From a virus (lineage: Duplodnaviria > Caudoviricetes): a stretch of 64,000 nt of DNA. Location: positions 32,001-96,000 of the IMG/VR virus record IMGVR_UViG_3300037067_027643; one strand, written 5' to 3'. The first letter of the stretch is position 1; every line of letters begins with the position of its first letter. This document shows, one piece after another, positions 1 to 64,000 of this stretch. The notes beneath the pieces are model-generated. The model saw nothing but the letters and a program-made list of their open reading frames with translations. It ran no database searches and was not told where the DNA came from. The position numbers were made by a program, and so were the translations under genes.

Positions 1-759
1 TGGAATGTAAATTCTACCACATTTATTAATATGTCTAAAACCACTTAAAACAATATAATGAGTTAATATCGATTTATTATTTTTATTCTTAATTATTATA
101 TCTAAATGAGCATTTACTCCATTATAAGTAAGTTCTTTAAACAAACAAGGTTTAGAGAATAGTTCTTTAATTAGTCTTGTTTTTCTATCATTTGCTAATT
201 TTAAAATTCTGTCTCCAAATTTATCTAAATAATAAAGAATACTTTTATAAAATTCAATTTGTTCTAAACTTTTAATTGTATTAACATTATCAATTTCTTT
301 AATTAAATAATTAACAGTTGTTTCATTGTAATATTTAGCTAAATATGAAATAACTTTGGTTAAGGGAGATGATTTTAATGATATATGAAATATTTTAATA
401 TCACCCTTATTATGTTTCTTAGTAGTTATTTTATAATATTTAAATGACAATGGTTTTGATTGAATTTTAAATATAATTTTTTTATTTAATTCTTGAAACT
501 TATTTTGATAAGCTGTATATACATCAGTTAATGCTGGCTGAATTTCTCTCCCAACTAACCCATCTATTTGAGTATTAAATTGAATCTGAAAATCAAATTT
601 AGATATATTTTGAAATTTAATTGGATTATCACATATTATTTGACTTAATTCATTCTTAAAATTTCTAATCTTAACAGCCTTATCATGTAAATGATTATAC
701 TTAATACTGTTTAAATCAGTAGAATAAAATGAAATTGAATATGTTGATTCCTGTAACAT
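1..759 (-). CDS. N-terminal 253 aa of a large basic protein running off the window, resembling phage TnpB-like (IS200/IS605-derived) proteins
   Basis: Not in ORF track. Frame is open from ATG at 759 to position 1 (MLQESTYSISFYSTDLNSIKYNHLHDKAVKIRNFKNELSQ...GRIYIP). Family call is recalled resemblance only; any RuvC region would lie outside the window. Confidence 0.45.
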   Translation of the reverse strand, partial: MLQESTYSISFYSTDLNSIKYNHLHDKAVKIRNFKNELSQIICDNPIKFQNISKFDFQIQFNTQIDGLVGREIQPALTDVYTAYQNKFQELNKKIIFKIQSKPLSFKYYKITTKKHNKGDIKIFHISLKSSPLTKVISYLAKYYNETTVNYLIKEIDNVNTIKSLEQIEFYKSILYYLDKFGDRILKLANDRKTRLIKELFSKPCLFKELTYNGVNAHLDIIIKNKNNKSILTHYIVLSGFRHINKCGRIYIP

Positions 760-785
760 TATTTATATATTTTTAAAAATTTATT

Positions 786-1079
786 TTATTCATACATTGT
801 TCCAGCAATTATATCTGGGTCACTATGTTCTTCCATCCATTGTTCAAATGATTTTTCTTTCCAGTTGTCTTCTGGATTTTCTGGATCATAATCCCAATTA
901 AAAACTGTCATTTCTTTCCATTTTTCTTTTGGAATTTCTACTATTTCATCATCGTCTTCAAAGTTAATTAAATCCATTCCAGTAATAGAACAATAGACTT
1001 TTAAAGCTTCTATAGTAGTATTAGCTGCTACCCATTCTTTTTCGTCTTGAGATTTCCATTGGATTTCAAATATTTTCAT
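786..1079 (-). CDS. hypothetical acidic protein
   Basis: 97-aa ORF packed with neighbours. Confidence 0.7.
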   Translation of the reverse strand: MKIFEIQWKSQDEKEWVAANTTIEALKVYCSITGMDLINFEDDDEIVEIPKEKWKEMTVFNWDYDPENPEDNWKEKSFEQWMEEHSDPDIIAGTMYE

Positions 1080-1269
1080 AATCTTCTATTCGTTTATTAA
1101 TATAATTTTGTAATTCTTCAATAGAGCATAGATATTGTTGTCTTAATCTATGAAATTCTTCATCCTTTATTTCTGTCCAATCGCTATAATGATTAAAGCA
1201 ATAGTGAATACCTTCTTCTCTCATTCTGTATTTAACATTTTTAAATAATTCTTTTAATGTTTCTTCCAT
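1066..1269 (-). CDS. hypothetical protein
   Basis: 67-aa ORF overlapping the next gene. Confidence 0.65.
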   Translation of the reverse strand: MEETLKELFKNVKYRMREEGIHYCFNHYSDWTEIKDEEFHRLRQQYLCSIEELQNYINKRIEDYENI

Positions 1270-1281
1270 GACTTATTTATT

Positions 1282-1818
1282 TTAAATTGATTCAATTATA
1301 TAAGGAGGTCTGACTCCACCATTAAAATAAACAGCTGCTTCTAATGCTTTTACAATCTTATCTTTTGGTTTTGTATTTTTATCCATAGCAAATAACGCAC
1401 CTTTAGCATACGATTCTCCACAACCACAAGCGTTATAATTATTAACCGATTCGCAAACTTGGAAATCAGCTTCTATCTTGAATAATCTACCACAATATCC
1501 AACTAAAAATGTCCCTCCACTTTCTTCATTGTTATCTATTTTAGTATAACCACCTTTTGTTAGAACTTTTCTTAATTCTGTAATAAACTTAGTACACATG
1601 TATTTAAAAATATCTTCGTCATCTAATCTTGTTGGTGGTATAAATGAAAACATAATCAATTGAATCATACGATAGCTAGTTGTGCAACCAAATACAAAAT
1701 CATCAACTTTAAAAACTTTTGGATCTTTTCTAATAGTTATATCAAAATCACTTGCTCCAGCACTATCACCACCTATATATACATTACCTTTATCAACTAT
1801 TCCAACAATGCAAGTCAT
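1282..1818 (-). CDS. HslV/proteasome-beta-like Ntn peptidase
   Basis: Starts M-TCIVG (Thr1 nucleophile after Met removal), GGDS, DPKVF, GCGESYAKGAL. Confidence 0.75.
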   Translation of the reverse strand: MTCIVGIVDKGNVYIGGDSAGASDFDITIRKDPKVFKVDDFVFGCTTSYRMIQLIMFSFIPPTRLDDEDIFKYMCTKFITELRKVLTKGGYTKIDNNEESGGTFLVGYCGRLFKIEADFQVCESVNNYNACGCGESYAKGALFAMDKNTKPKDKIVKALEAAVYFNGGVRPPYIIESI

Positions 1819-1853
1819 TTTCTATTTTTTATTTTAATATACAAAATTTTTCA

Positions 1854-2753
1854 TTACCAAACATTCTTTCCATCATCAAAAATATTATAATGAATCCTTG
1901 GATAATATCTCCAATCATTCTTTATACACATATTAAAAATAACCTTAGAACTTTTCTTTAACATATCACTATCAGTACCTTGTGGAACAATAACAATATC
2001 ATCATTATTAATAAATGTTAAATATGGTAAATATTCAATGTTTATCTCCTCAAAATCTCTCATACTATTAACAGTAAACTTCACCTCAAAATCATGACAT
2101 TTTTTAATGTTTATAAAATAATCACAATACATAGCTATCAACCTAATATCTATTCTATACTTATTATGTACAAATTCAACAGTTTCATTATATTCTATAT
2201 CGGTATTCTTTAAAGCTGCTTTTGTTGGGGTAGTATTACTTAGTTTTGCTGATATACTTAAAAAGTCAACATAATCTAACATATCTGGATTATATATCGT
2301 ACCGTTTGTTTCTAATACAGTATATAAATCCATCTGTTTTAATTCTTGTAGTAATAAGTTTAATTCTTTCAATTGAAGTGTTGGTTCTCCTCCTGTTATT
2401 ACTACTCGTTTTATTGTTTGGGTATTATTTGATACTGTATTTAATATATCATATAATGAAGTAGACTGTTTATTTTCATATTGTATCTCTTTCCAAACAT
2501 CACATGGATCACTCTTATATTCTGTATCTAACCAACAACAATGTAAATTACATCCACTAAACCTTATATATATACAAGATAACCCTGATAACTTACCTTC
2601 GTTTATTACTGTTCCTGGTTGTTTTGGGTATTTTATCTCACTCGTTTCATTGTTTGTTTCTAATAGATTGTTTCCATCTCGATCGTATAATATTGGAAAT
2701 ATTCCATTTTTAGTGAGGTTGATGTTGATATCTTTGTAGGTTTCGTTGTTCAC
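1854..2753 (-). CDS. queE: QueE-like radical SAM enzyme, divergent copy
   Basis: YIRFSGCNLHC...CD, VITGGEPTLQ, LETNGT, SISAK, PRIH. Confidence 0.75.
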   Translation of the reverse strand: MNNETYKDININLTKNGIFPILYDRDGNNLLETNNETSEIKYPKQPGTVINEGKLSGLSCIYIRFSGCNLHCCWLDTEYKSDPCDVWKEIQYENKQSTSLYDILNTVSNNTQTIKRVVITGGEPTLQLKELNLLLQELKQMDLYTVLETNGTIYNPDMLDYVDFLSISAKLSNTTPTKAALKNTDIEYNETVEFVHNKYRIDIRLIAMYCDYFINIKKCHDFEVKFTVNSMRDFEEINIEYLPYLTFINNDDIVIVPQGTDSDMLKKSSKVIFNMCIKNDWRYYPRIHYNIFDDGKNVW

Positions 2754-2755
2754 AT

Positions 2756-4057
2756 CTATTCTTCATCAAAGAAGTTATCAATATCTGGAGATAATGGTTG
2801 TTTTTGCTGTTCTTTAATAGCTTTTTCTTCTCTTCGTTCTTTTTTAGTAACTTTTACCTTCTCTTCTTCTACAACATTAAAAAATTCACCTATACTTTCA
2901 TTGTCAACAGATATATTTTCTACAGAATTATTTAATCTTTGATATACAGGTAAATATTTATTATAAATAGCTATTGGATTATCACTTTCCAATATTTCAT
3001 TCATTGATTGATATACCTTGTATAAATCAGTTGATATAAATTCTTTAATAATTTCATCATTACATTTAAACAACTTATCACAAAAATCAAACATCTGTTT
3101 ATAAATCATCATGTTGTGATGTGTAAGTATCATATATTGATATTCATCGAACTTACTAATATCTTGAAATGTTACTCCTTCACAAATTTTACAATCATTT
3201 GGACACGGTAGTAATTCTTCTAAATTTAATTTATGCTTTTTTCCTATTGTAATGCTGTTCATTGAAAGTGTATTCCAATTTACTCCGGTATAATACGTTC
3301 CAAAAATTGTAGCAAGGTTAGGAGATGAACTATCAGTTGTCAGTTGATACTTATTCCCATATCTATTATTAAATGCTTTTTGTAACATCGTAAACAGTAT
3401 TACATGGGTAGGTGATGTCGCTCCTAAATAATGTAGATATTTATTATGATTTTTTTCAAATTCTTTATTCTCTAATAAAAATGCTACACTATATAATATA
3501 GAATCCGCAGTTTTTGCTCCACCAAATGCCCATCCTCCAAATTCAAAATCTTTAACAGCATTATACCATTTTTTTCCAAATTCTTTAGATTCACACATTC
3601 CTTGAAGAACATTTAAATATTTTGTTTTTCCAGACTGGTTTTCGTTAAAATATTTAAAATTTTCTATACTTAAATTTAATGCATCATCTAAATGATTTGC
3701 ATATATTCCTCTTGTTGGAATATCAATATTCATAGCAATATCACTATTATTTTCCAACCAATTAAAAATTTGAATTCTCAAATTAGAGTCCCATTTTAAG
3801 GCTCCAGTTGCTATTTGATATCCTCCACTATCTCCTATTACAAAAGAATCTTGTAATCCCATTTTCTCTCTAATTTCCATTTCTTTATATCTATGTCCCG
3901 CGCTTAAAAGAAAGTAAGGATGATATAATTCTATTGGATAATCTTTTTCATAAAATCTGCACGATAAACCTGGATGTATTTCTCTATTTCTTTGAAGCCA
4001 TCCTTGACTGTTTCCACTTGATAAGGATGGGAAAAATATTAATTTATTATCTCTCAT
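2756..4057 (-). CDS. dpdA: DpdA/TGT-family guanine transglycosylase (7-deazaguanine insertion, probably into DNA)
   Basis: GDSGGYQ, AMNIDIP, LNVLQG, HYLG, DSSS, Zn site CxxxCxxC...HN; lies inside the folE/queD/queE cluster. Confidence 0.8.
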   Translation of the reverse strand: MRDNKLIFFPSLSSGNSQGWLQRNREIHPGLSCRFYEKDYPIELYHPYFLLSAGHRYKEMEIREKMGLQDSFVIGDSGGYQIATGALKWDSNLRIQIFNWLENNSDIAMNIDIPTRGIYANHLDDALNLSIENFKYFNENQSGKTKYLNVLQGMCESKEFGKKWYNAVKDFEFGGWAFGGAKTADSILYSVAFLLENKEFEKNHNKYLHYLGATSPTHVILFTMLQKAFNNRYGNKYQLTTDSSSPNLATIFGTYYTGVNWNTLSMNSITIGKKHKLNLEELLPCPNDCKICEGVTFQDISKFDEYQYMILTHHNMMIYKQMFDFCDKLFKCNDEIIKEFISTDLYKVYQSMNEILESDNPIAIYNKYLPVYQRLNNSVENISVDNESIGEFFNVVEEEKVKVTKKERREEKAIKEQQKQPLSPDIDNFFDEE

Positions 4058-5210
4058 TATTTAAAACTGTCTTAAAATATTCATATTCATTCCAAATATT
4101 AACTTCTCTATCAATTCCATTTGACATAATATATCCTTCTAATCTACGTCCTAAATCAGAAATATCGGCTATATCATAATGTGTTTGTGGATGTAAAATT
4201 GCATTATTTAAATATTCAATTGCACTTTCTAATTTAAAAGGGACATACAATCTGTTAGTTGATATAAACTCTGGAAAACTTCTAAAATTTGGATATACAA
4301 TATCACATCCAAATATCGATGCTTCTATTACTGTCCAACTTATATAATCTTGTAACGATGAATTGAATTGTATTTTAGCTTTTGATAATAATTCATAATA
4401 TTCTTCTTTTTTTAATGATGACTTAATAATAAATCTATCATTTTCTTTAGCTAATTTATTTATTTCATCCAATACAATATTATCGTTACTTCTAACACTT
4501 GATCCTGACGTTGTATAAATCCACTTCCAATCCAAATGCACTTTTAAAAATTGTCGAGCTACATTAATCATAAAAATTGGATTCTTTTCCCAATCTAATC
4601 TACTTGAAAAAATAACTATATTTTCTTTTTGAATATTACTATTATCATAAACTTTTTTAACATACTCAATATGAATAGGAAGTGAAACAACATGTATCTT
4701 ACAAGTAAACCCCGCATTTATTAATTGCTGTTTATGAATATCACATCCAACAAATATTCCAGTTAATTTTTTATCCAATCCCAATTCATACCATCGCATC
4801 CAATCTTTCATCGGATAAGTAAAATCATATTCATCAACAGATTGAGCATGTAGCATTGCATATACCTTTATATCTTTTATCTTATATAAATCTAATGCAT
4901 AAAAAATACTTTCTATTCCTGGTGTCCAAAAGTCTTGTAAATATATAATATCTCCGTCTTTAACAGTTCCTTTATTAATATATTGTAGCATTTGTTCACA
5001 TTGTTGAAGAGAATAAATTCCACGTCCAACCGCATCTAATACACATCCTACTTTAATATCAGTAGCTTTAGTTTCACTACCATACAAAGGAATAAAATTA
5101 ATTTTATCTTTATATTTTTTAAATGTATCTGGAATCCATTCTTCACAGAGTTGATATGTATATCTACTTTTAACACTTTCTAATCCAAAATAAAATAAGT
5201 TTTGTTTCAT
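4047..5210 (-). CDS. GT-B (GT4-like) glycosyltransferase
   Basis: IFSSRLDWEKNP, FNSSLQDYISWTVIEASIFGC, YPNFRSFPE. Confidence 0.8.
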   Translation of the reverse strand: MKQNLFYFGLESVKSRYTYQLCEEWIPDTFKKYKDKINFIPLYGSETKATDIKVGCVLDAVGRGIYSLQQCEQMLQYINKGTVKDGDIIYLQDFWTPGIESIFYALDLYKIKDIKVYAMLHAQSVDEYDFTYPMKDWMRWYELGLDKKLTGIFVGCDIHKQQLINAGFTCKIHVVSLPIHIEYVKKVYDNSNIQKENIVIFSSRLDWEKNPIFMINVARQFLKVHLDWKWIYTTSGSSVRSNDNIVLDEINKLAKENDRFIIKSSLKKEEYYELLSKAKIQFNSSLQDYISWTVIEASIFGCDIVYPNFRSFPEFISTNRLYVPFKLESAIEYLNNAILHPQTHYDIADISDLGRRLEGYIMSNGIDREVNIWNEYEYFKTVLNNER

Positions 5211-5214
5211 ATCA

Positions 5215-5637
5215 TTAAATTTTTAGATCATATTTATAATCATCTGGATATGTTTTTATCATTTGCATTTTAGTAACTTGATAAACTCTATACCAATCCG
5301 CATCAACTGAAACGGTATCTGTTTGTTTTAATCTTTCTATATTAATATCTTTTATTCTATAAATAATATGTACATGATTAAATATTGATAATGGAATATC
5401 GTTTAAACATTCCCTATTTGCTTCAATTGTAATGGTTTTCTTGGTTGTATGAATAATATCTTCTATGCATTTAAAATCTTGCTTTTTAATACAATCATTA
5501 ATAAATTCAATTGTAAAATAAACATGTGGATATTCTGCTATTAATTCTTTTTTATAATCTTTTCTAAAAAAAATAGTATAAATATCTTTATATCTACCTT
5601 CTACTTCTTTTCCTATCCAATACGACTCGTTATACAT
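5215..5637 (-). CDS. hypothetical protein of the deazaguanine cluster
   Basis: 140-aa ORF (WIGKEVEGR) tightly coupled to both neighbours. Confidence 0.7.
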   Translation of the reverse strand: MYNESYWIGKEVEGRYKDIYTIFFRKDYKKELIAEYPHVYFTIEFINDCIKKQDFKCIEDIIHTTKKTITIEANRECLNDIPLSIFNHVHIIYRIKDINIERLKQTDTVSVDADWYRVYQVTKMQMIKTYPDDYKYDLKI

Positions 5638-5977
5638 ACACTTCCGCTCCGTTTTCGTTATCTTCCATACAAGAACAATATTCTAAATCAAATTGTGATA
5701 ATAACTCTTTTGCTATCATTTCGCAACTCATATTATCAAATAATAAACATTTATAATATTTATCAAAATATTTTTCTGTTAAATATTCTACAATGGTATG
5801 TTTATAATCAATAAACTCAATATCTCTATCATCATGATTTACTAATTTTTTACAAGTAATATAAAAATTATGTCTATGTAAATCGGATAAAAACCCAACT
5901 TGTATTAATTTATTTTTAGCATCTTTCCATCTATGCAATCCTTCAACTGATAAATTAATAATTATATTTGTTTTCAT
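5630..5977 (-). CDS. dpdL: QueD-like T-fold protein, candidate DpdL (CDG decarboxylase)
   Basis: EGLHRW, LSDLHRHNF (fits LxxxHRHxF), RDIEF, SCEMIA, EDNENGA. Confidence 0.65.
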   Translation of the reverse strand: MKTNIIINLSVEGLHRWKDAKNKLIQVGFLSDLHRHNFYITCKKLVNHDDRDIEFIDYKHTIVEYLTEKYFDKYYKCLLFDNMSCEMIAKELLSQFDLEYCSCMEDNENGAEVYV

Positions 5978-5978
5978 A

Positions 5979-6614
5979 TTAATTATTTTTTACAAAATTA
6001 ATATTATCATAAAATTCTTTTCGAGAAGCTCCATAAATATCTTTAAATGCCCCGGTCAACTTACTTGTAATCATTCTGCTATTTTGTTTTACTCCTCTAG
6101 CAGATACACATAAATGTTCTGCTTCAATTAATACAGCTACTCCCAAATTATCTACGCACATTTTATCAATATATTCAGCGATCTGCATTGTAAGATTTTC
6201 TTGAATTTGTGGACGTCTAGCAAAGAAATCAACTATTCTATTTAATTTACTTAATCCGACTACCTTACCAGTAGGACTTGGAATATAAGCTATATATGCT
6301 TTACCTCGAAAATTAACAATATGATGGGCACACAAAGAATTCACCTCTATATGACCTGAGAAAACTAATCCATCATATTTTCCTTCGTTATCAAAAGCAG
6401 TAATATTTGGTTGTCCTTTATAACATCCACTCATTAATTCTTCTACCATCATTTTTGATACACGTTTAGGCGTTTCGGCCATCTGTACATCATTTTGCCA
6501 ATCAAATCCTAACGCGGTTAAAAACTTACCATATTCTTTAGTAGCATTTTCTATTGTTTTTTGAATATCTTGTTGAGATACTATTCTATTTTCATTTGAT
6601 TTTATTAAATCCAT
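5979..6614 (-). CDS. folE: GTP cyclohydrolase I
   Basis: [37 protein letters not shown]. Confidence 0.95.
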
Positions 6615-6668
6615 ATTTTTATAATTTTATTTATTTTTAATATACAAAATTATTATCAATTTTAAAAA

Positions 6669-7553
6669 TTAAACATTTCTTTTCTTTCCAAATAAATGAA
6701 TATGCAGTCTATCAGCAAATACATATCCAGATTTAATACATAATGGAATCAACCAGTTAGCATTTTCATACACTTCTTCCGAGGTAATTCCTTGAGGCAT
6801 TAAATATACATCTGTAGGTTGAACTCCTTTTAAATGTTGTAAAAATTCTGTTTCTATTTCATCAAAATCATCCCTATTAGCTACAACAAACTTTAATTGG
6901 AAATCTTTATCTCCTATTTTTTCAGTATAATCAGAATAATAACAAGAATCAATATATTGTTGAATTACATCTAAATTCTTTCTTTTATCTCGATGTAATT
7001 TCAGTTTATCTTCACTAAAATTAACATTTAATTTTTCCTTAGTGGGTTCAGAGCTACTTAATTTAGGACTCATTGAAATTAAATTAACGTATTCTCCAAC
7101 AATATTGGAATAAATTGTAGCATTAGTCTCAATAGTAATATCATATTGATGTTCTTTATATAATCTCTCTATAAGATCCTCAATACTGTTCTTCTGTACT
7201 AATGGCTCCCCACCTGTAATAACAATATTTTTTAATCGTCCACTGATATTATTATTGACAATCTTTACAATATCTTCATTACATACATGATTAATATCTG
7301 GAGTAAAACTGCTATACTCAGTATCGCACCGATTTACAATGTTTCCGCTTTTCCAAACACATCTCAGATTACATCCACTTGTTCTAATAAATAATGATGG
7401 AACTCCTACTCGTTTTCCTTCTCCTTGTAATGTACCTACTTGATTATAACCAGTACTATCTTTTTGAGCTATTGGATCGTTATTGATATCTACAACGATT
7501 GGAAATATTCCATCTTTTACTAAGTTAGTTGATATTATTTTTTCAGTCTCCAT
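6669..7553 (-). CDS. queE: 7-carboxy-7-deazaguanine synthase
   Basis: TLQGEG, FIRTSGCNLRC...CDT, ITGGEP, IETN, SMSPKLS, YLMPQG, RLH. Confidence 0.9.
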   Translation of the reverse strand: METEKIISTNLVKDGIFPIVVDINNDPIAQKDSTGYNQVGTLQGEGKRVGVPSLFIRTSGCNLRCVWKSGNIVNRCDTEYSSFTPDINHVCNEDIVKIVNNNISGRLKNIVITGGEPLVQKNSIEDLIERLYKEHQYDITIETNATIYSNIVGEYVNLISMSPKLSSSEPTKEKLNVNFSEDKLKLHRDKRKNLDVIQQYIDSCYYSDYTEKIGDKDFQLKFVVANRDDFDEIETEFLQHLKGVQPTDVYLMPQGITSEEVYENANWLIPLCIKSGYVFADRLHIHLFGKKRNV

Positions 7554-7770
7554 AATTTATTTTCCTTACTAAGCTTGAATCATGTACATAAAAATCAGTA
7601 TTATTACCGCTCACCTTCATTGAAATACAGTTCATTTCTGGTAAATATTCAAACCCAACTACTTCTCCCGATTCTCCATTATGTTGATGTTTGCCTGATA
7701 TATAGACTTGTTTTCCAGTCCATTCTGCATTTAATTTTCTTATCTGAGCATCAATTTGCTGTATATTCAT
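7543..7770 (-). CDS. hypothetical protein
   Basis: 75-aa ORF between queD and queE. Confidence 0.6.
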   Translation of the reverse strand: MNIQQIDAQIRKLNAEWTGKQVYISGKHQHNGESGEVVGFEYLPEMNCISMKVSGNNTDFYVHDSSLVRKINYGD

Positions 7771-7772
7771 TT

Positions 7773-8342
7773 TTATTGTTTATTTTTATTATATGATTTA
7801 ATTCCTTTAGCAAAACGATATCTTTCAATCATTTCTTTTTTAGTATTATTGAAATTTTCCAGTTCATCTAATGTAATTGAACTTACTTTACATTTTACAT
7901 AGCAACTTTCAGTTTCATACAAAATTATTTTTTTTAATGTAATACCTCTATCTAAAAATAGTAAATCAATTGCTAAAAACAATTCCTTTGCCATATTTTC
8001 TGCACTTGGATTACATGATACTCCTTCGCCATTTAAACTCATTATCCAAATTTTATTATTTGCATGAGTTTGTAATGTAGGAAGTAAATAATCTGTTGGA
8101 TTAGAAACATATCCGTGATCAAAATAATCATCGATAAATTGACCCGCTATTCTTTTTATTTCACTAAAATCCATCGAATATCCCAATTCAGGATCTTCCA
8201 TTAAGTCAGGAGTAAACGAAAAGCACAATTTATAATGATAAGTGTGCCCATGGAGTGATCCACAGCCTCCTACATGTTCAACGATTGTATGCGCAGAATC
8301 GAATTTACCCTTACGTACAATATCCATTTTTGTTTTTTTCAT
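7773..8342 (-). CDS. queD: 6-carboxy-5,6,7,8-tetrahydropterin synthase
   Basis: FDSAH, CGSLHGHTY, MDFSEIK, FDH, PSAEN, LYET. Confidence 0.9.
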   Translation of the reverse strand: MKKTKMDIVRKGKFDSAHTIVEHVGGCGSLHGHTYHYKLCFSFTPDLMEDPELGYSMDFSEIKRIAGQFIDDYFDHGYVSNPTDYLLPTLQTHANNKIWIMSLNGEGVSCNPSAENMAKELFLAIDLLFLDRGITLKKIILYETESCYVKCKVSSITLDELENFNNTKKEMIERYRFAKGIKSYNKNKQ

Positions 8343-8360
8343 AATTTCATTTTTTAAAAA

Positions 8361-8395
8361 TTATTGGGTATTAAAACTAAATTAATACCCAATAA
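8361..8395 (-). terminator. intrinsic terminator-like hairpin
   Basis: 14-bp inverted repeat TTATTGGGTATTAA/TTAATACCCAATAA, followed by a T-run on the minus strand. Confidence 0.7.
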
Positions 8396-8423
8396 TCTTA
8401 TTTTTATTAAATTGTTTTTTATT

Positions 8424-8600
8424 TTACTTTGAAGCTTCTACAGATTCTCTTCTATATTCTGTAACTAGTTTCTTAATCTCTCCGATAGCTGCTCTTGCTC
8501 TTTTTGCCGCTACTTTTTTACCTTTTTCTGTAAATTCTACATGATTTGTTTCGAATTCTTCCCAAAGTTTTTTTAATTGTTCAAATGTTGTTGTACTCAT
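8424..8600 (-). CDS. small histone H1/Hc1-like basic DNA-binding protein (58 aa)
   Basis: Not in ORF track. MSTTTFEQLKKLWEEFETNHVEFTEKGKKVAAKRARAAIGEIKKLVTEYRRESVEASK, with AAGGAG upstream; resembles the Hc1-like family (GxKxAAxRAR). Confidence 0.7.
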   Translation of the reverse strand: MSTTTFEQLKKLWEEFETNHVEFTEKGKKVAAKRARAAIGEIKKLVTEYRRESVEASK

Positions 8601-8626
8601 AATTCTCCTTTTTAAATTAATTGTTA

Positions 8627-8845
8627 TTATTTATGATTTTTCTTATTTGTTTTTACTACAATTACATTAGCAATTGAATCCGCTACTTTTTGTCTTTCTG
8701 CGTTTACTTTTGAAATAGAATCTACAGTTCTAAGTGAATCCAATTGTTTTTGAATTTGTGCTGCTTTGTTTGGTTCTGTTGTATTATTACACGATACAAA
8801 CATAAATCCAATTACTGTCAATAATACAAATGTTAATTTCTTCAT
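8627..8845 (-). CDS. small lipoprotein
   Basis: MKK, hydrophobic stretch, FVSC lipobox. Confidence 0.75.
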   Translation of the reverse strand: MKKLTFVLLTVIGFMFVSCNNTTEPNKAAQIQKQLDSLRTVDSISKVNAERQKVADSIANVIVVKTNKKNHK

Positions 8846-8927
8846 TAAATTTAAATCCTTTCTTTTTGTTTAATTGTTAATAATTATTTTTAATATACAA
8901 AATTGTTTTATTATAAACAAATTTATT

Positions 8928-10649
8928 TTATCCGCATTTGGACATTCCGCACGCTGGGCATTTCTGGCAACTCTCACTAAATACCATTAATTCTCCACAA
9001 TCTGGACATTTATTTTTACTCTTTATACCATCCTTTATAAATTTCTTAATGGTGCGCTCAACACCTGTTTTCCAAGTGTTTATACCATCTTCTTCAAATT
9101 TAAGATTACCTATTAACTCATATACACAAACTAATGGCATTCCTTGTCTAAGTACACCAGATAAAAGTCTAGCATAATTATAATATTGTTTGTCAAATGT
9201 TCTATTTAATCCTTCGTGTGTACATTTAAACCCATCACTATCAACATATTGAAAATCATATCTACTTATACCATTTTCTTTATTTCTGATAATAAATCCC
9301 TTTTCTATTTTTTGAGGAATATTAAAGGATTCTGATTTTCCAGTAAACAATTCGTATGGTTTATTATTTAATAATCCTATAACACTAATCCATTTTTCAC
9401 TATTACTTGTAAATCGAATAATTTCTGCGGGTAATATTTTAGGTCTTTTTGGTGCATGTGTTTCCCAATCGTTATTGATATTAGTTGCATTTTTACTATT
9501 ATCAATTAATATACCATCTCTACTTCCTTCTCTATATATTGTAAATCCTTTACATCCTTGTTTCCATGCTTCTAAATATATTGTTGATATTTCTTGTTCT
9601 GTTACATTATTAGGTAAATTACATGTAGAACTAATACTTTGTTGAATATATTGTTGAATTATTCCTTGTATTTTACATCTATTTATCCAATTAATTTCAC
9701 TCGCTGTTGATTTATAGTAAGGTGATACAGTTATTAATTTATCAAATTCTGTTTTATCTAATTTACTTAATTCTAACGATGATTCTTGTTCTGTTATATT
9801 TTTATATATACTATACCAAATAATAAATTTAGAATGGACTACATTATATTCTTCAAAACTATCACCTTGTTTATCTGTAAATGCTACTTTACTATTTTTA
9901 TCATTTGGATTTACTTTTTTACGTCTTGTATAATATATCATGAATGTAGGTTCAATTCCGGATGTTGTCTTAGTTAATAATGAAATTGATCCTGTTGGTG
10001 CCAATGCTGTTTGTGCTACATTTCTTCTTCCGAATTTTTTATATTTATCTATATAACTTTTATTTAATTTAGGTAACATCAATTGTATAAAATCATTTTT
10101 CGATTCTATATTGTAATCAAATCCTACGAATGAGCCTCTTTCTTCTGCTAAATCTATATCACTTTCTAATGAAGCCTTAGCAAATGAATTCATTATAGTA
10201 TTTTTAATAAATTCTATTGATTCTTCTGAACTATATTGTAAATTCATAGCTGCTAAAGTATCTCCTAATCCTGTATATCCTAATCCTGTTCTTCTACTAT
10301 TTAATGTTGTTTGTTTAATTTTATTCCATAATTCAATTTCTGTTCTCTTTATTTCTATCGGTTCTGGATCAATTTCTATTTTTGATAATATATTATTTAT
10401 TTTATCTATTTCCAAATCTACCATGTCGTCCATTATTCGCTGTCCATATTTTACATGTTGTTCAAATAAATCTATATTAAATGTTGAATTTTTTGTAAAT
10501 GGATTCACTACATAACTATACAGATTAAGCGACATAAGCCTGCAAGTATCTTGTGCCATATAGATTTCTCCACAATCCACATTCAAAATTGATTTATTAA
10601 AATAATTTTCTATTTTATCTTCCGTCTTTTTTATTTTTGTTATAATCAT
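8928..10649 (-). CDS. nrdJ: class II ribonucleotide reductase, C-terminal fragment preceded by 25-aa IntC
   Basis: CGEI, CRLMSLNL, RRTGLG, APTGSIS, TTSGIEP, GCKGFTIYREGSR, C-terminal CxxC pairs. Confidence 0.9.
   Translation of the reverse strand: MIITKIKKTEDKIENYFNKSILNVDCGEIYMAQDTCRLMSLNLYSYVVNPFTKNSTFNIDLFEQHVKYGQRIMDDMVDLEIDKINNILSKIEIDPEPIEIKRTEIELWNKIKQTTLNSRRTGLGYTGLGDTLAAMNLQYSSEESIEFIKNTIMNSFAKASLESDIDLAEERGSFVGFDYNIESKNDFIQLMLPKLNKSYIDKYKKFGRRNVAQTALAPTGSISLLTKTTSGIEPTFMIYYTRRKKVNPNDKNSKVAFTDKQGDSFEEYNVVHSKFIIWYSIYKNITEQESSLELSKLDKTEFDKLITVSPYYKSTASEINWINRCKIQGIIQQYIQQSISSTCNLPNNVTEQEISTIYLEAWKQGCKGFTIYREGSRDGILIDNSKNATNINNDWETHAPKRPKILPAEIIRFTSNSEKWISVIGLLNNKPYELFTGKSESFNIPQKIEKGFIIRNKENGISRYDFQYVDSDGFKCTHEGLNRTFDKQYYNYARLLSGVLRQGMPLVCVYELIGNLKFEEDGINTWKTGVERTIKKFIKDGIKSKNKCPDCGELMVFSESCQKCPACGMSKCG
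10575..10649 (-). mobile_element. split intein C-fragment (IntC), 25 aa, ending in Asp
   Basis: MIITKIKKTEDKIENYFNKSILNVD directly precedes the CGEI extein. Confidence 0.7.
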
Positions 10650-11874
10650 TTAATTCTTTCTTAAATTGTTCAAAATTATTAAAATATTTATTTATTGTTT
10701 GTATATTCAATCCAAAATTTAATGGTATTAATTTATTTTCTTTAAGATATTTAATAACATTATTAATATTTTCTAAATCAATATTACCATTATATTTATT
10801 AATACCATTGAATATTTTTATTTTATATCCATTAATTGATATATTATTTTTTAAATTATATTCTAATGTACATTTACCTGAACAAGTCATTTTTTCGGAA
10901 CTTGTTCTTTTTTTAAAAATATTTGTACATATTGCACATTTGCATTCTATAATCGGATCATTTAAATCTTTTTCTTGTCTTATTTTTTCGTATTTTTCTT
11001 TTTGACGTTTACTTATATCAGCCGCCATTTGTGGATTATTTTTAAATGCCTCCTTTCTGGATTTACTTAGTTTTAATGTATATTCTGGGTTTTCACATCT
11101 TTCTATTGCTTTTTGCCTTATTTTTTCTATGGTAGATTCTGACATAACAGCACCAAATCTTGGATTATTTTCTCCCCTCATATCACATTCTATAAAAGCA
11201 TCTTTCTTCCATTCTTTGCATTCCAATTTTATATCTTTGTTTTGTTTTAAAATTAAATTAATATCATATATCAATTCATATTCAATTTTAATTGATTCAA
11301 AATATTTTTTAAATAATTCATATTTATCATCCAAATTTTTATTATTACTTTTAACTTCAATTACTTTACACAAAATATTATTTTTATACATAAAAAAATC
11401 TGGTTTATATGATATATCACCCAAATAAAATATTTTATCTTCCATTTCTATTCTATAATCATTATAATATTTATATAAATATTTTAAAATAATAAACTCA
11501 CATTGACTTCGACAGTAATATTTTTTATCATTAATTATAACATAACCAGAATATCCTCGACTAAAATTTTTTGTTTGATGTTTATGTTGAACAGTTCTTC
11601 TATTAGTATGCTTATAAGATGATTCTATAAAATTATTAGCAAATATTTTTTTATTTTCTTCGGCTTCTAATTGTGTACAATTTTTCCGTAAAATCCAATA
11701 TGCAATAGATACTTTACTATTTGACGAATTAATAAATTGTACAATATCTATACATAATTTTTTATTTAATTCTGACTTATCTTTAATATTAAAATAAATC
11801 AAGGTTTTTTCTAAAAATTTATCAAAACCTTGTCTAATTTTTAATTTACTTAATTTTTCTACTGTTTGTTTCAT
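10615..11874 (-). CDS. free-standing PD-(D/E)XK homing endonuclease with NUMOD3-like and Zn motifs
   Basis: YKPDFF...IEVKS, GENNPRFGAVMSESTIEKIR, CxxC...CSGKC; lies between the two nrdJ halves. Confidence 0.8.
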   Translation of the reverse strand: MKQTVEKLSKLKIRQGFDKFLEKTLIYFNIKDKSELNKKLCIDIVQFINSSNSKVSIAYWILRKNCTQLEAEENKKIFANNFIESSYKHTNRRTVQHKHQTKNFSRGYSGYVIINDKKYYCRSQCEFIILKYLYKYYNDYRIEMEDKIFYLGDISYKPDFFMYKNNILCKVIEVKSNNKNLDDKYELFKKYFESIKIEYELIYDINLILKQNKDIKLECKEWKKDAFIECDMRGENNPRFGAVMSESTIEKIRQKAIERCENPEYTLKLSKSRKEAFKNNPQMAADISKRQKEKYEKIRQEKDLNDPIIECKCAICTNIFKKRTSSEKMTCSGKCTLEYNLKNNISINGYKIKIFNGINKYNGNIDLENINNVIKYLKENKLIPLNFGLNIQTINKYFNNFEQFKKELNDYNKNKKDGR

Positions 11875-11940
11875 ATATTAATATCTCCTTACCATGTATT
11901 TAAATAAATAGTAAAAAAATATTTTTTATAAAACAACATG

Positions 11941-13371
11941 TTAAATTATTTCATCTCCTTCGACTAATTTATATGCAAATTTTTGACCTAATTTTGTATT
12001 AACAATATCAAAATATTTTAATTTTAAATTATCATTTAAAATAATATCATCTTCCACAATAATTTCTTTTCTATTTAAAATACTAAAAAAATTATAATTG
12101 GGTATAGCTGTTAAATCATATACATCCTCTACTAAATTTGTTTTAAAAATATCAATTACCTTAAGTAATTTATTATTAACACCTAATATAGAAATTTCTT
12201 TATTATTCTGTAAATCAATATCACAAATTAATATTTGATTAAAATCTTTATCATATAATTTATGTTTAGAATTTACTAAAATATATTCTCCATTATCAAA
12301 TGATATTTTATAAATTTCGTCTTTATGATTTGTTATGCCAACCCAATCTAATTCAGATGTAAATAATATACCATTTTTATCTTGTGTAATTATTTTAATA
12401 TCACTATATTTATCTTTCCACTTTTCTAAATTATTAATTTTAATCCAACCAATATTTGTTAATACTAATGTATCACCAACAACGCATGGGTTTGTGGTTA
12501 TCCCTTTGTATTGTGGATATTCTTCACTAATCCCTTTATCTAAGTTGTCAATAAATAGAATTCCTGGTTCTGCATTCTTCCAATTGTTATATATCAACTT
12601 ATTCCAAATATCTTTAGGATTGATTTTTTTCTTAAATTTTGCTTCTCCTGTTATTGGAAATTGTTGTTCAAATTCTTTATTGTTAATAATACAATCTAAA
12701 AATTCATTTGTTATTTTAATTGAAATATTTGCTCCGGTAATTTTTCCTTCTTCAAATTTAGCATTTATAAAGTCCTCTAAATCAGGGTGCTTACAATGCA
12801 AAGACAGCAACAAAGCTCCTCTTCTTCCATCTTGTGCTACTTCTCTAGTTGAATTACTATATCTTTCCATAAATGGAACTATTCCTGTAGATGTTAATGC
12901 GCTATTTTTAACAGGACTACCTTTTGGTCTAATATGAGATAAGTCATGACCAACACCACCTCTTCTTTTCATCAACTGAACCTGTTCTTCGTCTGTTTTT
13001 ATAATTCCTCCGTAGCTATCGCACTCATTCCCTACGACGAAGCAATTGCTAATCGAGGTAACTTGTAAATCGTTTCCGATTCCTGCCATTGCACTTCCAC
13101 CTGGAATAATATATTTAAAATTCTTTAACAAATCGTATATTTCTTCTTCACTTAGTGGATTTGGATACTTTTGTTCTATTTTTGATAATTCTTCGGCTAT
13201 TCTTTTATGCATGTCATCTGGACATTTTTCATAAATATTTCCTTCACTATCCTTTAATGCATACTTATTGATCCAAACATTTGTGGCTAGAGTGTCATTG
13301 TCAAAATATTTTAATGTTTCATTATAAACTTCTTCTCTATTAAATTTAATCATCATTTCTTTATTCTCCAA
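11941..13371 (-). CDS. nrdJ: class II ribonucleotide reductase, N-terminal fragment fused to IntN
   Basis: WINKYAL, SNCFV, RRGGVGHDLSHIRP, VAQDGRRGA, AEPGILF, TTNP followed by intein. Confidence 0.92.
   Translation of the reverse strand: MENKEMMIKFNREEVYNETLKYFDNDTLATNVWINKYALKDSEGNIYEKCPDDMHKRIAEELSKIEQKYPNPLSEEEIYDLLKNFKYIIPGGSAMAGIGNDLQVTSISNCFVVGNECDSYGGIIKTDEEQVQLMKRRGGVGHDLSHIRPKGSPVKNSALTSTGIVPFMERYSNSTREVAQDGRRGALLLSLHCKHPDLEDFINAKFEEGKITGANISIKITNEFLDCIINNKEFEQQFPITGEAKFKKKINPKDIWNKLIYNNWKNAEPGILFIDNLDKGISEEYPQYKGITTNPCVVGDTLVLTNIGWIKINNLEKWKDKYSDIKIITQDKNGILFTSELDWVGITNHKDEIYKISFDNGEYILVNSKHKLYDKDFNQILICDIDLQNNKEISILGVNNKLLKVIDIFKTNLVEDVYDLTAIPNYNFFSILNRKEIIVEDDIILNDNLKLKYFDIVNTKLGQKFAYKLVEGDEII
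11944..12486 (-). mobile_element. split intein N-fragment (IntN), 181 aa
   Basis: CVVGDTLVLT (block A), VNSKHKLY (block B), VYDLTAIPNYNFF (block F); inserted at NP|C. Confidence 0.85.
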
Positions 13372-13401
13372 AAAAAGTTATTATTTATAGTTATTGTTTA
13401 G

Positions 13402-14247
13402 TTATATTTCAAAAAATTCATCAAAAGTTTCATTATTTATTTGTAAATCGGTAGAATCAATTTCTAATTCTTTTATTTGTTCCATTAACACTTTATAAAC
13501 ATCACTTACATTTAAATATGGAATACTTATCACTTTTCTTACTGTATTCCAATCATAATTATTAATAACATCAATTATTTTATCTTTTATTTTATCATCC
13601 AAATTAATTTTAACTTCGATCCATGATTTTATACTAGAATTATTATCTAAAATTTTTCCTAAATAATTTCCTAATCTTTGTATTTTAAAATCGTATATTC
13701 CAGTACCGTAGGCTTCTTGATGTACTTCTATTCCTTTTAATTTTAAATTATCAATTTTCTTATCTTTATTATATTTATAAATATTAAAACAACATTTCAA
13801 TTTAATATTACTAAATAGTTGTTCTTTTAAATCTTGACTATATATTAAATCTAAATTTTTTAAGTTATTTTTATTTAACCAACTAATAGGCAAAATATAA
13901 GCTACATAATTTGATATTTGATATGATTTATTAATAAATTGAGTTAATAAATTTCTATTACTACCAAACGGAGGATTTCCAATAATTAGACATTTAGTGT
14001 TAAACGGCAATTCTAATTTTAAAAAGTCTTGATTTTGTATTCGTTCTGATTCTGGTTGTATGTCGTATGCTAAAATTTTATATTTATAATAATATTCATC
14101 AAATAAATAATTCGAAAATGAGCCGTTACCAGCGCTTGGTTCTATAATAGTATCAATTTTATCTCTACCAATAAAATCTAATGTTTGTTCTATTAATTCT
14201 TTTGATAGATTAGGATCTGTATAGTATTTATCTAATTCTATTTTCAT
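13402..14247 (-). CDS. amino-(N6A/N4C) DNA methyltransferase
   Basis: DKYYT, IEPSAGNGSF, IGNPPFG. Confidence 0.85.
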   Translation of the reverse strand: MKIELDKYYTDPNLSKELIEQTLDFIGRDKIDTIIEPSAGNGSFSNYLFDEYYYKYKILAYDIQPESERIQNQDFLKLELPFNTKCLIIGNPPFGSNRNLLTQFINKSYQISNYVAYILPISWLNKNNLKNLDLIYSQDLKEQLFSNIKLKCCFNIYKYNKDKKIDNLKLKGIEVHQEAYGTGIYDFKIQRLGNYLGKILDNNSSIKSWIEVKINLDDKIKDKIIDVINNYDWNTVRKVISIPYLNVSDVYKVLMEQIKELEIDSTDLQINNETFDEFFEI

Positions 14248-14261
14248 CTTTAATATATTAT

Positions 14262-14696
14262 TTATTGTTTTCCAGTAGAGCCAAACCCGCCGCTACCTCT
14301 ATCTGTATCATCTAATTTATCAACTTCTATAAATTCTGCTTTTTCATGTTTACTAATTATCATCTGTGCTACTCTATCTCCATCATTAATGCAATAATCT
14401 TCGTTTGATAAATTAACAAGCATAACTAGTAAATTTCCACGGTAATCACTATCTAGCGTACCCGGAGAATTTAAAACTGTAATACCGTGTTTAATTGCTA
14501 ATCCACTTCTTGGTCTTATTTGGGATTCATATCCAATAGGTAATTCTATATAAATATCAATTGGAATTAAAATTCTTTGTAATGGTTTTATCCAAATTGA
14601 CTCATTAATATTTGCTCTTAAATCCATTCCAGCCGACCCTATTGTTTCATAATTTGGTAATGGATGTTTTGATTTATTTACTATTTTTACTTTCAT
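14262..14696 (-). CDS. dut: trimeric dUTPase
   Basis: [32 protein letters not shown]. Confidence 0.97.
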
Positions 14697-16097
14697 TTAA
14701 TCAAATTTTGTTAATTTTGGTGCAATATTGTCTCTATTATTTTTTAATTGGTTATATTTAGTAGATAATAATTTTCTTGTTAATTCTTCGCTATTTTGCA
14801 TTGACATGTTTATTTCTTTTCCTTGACGTGAATCTTTATCAAATATTTGAATATCACCATTTCCGGTATTAATTTTACTAACAAACTTTAATCCATCCGG
14901 ACCAAATCTATTTTTAATAATATACCAACTTCCAAACCCAGCAGATTTTTGTTCTAACGGTCTTGCAAGTGATATTACTACATCCCCAGTCATTATTTTT
15001 GAGTAGTCCTCCGAAACCTGCGCACCAGTAATAATTTCGGACTCAGACGAGCTACGATTTCCTTGACTAGCTGTGATACAAGGGATTTTATACTTTCCTG
15101 CTAGTCCTCTTAGTTCAACATAAATATCACTTAATTCATATCTTTTTTCTCTTTTAGCATATCTAACATTACTTTTCATTAAATCAGCATAATCGACTAT
15201 TATCATATCTGGAGTAATTCCATTAAAAATAGCTTGATCAATATGTGCAGATATCATTTGAGTGCTTAATGTTCCTGCTGGATAATATTCTACAATTATA
15301 TTTCCTGGTAATCCATCTAATGATTTAACAACTGTTTCTTTTTGAAATTTTAAATCATGAAAATCAACACCAGTAAAATAAGCATCATATCTTTTTCCTG
15401 TATAATTTGGATATAGTTCTAATGTATAATGAAAAACAGTTTTACCAAGCTTAACCGCTGATCCTCCTACATTTACTAAGGTCCAGCTTTTACCTCCCCC
15501 AGCACTCGAAATAAATATAAATAGTTCTCCAGCACCGGATCCACCATGTGTAATATCATTAATTACATCCCAACCAGTAGGAATAGGATTTCTATCTTCT
15601 TCGCTGTATCTATTATCAACTTCTTTTTTATAATCGTAATATTGAAATGGTTCTATTCCTACCTTACTAGCTTGTTCTATTCTTTCTGGTACAGCATCTA
15701 ACTCACCTCGTTCTATTAATTCTACACAATCGTATATAGCTCCTGTATATTCTTGATTCCTGCAAAATTTAATAGTTTCATGCTTTATAAAATCTAATCC
15801 TTCTGCTCCTATTGAATCTTTTACTTGTTTATAATTTTCAAGTATTTGAAGTTTTAATACATCGTTGTTATTTATATTTTGTATCTGTACCTTAAAGAAT
15901 TCTTTGGTAGGACAACTATTGTATTGAGTATAATATTCTTTGATCCATTTTATTAGGGATTTATTTGCTTCACTATCAAAGTATTTTTCTTCTACATTTA
16001 TTCCTATTTGTTGATAGAATGAAGCATCGCTTATAAAGGCTGCTAATAATTTAATCTGAAAGCTAAATCCGTAATCTCCAAATGTTGTTTGTGTCAT
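14697..16097 (-). CDS. DnaB/gp41-like replicative helicase
   Basis: AGGGKS, YTLE, IIVDYADL, TASQGNR, KNRFG. Confidence 0.9.
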   Translation of the reverse strand: MTQTTFGDYGFSFQIKLLAAFISDASFYQQIGINVEEKYFDSEANKSLIKWIKEYYTQYNSCPTKEFFKVQIQNINNNDVLKLQILENYKQVKDSIGAEGLDFIKHETIKFCRNQEYTGAIYDCVELIERGELDAVPERIEQASKVGIEPFQYYDYKKEVDNRYSEEDRNPIPTGWDVINDITHGGSGAGELFIFISSAGGGKSWTLVNVGGSAVKLGKTVFHYTLELYPNYTGKRYDAYFTGVDFHDLKFQKETVVKSLDGLPGNIIVEYYPAGTLSTQMISAHIDQAIFNGITPDMIIVDYADLMKSNVRYAKREKRYELSDIYVELRGLAGKYKIPCITASQGNRSSSESEIITGAQVSEDYSKIMTGDVVISLARPLEQKSAGFGSWYIIKNRFGPDGLKFVSKINTGNGDIQIFDKDSRQGKEINMSMQNSEELTRKLLSTKYNQLKNNRDNIAPKLTKFD

Positions 16098-16152
16098 CCC
16101 TATCTTATTCCTTAGTTTTCTTCTTTATTTTTAATATACAAAATTATTTGGA

Positions 16153-17203
16153 TTAATTATGTGATTCAAGATAATTAAAATTATTCAACCAACCAATTAT
16201 ATCTTTTACTAATGTCATCCTGTCTTCTGCAAGCATTCTTATAAAATTACTTTTAGATAGATGATTTCTTTCATTATTCATCTGAACGCTGATCTTATTT
16301 TTAGCAAACTCACTAATATCAACATTATGAAGTTGCATTAATTGTTCATTTAATCTAAGTTGTTCTCGATTCGCATTAATACTATTATATGTATTACTTG
16401 TAGATTCTTTTTCACTTGAAATATTAATGATATCTTCTACCGTTACTCTTTTATCTTGTTCAAATAATACTGGAAATCTCTTCTGTAATGTTTTTAATCC
16501 TATTCCCTTTATTCCTGGTATATTATCACTTTTATCACCTGTTAAAGCTCTGTAAGTAAGATAATTTTCTGGACTTAATTCATATTCAGTGAATACTTTG
16601 TCGGTATCATATAATATCTTTTTAGTTGGACTCCATACATTACAACCATCATTTACCAACTGTAAAAAATCTCTATCACTTGACATTACAGTTACATTAT
16701 ATCGATTAGTATCATTAAAAATACTTCTACACATATAAGCAATAGTATCATCTGCCTCTATATTATCTACTGATATTAATGTTACTGGTAATTCATGTAA
16801 GTAATCCATTAATCTTAATAGTTCATACTGCTGTTGTTTAGAGTCTTCTTCTGATGTATCGTAAAAATCAGGTCTTAAAATCTTATGAACTCTTCTTTGT
16901 GATTTATATTCTGGAAACAGTTTTCTCCTTCTTACAGATCCTCCTTTACCATCAAATACTATATATACTTTATCTGGGTTACATAGTTTTATAGCATATC
17001 CTAAACTTAGTAAGCTTCCTGTTATTCCACCTATATGAATAGCATTTTCATTGGTATTTGGTGCAACACTATAAGAACGAATAAATAAGTTTGGCTCAGA
17101 GGCCGTCGATAATCAAGATATTACTCCTGATATCGACGACCTTATTACCATTATTTTTAGCTTGTAGCATTTCTGTAAAACGCTTTAATAGATTGTTATT
17201 CAT
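16153..17203 (-). CDS. 5'-3' exonuclease (FEN/T4 RNase H-like), interrupted by a 7-nt insert at 17092-17098
   Basis: ATG at 17203 gives MNNNLL...ILIIDGL then TGA; the +1 frame continues NLFIRSY...VFDGKGGSVRRRKLFPEYK...EADD...SSDRDF...GDKSDNIPGIKGIG. The ORF track shows only the last 218 aa. Confidence 0.85.
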
Positions 17204-18431
17204 CTCCCGCTGAGCCGTTATCAATTTCTATCTCGTCAGTATCATAATTAGGTTCATTCATATTACTTGATTCTAAACTACTATCATTTTTCTTATACTT
17301 CATAATCATTGAATCACATATATCTTTATACATCCCAGCTTTTATTTCTGGTCTTTCAAGTAATAATGGTTTAAATGTTTTTTTAGTAAATTTTACTACT
17401 TCTGCTGTTTCTTTATCAACCCAGGTATAATTTGATCCAGAACCATCTATAAGTCCTCTATCAGACATAGTTTCAATCCAACTGCCTAAGTTATCTATTC
17501 CACTATCAAAATAAATATTAAATATAGCTTTTCTATGAGGTGGACCAAATCTATTTTTAATAACTTTTACTTCTGTTCTTGCTCCAATTACTTCTTCTTT
17601 TCCTTTTGGACCAATTTTAATTTGTCCTATTTGTGCAATTTTTAACCTAGCACTTGCATAGAATTGTAATGCCTTACCACCGCCAGTCGTGGACTTATCT
17701 CCGAACATTACTCCTAGCTTATCTCTAAGCTGGTTATTAAAGATAAGAAGTATATTTTCATTAGCAATTAGTTGTTTTATTTTACGCAATCCTTTAGACA
17801 TAATAATCGCCTTCGCTGTTGACCAACCATCTTTATCGTAATCACTTTCCATTTCTACCTTTGTTGATGCAGCGGCAATTGAATCTACTATAATAGTAAC
17901 TAATCTTTTTTTGCTTGATTCTCTTACTTTTGAAATAATATTTTCGATTGCTTCAAATATTTCTTCTACCAACGCTAATTGAATATATACAAATTTCTTT
18001 GGATCAGTATCTACACCTATAGCAGATAGAAACTCAACATTTAAAGAATTTTCTGTGTCTATATATACTGGTAATCCACCTTTCCGTTGAGTGTCCGCCA
18101 TAATATGCCCTGATATCAAGGATTTCCCAGATGCTTCCCATCCGAAAAATTCCAAAATTCTTGCACTAGGTAAGCCTCCATTAGGTCTATTACTAATCGC
18201 GATATCTAACACATCACTACCTGTGGAAACCCAGTCATTTAAGTCAGATGGAGTTTCTTCACTTCCATCAAGATAATAAGCTACTTTTTCATATTCTTTA
18301 CTAAACTTTTTATTTAAGCTTTCAACAATACTTAATGATAAACTATCTTGTATTTCTGCTTTAGATTTTAATTTAGAATCAACTACCCCAGAATCATCCG
18401 GAGTAGTTTCTATTGATTTCTTTTTTGCCAT
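17196..18431 (-). CDS. recA: RecA/UvsX recombinase
   Basis: GWEASGKS, YIDTE, IIVDSIAA, NQLR, GGKALQFYAS, KNRFGPP. Confidence 0.93.
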   Translation of the reverse strand: MAKKKSIETTPDDSGVVDSKLKSKAEIQDSLSLSIVESLNKKFSKEYEKVAYYLDGSEETPSDLNDWVSTGSDVLDIAISNRPNGGLPSARILEFFGWEASGKSLISGHIMADTQRKGGLPVYIDTENSLNVEFLSAIGVDTDPKKFVYIQLALVEEIFEAIENIISKVRESSKKRLVTIIVDSIAAASTKVEMESDYDKDGWSTAKAIIMSKGLRKIKQLIANENILLIFNNQLRDKLGVMFGDKSTTGGGKALQFYASARLKIAQIGQIKIGPKGKEEVIGARTEVKVIKNRFGPPHRKAIFNIYFDSGIDNLGSWIETMSDRGLIDGSGSNYTWVDKETAEVVKFTKKTFKPLLLERPEIKAGMYKDICDSMIMKYKKNDSSLESSNMNEPNYDTDEIEIDNGSAGDE

Positions 18432-18439
18432 ACTTACTA

Positions 18440-19351
18440 TTAATTAAAAATTTCATCAAATGCTTGATTAACATCTTTTGTTGCTGTTGGCTTAATAGTA
18501 GCAGCTGTAGGTTTTACTGTAGTAGATGGAGTAGTTTTAGCGGTAGCTGTTGCAATTGATTTATTTACAACTACTTGTTTTGGTTTTGGTTGTTCAACAA
18601 CTGGTTTGGTTTCTTCTACCACCTGTTCTTCTACAACGGTTTCTTCTGTTTCATCGGTAGTTGTTTGTTCTTCTGTGTTTGTAGCAGTTGTTTCGCCTCC
18701 TGGTTCTAACCATTTAGCTAACATATCAGCTAATTCATCATAGGTAGATTTTGGATAGATATTATAAATATCAGTTTGTTTTGTTAAAATCAAATCTAAT
18801 ACAGCAGGATCATTAGTTGCTTTAGTAACATTTGGTTTTACTCTAACACTAATTTTGCCATATTTATTCTTTGCTACAGCTGGTTCAGTAAATTCTACAA
18901 CTATATCTCTTCCAGCATTTAAATCTGTAATATCACCGTAATCTGGATCTGTAGTGATTTTTAATAATTCTTGATATTGATCTTTACCAAATCCCCAAAA
19001 TTTAACTCCTTCTTTTTCTTTTCCTCTTACAATAATAGGAACAAATACTCTTAAAGATGGTTCTAATTTTTTTCCTAGCATCCAATCATCTTTATCTCCG
19101 GTGTTTTGAAGTGATAATGCAAATTCTTCAATTGGATCTAATTCTCCAAATGTTGTTAATGCTAATGGTTTTTTCTTACCACAGTTATAATGAAAATATA
19201 ATTCAATAAATGGATCATCTTTTCTAAATTGATAAGGTACAATTCTGATAATGTTTTCACCTGGTGCAGGTTTCCACTTGTTTTTGTTTACATTTGTGTT
19301 ACTTTGCAATGCTTTTAATTTTTTTCTCATTGCTTCTACGTCAATTGCCAT
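18440..19351 (-). CDS. gp32-like single-stranded DNA-binding protein
   Basis: IRIVPY, PFIELYFHY, VKFWGFGK, YGDITD, low-complexity linker, acidic tail FDEIFN; adjacent to recA. Confidence 0.8.
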   Translation of the reverse strand: MAIDVEAMRKKLKALQSNTNVNKNKWKPAPGENIIRIVPYQFRKDDPFIELYFHYNCGKKKPLALTTFGELDPIEEFALSLQNTGDKDDWMLGKKLEPSLRVFVPIIVRGKEKEGVKFWGFGKDQYQELLKITTDPDYGDITDLNAGRDIVVEFTEPAVAKNKYGKISVRVKPNVTKATNDPAVLDLILTKQTDIYNIYPKSTYDELADMLAKWLEPGGETTATNTEEQTTTDETEETVVEEQVVEETKPVVEQPKPKQVVVNKSIATATAKTTPSTTVKPTAATIKPTATKDVNQAFDEIFN

Positions 19352-19496
19352 AATTTTTCTCCTTTTAATAGTTAATTGTTATTATTTAATAGTCATTAGT
19401 TTAATTCAAATAGGTCGACAAATTCTATTTGAAGTCTTATTTATTTTAATATACAAAATTTTTATGAATTATTTTAGAAATTTGTAAAGTTTATTT

Positions 19497-20675
19497 TTAT
19501 AAATCAAGAAGTATTTTTAAACCATCATATTTTTTATCAATAATAAATAAAAAATCATATCCAAGTTTTATGCTGCCTATGCGTTTAGCTAAATTTTTAT
19601 TCAAATATGTATTATAATAATATACACTTTTAACTTCTATAATCAAATTATATTTTGGTAAATAAAAATCTGAGTGATATACTCTATTTTTATTATTATG
19701 AATATATCTTAAGCTTGGACCATTTTCTACAACTATATTATATTTTTCACAAAATTCTAAAAAATCGTATTCATAACTTCCTTGATATGATAATGTGGTA
19801 TCTTTATACAATTTAGCTTTAAAAGAATTCATTTGCATTTTATGAAACATCTCTGGATTTTGAGTATTGTTTTCATAGCCACAATGTTCTTTTTTAGTTT
19901 GTCTAGTTTTATTTTTAACTATTTCTGATTTTGTAGCATGATCAAATCCATATCTATCAATATATGTAAGTGTTCTTTTTTCTTTACATGAATCTAATTG
20001 CATATTATGTTCTACACCAAAATTTTCTCTATAAAAATCTTTAATCTTTTCTTTTATTATGTCTGAAGCAAATACATTTTCGGTTCCATAAAGTTTAACA
20101 TTAGTTATTTTTGTTTTTTCTTTAAATTCTGGAGTTTGCATTAACATTTCGTATCCATATTTTTCTTTATTTGTCTTTTTAATTTTTTTTGATGTTGATT
20201 TTGAACCTAAACCCATTCCACCATACAATTCATTTTGAGTTTGTTTAGTCTTTTCTTTTATCTCTTCATTCTGTTGACAATGCGGAACTCCAAAATGTTT
20301 AATACTAGTTGCTTTCATTTTATCTTGTACCCACTCTAATGAAGTAGTTGATTCTACACCATATCTTTCCATACAAGTATTTTTAACCTTTTCTCTACTA
20401 CATTTTGATGAGCAACTATAATATCCTCCATTTTTAATATTTTTTAAATATGCTTTATAACTTATTATTTTTTCATTACCACAAACATCACATTTAACTC
20501 TTACTTTTGTATAACTACCAGGATGTAAATCTGTAATCTTACATATAAATTTATCATTAAATCCAGTAAATGTATAACCTAAATTAATATAATATTTACA
20601 CATATTTGGATTAAACCGTATTTCAACAAATTCATCTAACAACATAATACTAACAATAAAATGGAAACCATTCAA
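19497..20675 (-). CDS. homing endonuclease-like protein (Zn ribbon, K-x-T-x3-YG repeats, PD-(D/E)XK)
   Basis: CDVCG, CSSKC, repeated TxxxxYGxE units, YHSDFYLP..IEVKS. Confidence 0.75.
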   Translation of the reverse strand: MNGFHFIVSIMLLDEFVEIRFNPNMCKYYINLGYTFTGFNDKFICKITDLHPGSYTKVRVKCDVCGNEKIISYKAYLKNIKNGGYYSCSSKCSREKVKNTCMERYGVESTTSLEWVQDKMKATSIKHFGVPHCQQNEEIKEKTKQTQNELYGGMGLGSKSTSKKIKKTNKEKYGYEMLMQTPEFKEKTKITNVKLYGTENVFASDIIKEKIKDFYRENFGVEHNMQLDSCKEKRTLTYIDRYGFDHATKSEIVKNKTRQTKKEHCGYENNTQNPEMFHKMQMNSFKAKLYKDTTLSYQGSYEYDFLEFCEKYNIVVENGPSLRYIHNNKNRVYHSDFYLPKYNLIIEVKSVYYYNTYLNKNLAKRIGSIKLGYDFLFIIDKKYDGLKILLDL

Positions 20676-21717
20676 CTTTACATCTAGAAATACTATCTTT
20701 TACAATATGTAAATCAATAATACAAAACCCAACATGAGCAGCTAATCGTTTTCCTTGCATCCAATTTGTTTGACGTTGCATGCTTCCGGCTGATACACAA
20801 TGAATATTTCGTTCAAATATATAAGCAAATTTATGGCAATGCCCCAAACCTAAAAAATGGGGTTTTGTACCTCCAGTCAAGCTTTCTACAACTTTTTGTA
20901 TTCGATAACTTAGAGCGTAGCTCGATGCATCTTCACCATGCCATAAACGTATTTTAATATCTTTTTTTAATATAATATCCCCCACATCATGTCCTAAAAA
21001 TGTAGCTCCTATTCGTTCACAAACATCTTTAACAAACAGAGCACCTGCCGACTTTATGAACCAGCGATCATGGTTCCCATCTATCATATATAATGGAGCT
21101 GGACAATCTTTTAATAATTTTACAGTATGTTCTTTTTGTTTATCGTAGCCTAAATCACATAATTCGTAGATTTGGCCGGGTCTTTGACTCATACCCTCTG
21201 CAAGATCTCCAGTATGTCCAACAAATTCAACTCCTTCTTTTCTAAATTGGTCAAATGCTTGATAGATAAAATCATCATGAGTGTACATAGAACCAATATG
21301 AGTATCTCCAAATAATCCAAATTTAATATGATCACCATCAAAATGAATTTCTGGTACTTTTATTATCTGTTGTAATAAACTAGAACCATTTGCTATTAGT
21401 CTTAGTTCCTCTGGAGAATAACGTTCTTTTATTTTTGTAATTATTTTATCTTCTTTTTGTTGTTTAATTTCTTTGGGAGAACTACACTCATTATTTATTT
21501 TTTCTTTTTTAGTCTTTGGTTCAAAATTGGTTATAAAATTATCTACTAATTCTAAACTCCAAAAATCACCACATGTTTTAATTTTTCTACAGATTGCACG
21601 TTCTATGTTTTTTGTTTTAATTCCGTCCCATTTTATTTCTTTGAAATTGTTATATTCTTTGATATATTCGCCTGTTTCTCCATCGTAGCGATAGATTTTA
21701 CTCTGTTTATTTACCAT
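20650..21717 (-). CDS. calcineurin-like metallophosphoesterase with NUMOD1-like N-terminus
   Basis: GDTHIG, HTGDL, GNHD, HG, GHCH. Confidence 0.85.
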   Translation of the reverse strand: MVNKQSKIYRYDGETGEYIKEYNNFKEIKWDGIKTKNIERAICRKIKTCGDFWSLELVDNFITNFEPKTKKEKINNECSSPKEIKQQKEDKIITKIKERYSPEELRLIANGSSLLQQIIKVPEIHFDGDHIKFGLFGDTHIGSMYTHDDFIYQAFDQFRKEGVEFVGHTGDLAEGMSQRPGQIYELCDLGYDKQKEHTVKLLKDCPAPLYMIDGNHDRWFIKSAGALFVKDVCERIGATFLGHDVGDIILKKDIKIRLWHGEDASSYALSYRIQKVVESLTGGTKPHFLGLGHCHKFAYIFERNIHCVSAGSMQRQTNWMQGKRLAAHVGFCIIDLHIVKDSISRCKVEWFPFYC

Positions 21718-21820
21718 AGTTTATTTATTTAATTTAAATTTTTTTATATTTTTGATTATGGAATCTATATTATATATTATAAATACAACTCCAATACCTA
21801 TTATCATTCCTGTTAACATA

Positions 21821-23221
21821 TTAAGTTACATTAAATTTTTCTAATTTTGAATAATTGTTTCCTTGTTTTGTTTTATATTTAAAACCACTATTATTAAAGA
21901 CTTGTAGAATGTTAGGTATCAGATCTTTGTCTTCTTTACTACAATCAAATAAGAAAGAATCGTAGGTATATAGTATTAATTTGGACATATAAGTATAAAT
22001 AGTAAAAATTTTAAAAACCTCTTTAATTACTATAGCCGAAAATTCAGTCTCTATCATTTGAATGTAATAATTAAAAAGTTTACTATCATATATATTGTTA
22101 TAATTTTCCTTTAATAGTCTACGTTTTGTTATTTTTGATTCTACATATCCTTTTGTTTCAAACTGCTTCCAAAGCTCTTGTATAAACTCACTTGTTTGTT
22201 TAAAGAATGGTATCTCTTGATATTCCTGTATGTGATTACCGTATATTATTTTAAAACTTATATTTTTTGATTCGTTGTATTCATCTTCTGTTAAAGCAAC
22301 ATTATCTTCCTTACCAAAATAATATCTACCTAAATATTCGTGTACATTTAGTTCACTTGGAATTTTATAATTTATTAGTTTGGATATTAACATTAAATGG
22401 TACGCATCAAAATCTATTTCAAATAAATATCCATCATTATCTTTAAACCTAGAAAGAAATATTTCTCTTGATCCATCTGTTTTATTAAGAGCCGCGTAAT
22501 TTACTCCGCCATATTTATTGCTTGGTCTTCCGGTTAATGTTAATAGATTATATTCTGTAAATACTGTATTATCATCAACTATATAAGGTTCTATATTATT
22601 TTCAAATATCGTTATTGCTTTTGGTTTGTCTATATATAATCCAGATTGTTCTACATTTACAAAATTATTTATTATGGTATCGTTATAAAATATAAATCCT
22701 TGATCTGTTATTAATTCTTGATTGTTATTTATTAGTTGTAGGTTTATATCAACGTATTGTTCACAGTATTCTATTAATTTTGTTATTGGTGTTAGAAATA
22801 CATTTATTTTATTATTGTCGATATAAAAATTTATTGATGGTAATTTTAGATTATATGTGTTATTTGTTTTGAAATAGTATAATAGTTGACTATCAATTAA
22901 ATTATTTAAATCTTGTCCCGTTAATAAATGGATTAATTGTTTTTTATCTATTGTAAATTTATTATGGTTATTATTATATGTATTAATATCTAGGTATAAT
23001 TGTTGTTTAGATACGATATAATAGTCTTCTTGGTGTTGATGTATAAATATATATCCTTGTTGTAGATCAATTAAATAAATGTATGTAATAGATAAATTAT
23101 TATGTAATACATGTTGATTATTATCAATACAAACTGGATGGATGATTATATCCGAATTAGGTAATTGATTGATAAAATCTTGGTATTGTTGAGAATTATC
23201 TATTATAATAGATTTCAGCAT
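21821..23221 (-). CDS. family A DNA polymerase-like protein
   Basis: TGRPSN, motif A EIDFDAYHL, motif B SKNISFKIIYG, NYYIQ, motif C YTYDSFLFD. Confidence 0.8.
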   Translation of the reverse strand: MLKSIIIDNSQQYQDFINQLPNSDIIIHPVCIDNNQHVLHNNLSITYIYLIDLQQGYIFIHQHQEDYYIVSKQQLYLDINTYNNNHNKFTIDKKQLIHLLTGQDLNNLIDSQLLYYFKTNNTYNLKLPSINFYIDNNKINVFLTPITKLIEYCEQYVDINLQLINNNQELITDQGFIFYNDTIINNFVNVEQSGLYIDKPKAITIFENNIEPYIVDDNTVFTEYNLLTLTGRPSNKYGGVNYAALNKTDGSREIFLSRFKDNDGYLFEIDFDAYHLMLISKLINYKIPSELNVHEYLGRYYFGKEDNVALTEDEYNESKNISFKIIYGNHIQEYQEIPFFKQTSEFIQELWKQFETKGYVESKITKRRLLKENYNNIYDSKLFNYYIQMIETEFSAIVIKEVFKIFTIYTYMSKLILYTYDSFLFDCSKEDKDLIPNILQVFNNSGFKYKTKQGNNYSKLEKFNVT

Positions 23222-24186
23222 TCTTTCAAATATAATTTAGAATATATTATATCACTACTATTTTCAATAAAATCATAATAATGCTCAATACCCCATATTC
23301 CGGGTTTAACATTAACTACTACATATTCTTTAAGATTATTTGATTCTATATTATCTTTCACAATTAATAAATCATCATCTGGTAATATTTCCTTCTGATT
23401 TTTTAAATTTTCTATATCACTACACATCCATCTATCAAGTGTTAAATGAATTTTACCTACGTGTACAAACCCATCAATATTAATTTTATATTTTCTACCA
23501 GAATTAGGATTAAATATATATTCACCTCCTATAATTATTTCATTTCCTTCATTATTTACATATATTGATATAGTTTTATTTTCTATATACCATATATGAT
23601 AATATTCATTATTACCAGACATTTGTCCATAACCAACATTTTTATTATTTGCTAAATAAGTCATTAATTCAAATCTACCCAATAATGACTTTAAAGATTT
23701 GTTATTTTGATTTTTATTTATATCTATGTATAATTCTTTACTATAAAAATTATTAGTAAACATTAATTGTCCACTTGGTACATTTATTTTACTTATCATC
23801 TTTCGATATTGTTGTAAAAATTCTCCATCGCATAATTTTATTAATTCTGGTGTAATAACAATATTATTATTTTCATTATATAATTTATTATATACATTAA
23901 TATCCATTACTGCTATAGTATTTTCGTCTAATAAAATCATACACATATAAATATCACAATTAGAACAGTAAATATCATTTTTTCCAATAGATATAATTGG
24001 ATAGCCTATTTTTAGTTCGTTATATATAAAATCATATGAACTTTTTATAACGGCTTCTAAATAAATTAAGATATGTTTGGGATTGAAGTTATGTCCTCTA
24101 CTATTAAAACTAATAGTTTTATTTTTTAGCTTTGATACTAATTCAATTAAATTCATAATTTTATATATTTTATTTTTAATATACAA
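23215..24186 (-). CDS. hypothetical protein
   Basis: 323-aa ORF; true start is probably the second Met, downstream of the promoter motif. Confidence 0.7.
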   Translation of the reverse strand: MYIKNKIYKIMNLIELVSKLKNKTISFNSRGHNFNPKHILIYLEAVIKSSYDFIYNELKIGYPIISIGKNDIYCSNCDIYMCMILLDENTIAVMDINVYNKLYNENNNIVITPELIKLCDGEFLQQYRKMISKINVPSGQLMFTNNFYSKELYIDINKNQNNKSLKSLLGRFELMTYLANNKNVGYGQMSGNNEYYHIWYIENKTISIYVNNEGNEIIIGGEYIFNPNSGRKYKINIDGFVHVGKIHLTLDRWMCSDIENLKNQKEILPDDDLLIVKDNIESNNLKEYVVVNVKPGIWGIEHYYDFIENSSDIIYSKLYLKEC

Positions 24187-24201
24187 AATTATTTTGAATA
24201 T

Positions 24202-24840
24202 TTAATTAATTATTTTTGAAAATTGTATTAAATTTGATAAATATCTGGAAATTCCGCTCATTTCCCGTTCTTTTAATTGCAGAGTTCTTTTGTTGGTGTT
24301 ATAAATACCATATTGTACAATGGTTTTACCAGAGTTATCATATTTATCATTTAAACATCCATATATTTTCCAATCTAACTGAATTCCATAATATAATACT
24401 TCGTCTATTCCTTGAAATGGTATTGGTATAGTATTGTATTGTTTTTGATTTACTTCTATTATATTTGAACTAGTGCTATTTCTTCTTTTGACAAAGTATC
24501 TTACTATAAATGTGGTTGTATAATCATTATCATCTGGAATAGGAATATATGCTACAGGTTCTTTATAATTATATGTTCTTTTTTTGTTTAGTGTAAAATA
24601 ATATGTATCATATATATCATTAGATTGATCTAATGGAATAAATAATTGTTTACTGTTTAAATCGTTTATATCTCCTGAATATGCTATATTATTCTTATAG
24701 TAGTACTTTCCCACATACGCTTGTCCGTTCCCAAATACGAAATCTCCATTAGAAAACAAGATTTCTGTTGACTTCTGGTTACCACCTACATTTACATTGG
24801 GAGTAGATTTAATTTCAATTTGTTTTGGACGATAAAGCAT
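24202..24840 (-). CDS. hypothetical protein, probably virion-associated
   Basis: 212-aa ORF at the end of the tail gene run. Confidence 0.6.
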   Translation of the reverse strand: MLYRPKQIEIKSTPNVNVGGNQKSTEILFSNGDFVFGNGQAYVGKYYYKNNIAYSGDINDLNSKQLFIPLDQSNDIYDTYYFTLNKKRTYNYKEPVAYIPIPDDNDYTTTFIVRYFVKRRNSTSSNIIEVNQKQYNTIPIPFQGIDEVLYYGIQLDWKIYGCLNDKYDNSGKTIVQYGIYNTNKRTLQLKEREMSGISRYLSNLIQFSKIIN

Positions 24841-24842
24841 TG

Positions 24843-25097
24843 TTATTTAATATTTTGTAAAGTTGTCATATATTTACTCTGTTCTTTTGCTAGTTCTTTA
24901 TCTATTTTAGCAGAATGTTCAATAAATTTTAATAAGTAATCAAAGCGTTTAGTTTCATCTCGTTCATTATCATAAACATGTTTGAAATCCTTCATCATCT
25001 TATTCTTTTGCTGTAGTAATTCTTGATATTCTTTGGAAATAAATTCTATGTTATCATTTTCATTAAGAACTGTCTTTACTATATCTTTTAATTTCAT
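24843..25097 (-). CDS. hypothetical protein with MKLKDI...LNE N-terminus
   Basis: 84-aa ORF. Confidence 0.65.
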   Translation of the reverse strand: MKLKDIVKTVLNENDNIEFISKEYQELLQQKNKMMKDFKHVYDNERDETKRFDYLLKFIEHSAKIDKELAKEQSKYMTTLQNIK

Positions 25098-25116
25098 ATT
25101 TTTGTCTTTCTATTAT

Positions 25117-28100
25117 TTAATTTGTTGAAGCATTTGGATCTACAGGATTTGTTTCTGGATCAACACTAACTACAGGAGGAGTTTTACCTACACTTGTATA
25201 ATATTCATATTGTCCGGTATCTTTATTTTTTGTCTTGGTTAATTCTTTAAACTGTTTAAAATAATCATAATCAGCAAAATAATAATTAGTTTTATTTGGA
25301 CTCTGTCTTCCTATTACTGTCCAAGAACAATTTACAGTACAAGCCATTGGTAGTTTATGATTATCAATATCCCAAGGAAAATCATCTTCTATTGTATAAT
25401 CTAAAGAAGAAAGGAATCCAAATTCGCTTTTTACAAAATTTCCTATTGTTAAAGTATATATAGGAGAAACCATTCTATTCTGTGATATTACTGGTGATAT
25501 TTTTTGTTGTAATTCGTTTAAATGTTTCCACATAATACCCATTTCAGTTTCACTTCCTGCCGCAGCTATAAAACTAAAATCTATAGTTCTACTCATCCCT
25601 TGGTACATAAATACCTCGTCTGGTCTTCCAGCATATTGTACAGAACTCCATTTTGGTGATGGTTTTGAACTTAAACTTTTTAAAATGGCTCTAAACTGAG
25701 TATTACATATTAATAAAGTAATAAAATCTTTTGTTATTATTGGTGTTAATCCTTCTATATTATATACATTATCTGGTTCTCCTGTATCCGGTATTCCAGC
25801 GGAACCATTGTGCATAGTAGCATATTTTTCTCCACTTTCATCTAATACAGCATTACCATATTTACTTATATAATATTGTGATACTTTTGACCAAGGTGGT
25901 GTTTCTACTCTTATTGGTTGTGGTATAATGCTTCCACTAATTCCTGTAGTTGATGCTCCTCTTACACTTGTTCTTGTATTTGTTACATGATTTACTTTAT
26001 TTTCATCTGATAAATCCGGATATTTTAAGTTATTATATAGTTTAGCTTCGTCTCCAATAAATATAGCATTACCTCCACCTGGATATCCTGTTTTAGTATC
26101 AAATGGATCTTTTACTGATTCTAATCTATTTGATATTTTGCTTCCTGGTAGCGATGATCCAATATTACTTGTATTAATTAAGGTAGTATCTAAAATATTA
26201 TTGGTATTGACAATTCCTTGTTGGTTATCTGGTTTTATACTTACAATTGAACTATATTTTAACTTATCATTCCAAAATTCAGATGGAGTATTTAATGTGC
26301 TATTATAGTTTACTGGTTTGGCTATATCTTTATGTAAATCTAACATTTCTATTGTTGACATACTTCTACCGTTATCTGGACGATATATGTTTGTAAACCC
26401 TAATCCATACAATGAATTTGGACCACCTATTCCCGATAATGTTACAATTGGAAGTTTATTTGTAGAATATAATAATGATGATTGTACTAACGGAGTAGTA
26501 TCTTTTCCCATCTCTTTCCACATTTTAAGCAATCTATTACCAATAACTAAAAATGGAAATCTTGGGTTATTTAATATATCTTTATTTTTAAATTTAACTA
26601 TATCTTCATAATCTGGAGATATTCCTAATAACCCATGTCTTGGTGCATGATATCCAATTAATCCTCCCGCTATTGATAATGGTACTTCTAAAGGATTGTA
26701 TATTCTATTAAAATTAATTGGTCCAATTTTTTCTGATTTTGGATTTGTTAATTGTAGTCCTTGTTGCTGTAATAGCCAAATTAAACCTTTGCCACTTGTT
26801 AAAAATTTAGTAGTTCTAATTAAATCAATTGCTGTTCTAGATGTTCGTAATTTTAAATTACCAAGTAAATCATTACTATTATCACTGTCTGTCCAAGTTT
26901 GTCCTATATTTCTTACTATGTAAGGTTGACCACTTGATCCCGCTCCTTTTTGATCTAACTCATATAAAAATTTAGATTTTATTTGTACTTTATCTATTAA
27001 TACACTTTCTTTTTTATAACTAGCATCTACTAATTGATTTAATAATGTTTCTGATTTTATATGTGTTGTATTTAAATCTAATTGATTTCCTCTTAAATTC
27101 TTATCTTGATCGGTAAACAGTCGTGCTACCATACCAGTTGGAAATGGTTGTTTAACTCCTAAAGGTGATGTAGTTTTATTAGTATTAATAGCTGTTTGAT
27201 TATTTGGAACCGTAATTGATGTTTTTGTTTTTACATTAGTATTATCTGTTACATCTGTTCCCGTTTTTGGTATTACATTTACATTATTACTAACATTTTT
27301 TCCAACTTTATTAATTAATCTTGTATTATCTGTTACAGATTTACCTGTTTTATTAACTGATTTTGTATTATCTGATACCGTTAATCCTTCTTTCCTTTTT
27401 ATACGAATATTATTATTAATATCCTTTCCTGTCTTAGGTTTTACAATTATATTATTATTTACATCTCTTCCTGTTTTATTTTTTACTACAGTATTATCAG
27501 TAACATCTCGTCCTGTTTTTGTTTTTACATTTATATTATCGGTTACATCAACTCCTGTTTTATTAGCAACTTTAACATTATCACTGACTGTTTGTCCTGT
27601 TTTATTTTTTAATACTGTATTATCGCTTACATCTTTTCCGGATTTTTGTATCGTTCTTATATTATTGGTTACTGTTAATCCTAATTTTTCTAATAATTTT
27701 GTTGTATCGCTAACTGATATTCCTGTCTTTGCAACTGTTTTTATATTATTAGATACATCTATACCAGTTTTATTTATTGTTACAATATTATTTGAAGGTG
27801 ATAATAAATTTTTAGTTTTATCTATTATTCTTGTATTATCTGAGATATTTACATTTGATGTTTTATTTATTATTTTTTTATCAGTAACTAAAACAGTATT
27901 AACTTTTGATTTGTCTTTATTTTTTGTAATATAATTATCAATTACTACAGATCCTTTGTTATCTGTTTGTTTGAAATTATTTATTTTAACTGTTTGTTCA
28001 TTGTATAAATCAACTAATGTTTTTCCTTTTGGATATGTATTATTACTTTTAACAGAATTTAAATGATGTGATACACCTAATTCATCTGGATTTTGAATAG

Positions 28101-28185
28101 ATGGAGTTGGACTATTCTTTAATGGTTTAGTTTGAAAAGAATAATTGACTTTCGATAAATCTGTTTTTAGGTTTTTAAGAGCCAT
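25117..28185 (-). CDS. baseplate/tail-tube-initiator-like protein with internal 14-aa repeats
   Basis: Follows tape measure; C-terminal QFRAIL...WSSVQYAGRPD...YQGMSRTIDFSF...LTIGN...PWD. Confidence 0.6.
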   Translation of the reverse strand: MALKNLKTDLSKVNYSFQTKPLKNSPTPSIQNPDELGVSHHLNSVKSNNTYPKGKTLVDLYNEQTVKINNFKQTDNKGSVVIDNYITKNKDKSKVNTVLVTDKKIINKTSNVNISDNTRIIDKTKNLLSPSNNIVTINKTGIDVSNNIKTVAKTGISVSDTTKLLEKLGLTVTNNIRTIQKSGKDVSDNTVLKNKTGQTVSDNVKVANKTGVDVTDNINVKTKTGRDVTDNTVVKNKTGRDVNNNIIVKPKTGKDINNNIRIKRKEGLTVSDNTKSVNKTGKSVTDNTRLINKVGKNVSNNVNVIPKTGTDVTDNTNVKTKTSITVPNNQTAINTNKTTSPLGVKQPFPTGMVARLFTDQDKNLRGNQLDLNTTHIKSETLLNQLVDASYKKESVLIDKVQIKSKFLYELDQKGAGSSGQPYIVRNIGQTWTDSDNSNDLLGNLKLRTSRTAIDLIRTTKFLTSGKGLIWLLQQQGLQLTNPKSEKIGPINFNRIYNPLEVPLSIAGGLIGYHAPRHGLLGISPDYEDIVKFKNKDILNNPRFPFLVIGNRLLKMWKEMGKDTTPLVQSSLLYSTNKLPIVTLSGIGGPNSLYGLGFTNIYRPDNGRSMSTIEMLDLHKDIAKPVNYNSTLNTPSEFWNDKLKYSSIVSIKPDNQQGIVNTNNILDTTLINTSNIGSSLPGSKISNRLESVKDPFDTKTGYPGGGNAIFIGDEAKLYNNLKYPDLSDENKVNHVTNTRTSVRGASTTGISGSIIPQPIRVETPPWSKVSQYYISKYGNAVLDESGEKYATMHNGSAGIPDTGEPDNVYNIEGLTPIITKDFITLLICNTQFRAILKSLSSKPSPKWSSVQYAGRPDEVFMYQGMSRTIDFSFIAAAGSETEMGIMWKHLNELQQKISPVISQNRMVSPIYTLTIGNFVKSEFGFLSSLDYTIEDDFPWDIDNHKLPMACTVNCSWTVIGRQSPNKTNYYFADYDYFKQFKELTKTKNKDTGQYEYYTSVGKTPPVVSVDPETNPVDPNASTN
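27190..27870 (-). repeat. degenerate 42-nt (14-aa) tandem repeat KTGxxV(S/T)(D/N)Nxxxxx
   Basis: Over a dozen units, e.g. KTGQTVSDNVKVAN-KTGVDVTDNINVKT-KTGRDVTDNTVVKN. Confidence 0.85.
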
Positions 28186-30995
28186 TAATACTTACCCTTT
28201 CCTGAAGTGTATGAAGAATTTGTTCCAAATGCAGGAACAACTTTAGTTAAATATCTTAAAAATTCAACTCCATCAATCTTAACAACTGCTCCACCATTTA
28301 CTGCTTCTATTAACATATCTAATTGTTCGTTTAATTTTTTTAATAATGTATTATCAGTACCACTAGCATTATTGTTACTTCCTCCACTTGTAAATGTATT
28401 AGGAGATGGTTTACTCATTACATCCATCTTTGTCATTGTTGGTGCACTAGTAGTAACTCCACCACTTTTAACATTTGATGGTTTACTCATTACATCCATT
28501 GTATTAATCTTAGAAAAATTAATACTTGATACTTTATCTAATAAATTCTCATACTTATTTAATTTTCCGAGAGCATTAGTCATATTATATATACCATTAG
28601 CGATATTATCAAAGAAATCAGCTACTTTATCAGGAGCACTTCTAATATTATCAAATGTTTTCATAAAATTAGTTAGATAAGGAAGTCCTTTTCCCATTTT
28701 TTCGAGTGCTACACCTAATGGAATCATTGATGCTCCTAATATTGCTATTGCTCCAGCTCCTGCTAATATAGCTACAGCACCAAACCCACTCATCATTACA
28801 GCTCCCAATGCTATTGCTTCTAATGCTACAGCTCCCAATACAATAGGAACCATCATTAATGTCTTCCAATCAATCCCGGCTAAATAACTCATTGCTACGC
28901 CAAATGGTATTAAAGCGGCTCCTAATATTCCAATAACAAATGCTCCCATTATTAACTGACTAGATGCTTTTGACATTATCTGTGAAATTCCCCAAAATCC
29001 AGCTACTAATATACCAAGTGCAGTCGCTCCTTTTGGAATTGACATCCAATCTACTTCATTAAATACCTTTAATGATTGTGCTAAAATATATATTGCCCCA
29101 GCCATTATTGCTATAGCAGCGGCTCCTTTTACAATATTACCCATATTAGAACCCATTCCTTTAAACATTCCAGTAGCTGCTGCGCCACCTTTCCCTACAT
29201 CGGGAGTAGCTCCACCACCAATACTCGGTTTTATACCACCTTTTATTCCGACCCCACCTACACCACCTGCACCTGTTTTTGGCTTACCCATAAAAAAGTT
29301 ACTTAATTTAGTACCAGCTAACATACTAGAATTCCATATTTTTTGCCACAAAACATTTAATTTCAATGCTTTTGCAATATGTCCAAAATTAAATAAAAAA
29401 CTACCAACACTCATTACAGCACTACCAATTAATCCACCCCATTCTTTAAGCGAACTACCTCCACCTACAACTTTTTCTCCTATCTTATCCCAATATGTAC
29501 CAATCTTATTTGTTAATTTAGCTTGATCTTTTGAAGCAGTATACATTTTCATAACTTCATCAACTTGTAATCCAAGTAAATCTGCTACTGACTTCTTTTG
29601 ATACATATCCATCTTATTCCATTCTGTAATCCCACCCATCTGTTTCATTAAATCTTGCATTGCTCCTGCATGATCTCCGTCATACATTTTTTGTCTTACA
29701 GCTTGTAGATTTAATTGTTTTCCTAACATTACAGAAGCATTCATTTCTTTTTCTATACTATCGGTTGGATCTCCTAATAATGATTCTTGTATCTGTGCTA
29801 TATTACTTAATTCTAATCCAAGTTTCTTTGCAGTAATAGAAGCTTTAAATATATTTTCCCCACCTTTTTTTCCTGACAATGCAAATAATTCAGCATTATT
29901 AGCTACCTCTCTCATCATAGCTCCAATTGGAATTCCATTACTACGAGCTAAATTCTTTGCTGTTTCTAATGTAGATTTACTTGTTCCTTTCATTAATCTA
30001 GTAATAGTTGTTGCTTCTGTAGCAGTCAATCCATACAAACTCATTAATTTACCTGTTTGTATTACATTTTCTTTTGTTGCTTGTGTAATACCTCCCATTG
30101 TATTAGATATTTCTGTAAATGCTTCTGCACTAGTTTTTATTCCAACTCCTCCCCAAAATCCACTACTACTAAATATAGATGACCCCATTACTCCAGCCAT
30201 ACTTGTCATTTGTGTTAATGATAACCCTAATACTTTATGAGCATCTTTTATAGCATCTGCAAAATCGTAAGCTTTTTTAGATAAAAATCCCATAAAAGCA
30301 ATAAATGCTGTCTTTGGACTTGTGATTAATGTTTTAAATGTAGTGACCCAGGTATTAACCTTTTCTTTTATTTCATCTAAATATTTTGATTGTTCTTTTA
30401 GTATATTATTTGCTTTATCAATATAATCTTTGTTCTTAATATATTCTGTATTAATATTTTTTATTTTTGATAATGACTGTTCTACTAATTTTAATTCTTT
30501 TTTTGATAAAGTTGGAAATTGATTTTTTATCTTTAACATTTCCAAATCATCTCTAAATATTTTTGTATTTCCTTGATTTATATCTTTAAACTGTAATGCT
30601 GTTAATTTTACTATACTATGTTTTGCTTTGTTGATATCTGTATCTTTTTTCTTCATATCAACATAAGATTGTGCAATTTTTTTATCTAAATTGAAATCTA
30701 ATTTTTTTATAAATAAATTTTCTTTTTGAATCTTTCCTATTTCTGTTGATAAATCTAATAAATCATCCTCATAATCATATTGTTTTTCTAAACTTTTAAT
30801 TGTATCTGGTAATATTTTTTGATATTCCGCTTCTTTTTTATTACGAGTTTCTAATCGTTCATTTATTTTTATCCATTTTTGTACTTGTTGATCTAACAAT
30901 TCATTAATCTCACGATCAGCCTTTCCAAGTTTTATTAACTTAGCTTCTTCTAATTTAAATTGTTTATCAATATCTATAGCAGCTTTTCTAGCCAT
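28185..30995 (-). CDS. tail tape measure protein
   Basis: Long helical Ala/Gly/Met-rich protein with hydrophobic segments, downstream of the tail chaperone. Confidence 0.8.
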   Translation of the reverse strand: MARKAAIDIDKQFKLEEAKLIKLGKADREINELLDQQVQKWIKINERLETRNKKEAEYQKILPDTIKSLEKQYDYEDDLLDLSTEIGKIQKENLFIKKLDFNLDKKIAQSYVDMKKKDTDINKAKHSIVKLTALQFKDINQGNTKIFRDDLEMLKIKNQFPTLSKKELKLVEQSLSKIKNINTEYIKNKDYIDKANNILKEQSKYLDEIKEKVNTWVTTFKTLITSPKTAFIAFMGFLSKKAYDFADAIKDAHKVLGLSLTQMTSMAGVMGSSIFSSSGFWGGVGIKTSAEAFTEISNTMGGITQATKENVIQTGKLMSLYGLTATEATTITRLMKGTSKSTLETAKNLARSNGIPIGAMMREVANNAELFALSGKKGGENIFKASITAKKLGLELSNIAQIQESLLGDPTDSIEKEMNASVMLGKQLNLQAVRQKMYDGDHAGAMQDLMKQMGGITEWNKMDMYQKKSVADLLGLQVDEVMKMYTASKDQAKLTNKIGTYWDKIGEKVVGGGSSLKEWGGLIGSAVMSVGSFLFNFGHIAKALKLNVLWQKIWNSSMLAGTKLSNFFMGKPKTGAGGVGGVGIKGGIKPSIGGGATPDVGKGGAAATGMFKGMGSNMGNIVKGAAAIAIMAGAIYILAQSLKVFNEVDWMSIPKGATALGILVAGFWGISQIMSKASSQLIMGAFVIGILGAALIPFGVAMSYLAGIDWKTLMMVPIVLGAVALEAIALGAVMMSGFGAVAILAGAGAIAILGASMIPLGVALEKMGKGLPYLTNFMKTFDNIRSAPDKVADFFDNIANGIYNMTNALGKLNKYENLLDKVSSINFSKINTMDVMSKPSNVKSGGVTTSAPTMTKMDVMSKPSPNTFTSGGSNNNASGTDNTLLKKLNEQLDMLIEAVNGGAVVKIDGVEFLRYLTKVVPAFGTNSSYTSGKGKY

Positions 30996-31012
30996 TATTA
31001 TTTACTTTCTTT

Positions 31013-31303
31013 TTATATTCCAAATGCTTTTTTATATAAATCATCTTTATCTTCATTTTCATCATATTTTAATAAAGACTTTAATTCATCAGAATTCTTT
31101 TTTATATTAGCCATTGCAATAGCTGCTTTTGGATTAACTTTTTTCATATCATTTATGATTTGATCTGCACGATTATCCTTTACCTTGTCGAAAAACTTAT
31201 CTACTAACCTAGTTAAAAAACCTTCATTTAAAAACTGTTTATTTTCTTTTATAATTTCTCTTACTTTATTTTCTATTAGTTGTTCAAGTTCTTTTTGTTT
31301 CAT
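31013..31303 (-). CDS. hypothetical protein
   Basis: 96-aa ORF behind a TACTATTTATA motif. Confidence 0.7.
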   Translation of the reverse strand: MKQKELEQLIENKVREIIKENKQFLNEGFLTRLVDKFFDKVKDNRADQIINDMKKVNPKAAIAMANIKKNSDELKSLLKYDENEDKDDLYKKAFGI

Positions 31304-31364
31304 GATGTAAATCCTATTTAATAAAACTTTTATTTATATAAATAGTAAAATTTAGTAAAATAAA

Positions 31365-31390
31365 AAAGTCCAAACTTAATTGGACTCTTT
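31365..31390 (-). terminator. terminator-like hairpin
   Basis: AGTCCAA/TTGGACT inverted repeat with T-run on the minus strand. Confidence 0.55.
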
Positions 31391-31394
31391 ATAA

Positions 31395-31640
31395 TTATCT
31401 CTTTGATTTTACCTGATTAGGTGGTCTATAAATCTTACCTTTATCGTTGGTTTTTGGTTTATTAGCATTTTCTTGTACCTCTCTTTCTAGTCTTTTCTTT
31501 TCTGCCAATCCATAATAAACAAATTTTCTTTTTGGTATTGGCATATTCCACACTTGATCCCATGATATTCCGCCTTGTGAATTATATACAATATCAAGTA
31601 TCTGTTGATGAAACTCCGCCCTATAACTCGGAGTCAGGCC
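31395..31640 (-). CDS. frameshift extension of the tail assembly chaperone (GT-like product)
   Basis: Not in ORF track. 81 open codons GLTPSYRAEFHQQILDIVYNSQGGISWDQVWNMPIPKRKF...KSKR begin right after the T7 run. Confidence 0.7.
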   Translation of the reverse strand, partial: GLTPSYRAEFHQQILDIVYNSQGGISWDQVWNMPIPKRKFVYYGLAEKKRLEREVQENANKPKTNDKGKIYRPPNQVKSKR

Positions 31641-32532
31641 AAAAAAACTCTGGTGTTATCTGCATTTTTCTTTCTTTAGTATATTCACAATATGCACATT
31701 CAAAAATATATTTTGAATCTACGGTTGGAGTCATTGAATTTAAATGTTTTCTAAAATCCCTAGCATCAAGTGCTAACATATGATCTGCAAAATTTCTAAT
31801 TGTTTTACTATCTCTAGAGCCATTTACTGATGTTATAATATATTTCATTCTAGTACTTAATTCTGGATCTACATCATTATCATCATTATTTTTAATATTT
31901 TTCTTCCCAACATCTCTAATTTTCTTTAATCCCCTTAATTCTTGTTCGATTAGTTTATCATCTGCTATAGTTAATAATTTAAAAGTAATTACAACTTTTG
32001 ATTTTGGAAGTTCAAAACTATATTCATTTTCTCTATTTAATAATGTTTCATCAATTTTTTTATCATTAAAAGAAGTTAAATCAATAATTATATTTGTTGT
32101 TTCTCCACATGCTGGATTTGGACATTTTATTTCTAATGGATATTCTTTACCATAACCCATAACTCTAGCAGCTATTAATAACGCATATTTATCGCCTAAT
32201 AACAAATCATCATAATTAATTTTAGTTACAATTAATGATTTTAATATTTTGTCAACTGCTAATCCCTTTCTTACTAAATTTTCGGTTGTAAGAATATCCT
32301 CTTCGGTACTTTCCATGTAGCGCATCTCAACTGTACCAAGTGACAATGGATTATCTTTTGGATAGCATAACCCTTTACTTGGTAAATCAATTATTTCAGT
32401 TGGATATTGTTGATTACCCATTTTTGTTTCATCTGTATGTTTATAAATTTCACTTGGATGTGGTTCTAAATCTATAGGTTTTTTATTATTTCCTTTTGGA
32501 AGATCGTCGTCAAATATTTTTTCGTTTGCCAT
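31621..32532 (-). CDS. tail assembly chaperone / baseplate hub assembly protein (T4 gp26-like)
   Basis: IDLPSKG, EEDIL, LLLGDK, ARVMGYG, CPxxxC, C-terminal FFWP. Confidence 0.75.
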   Translation of the reverse strand: MANEKIFDDDLPKGNNKKPIDLEPHPSEIYKHTDETKMGNQQYPTEIIDLPSKGLCYPKDNPLSLGTVEMRYMESTEEDILTTENLVRKGLAVDKILKSLIVTKINYDDLLLGDKYALLIAARVMGYGKEYPLEIKCPNPACGETTNIIIDLTSFNDKKIDETLLNRENEYSFELPKSKVVITFKLLTIADDKLIEQELRGLKKIRDVGKKNIKNNDDNDVDPELSTRMKYIITSVNGSRDSKTIRNFADHMLALDARDFRKHLNSMTPTVDSKYIFECAYCEYTKERKMQITPEFFWPDSEL

Positions 32533-32597
32533 ATTTTATTTATTTTTTAATTATTTTATTTTTAATATACAAAATCTTTTTCTATTTTCAAAATTTA

Positions 32598-35500
32598 TTA
32601 TTTTTCATAAATATTTATCCAAGTAGATCCGACTACCCAATTTTGATTTGGAGATAAAACTGCTTGTGGATCATAATGGGCTCCTTGTTCACTGTTTCCT
32701 CTAATCTCAAAATGTAGATGAACACCATGTGGAGGACACGCACCGTGACTACTTACACAATGTCCTTCTGCTCCCATATATCCAATTAAATCACCAGTTT
32801 TTACAGTATCATTTTCTTTTACTAATAATATTTTAAAGTGATGATAGTTTGTAAAATATACCTTTTCATTGATAATATGTCTAATACTTATCTGATTTCC
32901 TTTTGATTTTGTAATGGTTCCATCGTAAGAAGCATTTACTGGTATTTTACTATTATTATATTCTATTATTGTATTAAATCCGTTTGGTGTTATATCTATT
33001 CCATGATGATATTTTTGTGTTTCGTTTGTCAATGTTCTATATCCCATCGGAGACATATATGTTCCTGATGCTGGTATTTTAAAGTAATCGCTTAATGCTG
33101 GATCGTTTATTACTAAAACAGTATTTCCGGTATTACTTGTATTTGTTCCTTTTACAGTGGTATTATTAGTGGATGGATTTAAATTGGTAGGAGCTTCATC
33201 ACTTCCATCTTTTTTAACTGCTACTCTCATAACTGTATCTACTGTCGTTGTCCAATCATTACCTTGTACACTATGTTCTACATTTGTTATTGTAAAATAA
33301 GCTCCTTTTGCGTATCTATTTGGTAGTCCTGTTACATTTATACAGTTTCCAAATTTAAGTCCACTCATTCCATCTATTGTAAAATTAAGTTTAACTGGTA
33401 ATATTACTTTTGATGTCTTTTTATCTTCTGTATAACTATTATCATTACTTGTATTTCCTGTTCCTCCATGTGTTCCAACTAAATATGCTGTCATTGCTGT
33501 TTTAGCACTATCACAGGTTTCTTGAGTTCTTTCAATCATTAATTGAAACATAGCATTAAATAAACTTTTCTTTAATCCTGCTGGAGTTTGATCTACTTTC
33601 TTTTTAGGATCTTTTTCACTTATACCATCTCTCGCTACTCCATAATCTACATCACTTTGTTGAATATTATCATAAGTAATATCTCTTACCTGTCTTCCAT
33701 AAAACTGATATCCGTTTGTTCCCTTTGTTGAAATATCACTGGATCCTTTTTTTTGATTTACTCCAAACATTATATGTCCTTTAATATTTCCATCTACTTC
33801 GGTATTTATACTTAGTTCTCTCATCAAACTATCAACACCAAAACCAGTTAGATTTACAGGTAATATTTGTTCTCCCTCTTTCCAGGTGTTTAAATCTACT
33901 ACTGATATTGTATTAGGATTGTTTTCGTTCACAAAAAGTCCAAATTTCCAAGCCTGTCCACATACATCACTAATACCATTCAATAGAGCCATTACAAAAG
34001 CATCTAACGTATCAGTTTGTTCGTAAGTTTCTTTGATAAATTTTAGATTTACACATATATTTCTTACATATCCTTTATAAGAATTGTCAGTTGATTGAGT
34101 GTTATCTGTATTAGAATGAGTTCCACCAGCTGCTGTTCCTGTTCTTGTTTGTGCTATGTTTCCTGTATCTGGTTTTACATTACTTCCATCAAAATAAGGA
34201 ATGTTATCTGGAATAAATTTAACTACATCTTGACCACTTCCACCTCCAGCTGCCATACTTAAATCTAATGTTAAATTTCCAAATATACCGTTTCCTGGTA
34301 GTAAACAAATTAGCGGATCTCCACTCATTAAACATGGATCATTAAATATTTTAGTTCCATAACTATTTAATTTTGGAAATATAGGTTTAAATGTTGTTGG
34401 TGTTTTTACTGCTCCTCCAAATATAGAATCATCTGAGATTTCTATGTTTTTATCTTCTGTTTTTATTCCATTTATTTCTTCATTGATAGTTATATTATTA
34501 GTAATACAATCATCGCTTACATTTGAATTATCTTTAGAAACAAATCCAAGACTATTAGTTACAATAAAATCTTCTATAAATCCCCATGTTACATAATATT
34601 GTGTTTTTCCAGTTCCTATTCCTATAAATGTTGCTATTTTATCTAAAAATCCTTCTGGTTTCATATTTACCTTAGCAGAAAATCCTAACGGAATTGATCC
34701 TTCTGTGACAGCTACTTTATTTTGAAAACTTCTATAAATTTTAGAAGAATCAAGTGTGCTACTATTTGATTTATCATTATAAAAAAAGGCACTTCCACCA
34801 GGAGCATTGTCCATCCAACGATATATTTCTTCAAATACATAATCAATATTAGTTCTTGGTTTATTTTTACCTTCATTTTCTATCTTACCATCATCACCAA
34901 GTTCAATACTTTTTCCTATCATTCCTCTACTCATAGTTTTTATATCAGCACTTAAAAAAGTATCGGCCATACTAACCATTGTAGTAGAACAATCAAATCC
35001 ACCTTTATCATTTTGTTTCCATGTAAAATTGGATACCACTCCTTTTAAAGCATCATAATGACCTCCAGCAGCTTTTACTAATCTTTGTACTTCTCTTAAT
35101 ACACAGGTATCCATTTTTCTAGTAATATCAATATCCATCTTATAAGGATTTATATTACCATCTGGAAGTAAACTCCATCCCCATTCTAAAAAGCAAGCTA
35201 CACCTGGAGTCATATACAACATTTCTAATATTTCTAAATGTTCTACACAGAAACAAGTGTAATTTATTGTTGCTTCTCTTACAGAACCAAATGCCCCTTT
35301 ATTTTTAATATTTATATCTATTATACCTGGATTTGGAACATTTCTTATATTAGAATACAGTTCACTAAATCCGGAACGCATATCATTAAATTCTTTTCCT
35401 TTTGCTAGGCTTCCATTTAATATCCATTGTTTTCTTATCTCTTCATTAAACGTTGGAACCTTTTCTACCATTACAATATTAGTATCCTGAATATTAACTA

Positions 35501-35735
35501 CTGTTTTTCTAAAATCATTAGGTATTATATTAAATTCATTATTTTTTGGAGTTAGTGTAAACCCATCTTCTATCTTAGCATTTGATATTAATCTTACAAA
35601 TGATTGTTTTTGATGCATCCATCTAGAAGTACCTGTAAGAACAGAATTAGTGTGCAACCTATCTATTGCATGTTTCTGTCTATCCTCTAATGTTTTACGG
35701 AAAGGTTGTTCTATATTGGTTACAAAAAGTGCCAT
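32598..35735 (-). CDS. baseplate hub-like protein with C-terminal M23 peptidase
   Basis: LYMTPG..LEWGWS; C-terminal HHGIDI, YHH, VKTGDLIGYMG, HLHFEIR. Confidence 0.75.
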   Translation of the reverse strand: MALFVTNIEQPFRKTLEDRQKHAIDRLHTNSVLTGTSRWMHQKQSFVRLISNAKIEDGFTLTPKNNEFNIIPNDFRKTVVNIQDTNIVMVEKVPTFNEEIRKQWILNGSLAKGKEFNDMRSGFSELYSNIRNVPNPGIIDINIKNKGAFGSVREATINYTCFCVEHLEILEMLYMTPGVACFLEWGWSLLPDGNINPYKMDIDITRKMDTCVLREVQRLVKAAGGHYDALKGVVSNFTWKQNDKGGFDCSTTMVSMADTFLSADIKTMSRGMIGKSIELGDDGKIENEGKNKPRTNIDYVFEEIYRWMDNAPGGSAFFYNDKSNSSTLDSSKIYRSFQNKVAVTEGSIPLGFSAKVNMKPEGFLDKIATFIGIGTGKTQYYVTWGFIEDFIVTNSLGFVSKDNSNVSDDCITNNITINEEINGIKTEDKNIEISDDSIFGGAVKTPTTFKPIFPKLNSYGTKIFNDPCLMSGDPLICLLPGNGIFGNLTLDLSMAAGGGSGQDVVKFIPDNIPYFDGSNVKPDTGNIAQTRTGTAAGGTHSNTDNTQSTDNSYKGYVRNICVNLKFIKETYEQTDTLDAFVMALLNGISDVCGQAWKFGLFVNENNPNTISVVDLNTWKEGEQILPVNLTGFGVDSLMRELSINTEVDGNIKGHIMFGVNQKKGSSDISTKGTNGYQFYGRQVRDITYDNIQQSDVDYGVARDGISEKDPKKKVDQTPAGLKKSLFNAMFQLMIERTQETCDSAKTAMTAYLVGTHGGTGNTSNDNSYTEDKKTSKVILPVKLNFTIDGMSGLKFGNCINVTGLPNRYAKGAYFTITNVEHSVQGNDWTTTVDTVMRVAVKKDGSDEAPTNLNPSTNNTTVKGTNTSNTGNTVLVINDPALSDYFKIPASGTYMSPMGYRTLTNETQKYHHGIDITPNGFNTIIEYNNSKIPVNASYDGTITKSKGNQISIRHIINEKVYFTNYHHFKILLVKENDTVKTGDLIGYMGAEGHCVSSHGACPPHGVHLHFEIRGNSEQGAHYDPQAVLSPNQNWVVGSTWINIYEK

Positions 35736-35738
35736 TTA

Positions 35739-35972
35739 TTAATATGTAGTTCTAGAAAACATAACAATAACTTTTATTAAATCTAAATCAATTTTTTCAA
35801 TATTATTCTCCAAACAAAAATTATAAAAAGTTTCTGTTATTAAATCATAGTATTCACATTCTCTTGTAATCTCTTGATAAAAATTCGTTTCTTTTATTAT
35901 ATTATATTTTTTAATAAAATTATTATCTTCACAATATTTTATCCATTTTTCAAATATTTCTTCTTTATTCAT
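35739..35972 (-). CDS. hypothetical protein
   Basis: 77-aa ORF. Confidence 0.6.
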   Translation of the reverse strand: MNKEEIFEKWIKYCEDNNFIKKYNIIKETNFYQEITRECEYYDLITETFYNFCLENNIEKIDLDLIKVIVMFSRTTY

Positions 35973-35973
35973 T

Positions 35974-36279
35974 TTATCTATTAGTATTAATGCTATTCAA
36001 ATCATTTTGAAACTTAGTAATATTCAATGGTATCCTTAATTGCATAGTCTTTCCAACATACAAACTTCCTTTTCCTAATCCGTTTGCTGTTGCTATTATT
36101 ACCCAATCACTTGGATTTTGAAAATATGTTTGTGTTATTAAATCCAGTCTATCAAATTTAGTTGCTTGTATATAAATATCAGTATCAGTTCTTGATATTA
36201 TTGGATACAAAGTGGTTTGATAAACTTTTTTATTTTTATTGTTGGAAATAATATTAGTTGATTTATATCTTTCTGCCAT
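35974..36279 (-). CDS. LysM-like baseplate wedge protein (gpX/gp53-like)
   Basis: DRLDLITQTYF..W.IIATAN...QLRIP. Confidence 0.75.
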   Translation of the reverse strand: MAERYKSTNIISNNKNKKVYQTTLYPIISRTDTDIYIQATKFDRLDLITQTYFQNPSDWVIIATANGLGKGSLYVGKTMQLRIPLNITKFQNDLNSINTNR

Positions 36280-36323
36280 CTTTTTTACTATCTATTTTTA
36301 TATAAATAGTAAAATTGTAAAAT

Positions 36324-36830
36324 TTAAACATTATTAAAAATATTGTTGTATATATTATATGTATCATCATCAAATAAAACAAAGTTTATTTCTACATTAT
36401 TATCACATTTAATTGCTTCTTTTATTCCAATAGAAGCAGATATATGTTTTGGAAATCTAAAAACACCTGTAGCTATAGCTGGAATTGAAATCGATTTAAT
36501 ATTATATTGTTTAACTAAATCAAAAATATTTATATAACATTGTCTTAATTTATCAATTTCATTATAATAACCACCTTCCCATACTGGACAATAAGTATGA
36601 ATTATATATTTCGAAAATAAATTATATCCATTTGTGATAATAGTATCTGTACATTTCAAATCTCCATGTTGAATATTATAATCGTATAAATATTTAATTA
36701 ATTCTATTCCTCCACTATTTAATATATCACCATTTAATGTAGTTTCTTCCCAAGCTAATTCTGCATTTGTTGAATTTACAATACAATCAACTTTTTCTTT
36801 AATTATATTTCCTTGTTTTATTTTTATCAT
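36324..36830 (-). CDS. macrodomain protein
   Basis: GNIIKEKVDCIVNSTN, YIIHT, SISIPAIATGVFRFP. Confidence 0.85.
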   Translation of the reverse strand: MIKIKQGNIIKEKVDCIVNSTNAELAWEETTLNGDILNSGGIELIKYLYDYNIQHGDLKCTDTIITNGYNLFSKYIIHTYCPVWEGGYYNEIDKLRQCYINIFDLVKQYNIKSISIPAIATGVFRFPKHISASIGIKEAIKCDNNVEINFVLFDDDTYNIYNNIFNNV

Positions 36831-38185
36831 TTAATCAATATTAAATTATTTTTTGGTCTACTACACGCTGTATAAAGTATTCTATTTCTTTCTTCAATTT
36901 TTGAATTATACATAATATCCCAACCCATTACTATAGTATTATTATATGTACTACCTTGGCTCTTGTGGGCGCTAATCGAATAATTATATTTTGTTGAGGC
37001 AAAATGATTCATATAAGCATAATATTTAATCCATTCTGTTCTTGCTCTTTCAGTTCCTTGTTTTTCTTTTAATGCTTTATTTTTTAATCCGTTTAAATAA
37101 GAATTGTAAACTACTTCACTATCTTCATGTAATATATGAATGTGATTAATTTTAATATTTCCTTGAATATCATACGATTTAACAACTGTATCATAATATT
37201 TTACTCTATCTTTTCCAAAATTTATACATTCTTCATCTATTTCAAAATCTTCTACCTCTACTTCTTCATTGGTATGTAAAATAATATGGTCGCCTTCCAT
37301 TACATTGCTATCCATTATCAATCGTTCTCCTCTCATTATTTTATTAGAAGCTTTATCTCCGTATAGCATATATCTTACTAATTCATTATATATATTAACA
37401 GTTTCATTTCTCCAAGCTATTATTTTTATATAATCACTATCCTGTTTATATTCATTACTTGTAAAATAATTATATATTGTTTCTATAATTTTATCTTCAT
37501 CTTTTGTTTTATTAAAAAATGTAATATTATTGTTCTTATCTACGTCTGGAATAGTTAATTCATTTATAAGATTTTTATTATTTAAGTTACTTCTGATATC
37601 AAAAGTTAATTTAATAATTGGGTTATCACTACATTGTCTTACGATTTTGGTCAATTTTTCTACTTGTATATTGTATTTCTTTTGTTTGTCCGGTAATAAT
37701 GGGATACTATCTAATTTATTTATTGGTGGAATCTGTGCTGGATCACCTACAAATATTATTTTTAAAGTTGGATATTTTAATAAATAATCAAATATTTCAT
37801 CATGTAGCATACTTATTTCATCCAGCACGAGATACTGATATTTGTCAACTTTACAAGGTAAATGTTTATCTCTTTTAAAATGTTGCTTACCAAAACCATC
37901 AATATGTTCTTTTAACCCTAGAGCACTATGGATTGTAGAGAATATTAAATTTGGATGTGTTATTTTGCAAGCTTCTCGAAATAAAACTTGAGTACTTTTG
38001 TGAGTCGGACCAGTGATTCCAATCATTTTATTTCTTGTAACCGATAATAAATATTTCACAAAATCTACAATTAAAAATGTTTTTCCACTACCCGCATACC
38101 CTCCAATTAAAAACATATTTTGGGTAGGATCGTTAATAAATTTTATTAATTCTTCTTTTATCGTTTGTTGATCTTTTGTCAGCAT
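36827..38185 (-). CDS. Dda-like SF1B helicase
   Basis: GYAGSGKT, TIHS, DEISM, GDPAQIPP, VRQ, HKSQGST, YTACSR. Confidence 0.9.
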   Translation of the reverse strand: MLTKDQQTIKEELIKFINDPTQNMFLIGGYAGSGKTFLIVDFVKYLLSVTRNKMIGITGPTHKSTQVLFREACKITHPNLIFSTIHSALGLKEHIDGFGKQHFKRDKHLPCKVDKYQYLVLDEISMLHDEIFDYLLKYPTLKIIFVGDPAQIPPINKLDSIPLLPDKQKKYNIQVEKLTKIVRQCSDNPIIKLTFDIRSNLNNKNLINELTIPDVDKNNNITFFNKTKDEDKIIETIYNYFTSNEYKQDSDYIKIIAWRNETVNIYNELVRYMLYGDKASNKIMRGERLIMDSNVMEGDHIILHTNEEVEVEDFEIDEECINFGKDRVKYYDTVVKSYDIQGNIKINHIHILHEDSEVVYNSYLNGLKNKALKEKQGTERARTEWIKYYAYMNHFASTKYNYSISAHKSQGSTYNNTIVMGWDIMYNSKIEERNRILYTACSRPKNNLILIK

Positions 38186-38377
38186 TATTTTTATTTTATT
38201 TTTTTACTATTTATATTTAATTAGAAAAAATAGATTAATTTTTAATATACAAAATTTTTATAAATAAATCACTATTTATGTTTTTTAAATTTTTTACTAA
38301 TTATATTTAAATGTACAAAAAATTATTTTAACAAACAAATAAAAAAAGAAATATTCAATAAAAAGGAGATATAATCA

Positions 38378-38869
38378 ATGGCTCAATTAATCGATAGTAA
38401 CGAAGCAATGTTTACAGCATTTGAACCTAAAGTAAAATTTAGATTTATTATGTATATAGCCGGTATTCCATCATTTATTATTAAAAAAGTAGATAGACCT
38501 AAATTTGAATCTGCTGAAGTAGTATTACCACATATTAACGTAGAACGTTATACTAAAGGTAAAAGTAAATGGAATGAAATAACAGCCGAATTATATGATC
38601 CTATTGTTCCTAGTGGAGCACAAGCTGTAATGGAATGGGTTAGAGCTGGTCACGAATCTGTTACTGGTAGAGATGGATATGCAGACTTCTATCAAAAAGA
38701 TGTTACTATTAACGTTCTTGGTCCAGTTGATGACATTGTTGAAGAATGGATACTTAAAGCTGCTTGGTGTAAGAGTGCTGATTTTCAAGATTTAGATTGG
38801 GCTGATGAAAGTAGTGCTTTGACTTGCAACATCACAATTCGCTACAATTATGCGCTTCTGAATTTCTGA
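38378..38869 (+). CDS. tail tube protein (gp19-like)
   Basis: FEPKVKFRF, KGKSKW, LYDPIVPSGAQAVMEWVR, GRDGYADFY, EEWIL. Confidence 0.85.
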   Translation: MAQLIDSNEAMFTAFEPKVKFRFIMYIAGIPSFIIKKVDRPKFESAEVVLPHINVERYTKGKSKWNEITAELYDPIVPSGAQAVMEWVRAGHESVTGRDGYADFYQKDVTINVLGPVDDIVEEWILKAAWCKSADFQDLDWADESSALTCNITIRYNYALLNF

Positions 38870-38913
38870 AAATCGTTGGTAGTCAAATACTTACAACAAA
38901 ATATTTTTATAAA

Positions 38914-38947
38914 AGAATTCCTATTAATTTATTTTAATGGGAATTTT
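38914..38947 (+). terminator. terminator-like hairpin between convergent genes
   Basis: GAATTCCTATTAA/TTAATGGGAATTT inverted repeat. Confidence 0.6.
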
Positions 38948-38962
38948 GATTTTATATCAAAT

Positions 38963-40979
38963 TTATTTTGTAATTTTTGGTGTGAACATAATTAATTCCA
39001 TAAAATAATCTTTAAATAAATTATATGGAATTTTTAATGTATGATTTTGAGTATTAACTAAATTAACTAATATTTTATTTTCGTATACATCTATATCTTT
39101 TAATTGACATTTTTCTCCTTGTACAATTGTATATCCACTTTGTTTATCGTGTATTGTAAAAGATGATTTATAATATTTATCTTCCATAAATTTAATTATT
39201 TTGATTATTACTTACAATAAACATTTACTAAATTTTTATTAATATCTTTAATTAATTCAGATAAACGAATTATTTCTTCATTTTTTAATTGAATTAATTG
39301 TTCGTAATGTTTTTCTTTTTGTGTTAAATTTACATTTAAAAGATTTTGTCTTTCTTCTAATTTAACAATTTCAATTTGAAGTTTTAATTTTTTATCAAAA
39401 CATTCTTTTAATGTATGTTCTATTTCATTTTGTTGTTCTTTTTGATATTTAAGAATCTCTTTATTAATTTTTAATATTTCTTCTTCTTTATATCTAAAAA
39501 GTTCTAATTCTACTTTTTCTTTTAATTTTTTATAGCCAATAATTTTCATAATTTTTAATCTTAAGTTAATAAATTGTTTTTTATATTGTAAGTATATAAT
39601 TCTGAATATTCCAAATATAACAAATATCCAAAATGGTATTACTATAAAATAATATATAATAGTATAAATCATTTTTTATGAAATTATTTAATTTCTAATT
39701 TATCTCTTAGTTTATTTAATAATCTAAGCCTATAAGATACATCTAAATATATTTGACATGCTTTACTTGTTCTATAAGAGGGATTACACATATTAATATA
39801 TAATTCATGTGCTAATTCTCTTAATTTTAATAATTCAAAATCTATTAAGTATTCTATTTCTTCCATAATTTTATTTTTTATTATTTAACTTCCAAACTAT
39901 ATCACTGTGATTAAATGGATACCACTTTTGAATTATATTTCCTACTCTTAATTCTACACTATCCATTCTTATACCAACAACTAATCCAACTTTATTCTTT
40001 TCTGGCATACAATTACTTCTATTATCATCGAATATAATTTCTTTATTAAAATATGGTAGAAAATCTAAATAATTATATAATTTTACTTTCATATTACTTC
40101 CAAAATATTTTATATTCGTGAACTCCTCTTATATCACAACAACGATAACCAGTTTTAACTTTCTTACCATCTAACAATAATTCTTTTATTTTTTCTTTAT
40201 ATTTATTTTCATTTTTACCACCAAAAAAACTTATTTCATACCAATCTATTAAATCATTTGGTCCAATTCGTTTTTCAAACATTTTATCATATAATTGTTC
40301 TATTTTCTTTTCTAAATCAAATAATTTACAACCACAATTAATCATTTTTATACCTCCTATATAATCTTCAGGGAAATATTCTGGAGTTTTACATGGATTT
40401 TCTAAACAATATTGAATTGCTTCTTTTTTAGTTGTATGTGTATTAATATTACTAGTATCATTATCTTCAAATGAAACCCATTTTGATACTAATGGATGTG
40501 ATTGTTTTTGTATAATTCTACCATTATACCAATATTCATCTACTTCTATTTGAACAGGTTTACTATTTCCGAATATATCTTTCATTTTTACTTTGATTTA
40601 TAATTTTCGTACAATATATCATTTGCTTTGGTTGTTAAGTCATCATACTCTTCATACAAATAATTAGGAATTTCTTCTAAATCAAATTCTTTAACTTTAT
40701 CGTAAAATTCTAACATCTTCTTTTTATTTTTTATTAAAATTGACTGTTCAAATTCATCTAATAATTTTATAAATTCTTCCATAACTTATATATTTTAGTT
40801 TAATACTACAAAAATAAGTAAAATTTTATTAATAATAAAATTTATTTTTATAATTCTTCAATTTCAATTAATCTTTCAGTTAACCACTTACTCAATTTTA
40901 AAGTTTCTTTGCTTCGAGCCTTTTTAAGTTCGAAGCCAATTCCGAAACTAGTTCTGTGCCAAATTCTAAATGTTTTCAT
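38963..40979 (-). CDS. run of small hypothetical genes (38963-39187, 39208-39672 TM plus coiled coil, 39684-39866, 39871-40092, 40094-40585, 40588-40782, 40848-40979)
   Basis: Tightly packed co-oriented ORFs behind host-type promoters; 40848-40979 (MKTFRIWHRTSFG...) is not in the ORF track. Confidence 0.6.
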
Positions 40980-41006
40980 ATTTTTTATTGTTTTAATTTA
41001 ACACTA

Positions 41007-41038
41007 CAAATATACAAATTAAAAACCACACTACCAAA
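41007..41038 (-). promoter_or_regulatory. Bacteroidota primary-sigma-type promoter
   Basis: TTTG-N20-TATATTTG. Confidence 0.75.
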
Positions 41039-41096
41039 TTTATTTTAAATTATTTTTATTACTATTTATATAAATAATCCAATATTAGTTATTATA

Positions 41097-41423
41097 ATGA
41101 ACCTAACTTTATCATCTATTCTAAAAGAAATCTATGTTTCTAACAGTCATTTTGAAACTGTAAAGGTTGACAATATAGTATTTGAATGTAAAACCTCTTA
41201 TACAGATGATGGTATTATATTTACTTTTAATCCAATTAACTCCGCAGAAAAATCAAAGATAAAAGATGAAAAGAAAACATCATTGGATATAATAAGATAT
41301 TTATCAAAATTATTCCAAAGTTGTAAATTTACCTCAACTAAAAAATCAATGAATTCTGGAATAAATATAACATTAGTACCAACAGAACTTTTAAAATATA
41401 TAAACAATCATATATCAGGCTAA
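41097..41423 (+). CDS. hypothetical protein
   Basis: 108-aa ORF behind TTACTATTTATA. Confidence 0.65.
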   Translation: MNLTLSSILKEIYVSNSHFETVKVDNIVFECKTSYTDDGIIFTFNPINSAEKSKIKDEKKTSLDIIRYLSKLFQSCKFTSTKKSMNSGINITLVPTELLKYINNHISG

Positions 41424-41428
41424 ATAAC

Positions 41429-43663
41429 ATGGCAGTAGCATCATTCACACCTTCTAAAGATACGACAATATATCAATCACTTCCATTATTAAATAGTGGA
41501 TTGGATAGTATATTAGAACTTACCAAAGATACTACTAATAGCTCCAGAATATTAATACAATTTGATACTAATGAAATATCTCAATTCGTTACAGATAATA
41601 ATATTACTGGTAGTCATGATTTCTATTTAAACTTATATACTTGTGATGTAAATGAAATTCCTTACACTTATACAGTAGAATGTTATCCTATTAGTCAATC
41701 ATGGAATATGGGTATTGGTAAACGTGATGTTACTCCCTATGCAAAAACAGCTGCTAACTGGAGATATAGAACTGACAATGCTTATTGGGGTAATGTCACT
41801 AGTAATTTTTCTGGTAGCTACAACGATTATTTAAATTATATCAACTTAGCGGGACAATTTGATAGTTATTTCAACGGAAATATTGTAGGAATGATTAGTG
41901 GTACCATATTTGCTGGAAGTACTTATCGAGATCAATACGATCTTACAAAGTTGTATGTTACAGATGAGTTAGTTAGTCAATCTTTTAATGGTAAGTTAAT
42001 TGGAAACATAGATGCTTATATATCAAGTTCTGTATTAGCTATTGTTAGTGGAACAATTGATATCGATTATATTAGTGTTAATCAAGGTGGATATTATGAT
42101 AAAAATACAGTATATACTCAGTCTTTTGAATATGAAAACACTGATTTAAATATTAAGATTACTGGTTTAGTAGACAGTTGGATTACTGGAAGTTTAGAAA
42201 ATAATGGAGTATTACTTAAATTAACAGACACGGAAGAAAGTGCTTCTAGTTATACTTCACTTAAATATTTTTCAAGAGATACTCATACTATATATCCTCC
42301 TAGATTAGAACTTAGATGGAATGATAATAGTTTTGTTACTTCAAGTATTGTTTCATATACGTCAGAATCTGTTGTTAAACACTCATTTGCTTCAAATAAA
42401 ACTCCTATTACAGATTTTTCTTTCTTTTATCCACCGTTTGATACTCCTGTATTACCTACCAATGTTACTTATTCTTACAGTGATAGTGCAAGTTATACAT
42501 CTACTCATATTTCAGAATCTAGATCTAATGACTTTGATTATTATGTTAGTGATTATTATTTAACTGGAAAATATAGAGGTTTATTAAATGGACGATATAA
42601 TGGAATTTATAGTGGGATATTAAGTGGAAGTGTTGTTCCTTTTACTGCTATAGATATCAACAACACGTTTATTAGCAATATTAATCATGAATTTATTAAC
42701 AATGAACAATTTGATGGATATTTTAATGGTAGTTATTCTGGTAGTATAAATGGAGGTATTAATGCTATTATCACAGCTAGTAATGGATTAGATAATACTG
42801 TATTTGTTGGTAATATTATCGGTGCTTTTAATTATTTCAGTGGTAGCTATTCTGGAAGTTTTAATGGTGTTCCCGATAGTGGAGTTGGTATTATTACATC
42901 TAGTACAAATGTTACTGCCTCTTTAGATGGAATATTTAATGACGGTGCTGTTATTGCTACTTTAAGTGGTTCTTATATTGGTGCTATTGATTGTTCTTCT
43001 TATATTGGATCGTATAGTAGTTCTTTAAGTGGAGTTGCTGTTGCTTATTTAAGTGGAAGTTTAAGTGGTAGCTTAGATTATCCTTTTACTGCTTATACTA
43101 TATTGAATTCTAATACTACATTAGATAGTCAACTTAATAATATTACTACTAATGCTACATATATTACTTCTAGTGGATATTTTACTGGTTATAGTAAAGG
43201 ACAATTAGTAGATGGTATAGATTTATTTCAATATAATATTACTGGAAGTAGAACGTATATATATACTCAGTCTGTTAGTTTAAATCCTTTAACTGAAAAT
43301 GATATTGTACTATATTTAAATCCTCATTTAGCCGCTTATAATGTAGATAGTATTAACAGAATTAATATTGTTGGAAGAGAAAGATATCCACAAAGAACTT
43401 ATAGTAAAAATGAAAGTAGTTATTTAGAGATTAAATATTTACCTAGTAATTCTTATTATTCGATATTAGATGCTCATAGCAATGATATAATTGTTCCTTT
43501 TGATGATGTATATACAAAAATTAGTTGTGATGAAACTGGTAATTATTTTACTTTATATACAAAAGGATTACAAGTAAAACGCCATTATCGATTCGTATTT
43601 AAAATCGTAAGAAATGGTCAAGTTAATCTGTACGACGAAGATTTTATATTTAAAGTGATTTAG
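41429..43663 (+). CDS. Ser/Gly-rich putative virion protein
   Basis: KDTTIY, SRILIQF, SWNMGIG, LKYFSRDTHTIYPPRLE; many SGS/GxxxG units. Confidence 0.6.
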   Translation: MAVASFTPSKDTTIYQSLPLLNSGLDSILELTKDTTNSSRILIQFDTNEISQFVTDNNITGSHDFYLNLYTCDVNEIPYTYTVECYPISQSWNMGIGKRDVTPYAKTAANWRYRTDNAYWGNVTSNFSGSYNDYLNYINLAGQFDSYFNGNIVGMISGTIFAGSTYRDQYDLTKLYVTDELVSQSFNGKLIGNIDAYISSSVLAIVSGTIDIDYISVNQGGYYDKNTVYTQSFEYENTDLNIKITGLVDSWITGSLENNGVLLKLTDTEESASSYTSLKYFSRDTHTIYPPRLELRWNDNSFVTSSIVSYTSESVVKHSFASNKTPITDFSFFYPPFDTPVLPTNVTYSYSDSASYTSTHISESRSNDFDYYVSDYYLTGKYRGLLNGRYNGIYSGILSGSVVPFTAIDINNTFISNINHEFINNEQFDGYFNGSYSGSINGGINAIITASNGLDNTVFVGNIIGAFNYFSGSYSGSFNGVPDSGVGIITSSTNVTASLDGIFNDGAVIATLSGSYIGAIDCSSYIGSYSSSLSGVAVAYLSGSLSGSLDYPFTAYTILNSNTTLDSQLNNITTNATYITSSGYFTGYSKGQLVDGIDLFQYNITGSRTYIYTQSVSLNPLTENDIVLYLNPHLAAYNVDSINRINIVGRERYPQRTYSKNESSYLEIKYLPSNSYYSILDAHSNDIIVPFDDVYTKISCDETGNYFTLYTKGLQVKRHYRFVFKIVRNGQVNLYDEDFIFKVI

Positions 43664-43877
43664 CTATTTCATTTTTTAATATTTCTCTATCTTCTTCATA
43701 AATTATATCATCTATAGTTAATCCTAATTTATCTAAGACTTTTACCACTCATAAATTTCCAATTGTTAAATGAGCTAAAGAATTAATTTCTGACGCTGTT
43801 AATGATACTTCTTTTCCCAATAAAAATTCAATTTGATTCTTCAATGAGTTGTCTTTGTTTGTTGTTAAATTTATCAT
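43650..43877 (-). pseudogene. small ORF with an in-frame TGA at 43749-43751
   Basis: MINLTTNKDNSLK...TIGNL*VVKVLDKLGLTIDDIIYEEDREILKNEIAKSL. Confidence 0.4.
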
Positions 43878-43885
43878 AATTTATT

Positions 43886-45925
43886 TTATTTAGGAATATG
43901 CAATTCACACATTCCATGTTTCTTTTCTAATATCGTTCCTTTGTAATCTTTATCCATTATGTGTTGAACAGTACAAACATACATTTCAGTTGATTCAGTA
44001 ACACTTCCTTGGAATTGTTTATTCCATGGATGTTTCATTAATTCTAATTGATTTCTGCAATTGCAACAACATTCTCCAGAATGCCATCCTTTATCACATG
44101 GAATATAATCATTACTTTTAATTGGATTATTATCTCTAAAAATTTGATTTTCATCTATATATTCAAAATCTTCGTCTTTTATTAATACTGGATTTCTAGT
44201 AAACCACATTCCACCATTCCAATATTCAATATTACAATCTTCTTTGTTTGGATATTTTACCCAATAATAACCTGGATTTCTTGTTTTCATATTTAATTTA
44301 TTTAATTTTACTATATTTAATCATACCAATATAATCAATAATAATTGGTTCAAATTCATATCTATGTTCTTTTATAAATTTCTCTCTTTCTTTTAATATC
44401 TTTTCAATTTCTTTAATTTGGAAACTTTTGTATGATTTAATTAATTTCATATTTGGATTAAATTATATTTTTGTACTACACTAATTAATTCCTCTTCGTT
44501 TTTTACATTTATTATAATATTTGCTTGTTTTACTGTAGTTATATCAATTCCTTGTTTTGTTCTACATATTCCTAATATATCTATATAATCAAATATTCCT
44601 TCTTTACCTGTGGTACTGCATTTTATGTGTTTTCCTTTACAATTTTCTAAAGTATTTATTTTAGCAAATGTTTTAAATGGTATATTTACTTTTAACATAA
44701 TTTATATTTTTAATTTAATATTAATAATAATTTATTATTTAACCACATCTTTAATTTTCTCAAAATTAACTACATAATGACTTGTTTCTTTTGGTTTATT
44801 TAGTGATTCACACCAAACACCATATTGTGCTGTTTCTGGATATAATTTTAATATTTCTCCAGTTTCATTATTTTTACTATAAGAATTAAATATAATTTTA
44901 GTTCCAACTTCTAAACCTAATTGTACATCATTTTCTTTTACCCATTCAATTATTTGATCTCTCATCAAATCATTATAACTATATTGTATAACATCTAAAT
45001 CTTCTACAATCAACGCACAAATATCATAACCATTCTTTTCAAACTCTTTACCCAATGTAAAACCATCTAAATCAAATGGCCAATTTAAAATTTCTTTTGA
45101 TATTTCGATACAATCATCTAAATCAGAATTTTTATTATAACTAATTATAATTTTTGCCATTTCTGTAGCTAGTTTATTTAAATTATCTTCTGTTAAACTA
45201 TCTGGTCTTTCTTGTACTTTATTATCCATAATAAATTTTTAATTATATTTATTTTATTTTTATTTTTACATTAACTAATAATGGTAAATCTTTTCCATTA
45301 TGATATTTAATTAATTCAATATATTTTTCATCTCCAATTATACCATCTATAGTCCATTTAGTTTTAATACCATTTTCATATATTGGTATTGAATATTTTA
45401 CTGTTTTACTCATTATTTTATAATCTAATTGCTTTATATATTGATTGTCTTTCAAATGAATTTTCTGCTCTATTAGCTTTTAAATAATTATGCCACTTTT
45501 CTAAAGCTTTTTCACTTGTTTTTGCGTCTACAAACCCAGATTCAATTCTTTCATCTCCATTACTATCTGGATAATCTGGATGCCTAACCCAAATAATTTT
45601 GAATCTATTTACTTGTATTTTATTATGCATAATACATAATTTTAGTTAAAATCGAATTAATTGCAACTTTATAGAAATCAATAGATACATCTGAGTTAGA
45701 AAAGAATTCTTTTGGAGAGTCCTTCCATAATTCATTATAAATATTAAATTTAACGTTTAATAATTCTGTAAAAGAAACCATATTTAAATTAAATTTTTTG
45801 AGTGTTTTTATCATAGATTCATTAGATGGTACATTAAAATCTTTTAATTCATCAAATTCATCATCACCAACCAATAAAAAATTTAATACTGCTATAGAAC
45901 ATTTTAATAATTCATTATTATTCAT
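43886..45925 (-). CDS. run of small hypothetical genes (43886-44290 Cys-rich, 44447-44698, 44735-45229, 45249-45455, 45418-45630, 45623-45925)
   Basis: Packed co-oriented ORFs behind the promoter at 45953-45984. Confidence 0.6.
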
Positions 45926-45952
45926 AATATATTTAATTTTAAATTAACGATA

Positions 45953-45984
45953 CAAAAATAAGTAAAATTTTTCACTTTACCAAA
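45953..45984 (-). promoter_or_regulatory. Bacteroidota primary-sigma-type promoter
   Basis: TTTG-N20-TATTTTTG. Confidence 0.75.
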
Positions 45985-46047
45985 TTTATTTTTAATTTTT
46001 ATAATAGAAAATAATTTTGTATATTAAAATAAAAATTCTAAAACAAC

Positions 46048-49000
46048 ATGAAATTAAATAGTAAATTATCAAAAATTAAACACATTATTCACGTATCCGA
46101 TATTCACATTAGGTTACTTAAAAAACATAAAGAGTATCGTACAATATTTAAAAACCTTTATAACAGTATAGAACAATATGATAATACCAATACAATAGTT
46201 GTTATTACTGGTGATTTAGTTCATAATAAAACAGAAATGAGTCCAGAAATGATAGACTTAGTTCAAGAATTCATAACAGAACTATCTAATCGTTTTGAAA
46301 TCGTAATTATACCTGGTAACCATGATATCAACTTAAACAACCCAGATAGATTAGATGCACTATCACCTATTATTAAAATAATTCAAAGAAACAGTAAAAA
46401 CAATATACATTATATTAAAGATAGTGGTTATTATTGTTTAGCTAACTGTGGAATTAAAAATTATTCTGTATTTGAAAATGATATAATAATAGAAGATGAA
46501 AATTTTATCAATCAAGAATATAAAATTGGATTGTATCATGGAATTGTACAAGGTTCAACAAGTAATAGTGGTATTGAATTTAAAAATGCTAAAACTACAT
46601 TAGCTGACTTTGATGGTAATGATATAATACTTCTTGGTGATATACATAAATTTCAAACATTACAAGAATATCATACTAACAATGATAATGAAAAACGTCC
46701 ATCTGTAGCGTACCCAAGCTCATTATGTCAACAGAACTATGGAGAGAGTGAAAATAATCACGGATATCTACTATGGAACTTAGAAAATAGAAACTTTGAT
46801 TTTATTGAAATTGATAATCCTTACAAATATCATACATTACATATTGCTAATGGAGAACTAATAACAGATACCGCTAATATATCAAGTAACCCACATATTA
46901 GATTGATTGTAGATGATAACATTACAGAAAAATCACAAATTAGAGATATTAGTTCTCAATTAAAAAGTCAGTATAATGTTCAAAGTTTAATTATAAATCA
47001 TGCTAAACAACAAATAGAACAGAGTGGTGGTATTGATAATAATATAGAACAAATTAAAATTAATAGCAGTGATATTAAGAATGTAAATATTCAAAATCAG
47101 TTAATTAAAAAATTCTTAGAAAAGAAGCATAATGAAATAACAGAAGAACAGTTTAAAGCTATTGAAGATTTAAATATAAGAATCAATACATTAATTAAAA
47201 CAAATCCAATAGACAGTTCATCTGTAGTTGTAATTAAATATAAAAAATTAGAATGGAGTAATATGTTTACTTATGGTAAAGATAATGTATTAGACTTTAC
47301 TAATTTTAGGGATATATATGGTCTTTTTGCTAAAAATAAAGAAGGTAAAAGTGCTACTTTAGAAATTTTATTATATGTAATGTTTGACCAATGTAACAGA
47401 GCCAATAAAGCTGGAGATGTAATAAACTACAATGCTACTACATTTGATTGTAAGTTTAATTTTGAAATAAACAATATCAATTACTTTATAGAAAGACATG
47501 CTAAAAGAGCTAAGAATGGTAAAGTAAGTGTAGAAGTTGATTTTTATTATATCAATGAAAACAACGAAAGAAAATCTCTTAATGGAACAGAACGCAAAGA
47601 TACTAATAAAATAATAAGAAATTACATTGGAACATTTGAAAATTTAATAATGACTTCTGTTTCTCCACAAGATAAAAACTTAGGATTAATTGATACTAAA
47701 CAAGCCGAAAGAAAAGATTTATTTGCTTCCTTCTTAGATATTACTGTATTTGATTTATTATTAGAAATAGGGAATAAAGAAAATAGTAAAATTATATTAC
47801 AAATTAAAGAACTTTCTGCTAGAGATTTTGATAAAGAATTAGAAGATATTAATACTATATTAGAAGAAAATAATAAAAAACATACAGAACTAAATGATTT
47901 AAAAGCTATTAATTCTAATAAAAAAGAAGCGATAAATAATCGAATATTAGAACTTACTAAACAATTAATAGCAATTAAAACAGTAAAGGATATAAATGTA
48001 TTAAACAGTAATACAACCGCTTTATCAACTAAAAAAACTAATACCAACACTAATATTGAAACTGTTAATAATAATTTAAACATTTACAAAAATAATGCTA
48101 TTACATTAAAAACACAAATTGATCAGTATGATGACGTATTAATAAACGATAACATTAAATTAATAACAGAATTAACCAATAAAAAACAACCTTTAGATAA
48201 ACAACTGCATACTCTTACCGTAGAAGCTAAAGAAAAGAAACTTAAAATTGAAAAACTTAAAGACTTAGAATACGATAAAGATTGCTCTTTTTGTATGAAC
48301 AATATCTATGTCAAAGATGCGATTCAAGTAAGAGATTCTTTTGAACAAGATAAATTGGCTGGAAAAACACTATTAGAACAGATACAAGCGTTAGATACTC
48401 AAATATTAGAACTATATACTTATCAAACTCAAAAAACAGAATTAGATAGCTTAAAACAACAATTAAAACAAATACTTGACAATGATATTCCATTATGTAA
48501 AAGTAAGATTGAAAAATTTAATAAAGAAATAGAATTAATAGAATTACAAATAGTAGAAAATGCTAATGATATCGTTAAATACAATCAAAATATTGAAAAT
48601 ATCAAAGCTAATGCTATTGTTGAATCTGATATTAAAACAACAAAAGAAGAATTAAAAACAGTAACAAATGAAGGACAAACAATAGATAATAATATTCAAA
48701 CTATAATTAAAGATATTGCTATTAATGAAAACAAAATAACTAACATCAACAATGATATAATTAAACTTAAAACGCTTGAAATTCAATCTAAGGTATATAA
48801 TTATTATTTAGAAACAGTAAACAGACAGGGATTACCTTACGAATTGATTAGTAACATGATTCAATTCTTTGAAAATGAGATAAATTTAATTTTACATCAA
48901 TTTACGAACTTTGAAATTAGAGTTGAAATGTTAGATGGAGATATTGATATGTATATTGATTATGGAAACGGACAAAAATGGTTACTAGAATTAACAAGTG

Positions 49001-49269
49001 GATTTGAAAGTTTTGCTTCTTCTATAGCTATTAGATGTGCATTGTTGAATATTTCCAATACGCCGAGACCAAATGGATTTATTGTAGATGAAGGCTTCGG
49101 TAAAGCAGATGCTGATAATTTAAGTAATATACCACAAGTCTTTGAATATTTAAGTCAATATTTTGAATTTATTTTAATTGTAAGTCATATTGATGTTATG
49201 AAAGATAGTGTAAATTCAATTATAGAAATAACTAAAGATAGTGAAAATAAATCTCACATAAATTTTTAA
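46048..49269 (+). CDS. fused Mre11(SbcD)-Rad50(SbcC) nuclease/ATPase
   Basis: SDIH, GD, PGNHD, LGDIH; Walker A KNKEGKS; coiled coil with CSFC hook; SGFE; FIVDEGFG; VSH. Confidence 0.9.
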   Translation: MKLNSKLSKIKHIIHVSDIHIRLLKKHKEYRTIFKNLYNSIEQYDNTNTIVVITGDLVHNKTEMSPEMIDLVQEFITELSNRFEIVIIPGNHDINLNNPDRLDALSPIIKIIQRNSKNNIHYIKDSGYYCLANCGIKNYSVFENDIIIEDENFINQEYKIGLYHGIVQGSTSNSGIEFKNAKTTLADFDGNDIILLGDIHKFQTLQEYHTNNDNEKRPSVAYPSSLCQQNYGESENNHGYLLWNLENRNFDFIEIDNPYKYHTLHIANGELITDTANISSNPHIRLIVDDNITEKSQIRDISSQLKSQYNVQSLIINHAKQQIEQSGGIDNNIEQIKINSSDIKNVNIQNQLIKKFLEKKHNEITEEQFKAIEDLNIRINTLIKTNPIDSSSVVVIKYKKLEWSNMFTYGKDNVLDFTNFRDIYGLFAKNKEGKSATLEILLYVMFDQCNRANKAGDVINYNATTFDCKFNFEINNINYFIERHAKRAKNGKVSVEVDFYYINENNERKSLNGTERKDTNKIIRNYIGTFENLIMTSVSPQDKNLGLIDTKQAERKDLFASFLDITVFDLLLEIGNKENSKIILQIKELSARDFDKELEDINTILEENNKKHTELNDLKAINSNKKEAINNRILELTKQLIAIKTVKDINVLNSNTTALSTKKTNTNTNIETVNNNLNIYKNNAITLKTQIDQYDDVLINDNIKLITELTNKKQPLDKQLHTLTVEAKEKKLKIEKLKDLEYDKDCSFCMNNIYVKDAIQVRDSFEQDKLAGKTLLEQIQALDTQILELYTYQTQKTELDSLKQQLKQILDNDIPLCKSKIEKFNKEIELIELQIVENANDIVKYNQNIENIKANAIVESDIKTTKEELKTVTNEGQTIDNNIQTIIKDIAINENKITNINNDIIKLKTLEIQSKVYNYYLETVNRQGLPYELISNMIQFFENEINLILHQFTNFEIRVEMLDGDIDMYIDYGNGQKWLLELTSGFESFASSIAIRCALLNISNTPRPNGFIVDEGFGKADADNLSNIPQVFEYLSQYFEFILIVSHIDVMKDSVNSIIEITKDSENKSHINF

Positions 49270-49272
49270 ATC

Positions 49273-49710
49273 ATGAATATAACTCCAGAAAAAATAACAG
49301 AATTAAAACAAAATGAAATATTTGTATTTGGTAGTAATGAATCTGGAATTCATGGAGCCGGAGCTGCTAAACAAGCTTTAAAATGGGGAGCTAAATATGG
49401 ACAACCAGAAGGATTAAAAGGAAATACTTATGCAATTCCTACTAAAAATAAATCAATAACAAGAACATTATCAATTAATGAAATTAAAATTTATGTTGAT
49501 AGATTTATTGAATTTGCTGTTATACATTCTGAATTGACATTCTTAGTAACTGAAATTGGTTGTGGATTAGCTGGATTAAAACCTATTGATGTCGCTCCAT
49601 TATTTGCTGATGTGGTTAAATTAAAATTAAATAATATTCATCTTCCAACTAATTTTATATTTGAATTAATGGTTAATGGTACTATAAAACCACTTCCAAC
49701 AGAAATATAG
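49273..49710 (+). CDS. phage macro-like (A1S_2505-type) protein
   Basis: EIFVFGSNxxGxHGAGAA, YAIPT, FLVTEIGCGLAG. Confidence 0.7.
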   Translation: MNITPEKITELKQNEIFVFGSNESGIHGAGAAKQALKWGAKYGQPEGLKGNTYAIPTKNKSITRTLSINEIKIYVDRFIEFAVIHSELTFLVTEIGCGLAGLKPIDVAPLFADVVKLKLNNIHLPTNFIFELMVNGTIKPLPTEI

Positions 49711-49732
49711 CAATTAAAATAAAATATAAATT

Positions 49733-49769
49733 AAATCCACTATAAAGTTAACTTTATAGTGGATTTTTT
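49733..49769 (+). terminator. intrinsic terminator
   Basis: AAATCCACTTATAAAG/CTTTATAGTGGATTT followed by a T-run. Confidence 0.75.
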
Positions 49770-49819
49770 ACTTTTACTAAATTTTACTATTTATATAAAA
49801 ACAACAAATAAATAATAAA

Positions 49820-50269
49820 ATGAAAAATCCGGATTCCAGTAGTACAAATTTTGAAAATATAGAAGTATTCAAAGGCAAAACATTGGCTAATATATTTAAA
49901 GAAATTCATAATAATCACAAAGATAAAGATAAACAAATTACAGAACTAATAGACAGTTTAAAGCCATTAATTACTAACATTACGGATGCTATACAGTTAG
50001 TCCCATTACTTAAAGATTATTTAGACATTGGAATTAAAAACAATGAACAACTTGTTAAATTAGCAACAGTAATCCAAAGAGCAGTATCTGTTAATAAAAG
50101 TGAAAATGGTAGTGGAGATGATGATATGACTATTCCTAAAGAAGAACGTGAAGAACTATTAAAGAATGCTAAAATAGTAAATAAAAATAATGATCAAATA
50201 ACTAGCATGATGAAAAGCGTTAATGAAATAGTTGATCTAACTAAAAAAGAAAAAACAAAAGTTGAATAA
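49820..50269 (+). CDS. hypothetical helical protein
   Basis: 149-aa ORF behind TTTTACTATTTATA. Confidence 0.7.
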   Translation: MKNPDSSSTNFENIEVFKGKTLANIFKEIHNNHKDKDKQITELIDSLKPLITNITDAIQLVPLLKDYLDIGIKNNEQLVKLATVIQRAVSVNKSENGSGDDDMTIPKEEREELLKNAKIVNKNNDQITSMMKSVNEIVDLTKKEKTKVE

Positions 50270-51442
50270 ATGCTTACAAATCCAAATCATATATCTACTA
50301 ACTATTCAAAAGAACAAAATCAATCCTCTGTATCACCCCCAGAAAGTGCAGAAGTAATAGATATTATATTAAGTAAAGATCACCCAGATTATAAAAGTAT
50401 TGAAGACATTGGAAAAATAAAATTTAGAAGAACCAACAGTGATACTAGTCAATCTGAAAATAACCTATCAATAGCAACACCATTAAATCCAAACTTTAAA
50501 ATATATCCATTACTACATGAAATAGTAAACATACATACATCTGCTGGAGTAAGTACATCAGTAATTAAAAATGGTACTCAATATTATTATTCACAACCAG
50601 TAAATGTTTGGAACTTAGTAAATCACAATGCTCTTCCAAATGCCGCTAGTTTTAGAGGAGACAATAAACCAAATACCTCACCAACAACAGGAAACTATCA
50701 AAACTTTACCGGAAATAGTAATCAAACCACCAATCAATCTGATAATATAAAATTTGGAGAAAGTTTTAAAGAAAAAGTAGTACCACAGTTACAACCGTTT
50801 GAAGGTGATATTGTAATGAGTGGTAGATGGGGAAATAATATTCGATTTTCAAGTATAACTAAACCAAATAGTAATCCATGGTCAGCTAAAGGTAGCGTTG
50901 GTGATCCTATTACAATTATAACAAATAGTCGACCTAACAATAACGAGGATATAAAAACAGAAGATATCAATAAAGATAGCGCTTCTATTTATCTTTGTGA
51001 CGGACAAAATATTCCTATTAAAGCTATTAGTAAATCAATGAAAAGTTATCAAACTAAACCTACTTACTTTGATAAATATAATAGTAAACAAGTAATTATT
51101 GATAGTGGACGTATATTATTCCATGCTAAAACTGACAGTATATTTTTAAATGCTAAACAGAGTATCGGATTAAGTTCTACAAATACTGTTAACATAGATG
51201 CTGATAAAGGTATATATTTTGAAAGTCCTAAGTTATATCTAAACAGTAAAGGAAAAGAACCACTTATTAAAGGTAAGAAATTTAATGATGAAATCGTTAG
51301 TCCGATGTTACAAGAACTAAGTAAATTAACTGTATTGACTCCACTTGGACCAGCTACAGTATCACCTAATCATATAATTGTATTTACGCAATTAATAGCT
51401 AAATTACAATTAATGCTTAGTCAGAAAGTTTTTATTGAATAA
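50270..51442 (+). CDS. baseplate central spike / gp5-gpV-like protein
   Basis: AEVIDIIL, YPLLHEIV, PFEGD..SGRWGNNIRF, beta-repeat C-terminus, EPLIKG. Confidence 0.6.
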   Translation: MLTNPNHISTNYSKEQNQSSVSPPESAEVIDIILSKDHPDYKSIEDIGKIKFRRTNSDTSQSENNLSIATPLNPNFKIYPLLHEIVNIHTSAGVSTSVIKNGTQYYYSQPVNVWNLVNHNALPNAASFRGDNKPNTSPTTGNYQNFTGNSNQTTNQSDNIKFGESFKEKVVPQLQPFEGDIVMSGRWGNNIRFSSITKPNSNPWSAKGSVGDPITIITNSRPNNNEDIKTEDINKDSASIYLCDGQNIPIKAISKSMKSYQTKPTYFDKYNSKQVIIDSGRILFHAKTDSIFLNAKQSIGLSSTNTVNIDADKGIYFESPKLYLNSKGKEPLIKGKKFNDEIVSPMLQELSKLTVLTPLGPATVSPNHIIVFTQLIAKLQLMLSQKVFIE

Positions 51443-51604
51443 TAGATAAAAGCTTATCTCTACTAATTTTATATTTTTGACAAATTGTTTCTACTCCGTC
51501 ATCTATTAAATAAATATCTGTTACATTTTTAGAAGTACCCACTTTATTATAATTTTCTTTTAATTCTTTAATTAATTGTTCTTTTAATGATAATTCTTCT
51601 TTAT

Positions 51605-52901
51605 TCATAATTCACAAAATTTATTAATATTTCTCAAACTTGTTAATTCTGTAGTTAATTGTTTCTTTGTATTTGGTGTTTCTAATACCGCTTTATTTGT
51701 ATCTACATTAAATGAAACTAATTTCCAAACATATCCACGATTCTTAGCCCATGATACATGGTATTTTCGTCCAATTATATATTCTTTTGGTATATCTTTT
51801 AATTCTGTCATATTTTATCCAAAATTAATCATACCTTCTGGATATTTCTTCCAAAATTTAACCAATTGTTTTATTGCTTCTTGTTTTAAAATATTTCTAT
51901 CAGTTTTATCAAAACAAGTAGAAGTATAATAAATATTATCATCATTATCTTCTAAATATTTTAACGTTTCTTCTAACGAAAATAAAATATCATCTGGATA
52001 ATCTCCTATACGAAATACATCATGTGGTAAATCGTTAGAAGAAATATAAAATATTTGTTTTTTACAATTATATGAAGTTACATTATAATTTGATGTATGA
52101 TACTTATTATATATAGCAATCTCACATAATCCTTTTTTAACAATTTTTAATTGTCTTTCAACAATAGCTTTTTGTTTAATTCCATAATCGATAGTCCATT
52201 CTGGATATGTTTCTAATAATTCTAAATCTATTTTATCTCTATGATTTATCATATTATCATAAAACTTAATAGATCTTTTATATGTATTAATAACATTATT
52301 TCTAACTTTATCTTTGCTTATATTATACGGTTTAAAAAACCAAGTATGACATCCCATATTATTTATTTTTAATTATTATTTAAACGGATTAAACCCACTA
52401 TATCTCAAATCATTTACATTTGCTATTCTACTATCATCTACTATAGTTTCTTCATTTGTTACTATTACAGAATCTTCTACATCACACCAATATTCTTCTG
52501 GTAAATTTTTATCAATATTAAACTTTTGATATAAAAATTCAGATATAGGTTCTTGTTTAACTCCATTTTCAAAATATACAACCTCTCTATAATCTCCAAT
52601 TTTAAAAATATTTTCTTTTAAAAATGGAGTATAAAACCTTTTTACATACTGACCTATGTACTTAATGTATTGTCTGTAATTAGTTTTGTTATTCATATTT
52701 ATTTTAATGATTAAATGACTCTTTATATGTATGACCACAATTTTTACATTTATATTCTACTCTTGTTATATATAAATTATAATTTCTTAATTTTCTACTA
52801 AACTGTTTAATTTCATTTGATAAAGAAACAGTTTCACGACTAATTTCTTTAAATTGACAAAATCCAAAGAAACATAAAATATTTTTAATTAATTGTATCA
52901 T
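51605..52901 (-). CDS. run of hypothetical genes (51605-51811, 51815-52357, 52376-52738, 52704-52901)
   Basis: Packed ORFs downstream of rtcB. Confidence 0.6.
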
Positions 52902-54283
52902 AAATTTAATATTTTTTTATTATTTTTACGTTCTTCTCTTTCCTGTTTCATTTTCTTATTAGCTTTTCTATCTTTCCATGATTCTCCTTCACTACTGTCT
53001 TTGATATTCAATATAGGTTTTACTCTATCAATTATTTCAATAGTAGGTTCCAATAATAGTTCAATTAATTCACTGTCTTTATAAGATTGTGGGCTTTCAT
53101 CTAATGTACCTTTACAAACAGAAGTTGAATAAATCCCTTCCATAGACTTTTTAAAATCATCTAAATTTACTGTTTCTTTTGCTTTAGTTCTACTCATTAT
53201 TCTACCGGCTCCATGAGCACAACTGTAATTCCAATCTGGATTAGATTTACCGACAGCGATAACCATTCCATCTCTCATATTAAATGGTATAATCATCTTT
53301 TTATCTTTGTAAGATGCTATTGCTCCTTTACGAATTATAAAATCATTAAAATCGACATAATTGTGAATTGACTCTATTACTTCATCAAATTTAGTAATAT
53401 TTAAAACTTCTTGAATAATATCTAACATTGTTTTTCTATTCCAAACTGCATACTGTTGAGCAAATATCATATCAAATAAATAGTTTATTAAATATTCATC
53501 TTGTAAGTATTCTCGATCTATTCCTATACCAAACTTTTTTTTAAGTGAATCAATTTTATTTGGTATCTCTTTCTTATCAACTGTATTTAATACAATTTCA
53601 TTTAATCGTTTACTGTAATTATTAGAAGATCCATTCATTTGTTTTTTAGCTTGATTTATCCAATATTCTGCTACCTTTAAACCAAAGTTTCTACTTCCAG
53701 AATGAATGGTTACATAATAATCTGTAAGTGCTTGATTTACACCTATTTCAAGAAAGTGATTGCCTCCACCCATTGACCCAATACTATTAAAAAACTTCTT
53801 GATATTCATTTTAATATCTTTTAATTTTTTAATTAACCATTGTTCACTATATAATGGAGCTACATAATTTGTATTATATTTAACATTAAATGCTTTTACA
53901 AACTTATCTGCTATTATCTGTACATCATTGTATGGAATATCAGTAAAAACAGGACTTTTATGTTCATTAAATCCCATTGGAATTCTATGTCTGATTTCCT
54001 TATTTATTTTTTCTAAATCTAAATTAGAAGCATTTGGAAACTTTCCACTAATGAGACCACAGCCAATATCAACGCCTATATAGCTGGGTGTTAAGTAGTT
54101 ACCTAATTCCATTGTAAATCCAATACAAATTCCTTTACCAAAATGAGCATCCGGTTGAATTCTTACTTTAAGTCCTTTTGATATTGGAGAATTGATAATC
54201 GAATATATTTGAGAAATTACTTCCTCCTCTACATTATCAATGAATATTTTTGCTGTTGTATATTTCCCTGTTAATTCTATCAT
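52898..54283 (-). CDS. rtcB: RNA ligase RtcB
   Basis: PDAHFG, GVDIGCG, GGGNHF, HSGSR, HNY, RKGA, HGAGR, DESPQSYK. Confidence 0.95.
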   Translation of the reverse strand: MIELTGKYTTAKIFIDNVEEEVISQIYSIINSPISKGLKVRIQPDAHFGKGICIGFTMELGNYLTPSYIGVDIGCGLISGKFPNASNLDLEKINKEIRHRIPMGFNEHKSPVFTDIPYNDVQIIADKFVKAFNVKYNTNYVAPLYSEQWLIKKLKDIKMNIKKFFNSIGSMGGGNHFLEIGVNQALTDYYVTIHSGSRNFGLKVAEYWINQAKKQMNGSSNNYSKRLNEIVLNTVDKKEIPNKIDSLKKKFGIGIDREYLQDEYLINYLFDMIFAQQYAVWNRKTMLDIIQEVLNITKFDEVIESIHNYVDFNDFIIRKGAIASYKDKKMIIPFNMRDGMVIAVGKSNPDWNYSCAHGAGRIMSRTKAKETVNLDDFKKSMEGIYSTSVCKGTLDESPQSYKDSELIELLLEPTIEIIDRVKPILNIKDSSEGESWKDRKANKKMKQEREERKNNKKILNL

Positions 54284-54293
54284 GATTTAACTA

Positions 54294-54653
54294 TTATAAG
54301 TTTCCTTTTAACATTAATGAATAAATATATTCTAAAAACAAATGAATAAAATTTTTAGGTTTTAATACATTAAAATTCTCTTCTCCTAAACATTTAAAAG
54401 CTTCTACGAAGTCACCAAAATATTGTTTAAATGCTACTTCTTTACATTGATGATTTTTAATTATTAACCAAATATCATAAACATGTTCTTGACCATAAAT
54501 TCCCATTGTATAAACTACATATTTATCTAAATCTTCTTCTGAAAGTTCTTCTATTGAATAATATGTTCTAAAACAATCTTTAATATAAGTCAATCTTGGA
54601 ATTGTTTCTTTATATAAGTCATTCCAACAAATTTCTTTTAATACCTTTTCCAT
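54294..54653 (-). CDS. hypothetical protein
   Basis: 119-aa ORF. Confidence 0.6.
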   Translation of the reverse strand: MEKVLKEICWNDLYKETIPRLTYIKDCFRTYYSIEELSEEDLDKYVVYTMGIYGQEHVYDIWLIIKNHQCKEVAFKQYFGDFVEAFKCLGEENFNVLKPKNFIHLFLEYIYSLMLKGNL

Positions 54654-54741
54654 AATTATTTATTTTTTGCTTTGATTCTTATTTATCCACTTTAATTCTC
54701 TTTCATATTTTTCTTTTTTACCGTCATAATTACATTTTTTA

Positions 54742-54945
54742 TTATTTGCTAATCCAAATTGACCAATCTGTTTCAAAATCTTCTCCTGTCCTATATTTCC
54801 AAAATTCAACAGTAGAAAGTGATACTCCATCTTCCATAATTATAGTTAAATTACCTTTCATAGTAATCCATTCATCTGGACTGAAATATCTATGAGTCAC
54901 TTTTGCTCCAGATTTCATTGCTTCAATTGCTTCTTGTTTTGTCAT
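54742..54945 (-). CDS. DUF2829/Tad2-like small protein
   Basis: EAIEAMKSGAKVT...EDFETDW resembles the family's N- and C-terminal pattern. Confidence 0.4.
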   Translation of the reverse strand: MTKQEAIEAMKSGAKVTHRYFSPDEWITMKGNLTIIMEDGVSLSTVEFWKYRTGEDFETDWSIWISK

Positions 54946-54986
54946 TTTTTACAAATTTTAAATTCATTAATTCAACCATATTTAAA

Positions 54987-55211
54987 TTAGTAGCTCCAAA
55001 GCGTTAGTTCCTTCTTTTCACAAAACTTTCTAATCTTCTTTATCATCTCGTCAGTTATTTCACCATTTGGTACTACACCTTGTCCAAACAAATAATTATA
55101 ATTACAATAAGCTTGACTCTCATTTCCCCAACTAATCGTTACAACTATCTGTCCAAATACCATTGTTTTTATAGTATAATCGACTGTATTATTATTTATC
55201 GTTGTTTTCAT
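54987..55211 (-). CDS. hypothetical protein
   Basis: 74-aa ORF behind the promoter at 55251-55282. Confidence 0.6.
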   Translation of the reverse strand: MKTTINNNTVDYTIKTMVFGQIVVTISWGNESQAYCNYNYLFGQGVVPNGEITDEMIKKIRKFCEKKELTLWSY

Positions 55212-55250
55212 ATTGTTTATTTTTATAGTTATTTAATTAATTTAACAGTA

Positions 55251-55282
55251 CAAATATACAACTATTATTTCAGACTACCAAA
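55251..55282 (-). promoter_or_regulatory. Bacteroidota primary-sigma-type promoter
   Basis: TTTG-N20-TATATTTG. Confidence 0.75.
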
Positions 55283-56195
55283 TTTATTTTGAGAAAAGAC
55301 TGAAAATATTTTAAAACAGCTACGTCTTTCATCTTAGCTTCTACTATTATAACCACATCTTTACCTAATGTATCCACTGGTTCATAAATATAATCAGCAT
55401 GTGATTGTTTACTCAATTTTTATCTACAACATTTTCAAATAACAATTTACTACTAGAATGATGAACGGTTGGAATTATATGTTTTGGCCATGTATTATAT
55501 GATAGCAAAAATGCTTCTTTGTATGTTAACTTACCCGAATTAATCTTATAATGTAATGAGTCAAATACAATTGGAATTCCTATTTGTTCATGTATAGCAA
55601 ATAAATCTTGAACTGTAAACATATTACATTTATCATCATTTTCTACAGTCAATCTTTTTTGAACATTCTTATCTAATCTATTGAAGTTTTCACAAAATCT
55701 ATCAATAGCACTGGTTTTATCTCCATAGCTTGCGCCTACATGAACATTTATCTTGGTATTATTATCAGCATTAAAACTCATTAAATCAAATATTCGGCTT
55801 GTAGCATTTAGTTCTAATACAGTTTTATCAACTACATCCTTTTTATTACTAGCTAAAACATTGAATGGTCCGGGATGAAAGGAAAGTCTAACATTGTTAT
55901 TTCTACAATAATCTCCAATAGTTTTTAATTCTTGAACGATTGTTTTATAATCTGGTAAATCTTCAAATCGATAAAATGTTTTTAAGGGAAAGAAGTCATC
56001 TGGAAGTCGATAAGCAAATATACCATTATCAACGTTCCATTTTAAAATAATTTTTAAATCTTGTATGTTTTTTATGATTAAATCATTAACAGCTTGTACT
56101 CCTTTAATACCAAAACTTTTTCTTGTAATGGTATGGCCAGTCTTACAGTCTGGAATTGATAAATTTATACAAGCATATCCGAAGATTTGTTTCAT
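55270..56195 (-). CDS. uvsE: UV damage endonuclease, frameshifted near 55415
   Basis: GYACIN, RLSFHPG, NVHVG, LTVENDD, PIVFDSLH, HHSSS; the conserved tail SHADYI...IVEAKMKD is in the -1 frame past the TGA at 55413. Confidence 0.85.
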
Positions 56196-56199
56196 ATTA

Positions 56200-57113
56200 T
56201 TACTTTACTGTTTTAATCCAATATCTATATTTTAGATTTTTAGCATGTTTTAAACCTTCTTTGCTTTTTTCTAATTGTTCATTCCAATAACTAATTAAAT
56301 TTTCTTTAGCATATTCAAATGTATCAAATGATGTTGTACTAGAAACTATATCTAAATCATAAAGAAACTCAGAGAAATCTTCTAATGTACCTATAAATCC
56401 TTCATCATAACTAATATAAAAAAGGTTTATTTCTTCTTCTGTAAATGTATCTAAAGACGATGACATATTATTCGATTATTAATTTTCCAAATACTTTTTT
56501 AAGTTTGGGTTTATCATTTACATAATCCATTAATTGAATATGATTTGGAAGCATTTCAATATTGTTTAAGTATTTTTGTGCAATATTATTAGCTCTTATT
56601 ACTAACAAATGTGCATACAAAAGACATATTTTTTGTTCTTCCATATTCCAACCAGTATAAGGTTCATCAAACTCCTCCAAAATTTCTAATGTTCCCAATT
56701 CTCCAACAAACATTTTAATAAACTTAGCAACCCTTGATGAATATTTATTTTCTTCCTCTAACTGAACTAATAAAGAATTAAATTTTTCCAATAAAACATC
56801 AAAGTTTCCTACTGGTTTAATATCTGATAATTCATATATGGTTGTTTTCATTATTTAATAATTTATTTACTACATTAATAGCATCCTTGAGTAAAATAGC
56901 TGTTTCTGTATTTCTATAAGCTATCTCAATAAAATATTTATTACAATCCTTGAATATTTCTTCTATGTTAGCAGCTGTTTTGTTAGTATATTCTTTAATC
57001 CATTCATCTTCATCTAACTCTCCTTGATTATAACTTGGATACATACCTTTAATTTCGCCAGCTTTAAAAGCATTTCTTAAATCTTCTTCTGTATATGTTT
57101 TCATAATTGACAT
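56200..57113 (-). CDS. three hypothetical genes (56200-56466, 56468-56851, 56832-57113)
   Basis: Packed ORFs behind the promoter at 57138-57169. Confidence 0.6.
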
Positions 57114-57137
57114 TTATTTTATTAATTTTTAAAAGTA

Positions 57138-57169
57138 CAAAGATAATAAAAAATTTTGATATAAACAAA
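57138..57169 (-). promoter_or_regulatory. Bacteroidota primary-sigma-type promoter
   Basis: TTTG-N20-TATCTTTG. Confidence 0.7.
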
Positions 57170-57199
57170 TTTATTTTTTAAGGAGGAAAAATAAAGTAG

Positions 57200-57271
57200 A
57201 GCCCATTTCTGGAATTGAACCAGAATATATAGTTTTGCGGACTACTGACTAAACCATTCATCCAAATGGGC
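57200..57271 (-). tRNA. tRNA-Cys(GCA)
   Basis: Cloverleaf; anticodon arm GTAGT-CCGCAAA-ACTAT. Confidence 0.85.
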
Positions 57272-57278
57272 ATTTTTG

Positions 57279-57365
57279 CATACGTTGTAGGATTTGGACC
57301 CACGAGGAAGTATAAACTTCAATAGTTTTGGAGACTATCGCCTTCGACCACTTGGCTAAACGTAT
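57279..57365 (-). tRNA. tRNA with CCA (Trp) anticodon and long variable arm
   Basis: ATAGT-CTCCAAA-ACTAT; variable arm GAAGT-TTAT-ACTTC; G73. Confidence 0.8.
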
Positions 57366-57378
57366 GTATATCAATTAG

Positions 57379-57459
57379 TTGCGAGAGAGGGACTTGAACC
57401 CTCGAGGCTTACGCAATGGGATATGAGCCCATCCTGATACCAACTTCAGTCATCTCGCA
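57379..57459 (-). tRNA. tRNA-Met(CAT), initiator-like, with extended variable region
   Basis: ATGGG-CTCATAT-CCCAT (three G-C pairs); 12-nt variable region. Confidence 0.8.
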
Positions 57460-57465
57460 ATATAT

Positions 57466-58563
57466 TTATATTTCTAAAATTACATCTTTATGATCTAAAA
57501 TTAATTTGAAATTATATCCATGTTCTTTATAAGCTTTTAATTTATCTTTCATGTTTTGTTCATTGTATGTATAATTACTTTTTATTTCTACAATTAAATT
57601 TGTGTCTGGTAAATAAAAATCGGGTATTGCTGTTCTTTGTTTTAATAATTGTGTATCCCAATATGAAATTCTTAATTTTTCAACTTCATAATTAATTTTA
57701 TCTTTATCTAATTGGTTAGCATATTCTAATTCATACCCACTTCTATAAAATATTTGTTTATTATTCCAAGTAGTATGATATCCATGTTTATAATGTGAAT
57801 TTTTATTAATTACATTTAATTTTCCATGAATTATAGCATTTCCAGTACTTTCAGAAAAACATCGTAATTTAATATTAAAATAATTTATCACTTTATTAAA
57901 ATTTGATAAAGAATATCCATATTTCTCTGACATATCTGAAGTACTTAATTTTTCATCATAATAGTCTTCATATAGCATAATTCGAATTCGTTCAAATTCT
58001 TCGTAATAATTTTTGGTTCCTAATACATTTTTATCAAATCCAAAGTATTTTATTAAATTTGGAATTATTTGATATCGTTTACAAATTTCTGGATGTTTAC
58101 ATTGACCTTTTATTGATCCACACATTTTACAATCAACATTATTAAATCTTTTTCTTTGATATTCTAATTTACAAATATTACATAAACATTTTTTAATACT
58201 ATTTCTTTTATTAACAATAATATCGCTTCCGCATTTAACACATTTAGCTTCTTTTGTTTCTAAATTATTATCGTTTTTTGTACTATATTTATGAGAACAA
58301 TACGAAGAACAAAATCTACCACTACCATACGAACCATCTATTTCTATACCACATTCTTCACAATATAATTGCTTTATTTCAATTATTTTATTAGCATTAA
58401 TTATTGCCTTTTTCTTCTCTTTTGTTATTCTACATAATTCTATTTGTTCTTTTGTTATTATTCTACTTCTACTACATGATTTTGAACAAAATTTTCCAGT
58501 TCCATAAGAACCATTATGTTCATGTCCACATTTTTCACAAAATTTTTTATTTTCCATATCCAA
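57466..58563 (-). CDS. homing endonuclease (Zn-finger repeats, TnsA-like PD-(D/E)XK) inside tRNA array 1
   Basis: Two CExCG..GSYGxGxFCS units; YRSGYE; IPDFYLP...VEIKS. Confidence 0.8.
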   Translation of the reverse strand: MDMENKKFCEKCGHEHNGSYGTGKFCSKSCSRSRIITKEQIELCRITKEKKKAIINANKIIEIKQLYCEECGIEIDGSYGSGRFCSSYCSHKYSTKNDNNLETKEAKCVKCGSDIIVNKRNSIKKCLCNICKLEYQRKRFNNVDCKMCGSIKGQCKHPEICKRYQIIPNLIKYFGFDKNVLGTKNYYEEFERIRIMLYEDYYDEKLSTSDMSEKYGYSLSNFNKVINYFNIKLRCFSESTGNAIIHGKLNVINKNSHYKHGYHTTWNNKQIFYRSGYELEYANQLDKDKINYEVEKLRISYWDTQLLKQRTAIPDFYLPDTNLIVEIKSNYTYNEQNMKDKLKAYKEHGYNFKLILDHKDVILEI

Positions 58564-58651
58564 ACTATTTTACATTTTATATATAAATAGTAAATAGTTT
58601 GAAAATAAATTCCGCAATATTTCAAAGAACAATTTTAATTTTATAAATTTG

Positions 58652-58724
58652 AGCCAATAGAAGGAATCCAACCCTCAACCCTTCCGGTACAAACGGATTG
58701 CTCTAGCAATTGAGCTATACTGGC
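58652..58724 (-). tRNA. tRNA-Thr(TGT)
   Basis: TCCG-TTTGTAC-CGGA; acceptor GCCAGTA/TATTGGC. Confidence 0.8.
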
Positions 58725-58741
58725 ATTACATTATTATAGGG

Positions 58742-58818
58742 CGGTCTATAAGGAATTTGAATCCTTCTGAACATTCCGAGTGACAGTCGGACAGCCACAC
58801 CTAGCAGCTCCATAGACC
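58742..58818 (-). tRNA. tRNA-Asp(GTC)
   Basis: TCCGA-CTGTCAC-TCGGA; G73. Confidence 0.85.
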
Positions 58819-58842
58819 AATTATATATTATATTAATTTTAG

Positions 58843-58915
58843 TGAGACTATGAGGAATCAAACCCCAATCCTATGAACCGTACTCATAAATTCTATTCAA
58901 TTGAACTATAGTCCC
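58843..58915 (-). tRNA. tRNA-Arg(ACG)
   Basis: TATGA-GTACGGT-TCATA. Confidence 0.8.
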
Positions 58916-58930
58916 AAATTAATAATAAAG

Positions 58931-59003
58931 TATTCGGTACGGGAGTTGAACCCGTATGTCAAGATTGAAGGTCTTGAATCCTTACCAATTAGATGAACCG
59001 AAC
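58931..59003 (-). tRNA. tRNA-Glu(TTC)
   Basis: CAAGA-CCTTCAA-TCTTG. Confidence 0.85.
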
Positions 59004-59019
59004 AAATGTCTTGTATATG

Positions 59020-59092
59020 TAGCCAAAGATGGAATTGAACCATCGCCCTGTATCTTATAAGGATACTGCTCTTACCACTGAGCTACTTGGCT
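59020..59092 (-). tRNA. tRNA-Ile(TAT)
   Basis: GTATC-CTTATAA-GATAC; A73. Confidence 0.85.
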
Positions 59093-59103
59093 ATATTTAA
59101 TAG

Positions 59104-59178
59104 TGGAATCTATGGTATTCGAAACCATCTGCTGTTCTCAGTGCAAATGAGATGACCACCCTAGCAGTCCCAGACCCC
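59104..59178 (-). tRNA. tRNA-Ala(TGC)
   Basis: TCTCA-TTTGCAC-TGAGA; G3:U70. Confidence 0.88.
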
Positions 59179-59189
59179 GTTTATATTAG

Positions 59190-59264
59190 TTGGTGTAATT
59201 GGATTTGAACCAATGACCTCAATCTTATCAGGATTGTCGTCTGACCGGGCTGACATATACACCA
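59190..59264 (-). tRNA. tRNA-Ile(GAT)
   Basis: CAATC-CTGATAA-GATTG. Confidence 0.88.
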
Positions 59265-59274
59265 ATATAATTAG

Positions 59275-59346
59275 TGGAACTAGATGGATTTGGACCACCG
59301 ACCACTTCCTCTTCAGGGAAGCACTCTACCACTGAGTTATAGTTCC
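59275..59346 (-). tRNA. tRNA-Phe(GAA)
   Basis: CTTCC-CTGAAGA-GGAAG. Confidence 0.88.
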
Positions 59347-59356
59347 ATTGTATTTG

Positions 59357-59430
59357 TAGGAATACCAGGATTCAAACCTGGGATCTAGTGGATGTAAACC
59401 AATCGCTTTAATCAACTAAGCTATATTCCT
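59357..59430 (-). tRNA. tRNA-Val(TAC)
   Basis: TGG-TTTACAT-CCA; acceptor AGGAATA/TATTCCT. Confidence 0.82.
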
Positions 59431-59440
59431 ATGTTATCAG

Positions 59441-59513
59441 CGACTCTAATACGGAATGATCGTATAACCTACCGGTTAACAGCCGGTTGCTCTACCAATT
59501 GAGCTATAGAGTC
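59441..59513 (-). tRNA. tRNA-Asn(GTT)
   Basis: ACCGG-CTGTTAA-CCGGT; atypical T-loop ATCATTC. Confidence 0.82.
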
Positions 59514-59522
59514 ATATATTAG

Positions 59523-59594
59523 TGCCTTCGAATCGACTTGAACGATTACTCTTACATCTTAAAAGGATGAGATTTTACATTAAACTACGAAGGC
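59523..59594 (-). tRNA. tRNA-Lys(TTT)
   Basis: CATC-CTTTTAA-GATG. Confidence 0.82.
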
Positions 59595-59599
59595 AATTG

Positions 59600-59682
59600 T
59601 GGAGGAAGAGTGATTTGAACACCCATAGCTTTTTGCGACGGATTTACAGTCCGCTGATTTCTACCCACTTACCATTTCCTCC
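59600..59682 (-). tRNA. tRNA-Tyr(GTA)
   Basis: GCGGA-CTGTAAA-TCCGT; long variable arm. Confidence 0.88.
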
Positions 59683-59702
59683 ATTATATATTATTATCTT
59701 TG

Positions 59703-59774
59703 AGCGAGATAACGGGTTCAAACCGTTGACAAAGCATTGGAAGTGCCTCATGTTATCAACTACACCAATCTCGC
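59703..59774 (-). tRNA. tRNA-Gly(TCC)
   Basis: AGGCA-CTTCCAA-TGCTT; U73. Confidence 0.88.
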
Positions 59775-59796
59775 TTAATTCATTTATATCAATACG

Positions 59797-59806
59797 TCAA
59801 AGAACA
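59797..59806 (-). promoter_or_regulatory. boxA-like antitermination element (also 58622-58630, 61217-61225, 61607-61615)
   Basis: GTTCTTTGA occurs four times in spacers of the tRNA arrays. Confidence 0.65.
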
Positions 59807-59823
59807 TTGTTTTTAATTCAAAT

Positions 59824-59863
59824 AAAAAACCCAACTAGTTTTTTAATTTTCTGGTTGGGTTTT
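59824..59863 (-). terminator. attenuator terminator upstream of tRNA array 1
   Basis: AAAACCCAACCAG/CTAGTTGGGTTTT stem ending in T6, between the leader ORF and the first tRNA. Confidence 0.8.
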
Positions 59864-59896
59864 ATATATTTTATTATAATATATTTTTTAATAAAC

Positions 59897-60052
59897 TCAC
59901 CAACCAACATCTTTTGCTTCTTCTCCAAAACGATAATCATTATTTGTTTTTGCTATAAAAATACAACCGTCCACAAACATCATATTTTTATCTATAATGC
60001 TATTGTTCCAACATGTATTATTAATGACTGTATTATTTCGCTTTGTTTTCAT
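59897..60052 (-). CDS. candidate attenuation leader peptide 1 (51 aa)
   Basis: Not in ORF track. MKTKRNNTVINNTCWNNSIIDKNMMFVDGCIFIAKTNNDYRFGEEAKDVGW with A-rich initiation region; its 3' end is complementary to the terminator 5' arm. Confidence 0.75.
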   Translation of the reverse strand: MKTKRNNTVINNTCWNNSIIDKNMMFVDGCIFIAKTNNDYRFGEEAKDVGW

Positions 60053-60084
60053 TTTATTTTTTGTTATTACTTCTTTTTATTTTA

Positions 60085-60213
60085 TATAAATAGTTAAAAA
60101 TAAATTAAAAATTTTCAATTTCAAATTATTTTACAAAATTAAGTAAATTTTTTCACTCTACCAAATTTATTTTTAATTATTTTAATATACAACATTATTT
60201 TCAAATAAACAAA
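60085..60213 (-). promoter_or_regulatory. three stacked promoter motifs upstream of leader 1
   Basis: TTTG-N20-TATATTAA (60182-60213), TTTG-N20-TAATTTTG (60134-60165), ACTATTTATA (about 60085-60094). Confidence 0.65.
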
Positions 60214-60232
60214 TAAAATTTAATTGTAATAT

Positions 60233-60997
60233 TTATTTATCCCAAATATTATTAAATTTTGAATAATCAATATCTTCGTATGGATATTTATCATTAAAAT
60301 ATTCCAATTTTACTATATCAAATGTATTTAATAATTTTTTATCATCTATCAATAAAATTTTTATATTTGTTTCATGAATACATTTCCACATTTTACATTT
60401 ATCATTTTCACTCATCCAACCTTTTACTTCAATATATACATCAAAATCAGGCAAATAAAAATCTGGCGTATAAGAACGAGATTTATCAAATTTGACTCTT
60501 ATTCTATCCCAATTTATTTTTAATTCATTTAATCGTTCCGCTACTGTTTTTTCCCATTTTCCTTGAACATTAATTATTTTATATCCATTATATATCGAAT
60601 ACCACAATATATTATTTCCTTTATTTTCTTCTAAAAATTTTATCCTATGTTCTGACATTTTCTTTCTTGATTCAATTGTATGGTTTTTATTATTCCAATA
60701 TGGTATTATTTCGCCATTTTCAAATTTCTGTTTAAGATTAATACTAGTATTTTTAAGTCTATCATCATTTTCTTTTGTTAATCCCTTATTCCATTTCATA
60801 TTTTCTTTTGATTCTTCGGGAAAGTCTAAAAATTTTTCTTTACCCGATTTTATTTTTCCAGAACTATATGATTTTTTTAAACCATTACTATTTTTTAACC
60901 TATTTGCTGGACATTGATTAAAATGCTCTGAACAACAATATTTACCATTTTTTAATTGATATTTTCCTTCTTGACCGCAATTATAAGCACACAACAT
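60233..60997 (-). CDS. homing endonuclease (Zn motif, NUMOD3-like, PD-(D/E)XK) between the tRNA arrays
   Basis: CAYNCG..CCS..CP; KNHTIESRKKMS; YTPDFYLP...IEVKGW. Confidence 0.8.
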   Translation of the reverse strand: MLCAYNCGQEGKYQLKNGKYCCSEHFNQCPANRLKNSNGLKKSYSSGKIKSGKEKFLDFPEESKENMKWNKGLTKENDDRLKNTSINLKQKFENGEIIPYWNNKNHTIESRKKMSEHRIKFLEENKGNNILWYSIYNGYKIINVQGKWEKTVAERLNELKINWDRIRVKFDKSRSYTPDFYLPDFDVYIEVKGWMSENDKCKMWKCIHETNIKILLIDDKKLLNTFDIVKLEYFNDKYPYEDIDYSKFNNIWDK

Positions 60998-61046
60998 AAT
61001 TTTTACTATTTGTTTACTTATAAATAGTAAAAATTATTATTTTTCG

Positions 61047-61120
61047 TATCCACAGAAGGAGTCGAACCCTCAACCATTGGGGTAGAATCCCAATATTCTA
61101 TCCAGTTGAACTATGTGGAC
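61047..61120 (-). tRNA. tRNA-Arg(TCT)
   Basis: TTGGG-ATTCTAC-CCCAA. Confidence 0.85.
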
Positions 61121-61127
61121 ATTTTGG

Positions 61128-61201
61128 GGTGGCACTCGAGGATTGAACTCAAATCAACAGATTCACAGTCTGCCCGCTTAACCATTTAGCGTAATGTCAC
61201 C
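61128..61201 (-). tRNA. tRNA-His(GTG)
   Basis: GCAGA-CTGTGAA-TCTGT; G-1:C73. Confidence 0.88.
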
Positions 61202-61237
61202 ATTTAAAAATTATATTCAAAGAACTATTGTTATCTG

Positions 61238-61314
61238 TCTAGGCGGTGCGATTCGAACGCACGTTATGTCGTGTTTCCAAAACACGCTAGTTTAGCCATC
61301 TGCTGTACGCCTAG
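61238..61314 (-). tRNA. tRNA-Pro(TGG)
   Basis: CGTGT-TTTGGAA-ACACG; C1:G72, A73. Confidence 0.85.
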
Positions 61315-61320
61315 TTATTG

Positions 61321-61406
61321 CGGAAAAATAAGGATTCGAACCTTAGGGACTGTTACATCCACGTCATTAGCAGTGACGCACAATAGACCAACTCTGTCAT
61401 TTTTCC
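61321..61406 (-). tRNA. tRNA-Ser(GCT)
   Basis: CGTCA-CTGCTAA-TGACG; long variable arm; G73. Confidence 0.9.
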
Positions 61407-61413
61407 ATTATAG

Positions 61414-61487
61414 CAGCCAAAACTGGGCTCGAACCAATACTCCGACAGTCAAAGTGTCGTATGCTTTACCGATTACATTATTTGGCT
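61414..61487 (-). tRNA. tRNA-Gln(TTG)
   Basis: CGACA-CTTTGAC-TGTCG. Confidence 0.88.
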
Positions 61488-61494
61488 ATAAAAG

Positions 61495-61581
61495 CGGAAG
61501 GTTAGGGACTCAAACCCCAGATACGGTATTAGCGTATTACTAATTTTCAAGATTAGCTCTTCGTTCAGCCAGACACCTTCC
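61495..61581 (-). tRNA. tRNA-Ser(TGA)
   Basis: CTAAT-CTTGAAA-ATTAG; long variable arm; G73. Confidence 0.82.
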
Positions 61582-61626
61582 ATTTATTATTTACAATACA
61601 TTATTTTCAAAGAACTTATATTCAAT

Positions 61627-61662
61627 AAAAAACCCTATTTACTTTTGATTTAAACAGGGGTT
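61627..61662 (-). terminator. attenuator terminator upstream of tRNA array 2
   Basis: CCCTGTTTA/TAAATAGGG stem followed by T6. Confidence 0.78.
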
Positions 61663-61688
61663 GTAATGTTTTTATATATTATACTATA

Positions 61689-61808
61689 TCATCTATAAAT
61701 ATCACAATACACCTGTTCCCATTGACTATGTCTTGGTTGTAAGCACGATGGTCTACTATTAATTGAGGGTTGATGTTGATGATTATATGTAACGATATTT
61801 ATTTTCAT
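61689..61808 (-). CDS. candidate attenuation leader peptide 2 (39 aa)
   Basis: Not in ORF track. MKINIVTYNHQHQPSINSRPSCLQPRHSQWEQVYCDIYR. Confidence 0.78.
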   Translation of the reverse strand: MKINIVTYNHQHQPSINSRPSCLQPRHSQWEQVYCDIYR

Positions 61809-61835
61809 TATTTTTGTTTTATTCTTTTAATTTTA

Positions 61836-61848
61836 TATAAATAGTAAA
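61836..61848 (-). promoter_or_regulatory. TTTTACTATTTATA putative late promoter (copies or near-copies at about 11905, 31337, 36301, 58583, 60085, 61019 on minus; 38203, 41059, 49782 on plus)
   Basis: Recurs in intergenic DNA, oriented with the downstream gene on either strand. Confidence 0.65.
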
Positions 61849-61870
61849 AAAATTTTAAAAAGTTATTTTG

Positions 61871-62975
61871 TTAATATTTAAGATATTCTCCATCATTTTC
61901 TTTTCCTGTTCCTAAGTATTCTTTAAATCCAGTAATAATTGACATTGCTCGATCCATACAAGGTTTTATTTTTTCATCTTCTCCCCATTTTTCAATTTTA
62001 TATTGTAATGGTTTATAATTTCTTAAAGAAATATCTGATTTTGTAATTAATCCATAGTTATTAGATTCTGTTTTAACTATTGTAAAAGAAACAAATGGAA
62101 TTGATTCTACTCTACCAATTATATGTTCATTCTTATTATTTAAAATAGATAAATCTTGTTCTTTATCTTCAATATTAACTAAACCAGTATATATTTCTCC
62201 TTCTACAATACTATATCTATCTTCTAAAGATTTATATTCGGTTTTATATTTTGTCCAGTTAATTGTTATCATAGTTTCGATTTATTCTACAAAATTAAGT
62301 AAATTATTTCAATCTACCAAATTTATTTTTGATTATTTTAAATGACAAGTACAAGTTCCTATTTCTATTCCATTATCATCATACAATATACCTCTATCAT
62401 GACATTGAAAACAATTTTCTTCTTTTTTGACTTCTTGTTCTATCTCATCAATTACACTATATATCTCACCGACCCATGTTCTTACTGGGTCGTTTAAATA
62501 ACCACCACTTACATCATCGTCAATAAGGCATTCATATTCTATATTCTTTGCTACATCAGCTAATCTTTTTATTTGTTCTTTGGTTATATTCATATTATTT
62601 ATCTTAAAAAATACCACACCACCGTTTGTTGTTTGTTAAACTAAAAATATAAAAATCAAATTATTATGAAAAAAATGATGTTTGGTGGTGTGATATATGT
62701 TTTTATTTTATTTATTTATAAATTTCGTTTAATTCAAATTTATCTCCATGACAACAACTAAATCCATCGTCTAAATCATCCATTTCACAAAATTTTATAT
62801 TATCTTTTAATCTCCATTTACAATAATCACATGTAAATTCGTGACTTGATAAGTTTATACAATATTTAGATTTTATTGGATTACAAAAACCATCTTTACT
62901 AATACAATTATCACATGATTTTTCTATTGACATATATTTTATTTTTAATATACAAAATCTTTTATTGATTTCCAA
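61871..62975 (-). CDS. three hypothetical genes (61871-62272, 62333-62617, 62712-62975 Cys-rich)
   Basis: ORF track; true starts of the last two are probably internal Mets. Confidence 0.6.
62290..62321 (-). promoter_or_regulatory. Bacteroidota primary-sigma-type promoter
   Basis: TTTG-N20-TAATTTTG. Confidence 0.75.
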
Positions 62976-62976
62976 A
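62945..62976 (-). promoter_or_regulatory. TTTTGTATATTAAAA promoter variant (also at about 1832, 6636, 8890, 16130, 19445, 24175, 32562, 38240 on minus; 46015 on plus)
   Basis: TTTG-N20-TATATTAA here and at 8890-8921; motif sits directly upstream of gene starts. Confidence 0.65.
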
Positions 62977-62983
62977 TTTATTT

Positions 62984-63989
62984 CTATCTTTCTATAACTA
63001 CATATCCATTTACAATCTTTGGATTCTCATCTTTTAAAATCTTCATGATCTTATTAATATCATATCCATTTACTGGTTGTACAACTATTTTATTAATACC
63101 ATACATTTTTATATGTCTTATATCATAATCACCTACAGGAATGGTTTTAAAATCAACTCGTTTATATCCAGACTTCTTTAACCCAGCTTTAATTAATCGT
63201 TTAGATATCTGTTGAACAGAGAGTTGAGAAGTGACTTCTTTGAGAATGGTTTGTTTGTATATATCTTTTAGTTTCATTATTTTATTTACTTCTATAAATG
63301 TAAATCAATCATTTTTAATTTTTTATCTTTAATCATAAAATGTCCGAAATTTTTACCTTTATAATATTTACTCATTGACTCATAACTATATATTGGATAT
63401 TTATTTTCATACATTAAATCGGTAGCTACTATTTTAACTTTAGCTATTTTAGGTAACATCACATCTATATACCTTTCTAATTGTACAGATAGTTTATTTG
63501 GAAAAATTTCAATATGATAATCATTATTAAAAAATCTATAAGTTTTATCTTTTACTTTTATAGTATTTAAAAAGAATTGAATCATATCTGTGTAATATTG
63601 CTTATCAACATCTAATTTAGTTACATTATTTTGTAATTCGTTTAATAATGTTTTTAGTTTCATCATTTTATTTTTCCTTTTAAATATGGGTTAAATGATA
63701 TTTCATTTTGAATAAATTCTTTCCGTATAATAGATTTATTTTTATAATTCCGAATAAAATTATCAAATTTACTTTTATTAAAACTCGATTCTAATGCAGT
63801 TCTTGATTTATAATCTATAAATTTTTCTATATCATCGTTTACATCTTCAACATCTAAATTTTTAAATTCGTGTTTTAAATATTTTTCTGCAATTTCACTC
63901 GCTATATAAATCATATCATCTATCTGTTCTTGTGTATAATTAGTATTACCGCTTTCATTAATACTATTATAAATATCTTTTAGTTTCAT
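62984..63989 (-). CDS. three small genes sharing an MKLK...(L/I)(N/K)E N-terminus (62984-63277, 63292-63666, 63663-63989)
   Basis: MKLKDIYKQTILKE, MMKLKTLLNE, MKLKDIYNSINE. Confidence 0.7.
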
Positions 63990-64000
63990 ATCTTAATTCC

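Follow-up and report, generated by a model that had tools for sequence, protein, structure and literature searches.

A 7-nt, stop-containing insertion splits the FEN gene of a jumbo phage inside its active-site motif, and on the sequences compared here the gene is probably rescued by a +1 ribosomal frameshift, with a plain knock-out allele nearly as likely. In the form of rescue that we favor, to which we assign a probability of roughly 0.4, the insertion would be compensated by hairpin-assisted +1 frameshifting at GGC-CUC-UGA, giving an enzyme that reads DGLEPN where its relatives read DGLN. The finding is more than a sequencing problem. Programmed recoding, which a first-pass annotation of this DNA had proposed, is only partly supported: the insert is real, a full-length enzyme needs a frame change and the gene looks selected, but the hairpin beside the break predates the insert and there is no conserved recoding cassette.

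The FEN gene and its interruption

The window, a stretch of 64,000 nt, is part of a 285,744-bp IMG/VR virus record (GC 25.5%) that was cut from a 318-kb metagenome contig, and these sizes identify the source as a jumbo phage. Its minus strand carries a replication module composed of a gp32-like gene (19351-18440), a RecA/UvsX-like gene (17196..18431; PF00154 in homologous loci), FEN, and a DnaB-like helicase gene (16097-14697), an order that is common to four more distant relatives. The FEN start codon, an ATG at 17203, overlaps the stop codon of the RecA-like gene directly upstream (ATGAATAA), and translation of FEN is probably coupled to that gene. The downstream part of FEN matches PF02739 at 84.9 bits (cut-off 34.3) and PF01367 at 47.3 bits (cut-off 40). 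This domain pair and the catalytic carboxylates are shared with T5 D15, T4 RNase H, and the 5′-nuclease domain of bacterial Pol I; unlike in those enzymes, the reading frame here is broken in the first metal-binding motif. The carboxylate motifs (DG.N, FDG, EADD, and SxDxD) are all present, with D33, D84, E149, D151, D152, D176, and D178 matching conserved columns. FEN is a single-copy gene, and neither a second FEN nor a T4-type RNase H was found in the genome. Searches of GenBank phages returned no match by blastn and only distant relatives (≤40% identity) by tblastn, and a scan of IMG/VR with the FEN protein gave no match.

The N-terminal reading frame (17096..17203, minus strand) comprises 35 codons (M...ILIIDGL), homologous to the N-termini of relatives, and ends at a TGA (17098-17096) inside the DGLN active-site motif. 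The rest of FEN lies in the +1 frame (16153..17091, minus strand), running from N38 (17091-17089) through 311-312 codons to the stop at 16153. FEN is thus not one uninterrupted reading frame, with a TGA after codon 35 and the remainder displaced by +1. The first-pass annotation had described a 7-nt, stop-containing insert in the active-site motif, and this description was borne out: deleting exactly 7 nt restores IIDGLNLFIR and brings the protein into agreement with 120 relatives. Frame 0 stops at 17096 and the +1 frame first opens at 17112, so any change of frame has to fall between these positions (17096..17112, minus strand; AUU AUC GAC GGC CUC UGA), and an active enzyme would need the change to occur after the Asp codon within this interval. 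No ATG, GTG, or TTG is present in the +1 frame upstream of 16809, where the first canonical start codon lies.

The site is unusual in both spacing and codon content. When the best 120 FEN relatives are aligned, the distance from the Asp to the Arg of the DGLN motif is the same in all of them, with no residue gained or lost (0/120). The three codons before the UGA are all rare in the phage (GAC 6.0, GGC 1.6 (1.58), and CUC 0.9 (0.89) per 1000), GGC and CUC being the rarest synonyms for Gly and Leu. The phage encodes 22 tRNA genes that cover 19 amino acids, all except Leu. A genome-wide search for coding leaders that lack a start codon yielded 101 codons at FEN and 33 for the next longest, making FEN the only long case in 285.7 kb; there is no second interrupted gene and no general frameshift noise. 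Start-less leaders on the plus strand (27200-30240 and others) proved to be artifacts that lie antisense to long minus-strand genes. Reading of TGA as a sense codon was also rejected: stops of all three kinds abound in frame 0 beyond the TGA, and 15 of 128 long open reading frames end in TGA. Gene callers truncate FEN to 218 aa.

The insert occupies 17092..17099 on the minus strand and can be written as TGAGCCA (17098-17092) or equally as CTGAGCC (17099-17093) within an ancestral CT^A Leu codon; it supplies the frame-0 stop. Strictly, the change is a small replacement in which ATT in the close relative L007 corresponds to CCTCTGAGCC in the window. The insert-carrying sequence is identical in contigs of two runs, X1 and X2, the second of which comes from another study and has 0 differences over 16385-18088, and an ENA assembly (L012) also contains the insert, with one mismatch in 5797 nt. 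These matches, along with the retention of the same length in a diverged strain described below, rule out an assembly error: the insert is real and inherited. An artifact, or a minority variant promoted by the assembler, would be favored by the metagenomic origin of the assembly and by the loss of rare alleles from view in contigs; we regard this as extremely improbable against identical sequences in contigs from three sources and at least two studies, the length kept in the diverged strain, and a genome otherwise without frameshift noise. Neither the 89%-identical strain nor any of the 119 more distant homologs has the insert, which we judge from these comparisons to be a derived, lineage-specific mutation. 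Scanning IMG/VR for the 16-nt junction gave five matches, each in a contig that is unrelated, richer in GC, and devoid of a FEN gene, and these were dismissed as chance matches rather than true relatives.

The genome holds no other copy of the insert or of the adjacent hairpin. The heptamer GGCTCAG (17210..17216, minus strand), located in the tail of the RecA-like gene 110 nt upstream, is the exact reverse complement of CTGAGCC, and both heptamers are unique in the 285,744-nt genome. Finding an inverted partner of this kind within 150 nt has an estimated probability of ~1e-3, for what is a post-hoc observation. The partner suggests that the insert arose by templated strand switching or, alternatively, that an extended structure was co-selected. 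A search for a tRNA 3′ end as the origin of CCTCTGA-G-CCA found no matching tRNA in the phage; the only other CTCTGAG in the genome sits in ordinary coding sequence. None of the public RNA runs listed holds the locus.

Related strains and selection on the broken gene

FEN homologs at ≤52% identity are all intact and ~350 aa long. One close relative was recovered, L007/L008, with 89-95% amino-acid identity; its sequences come from JGI and ENA assemblies and are identical to each other, and the L007 contig was the sole return of the JGI metagenome scan. At the DGLN site L007 reads ATC GAC GGA TTA AAT TTG, with no insert and with the common codons GGA and TTA. L007 carries a break of its own, a 2-nt deletion (AGAG to AG) in the NIEADD motif that is followed two codons later by a TGA. 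No simple shift restores Glu-Ala-Asp-Asp, no significant structure was found around the deletion (z ~ -0.1), and the break looks like a plain slippage null. That an unrescuable break of this kind was assembled at all indicates that FEN-null genomes reach assembly-level, and hence detectable, abundance. A further short contig, L009, covers nothing but a C-terminal piece that looks chimeric, and it gives no information on the insert site.

Comparison with L007 gives a dN/dS of 0.07-0.08 for FEN on both sides of both breaks, below the values for the RecA-like gene (0.25) and the gp32-like gene (0.27). At the 95 columns that are at least 90% conserved among the 119 homologs, no lineage-specific change in the window was found among comparable deviations: those at conserved columns are common to L007 or fall at clade-variable positions, and one C-terminal deviation lies beyond the L007 contig and so outside the comparison.

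A second, more diverged strain (X3/X4) comes from a freshwater sample of a different study. The X4 contig (~263-282 nt) covers 17000-17265 at 92.8% identity and differs in length solely by the in-frame loss of 3 nt at 17150. It follows that the diverged strain keeps the net +7; at the insert this strain is known by length alone, from contigs that are short and of low depth. There is no gap at the site of the L007 deletion. Among the differences from the window that were listed for the downstream frame, 16/18 lie at third positions (binomial P = 1.7e-6) and 14/18 are synonymous; 15 of these 18 lie below 16809. Within 16875-17022, a segment upstream of the first ATG that contains no canonical start, 10 of 148 nt differ in the diverged strain, well below the ~15% or more that third-position divergence suggests for neutral sites.

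Persistence of the net +7 in a strain that is ~7% diverged, together with change that is dominated by synonymous differences, argues that the gene is still expressed, and the downstream FEN frame is intact and constrained. If both strains inherited the insert from a common ancestor, FEN has stayed functional since it arose; in principle, the allele could also have passed between strains by recombination. Compensated (“corrective” or “savior”) indels are a recognized class that includes +1 inserts in mitochondrial nad3 and G-runs in herpesvirus TK (PMC5009743). The FEN insert resembles them in that it is absent from relatives yet persistent, in the diverged strain by length, and stands in a conserved gene whose downstream frame is under purifying selection. 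It differs in being 7 nt rather than 1, in residing in a phage, and in that its product is predicted.

The mRNA hairpin at the insertion site

A hairpin with an 18-bp stem, a 6-nt loop, and one bulged U lies at 17100..17142 on the minus strand. ILIIDG is encoded by its 3′ arm, whose last two bases are the first two of the CUC codon. In a 71-nt context the fold has a free energy of -30.8 kcal/mol (z = -6.7), and 0/200 shuffled sequences are as stable, confirming the GC-rich structure that had been reported directly 5′ of the insert in this genome of 25.5% GC. When 151 nt are folded, the insert and its upstream complement GGCTCAG pair as a 7-bp helix that stacks on the hairpin (-47.7 kcal/mol, z = -6.3); L007 has neither arm of this helix. 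L007 does form a hairpin at the same place (17 bp, -22.9 kcal/mol, z = -5.9) despite 11 differing stem nucleotides; among the changes are a basal G-C pair turned into U-A by a double compensatory change and an upper stem that pairs in a different register. Because L007 lacks the insert and keeps the hairpin through compensatory changes, the hairpin predates the insert and is under selection for its own sake. It was therefore not selected for recoding, and the insert is best described, from these comparisons, as a mutation beside a pre-existing hairpin rather than a conserved recoding cassette.

The first-pass annotation had called the two halves of the gene undecayed, which holds true, although the hairpin is not specific to the insert. 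It had also suggested checking whether relatives keep the insert together with a covarying hairpin: L007 does have a hairpin with compensatory changes, and X4 has the net +7, but the insert itself is absent from L007 and from the 119 homologs.

No structure was detected at the hairpin site in four relatives at ~50% identity, and the site has no Rfam match. A role as a terminator was rejected because no T-run follows the stem. A promoter-like TTTACA/AATAAT pair at 17179-17150 was likewise set aside, being not above chance, with fewer such sites than in shuffled sequences.

Candidate +1 rescue and competing explanations

The rescue that we favor would proceed as follows. A 7-nt insertion struck FEN at the 3′ foot of an already existing mRNA hairpin, setting a UGA directly behind GAC-GGC-CUC and pushing the remaining gene into the +1 frame, and the allele may have survived through a fraction of ribosomes that shift +1 at the site. 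Ribosomes would pause when the rare CUC occupies the P site and the UGA the A site or, alternatively, when GGC occupies the P site and the very rare (“hungry”) CUC codon the A site, a variant that would give DGSEPN. With GGC in the E site, the GC-rich hairpin could re-form right behind it, much like the prfB Shine-Dalgarno duplex, and push the mRNA forward by one base, so that decoding would resume at GAG-CCA-AAC. The predicted product is a full-length FEN with two extra residues (DGL-EP-NLFIR), made at a reduced level and coupled to translation of the RecA-like gene.

A stable duplex that ends at the E/P boundary, a Leu CUN codon, and a UGA together give the site an anatomy that fits a +1 shift. 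As in prfB, a Leu CUN codon would occupy the P site with an in-frame UGA in the A site (here CUC UGA G), the shift would be in the +1 direction, and a stable duplex ends ~3 nt before the shift codon. Several features differ from prfB. The shift codon is CUC in place of the CUU of CUU UGA C, and re-pairing at UCU in the +1 frame creates a central mismatch. The duplex is an intramolecular hairpin, where prfB uses upstream SD:anti-SD pairing. The site is not conserved across the family, only the net length being kept in one diverged strain, and FEN has no autoregulatory logic, the shift instead adding two residues to an active-site loop. No Shine-Dalgarno-like sequence is found 3 nt upstream of the shift codon, where the bases are AUCGACGGC, without a GGAGG-like match, and where the hairpin arm lies.

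Refolding hairpins juxtaposed to the E site stimulate +1 frameshifting on 70S and 80S ribosomes in engineered constructs (PMC3639245, PMC6321510). On 70S ribosomes, a stable hairpin in this position stimulates +1 shifting at CUUUGA and mimics the prfB Shine-Dalgarno duplex, an effect that in vitro required the absence of RF2 (PMC6321510). The FEN site shares with these constructs a 3′ arm that abuts the E-site codon directly upstream of Leu-UGA; unlike them, it is a natural CUCUGA and a putative shift site, where the constructs were engineered on CUUUGA and worked in vitro only without RF2. The suggestion of a prfB-type shift at CUC-UGA, made in the first-pass annotation, therefore gains a precedent for an E-site duplex on 70S ribosomes (PMC6321510) but is weakened by the poor re-pairing and by the missing Shine-Dalgarno sequence.

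An AlphaFold2 model of the +1 product has a pLDDT of 88.7 overall and of ~78 for the block 31-40, with strand 27-33 and helix 41-46 flanking a longer loop. Activity of the EP-containing enzyme is something that we infer, as the model does not decide it. The +1 rescue has weak points besides the RF2 dependence seen in vitro. It would add Glu-Pro next to the catalytic Asp, in a motif whose length is invariant among 120 relatives, and CUC would re-pair poorly with UCU, owing to the middle-position mismatch, unlike CUU with UUU. Should the +1 rescue be true, FEN would provide a natural case of a hairpin that replaces a Shine-Dalgarno duplex as a +1 stimulator, which has so far been shown only with engineered constructs. 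It would also place the birth of a recoding site in an ordinary insertion beside an existing structure, with the allele surviving in a leaky context, and so bear on the question of how gene 60 or prfB-type sites originate.

An uncompensated null allele is a quite possible alternative: the insertion would simply inactivate FEN, and the phage would rely on host 5′ nucleases or even gain from the loss, for example by escaping a host defense or homing endonuclease that targets this conserved site. On this view the downstream frame would look intact because the mutation is young or because the gene has recombined with unbroken alleles. Such a reading accords with the different and plainly unrescuable frameshift that L007/L008 carries in the same gene, with the lack of the insert in the 89%-identical strain and the 119 more distant homologs, with the change that any +1 product makes to an invariant active-site loop, and with a hairpin that is not insert-specific. 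In T4, the functional counterpart of FEN, rnh, is non-essential in the laboratory, and we count this in its favor as well. It is harder to reconcile with a net +7 that is also found in the ~7% diverged strain, with third-position changes in 16 of the 18 differences listed, and with the lack of decay at conserved columns, since neutrality from the split onward would predict ~20 replacements at conserved codons and several stops (an estimate for a 25% GC genome). A recent transfer of the allele is likewise disfavored by the 7% divergence of the contig that surrounds the insert, and no second FEN or T4-type RNase H serves as a backup in the genome. If the knock-out is true, two sister phages with independent frameshifts in the FEN active site would suggest recurrent loss of this nuclease in nature, which would be relevant to studies of phage-host defense.

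The remaining readings restore the protein by other routes, or leave it in two pieces. An exact 7-nt bypass, in which peptidyl-tRNA-Leu would leave CUC at the UGA and decoding would resume at AAC to give wild-type DGLNLF, is unlikely, even though it is the sole outcome that restores the invariant motif spacing and would fit the strong purifying selection. Such a hop could be driven by the hairpin together with the long-range 7-bp helix, in which the insert forms the 3′ strand, as they re-fold behind the ribosome: the last inserted base is also the last base of the structured element, and pairing of the mRNA on exit from the ribosome has been proposed as a driver of forward bypassing (bioRxiv 10.1101/2024.12.09.627546). 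The site resembles T4 gene 60, with its 50-nt bypass, in having a stop right after the last frame-0 or take-off codon, strong local mRNA structure, and an insert within a conserved replication gene of a large phage. It departs from gene 60 in a gap of 7 nt rather than 50, in the lack of a mobile endonuclease gene adjoining the site, and in its hairpin, which lies 5′ of the stop and of the take-off codon, whereas the gene 60 stem-loop holds the take-off codon and the stop and the structure there is on the 3′ side. Nor is there a matched take-off and landing pair, the take-off codon being CUC or GGC and the triplet before AAC being CCA. Downstream Leu codons fail as landing sites, since CUU (+12) gives frame 0 and UUA (+13) deletes the invariant Asn. 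The first-pass annotation, which listed a hop as in gene 60 among its options, had itself noted the missing landing codon, and an unmatched 7-nt hop has no known precedent. An exact bypass, if true, would be the natural equivalent of T4 gene 60 in minimal form, arisen from a fresh mutation.

Re-initiation after the UGA, at a nearby non-canonical codon (AUU 17082-17080, for example) or at ATG 16809, would yield a two-piece enzyme whose C-terminal fragment works alone or with the 35-aa peptide, and has in our view a smaller chance still. The constrained downstream frame and the 15 of 18 listed differences that lie below 16809 are compatible with it, but no canonical start or Shine-Dalgarno sequence occurs between 17112 and 16809, and the segment 16875-17022 remains conserved, with 10/148 differences. 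The fragment would moreover lack strand 1 and the catalytic Asp or, with the later start, all of the first third of the PIN-like domain.

Removal of the 7 nt from the RNA as a micro-intron, by an endonuclease and the RtcB ligase of the phage, would also yield the wild-type protein and is very improbable. An RtcB-type ligase is indeed encoded (53000-54169, minus strand; PF01139, 185.6 bits), as HAC1/XBP1 or archaeal bulge-helix-bulge splicing would lead one to expect, but the junction motif of those systems is missing: there is no bulge-helix-bulge, twin-loop, or paired-loop motif, the folds placing the insert either across an internal loop and a helix or within a plain 7-bp helix, and no Rfam family matches. 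The break in L007 is a deletion, beyond repair by splicing, and excision of this kind has no known precedent in bacteria or phages. Apart from the presence of the RtcB gene, nothing was found to bear out this suggestion of the earlier reading. The gene adjoins the tRNA arrays that hold the 22 tRNA genes, a location that makes tRNA repair a likelier role for RtcB than mRNA splicing.

Independent frameshifts and uneven divergence in the replication module

The FEN (5'-3' exonuclease/flap endonuclease) gene of the 89%-identical sister strain carries a frameshift of its own, a 2-nt deletion (AGAG to AG) inside the NIEADD active-site motif that is followed by a TGA stop codon. This deletion is located at L007:2860-2875 in one assembly of the strain and at L008:2678-2693 in the other, with its counterpart at window 16757-16758. 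We found no local structure around the deleted site, and no frame shifts restore the NIEADD motif in this gene. The frameshifts in the two sister phages therefore arose independently, each within a FEN catalytic motif.

Compared with L007, FEN is much less diverged (pS 0.36, pN 0.04; window 16153-17091) than the RecA-like and gp32-like genes (pS about 0.5, pN about 0.19; window 17196-19351). This disparity suggests that the replication module is of mosaic ancestry or has recombined internally.

The RecA-like/FEN junction and the hairpin

The 14-nt stretch at window 17204-17217, CTCCCGCTGAGCCG (+ strand letters), is rich in G/C: counting this one, the entire 285.7-kb genome has just 13 stretches of this length in which at least 11 positions are G/C. 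Within it lie the end of the RecA-like gene, the GGCTCAG arm and a GGGAG immediately ahead of the ATG of FEN. The GGCTCAG arm matches the 7-nt FEN insert as its reverse complement.

In four more distant relatives (L013-L016, ~50% identity), a spacer of 40-70 nt lies between RecA and FEN, and the hairpin found 5' of the insert is absent from the RecA/FEN region. Because the hairpin is confined to the clade whose RecA/FEN junction overlaps, it may regulate coupled FEN expression. A sigma-70-like site on the minus strand (TTTACA-18-AATAAT, window 17150-17179, 10/12 match) ends about 7 nt ahead of the hairpin's 5' foot, so transcription could start at the hairpin. Shuffled sequences contain sites of this kind at least as often.

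RtcB, tRNA genes, and antisense frames

An RtcB RNA ligase gene (window 53000-54169, minus strand; PF01139, 185.6 bits) lies close to the tRNA arrays, at a distance of about 3 kb, and this proximity points to a role in tRNA repair. ARAGORN identifies 22 tRNA genes covering 19 amino acids (window 57199-61581, minus strand), with leucine alone lacking a phage tRNA. The FEN frame break falls on a leucine codon, the rare CUC.

Two + strand frames of 189 codons each (window 28960-29526 and 29674-30240) are stop-free and start-free and have good codon scores. Both were rejected as coding frames, being antisense to a 936-aa minus-strand gene. They are an artefact of the AT-rich genome, one to be kept in mind for ORF scans.

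Follow-up and report, generated by a model that had tools for sequence, protein, structure and literature searches.

Predicted leader-peptide attenuators with matching amino-acid content precede the tRNA arrays of a giant phage

The tRNA genes of a giant phage appear to be placed under the control of the codons that they serve. Specifically, each of its two tRNA arrays is preceded by a short open reading frame (ORF) rich in the amino acids of that array and by an intrinsic terminator whose 5′ arm can pair instead with the end of the ORF. Judging from these features, we consider it very likely that each array is gated by a ribosome-mediated (leader-peptide) attenuator of the trp/ilv type, such that the phage probably makes a block of tRNAs only when the matching codons are read slowly. 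The observations concern a window of 64,000 nucleotides, which corresponds to bases 32001–96000 of a virus record that is 285,744 bp long and has a G+C content of about 26%. Positions are counted from the first letter of the window unless they are given as genome positions.

The window carries replication and repair genes of the giant-phage kind, including those for a DnaB-like helicase, a UvsX-like recombinase, a split NrdA, SbcCD-like proteins, an RtcB ligase and UvdE. The closest bacterial relatives of the phage UvdE are from the Cryomorphaceae and Flavobacteriales, and the best GenBank match to its RtcB lies in LR756501.1, followed by matches in Bacteroides and Phocaeicola phages; for these reasons the host is likely a member of the Bacteroidota. 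The location of RtcB near the arrays is compatible with a setting of tRNA damage and proves nothing. All 22 tRNA genes called by ARAGORN in the whole genome fall within the window, on the minus strand, in two arrays, and none of them is for leucine (Table 1). The earlier note on this DNA had described 16 tRNAs downstream of the first leader; the gene calls return them in the amino-acid order given there, and the leader ORF, the terminator and the boxA-like element likewise lie where that note had put them, all on the minus strand. The endonuclease-like ORF inside array 1 has a ACTATTTATATA motif in front of it. An Rfam scan of positions 56500–62700 at E values up to 1 returned tRNA matches only: no T-box, no Trp, His, Leu, Thr or Phe leader and no other cis-regulator.

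The two units share a layout that consists of promoter motifs, a leader ORF, an antiterminator arm at the 3′ end of the leader, an intrinsic terminator, the sequence GTTCTTTGA and the tRNA genes. They are paralogous, with promoter, terminator-tail (T-run) and boxA-region blocks in common.

Table 1. Features of the two units and their surroundings, with positions counted from the first letter of the window
Feature	Position	Strand	Basis
Leader ORF 1, 51 codons plus TGA	59897..60052	minus	ORF scan, genome-wide window test
tRNA array 1, whole (16 genes)	59774-57199	minus	ARAGORN
tRNA array 1, first 13 genes: Gly, Tyr, Lys, Asn, Val, Phe, Ile-GAT, Ala, Ile-TAT, Glu, Arg-ACG, Asp, Thr	58651..59774	minus	ARAGORN; Rfam tRNA model for most
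tRNA array 1, last three genes: Met, Trp, Cys	57199..57459	minus	ARAGORN, Rfam
365-aa endonuclease-like ORF inside array 1, between Thr and Met	57466..58563	minus	Pfam DUF7487, Phage_endo_I; PHROG endonuclease families
254-aa endonuclease-like ORF between arrays 1 and 2	60233..60997	minus	PHROG endonuclease/resolvase families
Leader ORF 2, 39 codons plus TGA	61689..61808	minus	ORF scan, genome-wide window test
tRNA array 2, six genes: Ser-TGA, Gln, Ser-GCT, Pro, His, Arg-TCT	61046..61581	minus	ARAGORN
Host-type promoter motif, unit 1: AAAATAAATTTGGTA (conserved, includes TTTG) followed by TAATTTTG at 60141-60134	60134..60193	minus	repeated motif
Second promoter-like motif ACTATTTATATAAAAT, unit 1, 27 nt before the leader start codon	60079..60094	minus	identical 16-mer before both leaders
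Promoter-like motif ACTATTTATATAAAAT, unit 2	61830..61845	minus	identical 16-mer before both leaders
Predicted antiterminator 5′ arm, unit 1, over the last three leader codons and the stop codon	59891..59908	minus	constrained folds
Predicted intrinsic terminator, unit 1: 5′ arm 59865-59851, loop, 3′ arm and T-run 59838-59820	59820..59865	minus	folding
Predicted antiterminator 5′ arm, unit 2, within the last ten codons of leader 2	61701..61719	minus	constrained folds
Predicted intrinsic terminator, unit 2	61624..61668	minus	folding
boxA-like element TGTTCTTTGACGTATTG, unit 1 (core GTTCTTTGA at 59805-59797)	59790..59806	minus	motif search
boxA-like element, unit 2 (AGTTCTTTGAAAAT...)	61594..61616	minus	motif search
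Internal boxA-like copy after tRNA-Thr, array 1	58615..58631	minus	motif search
Internal boxA-like copy between tRNA-Pro and tRNA-His, array 2	61226-61211	minus	motif search

Leader 1 reads almost as an inventory of the array behind it. As the earlier note had claimed and reading of the ORF confirms, it codes for all 15 amino acids of array 1, 50 of its 51 codons belong to this set (the sole outside codon is AGC, Ser), and codons for Leu, Pro, Gln and His are absent. That note had named a comparison with random short ORFs, and the match proves to be far beyond chance: among all 79,967 stop-free 51-codon windows in the six frames of the 285,744-bp genome, a count of outside codons no higher than one is confined to nine overlapping windows, all of them at the leader-1 locus, and a typical window has about 12. 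With the long ORFs of the phage as the reference for codon usage, the enrichment of leader 1 for the array-1 set has a binomial P of 7e-6.

Leader 2 is loaded in a similar manner, with three His, five Gln, three Pro, four Ser and three Arg codons, the last all AGA. No other of the 98,268 stop-free 39-codon windows of the genome has every one of the five array-2 classes represented three or more times (binomial P of enrichment 2e-5). These codons make up 46% of the leader; many array-1 codons are present too, and there is one Leu codon, though the phage has no tRNA-Leu.

In the earlier note the match had been carried down to individual codons, a claim that stands in part. The codons cited are present in leader 1, in that its Ile codons include both ATA and ATT and its Arg codons are CGA and CGT, ahead of the tRNA Arg-ACG; leader 2 has its AGA codons ahead of Arg-TCT, and this split of Arg between CGN and AGA is unusual only to a modest degree (joint value about 0.025). 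The choice among synonymous codons did not bear out the claim: with the peptide held fixed, both leaders fit the anticodons of their arrays no better than background usage does (P = 0.10 and 0.20), and codon-level matching was dropped. Extended wobble is needed for four codons of leader 1 (GTC, GTT and GGT twice) and for one of leader 2 (CCC). The matching of leader to array is one of amino acids or codon boxes, not of synonymous codons.

It is worth considering whether such compositions could reflect the function of the peptides themselves, as regulators or toxins, rather than the sensing of codons. Some leader peptides do act in trans, for example peTrpL of Sinorhizobium. We give this explanation hardly any credence. 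The leader-1 peptide matched itself alone in a search of 5.8 billion proteins; with no homologue among them, it is not conserved as a protein. Furthermore, the leaders of different arrays are alike in position and architecture, not in sequence, and their composition follows the array.

The RNA between each leader and its array is predicted to adopt either of two exclusive folds. The terminator of unit 1 is present in the minimum-free-energy fold, a minimum that depends on the segment folded, and terminator and antiterminator of this unit are close in energy. Folding of the nascent RNA with the terminator 3′ arm left out gave, in both units, pairing of the last leader codons with the terminator 5′ arm; when a ribosome was then placed on the stop codon in constrained folds, this antiterminator pairing became impossible and the terminator formed. 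The complementarity of the last leader-1 codons to the terminator 5′ arm, a point already made in the earlier note, holds up well: the duplex of the two arms has a predicted energy of −12.0 kcal/mol, and an energy at least as low occurs in 0.8% of random same-length genome windows (P = 0.008). The corresponding duplex of unit 2 (−10.5 kcal/mol) is reached by 2.2% of such windows. A small hairpin at about 59935–59908 precedes the antiterminator arm of unit 1 and does not compete with it, and no separate hairpin of the trp type, whether for pausing or as an anti-antiterminator (1:2), was identified. The Glu codons of leader 1 are near the antiterminator arm, and a ribosome stalled there would partly cover it.

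Upstream of the leaders are motifs of two kinds that may serve as promoters. The host-type motif of unit 1 has about 50 similar stretches in the genome, and 14 aligned copies, mostly just upstream of ORF starts, yield the consensus AAAATAAATTTGGTA, TGAAA, TTAATTTTGTA. It resembles the Bacteroidota sigma-A promoter, with TTTG at −33 and TAnnTTTG at −7, and the ATG of leader 1 at 60052 lies about 80 nt past it. The second motif, the 16-mer ACTATTTATATAAAAT, is 22–27 nt ahead of the start codon in both units and has 33 copies in the genome with at most two mismatches, many of them 10–45 nt upstream of ORF starts; likewise, the ACTATTTATATAAA motif recurs in front of many phage ORFs. A Shine-Dalgarno-like core is found in 18% of the long ORFs of the phage, the upstream regions being A-rich. 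Both leaders have the A-rich upstream context of most phage genes, and leader 1 is without a Shine-Dalgarno site. Because the host is likely a member of the Bacteroidota and A-rich starts of this kind are the norm in the phage, the missing site does not speak against the leader being translated.

The boxA-like element that had been proposed to follow the terminator of unit 1 was found there, and its core, GTTCTTTGA, occurs five times in the genome, with four of the five copies in the tRNA region on the transcribed (sense) strand. The fifth (genome position 226918) lies in an unrelated region and was taken as a chance occurrence. The exact GTTCTTTGA 9-mer is also present after tRNA-Ala in the 16S–23S spacer of a Flavobacteriales genome, where the bases that follow resemble those of unit 1 (CATATTG...ATGAAT), and the 16S leader of the same genome holds four one-mismatch copies, compared with 0.26 expected. 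In Escherichia coli the boxA consensus is TGCTCTTTAACAA. A text search with the 9-mer returned unrelated primer matches only. The element is best read as a putative rrn-type boxA. Placed just past the terminator, it would leave the attenuator effective and would protect only those polymerases that had already gone past.

Relatives of the phage were sought through RtcB, which led to 12 viral loci at 56–64% identity, most of them in records of 100–330 kb, whose tRNA arrays sit elsewhere in the record. A script that detects units, defined as a terminator followed by a boxA or a tRNA and with a short ORF ending just upstream, recovered both units of the window and several others. Three of the relatives (L024, L025 and L026) have a leader rich in Asn, Ile, Tyr, Cys and Glu before genes for Glu, Asn, Asn, Cys, Ile, Ile and Tyr; two more (L027 and L018) have a leader rich in Lys, His, Ser, Phe and Trp before Lys, Phe, Trp, Ser, His and Lys; and in L028 four tRNA-Gln genes stand behind a leader that contains a run of five Gln codons. 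In the public 735-kb record LR756501.1, where 66 tRNA matches fall into several arrays, the units comprise a Leu-rich leader before five tRNA-Leu genes, a leader rich in Gly, Thr, Ala, Val, Pro and Arg before tRNAs for Arg, Thr, Val, Ala, Gly and Pro, a Ser/Lys/His/Phe/Trp leader and an Asn/Asp/Tyr/Cys/Ile leader, each before tRNAs of its own set, and a Gln/Met-rich ORF before Met, Gln and Gln. In front of the arrays of this record that start with tRNA-Gln, with three Met or with three Glu genes (L048), protein ORFs lie immediately upstream and a leader is not evident.

Other routes to relatives gave less. GenBank phages showed no Megablast match to positions 57000–62000, and the neighbouring 133-aa protein as a query found no related loci. 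A UvdE search returned three viral loci, none with a usable array (one tRNA in L009, none in L010, and in L011 an array cut by the contig end). Relatives closer than those in the viral collection were not found in an RtcB search of metagenome contigs, nor were further homologues of the Lys/Phe/Trp/Ser/His unit in a DNA search of three related records. Contigs from a second metagenome study, of a landfill, are identical over both leaders and so offer no variation to test.

Across the phage and its relatives, the content of a leader tracks the content of its array; the earlier note had proposed testing for this against shuffled controls. Eight units were compared, the array being taken as the same-strand downstream tRNAs up to the next unit or a gap of more than 2 kb. 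The true pairing of leaders with arrays is the single best of the 40,320 permutations; six of the eight leaders rank their own array first and the other two rank it second. Enrichment for the own array has a binomial P between 5e-7 and 1e-3 for seven leaders and of 0.085 for one.

The pairing between leader and terminator appears to be maintained as well. Where L027 and L018 differ, GTTTGGA in the leader arm is replaced by GTTCGGA, TCCAAAC in the terminator 5′ arm by TCCGAAC and GTTTGGA in the terminator 3′ arm by GTTCGGA; a second change in the leader, from A to G, is matched by a T to C change in the terminator 5′ arm. The antiterminator is present in the folds of both units. In the three homologous Asn/Ile-rich leaders, the sole indel within the ORF is of 3 nt, and the flanks carry indels of 1 and 2 nt. 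The parts and their order, the match in composition, the alternative pairings, their recurrence and their covariation in relatives can all be read from the sequences themselves.

These comparisons bear on a simpler account, in which the short ORFs are chance or unrelated features, the hairpins are the terminators of upstream genes and the arrays are expressed constitutively through read-through or from promoters of their own. Short ORFs are common in AT-rich genomes, and each of the two terminators also follows a protein gene (the ORFs of 254 aa and 133 aa). We nevertheless regard this account as highly improbable, given that both leaders are genome-wide extremes for their own array, that the true pairing of eight units is one in 40,320, and that the complementarity of the arms is above chance and covaries. 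In addition, between the terminator and the first tRNA neither of the recurrent promoter-type motifs, nor any other promoter-like motif, was seen in either unit.

The attenuator reading of leader 1 put forward in the earlier note is thus supported in silico by the genome-wide extreme, the second unit, the exclusive folds, the permutation result, the compensatory changes and the indel that keeps the frame. The mechanism that we envisage is as follows; here we infer that the leader is translated, that termination depends on where the ribosome stands and that Nus factors are recruited, and we infer the trigger as well. Transcription would start at either of the two motifs, the host Bacteroidota-type one or the phage ACTATTTATATAAA, and the short leader ORF would be translated while being transcribed. 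If decoding is fast, the ribosome at the stop codon would cover the 3′ segment of the leader, the terminator hairpin would form and the polymerase would stop before the tRNAs. With a ribosome held up at any earlier codon, or with no translation, the segment would remain free, the antiterminator would form and the polymerase would read through. Past the terminator, the polymerase would meet the rrn-type boxA and probably take on Nus factors for its passage along the untranslated array. Because leader 1 consists almost only of array-1 amino acids and leader 2 is loaded with the five array-2 classes, each unit would act as an OR gate that responds to how fast the codons served by its own tRNAs are decoded. 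As the phage tRNAs accumulate, decoding would become faster, which would close a negative feedback loop. Candidate triggers are a demand of AT-rich phage codons that outruns the host tRNAs, a loss of host tRNAs in infection, and an anticodon-nuclease defence.

It is also possible, if unlikely in our view, that the parts are regulatory and the read-out is a different one: translation of the leader could control the access of Rho or the processing and stability of the precursor RNA, or the leader RNA could bind tRNA in the manner of a T-box. boxA elements act mainly against Rho, and here they follow each terminator and recur within the arrays; likewise, the small difference in energy between terminator and antiterminator and the lack of a recognised pause hairpin would sit well with such a read-out. 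Set against this, every unit has a canonical hairpin with a T-run exactly between its leader and its array, and the competing arm overlaps the stop codon in units of unrelated sequence. The Rfam scan revealed neither a T-box nor another known cis-regulator, and the amino-acid sets are in frame with an ORF that runs from ATG to stop and in which the indel keeps the frame.

It is informative to compare the predicted attenuators with well-known ones. The ilvGMEDA (Ile/Leu/Val) and thr (Thr/Ile) leaders of E. coli and Salmonella, as well as trpL, hisL, leuL and pheL, have a short translated ORF with cognate codons, as is predicted for the phage leaders, and in both cases, by prediction for the phage, an intrinsic terminator competes with an antiterminator that has its 5′ arm at the leader stop codon or just beyond it. 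The phage units also share with ilvGMEDA and thr the use of one leader for several amino acids. They differ in what they would control, which is tRNA genes (16 and 6) in place of biosynthetic enzymes, and in the reach of the leaders, which cover up to 15 amino acids with mostly one to a few codons for each instead of runs. Unlike those leaders, they would have two states, would be ON by default and have no recognised 1:2 hairpin; they match no leader family in Rfam.

Closer in purpose are the pheM leader of pheST and the T-boxes of synthetase genes, in which, as proposed for the phage units, attenuation adjusts the supply of the decoding machinery to the availability of charged tRNA. The targets in those systems are synthetase genes, whereas in the phage they would be the tRNA genes themselves; moreover, T-boxes bind uncharged tRNA directly and need no translation, and none was detected at the phage arrays. 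The ArgRS-like gene of the phage (genome position 233675) has no leader or terminator in front of it. As for the boxA, the phage GTTCTTTGA resembles the elements of rrn boxA/Nus antitermination in lying on the sense strand ahead of structural RNA genes, with similar flanks. Unlike those, it follows what is predicted to be a regulated terminator and recurs inside the tRNA arrays of a phage.

To our knowledge, all leader-peptide attenuators described so far control genes for amino-acid biosynthesis or for synthetases, and we know of no report of demand-sensing control for phage tRNA clusters. Phage tRNA genes are usually seen as a fixed supplement to codon usage, or as decoys or replacements against tRNA-cleaving defences. 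In the full-text literature covered by our search, coverage being incomplete, tRNA genes under the control of a leader peptide were described neither for phages nor for bacteria, and the words attenuator, leader and terminator are absent from the paper that published LR756501.1; the claim of the earlier note that attenuation of phage tRNA arrays is undescribed agrees with both. The clusters of T4, T5 and giant phages (Al-Shayeb et al. 2020) resemble the present arrays in their interspersed ORFs of the homing-endonuclease kind and in having RtcB nearby.

Taken beyond this one genome, we think it likely that giant phages of the Bacteroidota carry a general, modular sensor of translation speed, in which the leader lists the tRNAs of its block, up to 15 amino acids, and in which exactly the tRNAs of slowly read codons would be made and, by feedback, limited. 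The slow reading may arise from a mismatch in codon usage, from decay of host tRNAs or from an anticodon-nuclease defence. If this is true, these phages gauge how quickly each codon is decoded and supply tRNAs as they are needed, with feedback built in. The targets of leader-peptide attenuation would then widen from amino-acid and synthetase genes to include tRNAs, and the number of amino acids sensed would rise from between one and three to fifteen; it would be the first such attenuation shown to control tRNA genes. The units are short and self-contained, recur in public genomes that include LR756501.1, and make sharp differential predictions. Furthermore, the leaders may provide a route, from sequence only, to predict which tRNAs are transcribed together in uncultured phages.

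The phage carries 22 tRNAs covering 19 amino acids (whole genome; window 57199-61581), and no tRNA-Leu was found in its whole genome; leader 1, the short ORF upstream of the 16-gene tRNA array 1, has no Leu codon, compared with 8% of the phage's codons overall. Three of the tRNA genes are unusually long, and that for Trp appears to have a long extra arm, like a class II tRNA. In one related viral locus, a tRNA-like gene of about 150 nt lies directly 3′ of the unit's boxA (L026:3470-3620, +), with matching acceptor ends, a T-arm and a long insertion inside; ARAGORN made no tRNA call for it. In a 735-kb relative, two tRNAs with anticodon CTA, labelled Pyl by ARAGORN, lie side by side (LR756501.1:690585-690737, +), and these would be of the amber-suppressor type. 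Virtually identical sequence, including both leaders, is present in groundwater and landfill metagenomes (runs aligned to window 57000-62400); the former is probably the source of this DNA and the latter belongs to a separate study.

It is informative to consider the signals that could govern transcription of these arrays. A conserved block (AAAATAAATTTGGTA, TGAAA, TTAATTTTGTA) lies 5′ of many ORFs and agrees with the Bacteroidota promoter type, TTTG / TAnnTTTG; it is probably the phage's promoter class for the host polymerase. A second motif, ACTATTTATATAAA(T/A)A, has 33 sites in the genome, lies 10-45 nt 5′ of many ORF starts, and contains TATAAATA, the T4 late-promoter sequence; it may constitute a second, phage-specific class. 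The phage boxA 9-mer occurs exactly in the 16S-23S spacer of a Flavobacteriales rRNA operon (genome G006), and the 16S leader of that operon has four close variants of it. The phage element seems either to have been copied from the rrn antitermination site of the host lineage or to have converged on it.

Features discussed, with positions in the window unless a locus or genome is named
Feature	Position	Strand	Remarks
Endonuclease-like ORF within array 1	57466-58563	-	Phage_endo_I / DUF7487 / PHROG endonuclease matches to ORF pair
Endonuclease-like ORF (254 aa) between arrays	60233-60997	-	As above
boxA copies, Flavobacteriales G006	L045:250-275; L044:320-545		
Conserved promoter block	60134-60193; 62290-62340; at least 12 other places in whole genome (G000)		
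Motif ACTATTTATATAAA(T/A)A, examples	60079-60094; 61830-61845; 58576-58591		
tRNA-Trp	57278-57365	-	88 nt
tRNA-Met	57378-57459	-	82 nt
tRNA-Asp	58739-58819	-	81 nt
Ribonucleotide reductase large subunit, split	8928-13371	-	573 + 476 aa ORFs
RtcB RNA ligase; UvdE UV endonuclease	52898-54283; 55413-56195	-	RtcB: PHROG 1075, E 8e-116

The two endonuclease-like ORFs are paralogues of one another, each preceded by the promoter-like motif ACTATTTATA, and their placement inside and between tRNA arrays resembles that of homing endonucleases. Because no terminator was found 3′ of array 2 (six tRNA genes), this array and the 254-aa ORF may share one transcript. Elsewhere, a 419-aa ORF without a known family separates the halves of the ribonucleotide reductase large subunit, an arrangement that suggests an intervening mobile element.

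Finally, the RtcB and UvdE genes are located 3′ of array 1, at a distance of 1-4 kb. Anticodon nucleases leave RNA ends that RtcB repairs; hence, in this phage, tRNA repair adjoins tRNA supply.

What the first reader, a model, noticed from the sequence alone, without database searches (positions are those of the whole stretch)
61582..61850. Second independent attenuator: H/Q/P/S/R-rich leader before the Ser, Gln, Ser, Pro, His, Arg array
Seen: promoter motif, 39-codon ORF (61808-61689), terminator (61627-61662), boxA-like element, then tRNAs Ser(TGA), Gln, Ser(GCT), Pro, His, Arg(TCT). Codons 10-29 read HQHQPSINSRPSCLQPRHSQ, 16 of 20 being those five residues, which is far from the K/I/N/L-rich proteome here. 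Ser uses both TCN and AGT, matching both Ser tRNAs, and Arg is always AGA. The segment right after this block (AACAGG..TTGTGAT) pairs with the terminator 5' side (ATTACAA..CCTGTT), the classical geometry. The two leaders show no obvious sequence similarity, yet each matches its own array, so they act as mutual controls.
Basis: partly seen in the sequence, partly recalled or inferred. Interest (0 to 1): 0.94.

Follow-up and report, generated by a model that had tools for sequence, protein, structure and literature searches.

The report
Leader-peptide attenuator gating phage tRNA array
A 286-kb phage of Bacteroidota-type hosts places six tRNA genes (Ser, Gln, Ser, Pro, His, Arg) behind a tiny translated "test" gene written mostly in those five amino acids and followed by a switchable transcription stop, so it probably makes these tRNAs only when ribosomes read those codons slowly; I found no published account of this trp-operon-style control for tRNA genes.

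Summary
The 39-codon ORF has 16 of 20 consecutive residues in H/Q/P/S/R. That is the most extreme of 583 small ORFs in the 286-kb genome and exceeds every 20-residue window of its large proteins. The ORF's 3' part pairs with the terminator's 5' arm (-14.1 kcal/mol; 4 of 1000 shuffles).

The decisive support is comparative. Distant relatives, including the published 735-kb phage LR756501.1, carry the same cassette before different tRNA arrays. Each leader is spelled in its own array's amino acids: QQQQQ before Gln tRNAs, a Leu-rich one before five Leu tRNAs, SKHSKSFKFW before Lys/Trp/Ser/Phe/His. Each also holds a copy of its terminator's 3' arm near its stop codon, with three-way covariation between homologues.

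The GTTCTTTGA element after the terminator matches the boxA-like element of Bacteroidota rRNA-operon spacers.

I read this as a ribosome-mediated attenuator giving demand-controlled tRNA supply (confidence 0.8). It rests on sequence analysis only; no RNA data exist. I found no published precedent. This scan's earlier notes report the same phenomenon on at least eight other genomes.

The parts
62291..62336 (-). Host-type (Bacteroidota sigma-A style) promoter-like site, TTTG-N19-TAATTTTG, upstream of the 133-aa gene. A ~92% identical copy lies at 60115-60175, upstream of leader 1.
   Evidence: The pattern occurs 60 times in the genome against 13 in shuffles. Promoter function is inferred.
61836..61852 (-). 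Phage intergenic promoter-type motif (T-run + ACTATTTATA), 37 nt before the leader ATG.
   Evidence: The same motif lies 15-60 nt before about 30 ordinary genes, both homing-endonuclease genes and both leaders. Promoter function is inferred.
61689..61808 (-). Leader ORF of 39 codons plus TGA.
   Evidence: A-rich upstream context without Shine-Dalgarno, like other genes here.
61722..61781 (-). Control block, codons 10-29: 16 of 20 residues are His/Gln/Pro/Ser/Arg.
61701..61720 (-). Antiterminator upstream arm (segment 2), GGGAACAGG..TTGTGAT, in codons 30-36. It is an imperfect copy of the terminator's 3' arm.
   Evidence: -14.1 kcal/mol, 4 of 1000 shuffles. Also the MFE structures.
61651..61667 (-). 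Shared arm (segment 3), ATTACAACCCCTGTTTA. It pairs either with segment 2 or with the terminator's 3' arm.
61627..61662 (-). Intrinsic terminator: 9-pair hairpin followed by T6.
   Evidence: -9.1 kcal/mol.
61607..61615 (-). boxA-like GTTCTTTGA, 34 nt before the first tRNA.
   Evidence: 5 copies in 286 kb, 4 of them in the tRNA region on the transcribed strand; the extended form lies in the 16S-23S spacers of Bacteroidota.
61046..61581 (-). Array 2: tRNA-Ser(TGA), Gln(TTG), Ser(GCT), Pro(TGG), His(GTG), Arg(TCT).
61217..61225 (-). Second GTTCTTTGA, between tRNA-Pro and tRNA-His.
59775..60052 (-). Sister cassette: 51-codon leader 1, hairpin + T-run, GTTCTTTGACGTATTGA, before tRNA-Gly..Thr (and Met, Trp, Cys after an inserted endonuclease gene).
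   Evidence: 49 of 50 residues belong to its array's amino acids.

Best explanation
This is a ribosome-mediated (leader-peptide) transcription attenuator that sets how much of tRNA array 2 is made.

Proposed mechanism:
1. Transcription starts at the phage promoter-type motif (61845) and/or reads in from the host-type promoter at about 62320.
2. A ribosome begins translating the 39-codon leader while RNA polymerase moves on.
3. If aminoacyl-tRNAs for His, Gln, Pro, Ser (both codon boxes) or Arg-AGA are scarce, the ribosome stalls in codons 10-29. Segment 2 (61720-61701) stays free and pairs with segment 3 (61667-61651). The terminator hairpin cannot form, and the polymerase reads through.
4. 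The polymerase then passes the boxA-like GTTCTTTGA. I infer that this recruits the host Nus/rRNA-type antitermination factors for processive, Rho-resistant transcription of the untranslated array. The six tRNAs are transcribed.
5. If those codons are read quickly, the ribosome runs over segment 2 toward the TGA. Segment 3 then pairs with the 3' arm, and transcription stops at the T-run (about 61627-61632).

The products relieve the stall, so this is a negative-feedback, on-demand supply. A second cassette does the same for the other 16 tRNAs.

Shown: the anatomy, the statistics, the alternative pairings and the conservation of the architecture.

Inferred: translation of the ORF, promoter use, the direction and size of the response, and Nus recruitment.
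For: (1) Composition. 16 of 20 residues fall in the array's five amino acids. This is rank 1 of 583 small ORFs and above every window of the large proteins. Over the whole leader the count is 18 of 38, p = 2.8e-5.

(2) Codon level. 17 of 38 codons are readable by the six anticodons against a 14.5% background, p = 7e-6. Ser splits 2 TCR + 2 AGT, matching the two Ser tRNAs. Arg is AGA x3 here, but CGA and CGT in leader 1, whose array holds tRNA-Arg(ACG).

(3) Leu, the only amino acid without a phage tRNA, occurs once in the 88 leader residues, p = 0.005.

(4) Antiterminator. The ORF pairs with the terminator's 5' arm at -14.1 kcal/mol (4 of 1000 shuffles). The upstream arm lies in codons 30-36, just after the control block. 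The free RNA also folds a 1:2 helix plus the terminator, as trpL does.

(5) Only 15 small-ORF-plus-terminator pairs exist in the genome. The two that precede tRNA arrays are the compositional outliers.

(6) Independent cassettes in relatives. There are five leader types in IMG/VR contigs and four in LR756501.1. Each fits its own array best: the identity assignment ranks 1 of 120 and 1 of 24 permutations. In 6 of the 7 cassettes tested, the ORF-to-5'-arm duplex is significant (p <= 0.015) and sits in the last third of the ORF or over the stop codon.

(7) Three-way covariation among homologous leaders. The sets (antiterminator arm / 5' arm / 3' arm) are GTTCGGA / TCCGAAC / GTTCGGA in L015, GTTTGGA / TCCAAAC / GTTTGGA in L045, and TTCGGGG / CCCCGAA / (A)GTTTGGGG in LR756501. 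In L015 and L045 the antiterminator arm sits in different reading-frame registers.

(8) GTTCTTTGA follows the terminator in both cassettes. Its 17-nt form is identical in LR756501, and it lies between tRNA-Ala and 23S in Bacteroidota rRNA operons.
Against: - There are no RNA, 3'-end or ribosome data, and no orthologue of this particular leader to test its conservation.
- The whole-region fold is not unusually stable (z = -1.05).
- In an equilibrium model the terminator wins for stalls beyond about codon 16.
- In the 'before the 3' arm emerges' model the switch is moderate and reverts at the stop codon (0.76 / 0.34 / 0.70). The argument therefore needs kinetic coupling, which I cannot compute.
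- 20 of the 38 residues after Met1 are not in the array-2 set, so stalls at array-1 codons near the start could also induce this array.
- A sigma-70-like TTGTGA-N18-TATAAT overlaps the end of the ORF and recurs before the leader-1 hairpin. An internal promoter cannot be excluded.
- Leader 1's antiterminator is not significant (566 of 1000 shuffles).
Confidence: 0.8

Rival explanations
1. The promoter, small ORF and terminator form an unrelated mini-unit or insulator that ends upstream transcription. The tRNAs are made from a separate promoter, for example the TATAAT-containing stretch at 61707-61678 or the GTTCTTTGA region. On this view the composition match is coincidence.
For: A sigma-70-like site scoring 10 of 12 lies at 61707-61678, and a similar T(T/G)GTGA-N18-TATAAT lies before the leader-1 hairpin. 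Gene-terminator-promoter order is common in this genome.
Against: - A promoter there would fire straight into the terminator.
- The host type indicated uses TTTG/TAnnTTTG promoters, and no such site lies between the T-run and the tRNA.
- Coincidence would have to recur in 11 cassettes, each with its own matched leader and ORF-embedded antiterminator.
Confidence: 0.06
2. The leader acts as RNA and is not translated. Its codon-like triplets bind uncharged tRNA anticodons directly, as in a T-box, and this stabilises the antiterminator.
For: The sensed molecules would be tRNAs, as in T-boxes, and an antiterminator/terminator pair is present.
Against: - No T-box or other Rfam family matches at E <= 1.
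- The enrichment exists only in the frame set by an ATG, and a stop codon is placed at or near the antiterminator arm in every cassette.
- Runs such as QQQQQ and 15-amino-acid leaders fit ribosome stalling better than a single specifier.
Confidence: 0.04
3. The leader is translated and does sense decoding speed, but the output differs from classical attenuation. It could act through Rho-dependent termination or polarity, RNA processing or stability, or with the opposite sign.
For: Fold models give only a moderate intrinsic-terminator switch for this leader. A boxA-type element, which counteracts Rho in rRNA operons (my own knowledge), lies right after it.
Against: A canonical hairpin + T6 is present, and a significant competing helix sits in the classical position. 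The Gln cassette of the relatives has a textbook chain of alternative hairpins.
Confidence: 0.08
4. The ORF encodes a small functional H/Q/P/S/R-rich peptide unrelated to tRNA control.
For: It has an ATG at the usual distance from a promoter-type motif.
Against: A phmmer search against 1.84 billion representatives finds only low-complexity stretches in long proteins. The equivalent ORFs in relatives share no sequence, only the rule of matching their array.
Confidence: 0.02

Closest known systems
Multivalent leader-peptide attenuators of enterobacterial amino-acid operons (ilvGMEDA leader sensing Ile/Leu/Val, thr leader sensing Thr/Ile; also trpL, hisL, pheL, leuL) - from established knowledge; modelling in PMC1183508
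   Same: A short translated ORF rich in regulatory codons; an intrinsic terminator; a mutually exclusive antiterminator whose upstream arm is masked by a ribosome finishing the ORF; and sensing of several amino acids by one leader.
   Different: The controlled genes are tRNA genes, not biosynthetic enzymes, so the product restores the sensed species directly. Five (here) to fifteen (leader 1) amino acids are listed. The system is phage-borne and in a Bacteroidota-type setting. A boxA-type element follows. No Rfam leader family matches.
Leader-peptide attenuation of aminoacyl-tRNA synthetase genes (E. coli pheST/pheM, from my own knowledge; His-codon leader before hisS/hisZ paralogues in bacilli, PMC2965389)
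   Same: Ribosome stalling reports on the charged-tRNA supply and controls a gene of the translation apparatus.
   Different: Those control a protein enzyme for one amino acid. Here the RNA genes themselves are controlled, in blocks.
T-box riboswitches
   Same: They sense tRNA status and switch between terminator and antiterminator upstream of translation-related genes.
   Different: T-boxes bind tRNA directly, with one specifier codon and a conserved T-box motif, and need no translation. No such motif or Rfam match is found here.
rRNA-operon boxA / Nus-factor antitermination (rrn leader and 16S-23S spacer), and lambda nut boxA
   Same: The 9-mer GTTCTTTGA here, and the 17-mer GTTCTTTGACGTATTGA of the sister cassette, equal the element between tRNA-Ala and 23S in Bacteroidota rRNA operons. 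It sits at the head of, and inside, an untranslated RNA operon.
   Different: It is on a phage tRNA array and sits downstream of an attenuator. Factor binding is untested.
Phage tRNA clusters in general (T4, T5, vibriophages, huge phages such as LR756501.1)
   Same: Clustered tRNA genes, interrupted by homing-endonuclease genes, with a tRNA ligase (RtcB) nearby.
   Different: My searches found no published account of demand-sensing leaders in front of such clusters.

Membership tests
Ribosome-mediated (leader-peptide) transcription attenuator | Short ORF with a start codon in the transcribed leader, upstream of the controlled genes | tested here: met
   39-codon ATG..TGA ORF at 61808-61689, 37 nt after a promoter-type motif and 107 nt before the first tRNA.
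Ribosome-mediated (leader-peptide) transcription attenuator | Regulatory codons enriched and cognate to what the operon supplies | tested here: met
   16 of 20 residues, rank 1 of 583 small ORFs. 17 of 38 codons are readable by the array's anticodons against 14.5% background. The cross-matrix shows each leader fits its own array best.
Ribosome-mediated (leader-peptide) transcription attenuator | Intrinsic terminator between the leader ORF and the controlled genes | tested here: met
   9-pair hairpin (-9.1 kcal/mol) + T6 at 61662-61627. The simple scanner missed it only because its loop limit is 8 and this loop is 9.
Ribosome-mediated (leader-peptide) transcription attenuator | Antiterminator helix that excludes the terminator, with its upstream arm placed so that a ribosome completing the ORF masks it | tested here: met
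   -14.1 kcal/mol duplex, 4 of 1000 shuffles, arm in codons 30-36 of 39. Masking lowers sequestration of the 5' arm from 0.76 to 0.34, but it returns to 0.70 with the ribosome exactly on the stop codon.
Ribosome-mediated (leader-peptide) transcription attenuator | Segment 1:2 helix (pause / anti-antiterminator) covering the regulatory codons | tested here: inconclusive
   The MFE of the free leader pairs nt 11-37 with nt 96-123 and keeps the terminator (P = 0.71). Masking codons 3-10 drops P(terminator) to 0.15 or less. No significance test or conservation is available.
Ribosome-mediated (leader-peptide) transcription attenuator | Controlled genes encode amino-acid biosynthesis or transport enzymes, or a synthetase | tested here: not met
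   The downstream genes are six tRNAs. This is why I class it as a new variant rather than a member of a described leader family.
Ribosome-mediated (leader-peptide) transcription attenuator | Termination in replete conditions and read-through on starvation for the cognate aminoacyl-tRNA | not testable with these tools
   No RNA run holds the sequence, and there is no cultured host.
Ribosome-mediated (leader-peptide) transcription attenuator | Conservation of the architecture with compensatory change in the helices | tested here: met
   Nine further leader types or copies in relatives and LR756501.1. Three-way covariation in the Lys/Trp/Ser/Phe/His family. No orthologue of this particular leader was found.
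T-box riboswitch | Stem I / specifier loop and the conserved T-box sequence (Rfam RF00230) | tested here: not met
   A permissive Rfam scan of 56500-64000 returns only tRNAs and chance plastid hits.
Rfam amino-acid leader families (His, Trp, Thr, Leu leaders etc.) | Match to the covariance model | tested here: not met
   No match at E <= 1.
rRNA-type boxA antitermination site | Sequence equal to the boxA-position element of the host group's rRNA operons | tested here: met
   GTTCTTTGACRTMTTGA hits at least 120 stretches. About 60 of the 80 listed are Bacteroidota. In 5 of 10 loci examined it lies between the spacer tRNAs and 23S. This cassette shares only the 9-mer core; the sister cassette shares all 17.
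rRNA-type boxA antitermination site | Non-random placement on an untranslated operon | tested here: met
   4 of the genome's 5 copies lie in the 4.4-kb tRNA region on the transcribed strand.
rRNA-type boxA antitermination site | Binding of NusB/S10 and resistance to Rho | not testable with these tools
   Needs biochemistry.

The most novel reading that the evidence does not exclude
Large phages of Bacteroidota run their tRNA genes as separate, demand-controlled feedback loops. Each block of tRNA genes sits behind a leader peptide that lists the block's amino acids. Depletion of those particular charged tRNAs, whether from codon-usage mismatch, host shut-off or host anticodon nucleases, then switches on exactly the replacement set. 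A hijacked rRNA-type boxA carries the polymerase through the untranslated array. Together the leaders of one phage partition the genetic code in the same way as its arrays.
Probability: 0.72. Interest if true: 0.9.

Novelty: new variant of a known kind. Interest (0 to 1): 0.88.

Why it matters
Why phages carry tRNAs, and when they use them, is a long-running question. The proposed answers include codon bias, host tRNA decay and escape from anticodon nucleases. A built-in sensor that reads the decoding speed of exactly the codons served by each array would show that phage tRNA supply is regulated by need. It would also make the question testable: the leaders name the limiting species.

It would extend classical attenuation in three ways: to RNA genes, to leaders listing 5-15 amino acids, and to Bacteroidota-type systems. 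One review in 2010 knew leader peptides only from Proteobacteria, Actinobacteria and a few Firmicutes (PMC2965389).

The cassettes are compact and modular: promoter, test ORF, switch, boxA. They could serve as reporters of tRNA charging. They also improve annotation, because these ORFs should not be called hypothetical proteins.

Tried and rejected
- Close relatives of this leader. BLAST against GenBank phages hit only tRNA-Arg. The neighbouring 133-aa protein has no relative in IMG/VR and a single 55% homologue among 5.8 billion proteins, on short contigs that end before any array.
- phmmer of the leader peptide against 1.84 billion representatives gave only low-complexity hits.
- RNA evidence: no RNA holder is listed. 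The one read-laying run showed only DNA contigs. A landfill run from another study carries the identical sequence 61213-62199, so there is no variation to analyse.
- Phages related through the DnaB-like helicase (34-47% identity) with tRNAs (L108, L109, L112) showed no leader cassettes. Some tRNA pairs in relatives (L050, L051, L053) also lack them. The arrangement is therefore not universal.
- Whole-region MFE z-score: not significant.
- Equilibrium terminator probabilities: dominated by A-U extensions of the terminators and hard to interpret.
- Sigma-70-type internal promoter: considered and kept as a minor rival.
- A degenerate tRNA-Leu hidden in the leader region: ARAGORN and Rfam find none.
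- Literature confirmation of the boxA string gave nothing useful, so I tested it on genomes instead.

Full report
WHAT IS THERE

The window is bases 32001-96000 of a 285,744-base IMG/VR virus record with 25% G+C. All 22 tRNA genes of the genome lie at window 57199-61581 on the minus strand. They cover every amino acid except Leu.

Reading the minus strand, the order is as follows:
- A repeated intergenic motif, T-run + ACTATTTATA, at 61852-61836.
- A 39-codon ORF at 61808-61689.
- A 9-pair hairpin + T6 at 61662-61627.
- GTTCTTTGA at 61615-61607.
- tRNA-Ser(TGA), Gln, Ser(GCT), Pro.
- A second GTTCTTTGA at 61225.
- tRNA-His and tRNA-Arg(TCT).
- The promoter-type motif again, then a homing-endonuclease-like gene (60997-60233).
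- A second cassette: motif, 51-codon ORF (60052-59897), hairpin + T-run, GTTCTTTGA (59805).
- Thirteen tRNAs, Gly to Thr.
- GTTCTTTGA (58630), the motif, a second endonuclease-like gene.
- tRNA-Met, Trp and Cys.

IS IT MORE THAN CHANCE?

Codons 10-29 give 16 of 20 residues in S/Q/P/H/R. These are exactly the amino acids of the six tRNAs that follow.
- Their summed frequency in the phage's large ORFs is 0.178, so the binomial tail is 2.4e-9.
- Without choosing a window after the fact, the ORF ranks first among all 583 ATG ORFs of 30-80 residues in the genome (16; next best 13). No 20-residue window in any ORF of 150 aa or more exceeds 12.
- Over the whole leader the count is 18 of 38 (p = 2.8e-5).
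- At codon level, 17 of 38 codons can be read by the six anticodons under ordinary wobble rules, against 14.5% genome-wide (p = 7e-6). The four Ser codons split two and two between the boxes read by the two Ser tRNAs.

The sister leader is the mirror image. 49 of its 50 residues belong to the 15 amino acids of its own arrays. It ranks first of 269 small ORFs, and only 18 of 51,930 windows in large proteins match it.

Arg follows the same split. Leader 1 uses CGA and CGT, and its array has tRNA-Arg(ACG). Leader 2 uses AGA three times, and its array has tRNA-Arg(UCU).

Leu, for which the phage has no tRNA, occurs once in the 88 leader residues (p = 0.005).

Only 15 small-ORF-plus-terminator pairs exist in the whole genome.

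THE SWITCH

The ORF's codons 30-36 (61720-61701) are complementary to 61667-61651, which includes the 5' arm of the terminator.
- RNAduplex gives -14.1 kcal/mol. Only 4 of 1000 dinucleotide shuffles of the ORF reach that value.
- The upstream arm is in effect an imperfect copy of the terminator's 3' arm.
- The free leader folds with nt 11-37 paired to nt 96-123 and the terminator intact. This is the trpL-like 1:2 / 3:4 state.

I modelled the transcript just before the terminator's 3' arm emerges. The terminator's 5' arm is sequestered:
- with probability 0.76-0.77 while a ribosome sits at codons 3-20;
- with probability 0.34 when it covers codons 28-35;
- with probability 0.70 again with the A site exactly on the stop codon.

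So the geometry is the classical one, but these simple models give a moderate switch, not a crisp one. The whole-region fold is unremarkable (z = -1.05). The argument for function therefore rests mainly on comparison.

COMPARATIVE EVIDENCE

The RtcB ligase gene 3 kb from the arrays led to distant relatives. These are IMG/VR fragments of much larger phages (RtcB 56-64% identical) and the published 735-kb genome LR756501.1.

Their tRNA arrays differ from ours. Many are nevertheless preceded by the same cassette, and each leader lists its own array:
- A 17-codon ORF containing QQQQQ comes before arrays of two and four tRNA-Gln. It has a chain of alternative hairpins that starts over the stop codon.
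- ..FSKHSKSFKFW.. and ..SKHSSSSKSFKFWF.. come before Lys, Trp, Ser, Phe, His arrays.
- An N/I/Y/C/M/E-rich ORF comes before Glu, Asn, Cys, Ile, Tyr, Met arrays.
- In LR756501.1, a Leu-rich ORF (7 Leu in 22) comes before five tRNA-Leu.
- Also there, ..INMIQEQMQQIQ.. comes before Met, Gln, Ile, Glu.
- ..SKHSKHFSSSSKWF.. comes before Trp, His, Phe, Lys, Ser.
- ..TPAPAVAFRRGTGTGTGTCVPAGCG.. comes before Arg, Thr, Val, Ala, Gly, Pro.

In a leader-by-array matrix of binomial scores, every leader fits its own array best. The true assignment is the best of 120 permutations for five independent classes, and the best of 24 within LR756501.1.

Each cassette holds a copy of its terminator's 3' arm in the last codons of the ORF or over the stop codon. 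The duplex with the 5' arm is significant in 6 of the 7 cassettes tested (p from 0.001 to 0.015). The exception is our leader 1.

The homologous Lys/Trp/Ser/Phe/His leaders show three-way covariation of antiterminator arm, 5' arm and 3' arm:

| Leader | Antiterminator arm | 5' arm | 3' arm |
|---|---|---|---|
| L015 | GTTCGGA | TCCGAAC | GTTCGGA |
| L045 | GTTTGGA | TCCAAAC | GTTTGGA |
| LR756501 | TTCGGGG | CCCCGAA | AGTTTGGGG |

In L015 and L045 the ORF-embedded arm sits in different codon registers. That points to selection on the RNA pairing.

This is what a functional attenuator family looks like. Chance, or a conserved peptide, would not give this pattern.

THE boxA-LIKE ELEMENT AND THE HOST

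GTTCTTTGA occurs five times in the 286-kb genome. Four copies are in the tRNA region on the transcribed strand.

The 17-mer of the sister cassette, GTTCTTTGACGTATTGA, is identical in an LR756501.1 cassette. About 60 of the 80 listed are Bacteroidota, although on uniform base composition I estimate about 280 random matches for the whole collection (my own arithmetic, no call). In five of ten loci examined, the match lies between the spacer tRNAs and the 23S gene of an rRNA operon. From my own knowledge, the second boxA of rRNA operons sits at that position.

Two further observations point the same way:
- TTTG-N18-21-TAnnTTTG sites are 4.6-fold enriched (60 against 13).
- Shine-Dalgarno sequences are absent.

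Together these indicate a Bacteroidota host. They suggest that read-through polymerases are converted to the rRNA-type antitermination mode for the untranslated array. That last step is inference.

MECHANISM AND RIVALS

I commit to demand-controlled tRNA supply by ribosome-mediated attenuation, with confidence 0.8. Slow decoding of His, Gln, Pro, Ser or Arg-AGA codons leaves the antiterminator in place. The array is transcribed, and the new tRNAs restore fast decoding and termination.

The nearby RtcB tRNA ligase fits a setting in which host tRNAs are damaged or run down, but that link is conjecture.

Rivals:
- An unrelated mini-unit plus a separate promoter (0.06).
- Translation-independent tRNA binding (0.04).
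- Translation-dependent control with a different output, such as Rho or processing (0.08).
- A functional peptide (0.02).

COMPARISON WITH WHAT IS KNOWN

The logic is that of the multivalent ilv and thr leaders, and of the leaders before pheST or hisS (PMC2965389; PMC1183508 for the model). Three things set this case apart: the controlled genes are tRNAs, the leaders list up to 15 amino acids, and the system is viral.

No Rfam leader or T-box model matches. Five full-text searches found no report of leader-peptide attenuation of tRNA genes. The library misses many subscription journals, so this is not proof of absence.

Earlier notes of this scan describe the same phenomenon on at least eight other genomes. 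It has its own array-specific leader and, newly tested here, the rRNA-spacer identity of the boxA-like element.

VERDICT

It is a new variant of a known kind of control. It is of high interest and still needs experimental proof.

Noticed in passing
window 60233-60997 (-) and 57466-58563 (-): Two homing-endonuclease-like genes split the tRNA cluster into three blocks. They have zinc-ribbon CxxC repeats and a C-terminal endonuclease-I / DUF7487-like domain with weak Pfam hits. Each has its own ACTATTTATA motif. Leader 1 also lists Met, Trp and Cys, the tRNAs now stranded behind the second insertion. This suggests the insertion is younger than the leader, or that the block is still one operon.
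   Followed up: partly
whole genome (G000); window 57199-61581: The phage has 22 tRNAs for 19 amino acids but none for Leu, although TTA-Leu is 8% of its codons. Both leaders avoid Leu (1 in 88 residues). LR756501.1, by contrast, has a five-gene Leu array with its own Leu-rich leader.
   Followed up: partly
window 62275-62336 (-) and 60115-60175 (-): Two copies (~92% identical, about 62 nt) of a Bacteroidota-type promoter region, TTTG-N19-TAATTTTG. One lies before the 133-aa gene upstream of leader 2. The other lies directly before the leader-1 cassette, which therefore has two promoter-type motifs in tandem.
   Followed up: partly
window 52898-54283 (-) and 55413-56195 (-): An RtcB RNA ligase (Pfam E = 8e-55; 56% identical to LR756501.1) and a UvdE UV-endonuclease lie just downstream of the tRNA cluster. 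RtcB next to regulated tRNA arrays hints at repair of cleaved tRNAs.
   Followed up: no
window 57278-57365, 57378-57459, 58739-58819 (-): tRNA-Trp (88 nt), tRNA-Met (82 nt) and tRNA-Asp (81 nt) are unusually long for their classes. ARAGORN finds no introns, so the extra length is probably in the variable arms.
   Followed up: partly
LR756501.1 (loci L114, L116, L117, L118): The published 735-kb phage genome, deposited without annotation, carries at least four leader / terminator / boxA-like cassettes whose peptides match Met-Gln-Ile-Glu, Leu, Trp-His-Phe-Lys-Ser and Arg-Thr-Val-Ala-Gly-Pro arrays.
   Followed up: yes
L053 (G001) and L119 (LR756501.1 690585-690737): Relatives carry tRNAs with anticodon CTA (amber suppressors), one of them duplicated. 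This suggests TAG reassignment in those phages. The present genome shows none, and its ORFs are open under code 11.
   Followed up: no
L050 and L051 (G002 about 321.0k, G001 about 230.8k): Two odd tRNA-like genes in relatives are preceded by a conserved structured region without any ORF, including a palindromic TTTGCAATTTGCAAATTGCAAATTT. This is a different, unexplained upstream element.
   Followed up: no
window 61213-62199: Contigs from a landfill metagenome (2018, a different study) are letter-for-letter identical to this groundwater-derived sequence. The same phage therefore occurs in two habitats.
   Followed up: partly
L046 / L047 (G003 about 61.9k, G002 about 58.5k) and L108 (G011): The element after the terminator there reads (A)TGCTCTTTGAAA or ATGATCTTTGAAA, close to the E. 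coli rrn boxA as I remember it. A helicase-related phage without leaders also has TGCTCTTTGAAA inside its tRNA array. boxA-type elements in phage tRNA arrays may therefore be wider spread than the leaders.
   Followed up: no
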